From assembly GCF_018420025.1 (NCBI RefSeq), contig NZ_JAEDAM010000063.1:1-6280 (forward strand): a stretch of DNA of 6,280 nucleotides. The letters are read 5' to 3'. Position 1 is the first letter of the stretch, and each line of letters opens with the position of its first letter. Position numbers and translations under genes: made by a program. Below the pieces are notes generated by a model. The model worked only from the letters and a program-made list of their open reading frames with translations, made no database searches and was not told the DNA's origin. The DNA comes from Candidatus Vampirococcus lugosii. GTDB taxonomy: Bacteria > Patescibacteriota > Gracilibacteria > Absconditabacterales > Absconditicoccaceae. This document shows positions 1 through 6,280 of the stretch, piece by piece.

Positions 1-681
1 GCATATTCAATTATTCTAAACAAAAAAACACATTTTGATAATGGTTCAGGTTGTTTTATAGAAGTATGATATAATGATAATAATATTGGATTATGTATTT
101 TATTAAAATTAACTATATAATTATTTGTTTTGTAAAAATTAATCCTTTCATAAAACTCTTTTTCTAACTCAAAAAATTCATTTGATATTCAATAATTATA
201 TAATGACCTTAATTTTTCATCTAATTCTTTATTTCAAGTTTCCATATAAAGAACTCTATACTCTATATATGCAATTAAGTCAATCAATTCTTCAGCTTTT
301 TCTTTTCATTCTTTGCTTTGAAAGTATACAGCAGTTATATTATTTGATGGACTAAATATAATTGAATTTCAATATATATAATTTATGTTATAAACATCAA
401 TTCAAAATAAAAGTCTTGTATTTTTGTTTTTTGGATCATACCTATTTTCATCTCTAAGTATTGGATATTTTTTTAAATTGTTATTCCATATTTTTTCATC
501 TTTAACTCTTTGAATAACTCTTAGCATACCTGTTTTTAACATTTTTTTTATTATATCTTCCTCTTTTTCTATTTCATCTATTTTAAAATTATTTTCTTCT
601 ACTAAATTATCTAATTTCTTTAATTGAAAAAATTTTTAATTCTTTTTCAAATGCTTTTAAATATTCTAAATGAGTATCCAT
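1..681 (-). CDS. Hypothetical protein immediately downstream of hsdS. Its C-terminus runs off the left edge and its frame is broken at an A6T5 homopolymer junction.
   Basis: On the minus strand under table 25, ATG at 681..679 lies 17 nt after the hsdS stop and gives MDTHLEYLKAFEKELKIF..., ending at TAA (609..607). A second frame is open from 635 to position 1: ...QLKKLDNLVEENNFKIDEIEKEEDIIKKMLKTGMLRVIQRVKDEKIWNN...RLLFGIDVYNINYIYGNSIIFSPSNNITAVYFQSKEGKEKAEELIDLIAYIEYRVLYMETGNKELDEKLRSLYNYGISNEFFELEKEFYERINFYK...LSKCVFLFRIIEYA. It contains 5 in-frame TGA. Removing one base from tract 627..637 joins the two frames. The alternative is an uninterrupted start at ATG 542..540. I recognise no family. 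Confidence 0.5.
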
Positions 682-698
682 TCAATAAAATTTAAATC

Positions 699-1912
699 CT
701 AAACCTTCACTCTAACTTTTCCAGTCAATAAATCGTTCATAAGTCATTTTTTGATATTTTCAAGTTTTTGTTTATATGCTTGTTCTTTTTCTATTTTTCC
801 ATCTGCACTTGATAATATTTCTGCTATTTTTTGTTGTTCTTGAAGAGATTTTGGGATTTTTACTTTAATTTCACCTATTTGTTCAGTTCATATGTTAGGT
901 GGATCAGTTCATAATATTTCAATGTCAATAGCATTTATAAAATAACTACTTACAAATAAATAATAAGAAAATATATCATATATATTAAAACAATTAAACT
1001 TTCAAACTCTTTGATTTAATAATGATATACCATCATTACTATATACTTTAGTTATTTTAGATTTTTATTTAATAATGGTCTAGTTAATGCTAAAACTATA
1101 TCTCATTCTTTAATTAAAAAATCACTATAAATACTTTTATAAATATCTGGTAAAAAGGATTGTTCTTTCCATTTAATTTTTCATATTCATACATTTGCTA
1201 TTTTTAACCAAGGAATTCAATGATATGTTTCATCTTTAGACTTAAAAGCATATCAGCCAATTATTTTCATTCTTTTACTTAGTTTCTCTACCTCCCAACT
1301 CTCTGGAATTCTCCCCAACTCACTATCTTTAAATTTTGTATGAGGTTTTCAAGTATTTGTATCAATTCATTTTGTAAATAAATCTTCCATCAATCAAGTT
1401 TTGATTTTTTTGTATTTTTCTATCAAATCATCAGTTTTTTGTATAGCTTCATCTACTGTTGAAAGTATTTCAGCTATTTTTTGTTGTTCGGCAAGGGATT
1501 GAGGGAAATGTATTATTAAATTTTGAACTTCAGAAATATAATTTCTTTTATGACTATCAGGAATTAAGTTTAAATTTAATAAATAATAATATATAAACTT
1601 TAAATTGTAATTATTTATATTTGTTAATAATTTTATTGCAGAAGATTTAATTTTAAATTTAAAATCAACATATTTTAAATCCATTGTAAAATCATCAAAA
1701 ATTATAACATCTCATTTATTATAAATTCAATCTTTTTCATCAGTATATCATAAAATAAAAGCCTTATTTGCAGTTAATACAGGTATAGAATTATTTTTAT
1801 TATAATCAGTAGATTTTACTAGATATTTATCAGGTTGCTCATATTCTAAAATATTATAAATATATTCCACCTTCCATCCTTCAGGAATTTGTATATCTTT
1901 TATATTAGTCAT
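699..1912 (-). CDS. hsdS: Type I restriction-modification specificity subunit HsdS with two target-recognition domains, interrupted by a frameshift in TRD2.
   Basis: Table-25 translation starts at ATG 1912..1910: [75 protein letters not shown]... The central conserved region is PQSLAEQQKIAEILSTVDEAIQKTDDLIEKYKKIKTGLMEDLFTKGI. TRD2 reads SELGRIPESWEVEKLSKRMKIIGGYAFKSKDETYHGIPWLKIANVGIGKIKW...GDIVLALTRPLLNKNLK and hits TAA at 1054..1052. It resumes one base back as (I)TKVYSNDGISLLNQRVGKF...KIPKSLQEQQKIAEILSSADGKIEKEQAYKQKLENIKKGLMNDLLTGKVRVKV, ending at TAG 701..699. This is the classic HsdS layout: two TRDs, two EQQKIAEIL conserved helices and a C-terminal LLTGKVRV. About 15 in-frame TGA fall at Gly-like positions. 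One extra base in the T4 run at 1055..1058 (an A run in the gene sense) restores a protein of about 404 aa. Confidence 0.9.
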
Positions 1913-4208
1913 AACCTAATTCAGTTAAAAAATTAGAAAGTTTTGTAGTTGTTTGGTCTCTATCTTGTTCTATATCTTTAAGAGAAACTCTATATTTATC
2001 CCATAGATTTTCAAAAAAAGAAATAAGTTCTTGTTTTTCTCTTTTTAGATCTCTATTTAGATAATTTTCAAGTATTTCTTTCCATTTTGTTTTTACAAGT
2101 GCTTTTACTTGTTCTTGACTACAAGATTTTCTCCAAGATGCAACTTGTGCAATTATTTCAGATTTTATATTTTTGATTTCTTTGTCTATTTGTTTTATCT
2201 CATCTTTGTATTTTTTGGGGATTTTATAATCTTCTTCATTGTTTTCTGCTTCTGTTTTTTCCTCTTCTATCTTGCTATTTATCTCATCTTTTTTATTTTC
2301 TTGTGTTTCTTGATTATTTTTTAAATCTTGAAAATGCTCATTTATAATAAAATCTTCATCTATAAGAGTATCCACAAAACCTACTGATTTAACAGTTTTG
2401 AAATCATTTTTTAAGTCTTTCCACCAATTCATAAAAATACCTGCAAGTTGGTGTTCATCAAACACATTTAGATCAGATAAGTCTTGTTTTATATTTTGTA
2501 AGTGTTTTTTTCTAAAAGCATACAAATCAAAATCACTATTCATATTTTGAAGTTCTTGCCACATATTTTCATAAAAATCATTTAATTTTGATTTTAATTC
2601 TTTTTCTTTGCTAATTATTCAAGTGTCTTTTTCTATATTTTCACTGATATTTTCTTTATTGTTTATAGTATCATTGAATTTATAAAAATCATCATCTAAT
2701 TTGGTAAGTAAACTTGAAGCATAAAAATTTAATTTATTTATATAATCTTTTTTACTATCTACTTCAGATTTTGGAATTCATCAATTTAAATGAGCTTTAA
2801 CATTTTGAGGATCAATTTCTGGAGAATTGTCTACATATCTTCTTATATTTAGATTAAAATCTTCTTTTGCAAATCAATCAAAATCTACAATACTAGAATA
2901 TTTATCAAGCTCAATTTTTTCTTTGTAAACAGTAGTTATTTTTTGTATATCTTCTTGTCTTAATTTATTTTGATTTTTTCATTCAGCAAATTCATTATCA
3001 GCATTTATGATAATCACTTTATCTTTCATATTTTCAGATTTATTTTTGTTTATCACAATTACACAAGCAGGAATTCAAGTTCAGTAAAAAAGTCATCAAG
3101 GCAATCAAATCACAGCTTCAAGTAAATTATTTTCTAATAAATATTGTCTATAATTTTTTTCTGGTCATCATCTAAAAAGCACTCCATGAGGCAATACACA
3201 AGCAAGTTTTCAATTATTTTTCAAACTTGAAATCATATGTTGCAAAAACATAAAATCAGCTTTTGATTTTTCTGGCATCATTACTTGAAATCTTTCTTTG
3301 TATTCAAGATTTGATTCTTTGTAATCCTGAGAAAATGGGGGATTTGCAAGTATTTTATCAAATTTTTTTAGTTCTCATCATTCTTTGTGAAGAGGTTTTT
3401 CAAGAGTATCATCATTTTGAATATCTTGATTTGTCACTCAATGCAAAATCATATTCATTTTACAAATCGCCCAAGTAGTTCAGTTGCTTTCTTGTCAATT
3501 TAAAGAAATATTGTTAGAATTTTCTTGTTCTTTTACATATTCTTTTGCTTGTATCAAAAATCATCAACTTCATACAGTAGGATCATAAATTGTTTCTCAA
3601 GATTTTGGTTCTACTATTTGGACAAGTAGTCTTACAACTTCAGCAGGAGTATAGAATTCTCAACCTTTTTTTCAAGCAGTGTCAGCAAAATATTTAATAA
3701 GATATTCATAAGCAGTACCTAATAAATCAGGAAATTCAAAATCTTCGTTTCTCAATCTTATTTTATTGAAATGAATCAAAAATTCTTGAAGTTTTTGGTC
3801 TCATATTTTATTTTTTCATTTTTTTACATTAAAATTTATATGGCCAAGTACTCAATCTAATTTTTTGGGATTTGCTTCTTCTAGAGAATGAAGAGCTTTA
3901 TTTAATTCACTTCAAATATCAAATTTTAAATCTTTTAGATAAGACCATTTAGCTTTTGGTGGAACATAAAAACTAAATCTTTTTGAAATATTATCAGTTT
4001 CCAATTTTGCTTCTTCTTGTGTAAATCAATTACTTATATTTTTGTTATAAGTTTTTTCATATTCAGCTTCAAATTCATCAGATAATCTTTTCAAGAAAAG
4101 TATTCAAAAAATAAATTCTTTAAATTCGGATGCATCCATCTTACCTCTCAAAATATCAGCACTTTCAAATAAATGATTTTCTAATTGTTGTAAAGTTAGT
4201 TTGGACAT
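1905..4208 (-). CDS. hsdM: Type I restriction-modification N6-adenine DNA methyltransferase subunit HsdM (767 aa) with a long C-terminal extension.
   Basis: A single minus-strand frame runs from ATG 4208..4206 to TAA 1907..1905 under table 25. The N-terminus is [47 protein letters not shown], an HsdM_N signature. It also has [28 protein letters not shown], motif I IYDPTVGSGGFLIQA (3558..3584), [23 protein letters not shown] and motif [10 protein letters not shown] (NPPF at 3333..3344). Further on it reads [52 protein letters not shown]. By hand count there are about 30 in-frame TGA in the first 548 codons. The last 219 aa equal the supplied ORF 1905..2564. Confidence 0.95.
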
Positions 4209-4250
4209 ATTTTATTATTTTAATTAAAAAGTAAATAAATAATTTGTTCT

Positions 4251-4278
4251 ATAATATATAAAAAAATATTTATTTCAA
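4251..4278 (-). promoter_or_regulatory. Candidate sigma70-like promoter for the hsdM operon.
   Basis: The minus strand reads TTGAAA (4278..4273), a 16-nt spacer, then TATTAT (4256..4251), about 40 nt upstream of the hsdM ATG. Hexamer matches are cheap in DNA this AT-rich, so confidence is low. Confidence 0.3.
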
Positions 4279-4479
4279 TTTTAAATTAATGTTTGTTTTA
4301 TTAAAAAGAAAAAAACTTAAATTAAGATTAAAAAAAAATAATATATAAGATTTTTCAAATAAGAATGATTTAAAAATTTTGTTCTATAAAGATGAGTTTA
4401 AAATATATTGAAATTATTAATATTTTTTATATATTAACTAAAATTTATTTTTTTTATATATTAATATAAATTGTAATAT

Positions 4480-5043
4480 ATGACTTGAGATGAAAATATA
4501 GAATTTTTTTATTCAAGTGAAAATATTGATTCTAGTACTTGAGATCAATATATAGATTTTTTTACTTGAGATGAAAATATAGAATTTTTTGATTGAGATG
4601 AAAATATAGATTTTTTTATGTCAGATGAAGATTTATATTTTTTTATTATATTCATATTTATTATTTTTAATTCAATAATTTATTATTTTTATAATAAAAT
4701 TTTATTTAATTATAAAGATAAACTTAATTTTAAAAGAGAATTAAATTATAAAAGCACAATATTAGACTTAATTATAATAAATATTATGTTATTAATTATA
4801 CAATTGATTTTATTTTATACACAATTACGGATATTTGATTCTTTAGTACCTCAATTTTTTATTCTTCTACTTGTTATATACTTGGTTTTAAAATATTTTA
4901 GATTAAATGATAAAAATAATAAGGAACAAGAAAAATTATATTATATAATTTCGTTTAAAATAAGTATATATAGTTTATTAGTATATATTGCTATTATGAT
5001 TCTTTTAATAGTTATATTGTATATGTCTTTTATAATATACTAA
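4480..5043 (+). CDS. Hypothetical membrane protein (187 aa) with an N-terminal acidic nonapeptide-repeat region followed by about 4 predicted TM helices.
   Basis: Under table 25 the supplied ORF 4618..5043 extends upstream to ATG 4480, with an in-frame TAA at 4474..4476 just before it. The N-terminus is M-TGDENIEFF-YSSENIDSS-TGDQYIDFF-TGDENIEFF-DGDENIDFF-MSDEDLYFF and contains 4 TGA read as Gly. Hydrophobic segments follow: IIFIFIIFNSIIYYFY, ILDLIIINIMLLIIQLILFY, LVPQFFILLLVIYLVLKYF and SIYSLLVYIAIMILLIVILYMSFIIY. Caveat: I/F/L/Y/N/K-rich ORFs arise easily in AT-rich DNA, and no SD is visible. Confidence 0.5.
4483..4644 (+). repeat. Six contiguous 27-nt tandem repeats with consensus ACTTGAGATGAAAATATAGAATTTTTT.
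   Basis: The units are 4483-4509, 4510-4536, 4537-4563, 4564-4590, 4591-4617 and 4618-4644. Units 1 and 4 are identical, units 3 and 5 differ at a few positions, and units 2 and 6 are more diverged. The period is exactly 9 codons and is in frame with the CDS 4480..5043. Confidence 0.9.
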
Positions 5044-5097
5044 ATAATATTTTTTATAAAAAATATATAAATAAATATTTTATTTTTTATTTTTAGA

Positions 5098-5125
5098 TTG
5101 ACTTTTAAATAAAAATCAATATTAA
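5098..5125 (+). promoter_or_regulatory. Candidate promoter for the 62-aa ORF.
   Basis: TTGACT (5098-5103), a 16-nt spacer, then TATTAA (5120-5125), about 35 nt upstream of ATG 5161. The AT-rich background makes this weak. Confidence 0.3.
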
Positions 5126-5160
5126 AATTTTTTCTAATTAAAACTTTTGGGGATATAAAA

Positions 5161-5349
5161 ATGTTAAAATATATAGTATTAAAATTTCCAGATGGAAAAA
5201 CTAGAAAATTTTTTATACATAAGGAAGGAGGTGCATATCCCAAACTTATTGTGTATGAAAAAAAATTTTTTAGAAATAAAAGGGTTGGGCAATGTAAAGA
5301 TAAAAAAAACATCCCAAAGCTTATTGCTATGAAATATGCTACTCAATAA
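5161..5349 (+). CDS. Small basic hypothetical protein (62 aa).
   Basis: The ORF is MLKYIVLKFPDGKTRKFFIHKEGGAYPKLIVYEKKFFRNKRVGQCKDKKNIPKLIAMKYATQ. An SD-like GGGGA (5148-5152) lies about 8 nt upstream of the ATG. There is no in-frame upstream ATG after the TAA at 5110-5112. A strong intrinsic terminator begins 14 nt after the stop. The protein is K/R-rich, and I recognise no family. Confidence 0.5.
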   Translation: MLKYIVLKFPDGKTRKFFIHKEGGAYPKLIVYEKKFFRNKRVGQCKDKKNIPKLIAMKYATQ

Positions 5350-5362
5350 TAACTTTTATTTT

Positions 5363-5392
5363 CTCAAGAATTATTTATTCTTGAGTTTTTTT
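5363..5392 (+). terminator. Rho-independent terminator.
   Basis: There is a perfect 9-bp stem, CTCAAGAAT (5363-5371) paired with ATTCTTGAG (5377-5385). The loop is 5 nt (TATTT) and is followed by T7 (5386-5392). Confidence 0.75.
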
Positions 5393-5416
5393 AAATTAAA
5401 TTCTAAATATTATATA

Positions 5417-5445
5417 TTGACAAATAATGTTTTATTTTATATGAT
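5417..5445 (+). promoter_or_regulatory. Sigma70-like promoter upstream of the 5474 gene.
   Basis: It has a consensus -35 TTGACA (5417-5422), an exact 17-nt spacer and a -10 TATGAT (5440-5445), about 28 nt upstream of ATG 5474. It sits just after the terminator, which is consistent with a new transcription unit. Confidence 0.45.
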
Positions 5446-5473
5446 TAATTTTTATATATAAAAAATATTAATT

Positions 5474-6012
5474 ATGGAAATACCTATTTTTGATAAAGAA
5501 AAAAGTAATATTTTATTACAAGAAACAGAAAAAGCAATCTTAGAGCTTTCAACTTTAGATCGAAAAAACCCATTAGACAATAAAAAAAATATGAAATTAC
5601 TGTTAATATAAAAGAATATAGAATCAAATATGATGAAATTATTCCTCGTATAAAAATATCAGAATGTCCTTTTAGTTGAGAACCTTTAATTATTGCATTT
5701 GATCCTATTTGATTAGATGGTCTTTGGTGGATGGAATTCACTAGAAGAATTTATAAAAATGAAATTAAGCCATCAAAATTTAGACTCCTGCGTGGTGCTT
5801 TAAATTTTAATAATTTAAAACCAAAGTGATGAAGACATAAAGCTTTATTAGGTCCAGAAGTTCCTTATGTAATACCTCGTATCTTAAAATTACCTACGAT
5901 GATAATGGTAATATCTCAAATTACTTTGGATTGATATTTATTAAGTTATTTTTCAGATGAAAAACCAAAACCTTGACAACTTACATCCCCATGGTTAGAA
6001 AATAATGTGTAA
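5474..6012 (+). CDS. Hypothetical protein (about 179 aa if joined) with its frame broken in an A8 tract.
   Basis: Frame 1 from ATG 5474 reads MEIPIFDKEKSNILLQETEKAILELSTLDRKNPLDNKKNMKLLLI and stops at TAA 5609-5611. The frame open from 5584 reads KKYEITVNIKEYRIKYDEIIPRIKISECPFSGEPLIIAFDPIGLDGLWWMEFTRRIYKNEIKPSKFRLLRGALNFNNLKPKGGRHKALLGPEVPYVIPRILKLPTMIMVISQITLDGYLLSYFSDEKPKPGQLTSPWLENNV, ending at TAA 6010-6012. It contains 6 in-frame TGA. One extra A in the A8 run (5582-5589) joins the two frames. The second part is visibly less AT-biased than its surroundings, for example CTCCTGCGTGGTGC, which supports real coding. I recognise no family. Confidence 0.6.
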
Positions 6013-6258
6013 TATAGACTAGGATTGTTTATAAGAGGAATATGTTAGTTGTGTTCGTTTTTGATATTAATTATATTTGTTTTTATAATTATTTTATTTT
6101 TTGATAAAATATATTTATATTTACAAAAAATACTCTAATTTTCTCTTGATTTTTTTAGAAAAAACAATATATATAAACATATGAGACTAATATATACTAA
6201 TACATACTATTAAATATTATATTGTTTCGTTTTTTAAAAAATTACTATAATAACTATT

Positions 6259-6280
6259 ATGAATACAGGTACTATCAAAT
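6259..6280 (+). CDS. Possible 5' end of a gene (MNTGTIK...) truncated by the window edge.
   Basis: An ATG at 6259 is followed by 7 open codons to the edge. A perfect TATAAT (6246-6251) lies 7 nt upstream. The stretch is far too short to judge coding potential. Confidence 0.2.

Follow-up and report, generated by a model that had tools for sequence, protein, structure and literature searches.

The window, i.e., the whole stretch of 6,280 nucleotides that was analysed, has a GC content of 21% and carries on its minus strand hsdM and a split hsdS of a type I restriction-modification system; four further ORFs, on one strand or the other, lie outside this system. The features are as follows:

1..542, minus strand: ORF downstream of hsdS, function not assigned, running off the window, 5 in-frame TGA
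699..1061, minus strand: continuation of hsdS in another frame, 4 in-frame TGA, ending in TAG
1052..1912, minus strand: first reading frame of hsdS, 286 aa, 11 in-frame TGA
1905..4208, minus strand: hsdM, methylase subunit of a type I restriction-modification system, 767 codons plus TAA, 30 in-frame TGA
3333..3344, minus strand: catalytic motif IV (NPPF) of N6-adenine methyltransferases, in hsdM
3555..3584, minus strand: AdoMet-binding motif I (DPTVGSGGFL), in hsdM
3645..3680, minus strand: conserved segment TA-G-KKG-G-EFYTP, in hsdM
4480..5043, plus strand: ORF whose product is predicted to be a membrane protein and has TGDENIEFF-like repeats at its N-terminus
5474..6012, plus strand: probably one split gene, consisting of a 45-aa ORF (5474..5611) and a second ORF (5587..6012), with an A8 run at 5582-5589
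First bases of the TGA codons of hsdM, minus strand: 4106, 4028, 3914, 3854, 3818, 3803, 3674, 3662, 3599, 3572, 3566, 3563, 3497, 3482, 3440, 3380, 3377, 3212, 3170, 3167, 3107, 3098, 3095, 3083, 3077, 2981, 2876, 2783, 2780, 2621

A protein search and cluster look-up identified the table 25 translation of hsdM as MBS8122268.1/WP_213349686.1 of Candidatus Vampirococcus lugosii, which NCBI taxonomy places in the phylum Candidatus Absconditibacteriota (formerly SR1). The first-pass annotation, made from the letters alone, had assigned the contig to the SR1/Gracilibacteria group, and the identity of the protein with the GenBank/RefSeq record of Ca. V. lugosii bears this out. For Vampirococcus the reassignment of UGA to glycine was stated by Moreira et al. 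2021 (PMC8080830), where three type I restriction-modification systems are also described, and the GenBank annotation of Ca. V. lugosii already applies TGA as glycine.

The hsdM gene stays in one frame throughout 4208..1905 and contains 30 TGA, 8 TGG and 8 GGN codons in frame but no internal TAA or TAG. The earlier estimate of about 30 TGA codons is therefore confirmed, the count being exactly 30. By contrast, 59 and 47 TAA/TAG codons occur when this stretch is read in its two remaining frames, and the probability of 767 codons lacking both by chance, calculated from the base composition, is about 10^-27.6. TGA makes up 30 of the 38 glycine codons in hsdM and 60/83 over the ORFs of the window. 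It had been described as the majority glycine codon, with 5 GGN within the first 548 codons of hsdM; both the statement and the count hold. The last 237 codons contain no TGA and three GGT. This absence is treated as chance, because the stretch has three glycines only, one of which lies in a column that is TGA in the orthologue L001.

The encoded protein carries the HsdM_N and N6_Mtase domains as well as motifs I and IV, and reaches 251.8 bits against TIGR00497 (hsdM), which exceeds the equivalog cutoff of 242.75. The Pfam scores depend on how TGA is read. For N6_Mtase 370.2 bits were obtained with TGA as glycine, 327.1 with TGA masked as X and 308.0 with TGA as tryptophan, and for HsdM_N the corresponding values were 88.9, 80.5 and 76.2, so that both domains suggested for this check rank G above X above W. 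In common with other HsdM proteins (TIGR00497; the structures 7vru_A and 3lkd_A; EcoR124 HsdM, 7bst_D) the protein has both domains, the motifs DPxxGSGGF and NPPF, and a downstream hsdS that overlaps its gene. Its NPPF aligns with the NPPF/NPPY of the solved chains. Unlike the HsdM proteins named above it has a C-terminal extension of about 290 residues, which is shared by a large subfamily of HsdM proteins of about 810 aa.

All three glycines of motif I are encoded by TGA (3572-3570, 3566-3564 and 3563-3561), and the respective columns 213, 215 and 216 hold glycine in 102/103 distant homologues; the corresponding sequences in solved HsdM structures are DPACGTGGML and DATMGSGSLL. When HsdM was aligned to these structures with TGA masked, glycine stood opposite the TGA codons of both motif I and GEFYTP. 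In the segment TA-G-KKG-G-EFYTP the two TGA codons at 3674 and 3662 flank a GGT at 3665. Glycine is found in 103/103 and 102/103 homologues at the TGA columns 179 and 183 and in 102/103 at the GGT column 182, which shows that TGA and GGT serve conserved glycines side by side. The positions given earlier for these two TGA codons (3674..3672 and 3662..3660) are right, whereas DPTVGSGGFL spans 3584..3555 and does not end at 3558 as had been noted.

For the column statistics, TGA was masked and 103 homologues, each with at most 52% identity, were aligned. Glycine occupies 2286 of the 3087 cells in TGA columns (74.1%) against a background of 5.3%, and tryptophan occupies 11 (0.4%). A tabulation of this kind had been proposed in the first-pass annotation, and glycine predominates in it. 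In a Codetta-style calculation the log-odds for TGA in hsdM were +81.2 bits for G, followed by S with −132.5, C with −181.7 and W with −200.6. The control codons TGG, GGT, AGA, AAA, GAA, TTA, TAT and TTT each recovered their standard meaning, TGG scoring best for W (+11.1 bits).

The claim that the TGA codons fall exactly on family-invariant glycines holds only in part. There are 30 hsdM columns with at least 80% glycine in the family, and in the window these are coded by 21 TGA, 7 GGN and 2 other codons. For the 30 TGA codons of the gene this means 21 at such columns and nine at variable or non-glycine columns (codons 136, 257, 277, 371, 372, 376, 445, 477 and 530). Two of the earlier examples are affected: ILH(TGA)V, and VI(TGA)LP(TGA)(TGA)LFY(TGA)T(TGA) with three of its five TGA codons. 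At these positions the family has mostly K (136), mostly E (445), P/S (371) or K/N (372 and 277). The nine codons are normal family variation and are uninformative on the meaning of the codon.

At the DNA level hsdM was compared codon by codon with three recoded orthologues (L001, L003 and L004). Opposite the TGA codons of the window the orthologues have TGA or GGN in 84/90 cells and TGG in none, so the exchange of TGA and GGN as synonyms is observed directly. Opposite TGG they have TGG in 22/24 cells and never TGA. With about 72-79% of the glycine codons, the dominance of TGA is the most extreme among the orthologues compared. A scan of contigs by standard-code pattern back-translation and tblastn returned 80 standard-code relatives from archaea, cyanobacteria, Planctomycetota and others, but neither a recoded relative nor a named neighbour from the Absconditabacteria or Gracilibacteria, presumably because both methods use the standard code.

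The same pattern of internal TGA codons is present in hsdS, in four other ORFs of the window and in orthologues on other contigs. The first frame of hsdS corresponds to RefSeq WP_213349683.1 ("restriction endonuclease subunit S"); its ATG lies at 1912, giving an overlap of 8 nt with the hsdM stop, and it terminates at a TAA produced by a -1 frameshift. If the A4 run near 1051-1060 is lengthened by one A, a HsdS of 404 aa with two target-recognition domains results. Over both parts hsdS contains 15 in-frame TGA, and the repaired protein matched Pfam Methylase_S with 85.4 bits when TGA was read as glycine, 71.5 when masked and 67.2 when read as tryptophan. The window contains no complete type I system (hsdM, intact hsdS and hsdR): unlike in known type I systems, hsdS is frameshifted and there is no HsdR-like ORF. 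With a contig of just 6.3 kb, hsdR may be located outside it.

In the ORF at 4480..5043 each repeat has one in-frame TGA, which makes four, and there is a single CGG (4828). The region 5474..6012 is probably a single gene split at the A8 run; it contains one CGA (5561), its 45-aa product is MBS8122271.1, and its ORF 5587..6012 has six in-frame TGA. For the four ORFs outside the restriction-modification system no match was obtained in Pfam, PADLOC or NCBIfam; a precomputed match of the C-terminal part of 5474..6012 to PF28040 (DUF8367) is recorded for the Logan product. The window has two homopolymer frameshifts, one in hsdS (A4 run) and a probable one in 5474..6012 (A8 run), either of which may be real or an assembly or amplification error.

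All ORF ends in the window are TAA or TAG and none is TGA. Since no more than about six gene ends fall within the window, a dual meaning could be considered, in which UGA mostly specifies glycine and yet terminates some genes by context or through residual competition by release factor 2 (RF2). Given that every end seen is TAA or TAG, and that UGA is treated as a plain additional glycine codon in the published description of Vampirococcus (PMC8080830), we regard this as very unlikely.

A reading of TGA as tryptophan, as in table 4 of the Mycoplasma/Spiroplasma type, seems at first sight to be favoured by public data. Several public metagenome catalogues put W at the TGA positions of hsdM and its close relatives: the protein P0122 differs from the table 25 protein by exactly 30 G-to-W changes, and the relatives P0002-P0017 have W in 27% of the cells in TGA columns. 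These residues are there because of the table used by the gene caller and do not reflect biology. In the standard-code homologues the TGA columns hold mostly glycine, as the counts and the W log-odds given above show, and the tryptophan reading gave the lowest Pfam score of G, X and W in both HsdM and HsdS. In addition, the five invariant tryptophan columns are all TGG in hsdM and TGA never stands opposite TGG in orthologue DNA, which agrees with the earlier observation that every tryptophan is TGG and that table 4 is disfavoured. UGA as tryptophan is refuted by the column statistics, and we consider it extremely improbable.

Could TGA be a stop and hsdM a pseudogene in advanced decay, or several fragments in a row? 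Under table 11 just an ORF of 219 aa (1905..2564) is left in the hsdM frame, and the supplied table 11 ORF track, where the gene appears merely as this fragment, had rightly been called invalid. However, TGA accounts for every one of the 30 interruptions and neither TAA nor TAG occurs, although in a gene of 25% GC these two would be the random stops to expect. Furthermore, the full-length protein keeps all methylase motifs, exceeds the TIGR00497 equivalog cutoff, and shares its TGA pattern with hsdS, the other ORFs and the orthologues elsewhere. With no TAA/TAG or frameshifts alongside the TGAs in hsdM, decay of the gene is refuted and can be given almost no credence. Least credible of all is insertion of selenocysteine or context-dependent readthrough without general reassignment: UGA is a selenocysteine codon in many bacteria, but 30 TGA in hsdM and 60 over the ORFs within 6.3 kb go far beyond what SECIS-dependent insertion would account for, glycine and not Cys or Sec stands in the aligned columns (note the strongly negative log-odds for C), and TGA and GGN exchange freely among the orthologues.

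We are therefore highly confident that this is a Ca. V. lugosii contig with code 25, in which UGA is glycine, UAA and UAG are stops, UGG alone is tryptophan in these genes, and hsdM is intact. That TGA is glycine follows from the masked-column statistics, the Pfam scores of HsdM and HsdS, and the interchange of TGA and GGN in the orthologues. In mechanistic terms UGA acts as a glycine sense codon, with UGG as the only tryptophan codon of these genes and UAA and UAG terminating, and 4208..1905 is an intact hsdM that appears shattered only under the standard code. In an AT-rich genome such as this one, TGA has turned into the majority glycine codon. From what is established for code 25, decoding would be carried out by a tRNA-Gly with the anticodon UCA, and RF2 would have been lost. 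A tRNA scan of the window yielded no tRNA gene, and when four related contigs were included, tRNA-Leu(CAA) alone was found, on the related contigs. The main text and supplements of PMC8080830 do not mention RF2, the supplements are silent on tRNA(UCA), and Hanke et al. 2014 contains nothing on either.

Table 25 (Candidate Division SR1 / Gracilibacteria code) goes back to Campbell et al. 2013 and Rinke et al. 2013, to which PMC8629427 and PMC8080830 refer. The window has its characteristics, namely multiple in-frame UGA codons aligned to glycine, UGG still read as tryptophan, UAA and UAG as stops and an Absconditabacteria/Gracilibacteria host, and is of the same kind also in its low GC content. 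Table 4, known from Mycoplasmatales, Entomoplasmatales and several insect endosymbionts, likewise reassigns UGA in AT-rich reduced genomes, where loss of RF2 is expected. There, however, UGA is tryptophan, whereas in the window it is glycine and tryptophan accounts for just 0.4% of the aligned cells.

For the Absconditabacteria an extended code, with CGA and CGG as tryptophan besides UGA as glycine, was proposed by Shulgina and Eddy 2021 (PMC8629427) as a Codetta prediction. The window belongs to the same phylum, but its hsdM and hsdS contain neither CGA nor CGG, all 24 arginine codons of both genes being AGA. Two recoded hsdM relatives (L005 and L006) have CGA on invariant tryptophan columns, with log-odds of +2.5 and +9.2 for W against −26 for R. 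The only CGA and the only CGG of the window lie in ORFs without usable homologues. It is conceivable, although we lean slightly against it, that V. lugosii shares CGA/CGG as tryptophan and that the table 25 translation in GenBank is then incomplete. If so, both of these codons (CGA at 5561, CGG at 4828) would be tryptophan instead of arginine, and the proposed sense-codon reassignment would extend to a microscopically characterised predator, without being a new kind of code.

TGA as glycine in this hsdM is correct and was already known. It is not new, because publications of 2013, for the phylum, and of 2021, for Ca. V. lugosii, precede it, and in this respect there is no scientific gain. For practical work the code does matter: if table 11 or table 4 is applied to the contig, fragments or proteins with tryptophan in place of glycine result, and recognition of code 25 is therefore needed for correct annotation and for assignment to the Absconditibacteriota. 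As a side observation, public catalogues store hsdM with 30 G-to-W errors.

The hsdM gene (4208..1905, minus strand) is one open frame: 767 sense codons followed by TAA. No internal TAA or TAG was found among these 767 codons, and the other two frames of the same stretch contain 59 and 47. The GC content is 21.4% over the 6280 nt of the window, and the base composition gives a probability of about 10^-27.6 that 767 codons lack both TAA and TAG; the open frame is not accidental. In frame there are 30 TGA, eight TGG and eight GGN codons (GGT 6, GGA 1, GGC 1), with five GGN in the first 548 codons, as already counted in the first-pass annotation. The ORF track under the standard bacterial code (table 11) indeed breaks the gene and lists one 219-aa fragment, which survives because the glycine codons of the C-terminal extension include no TGA: the last 237 codons (1905-2615) have three glycine codons, all GGT. 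This lack of TGA is probably due to chance, as only three codons are involved and one of their columns is TGA in the related contig L001.

For comparison at the protein level TGA was masked with X to avoid presupposing a meaning. The masked HsdM aligns lengthwise with the solved HsdM structures 7vru_A (E = 6.9e-84), 3lkd_A and EcoR124 7bst_D, and in this alignment the TGA codons of motif I and of GEFYTP face Gly. The coordinates reported earlier are correct except that motif I, DPTVGSGGFL, ends at 3555 and thus covers 3584..3555. A masked search of a large protein collection yielded thousands of HsdM homologues, the best 120 of which were aligned; column statistics were taken from 103 of them with identity ≤52%, including named archaea and bacteria that use the standard code. 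In the 30 TGA columns Gly occupies 2286 of 3087 cells (74.1%; background 5.3%) and Trp 11 (0.4%). A Codetta-like log-odds calculation gave +81.2 bits for G, followed by S (−132.5), C (−181.7) and W (−200.6), and the same calculation recovered the standard meanings of the control codons TGG, GGT, AGA, AAA, GAA, TTA, TAT and TTT. When TGA was translated as Gly, masked or translated as Trp, Pfam N6_Mtase scored the product with 370.2, 327.1 and 308.0 bits and HsdM_N with 88.9, 80.5 and 76.2 bits, respectively. In hsdM, TGA corresponds to Gly; column statistics, log-odds and the Pfam ranking all agree with the reading proposed earlier. The additional claim that the TGA codons fall exactly on family-invariant glycines was overstated, because this holds for 21 of the 30 (columns with ≥80% Gly), while the columns of codons 136, 257, 277, 371, 372, 376, 445, 477 and 530 are variable or not Gly. 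The family has 30 columns with ≥80% Gly, and the window carries TGA in 21 of them, GGN in seven and other codons in two.

All ORFs of the window together contain 60 TGA against 23 GGN, and 16 TGG. They terminate exclusively with TAA or TAG, and nothing in the six gene ends sampled suggests that some UGA codons still act as stops.

The reading of UGA as Trp (table 4) would match the protein catalogues at first sight. In many metagenome relatives W occupies Gly columns, because TGA was translated as Trp: public metagenome protein catalogues store the close relatives P0002-P0017 in this way, which places spurious Trp on conserved Gly columns. The Logan copy of the protein (P0122, from contigs L087/L088) differs from the GenBank protein (P0001) by exactly 30 G-to-W exchanges and is a table-4 translation of the same gene. 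At the DNA level, hsdM was compared with its orthologues on three related contigs (L001, L003 and L004), which have in-frame TGA and encode proteins 58-73% identical. Of the 90 cells with a window TGA, 84 have TGA or GGN in the orthologue and none has TGG; of the 24 cells with a window TGG, 22 have TGG in the orthologue and none has TGA. In five of 24 cells a window GGN faces TGA. This interchange of TGA and GGN is the synonymous exchange expected if both encode one residue. Column statistics, a Pfam ranking with Trp lowest and the lack of any TGA-TGG pair therefore reject table 4, as the first-pass annotation did.

That hsdM is a pseudogene was likewise rejected, since all 30 interruptions are TGA, in a gene whose random stops would be expected to be TAA and TAG, and since the product exceeds the TIGR00497 equivalog cutoff (251.8 vs 242.75). 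Decoding as selenocysteine or by readthrough was also rejected, because TGA codons are too numerous and the aligned columns lack Cys.

The share of TGA among the Gly codons of hsdM decreases with higher gene GC (window compared with L001, L003, L004, L005 and L006). It is 30/38 (79%) in the window at GC 0.25. In intermediate orthologues it is 25/44 (57%, GC 0.254), 18/43 (42%, GC 0.29), and 16/39 (41%) and 11/37 (30%) at GC ~0.38; at GC 0.50 it is 8/46 (17%). The trend fits AT pressure, under which the Gly codon richest in AT is favoured.

The table-25 translation of hsdM is identical to the top match of the masked search, P0001 or MBS8122268.1 / WP_213349686.1 (767 aa; type I restriction-modification system subunit M) of Candidatus Vampirococcus lugosii, and the truncated hsdS, a 62-aa ORF and a 45-aa ORF are also GenBank/RefSeq proteins of this organism. 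The contig belongs to Candidatus Vampirococcus lugosii, which NCBI taxonomy places in the phylum Candidatus Absconditibacteriota, so that the lineage assigned from the sequence was correct. Among known cases UGA = Gly is restricted to Absconditabacteria and Gracilibacteria (Shulgina & Eddy 2021, PMC8629427), in line with what the first-pass annotation had stated. Its observation is confirmed and its interpretation supported; this is a textbook case of a known code, already published for this organism (Moreira et al. 2021, PMC8080830) and applied in GenBank. The code is expected to be marked by a gene for tRNA-Gly(UCA) and by a missing RF2 (Shulgina & Eddy 2021, PMC8629427). Going by the literature on table 25, UGA would be decoded by this tRNA and RF2 would have been lost. 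No tRNA gene was found in the 6280-nt window, and tRNA-Leu(CAA) was the only one in the related contigs.

Besides hsdM the window contains the following features:

699-1912, minus strand: hsdS, start at 1912 with an 8-nt overlap with the hsdM stop, 15 in-frame TGA
1-542, minus strand: ORF that follows hsdS and continues beyond the window edge, five in-frame TGA
4480-5043, plus strand: ORF for a predicted membrane protein with N-terminal acidic TGDENIEFF-like repeats, each with a TGA-encoded Gly
5474..5611 (45-aa ORF) and 5587..6012 (six in-frame TGA), plus strand: candidate split gene, A8 run at 5582-5589

For the hsdS product Pfam Methylase_S scored 85.4 (Gly), 71.5 (masked) and 67.2 (Trp). 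A -1 frameshift breaks the gene within an A4 run near 1051-1060 (minus-strand CTAAAATAAC); with one A inserted, HsdS is 404 aa long and has two target-recognition domains. The RefSeq annotation (WP_213349683.1) covers only the first part, of 286 aa. The frameshift may be genuine, which would make hsdS a pseudogene, or may stem from an error in assembly or amplification. The species description reports three type I restriction systems (Moreira et al., PMC8080830). ORF 1-542 gave no Pfam, PADLOC or NCBIfam match and is not the N-terminus of HsdR, therefore no restriction subunit is visible on the contig. The ORFs at 5474..5611 and 5587..6012 resemble two parts of a single gene divided at the A8 homopolymer, which is also present in an independent Logan assembly (L087, run SRR13241708); the C-terminal part has a precomputed match to PF28040 (DUF8367). 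The TGDENIEFF-like repeats are encoded by a DNA tandem repeat (4480-4620, plus strand), and the Logan contigs differ from the window in their assembly of the repeat region (4458-4590).

For Absconditabacteria a reassignment of CGA/CGG to Trp was also proposed (Shulgina & Eddy 2021, PMC8629427). The window is uninformative here, because its only in-frame CGA (5561, ORF 5474-5611) and CGG (4828, ORF 4480-5043) both lie in orphan ORFs, and hsdM and hsdS together use AGA for all 24 of their Arg codons. If the organism shares this reassignment, each of the two orphan ORFs has one wrong residue in its table-25 translation. In the hsdM genes of two related contigs (L005:388-2676 and L006:3001-5214) CGA stands where the family has an invariant Trp (102/102 and 101/102 homologues with W). 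Its best meaning is W (+2.5 and +9.2 bits, against about −26 for R), while for CGT and AGA it is R. These CGA codons are consistent with the proposal. In L003 a CGA stands opposite the window TGG at codon 550.
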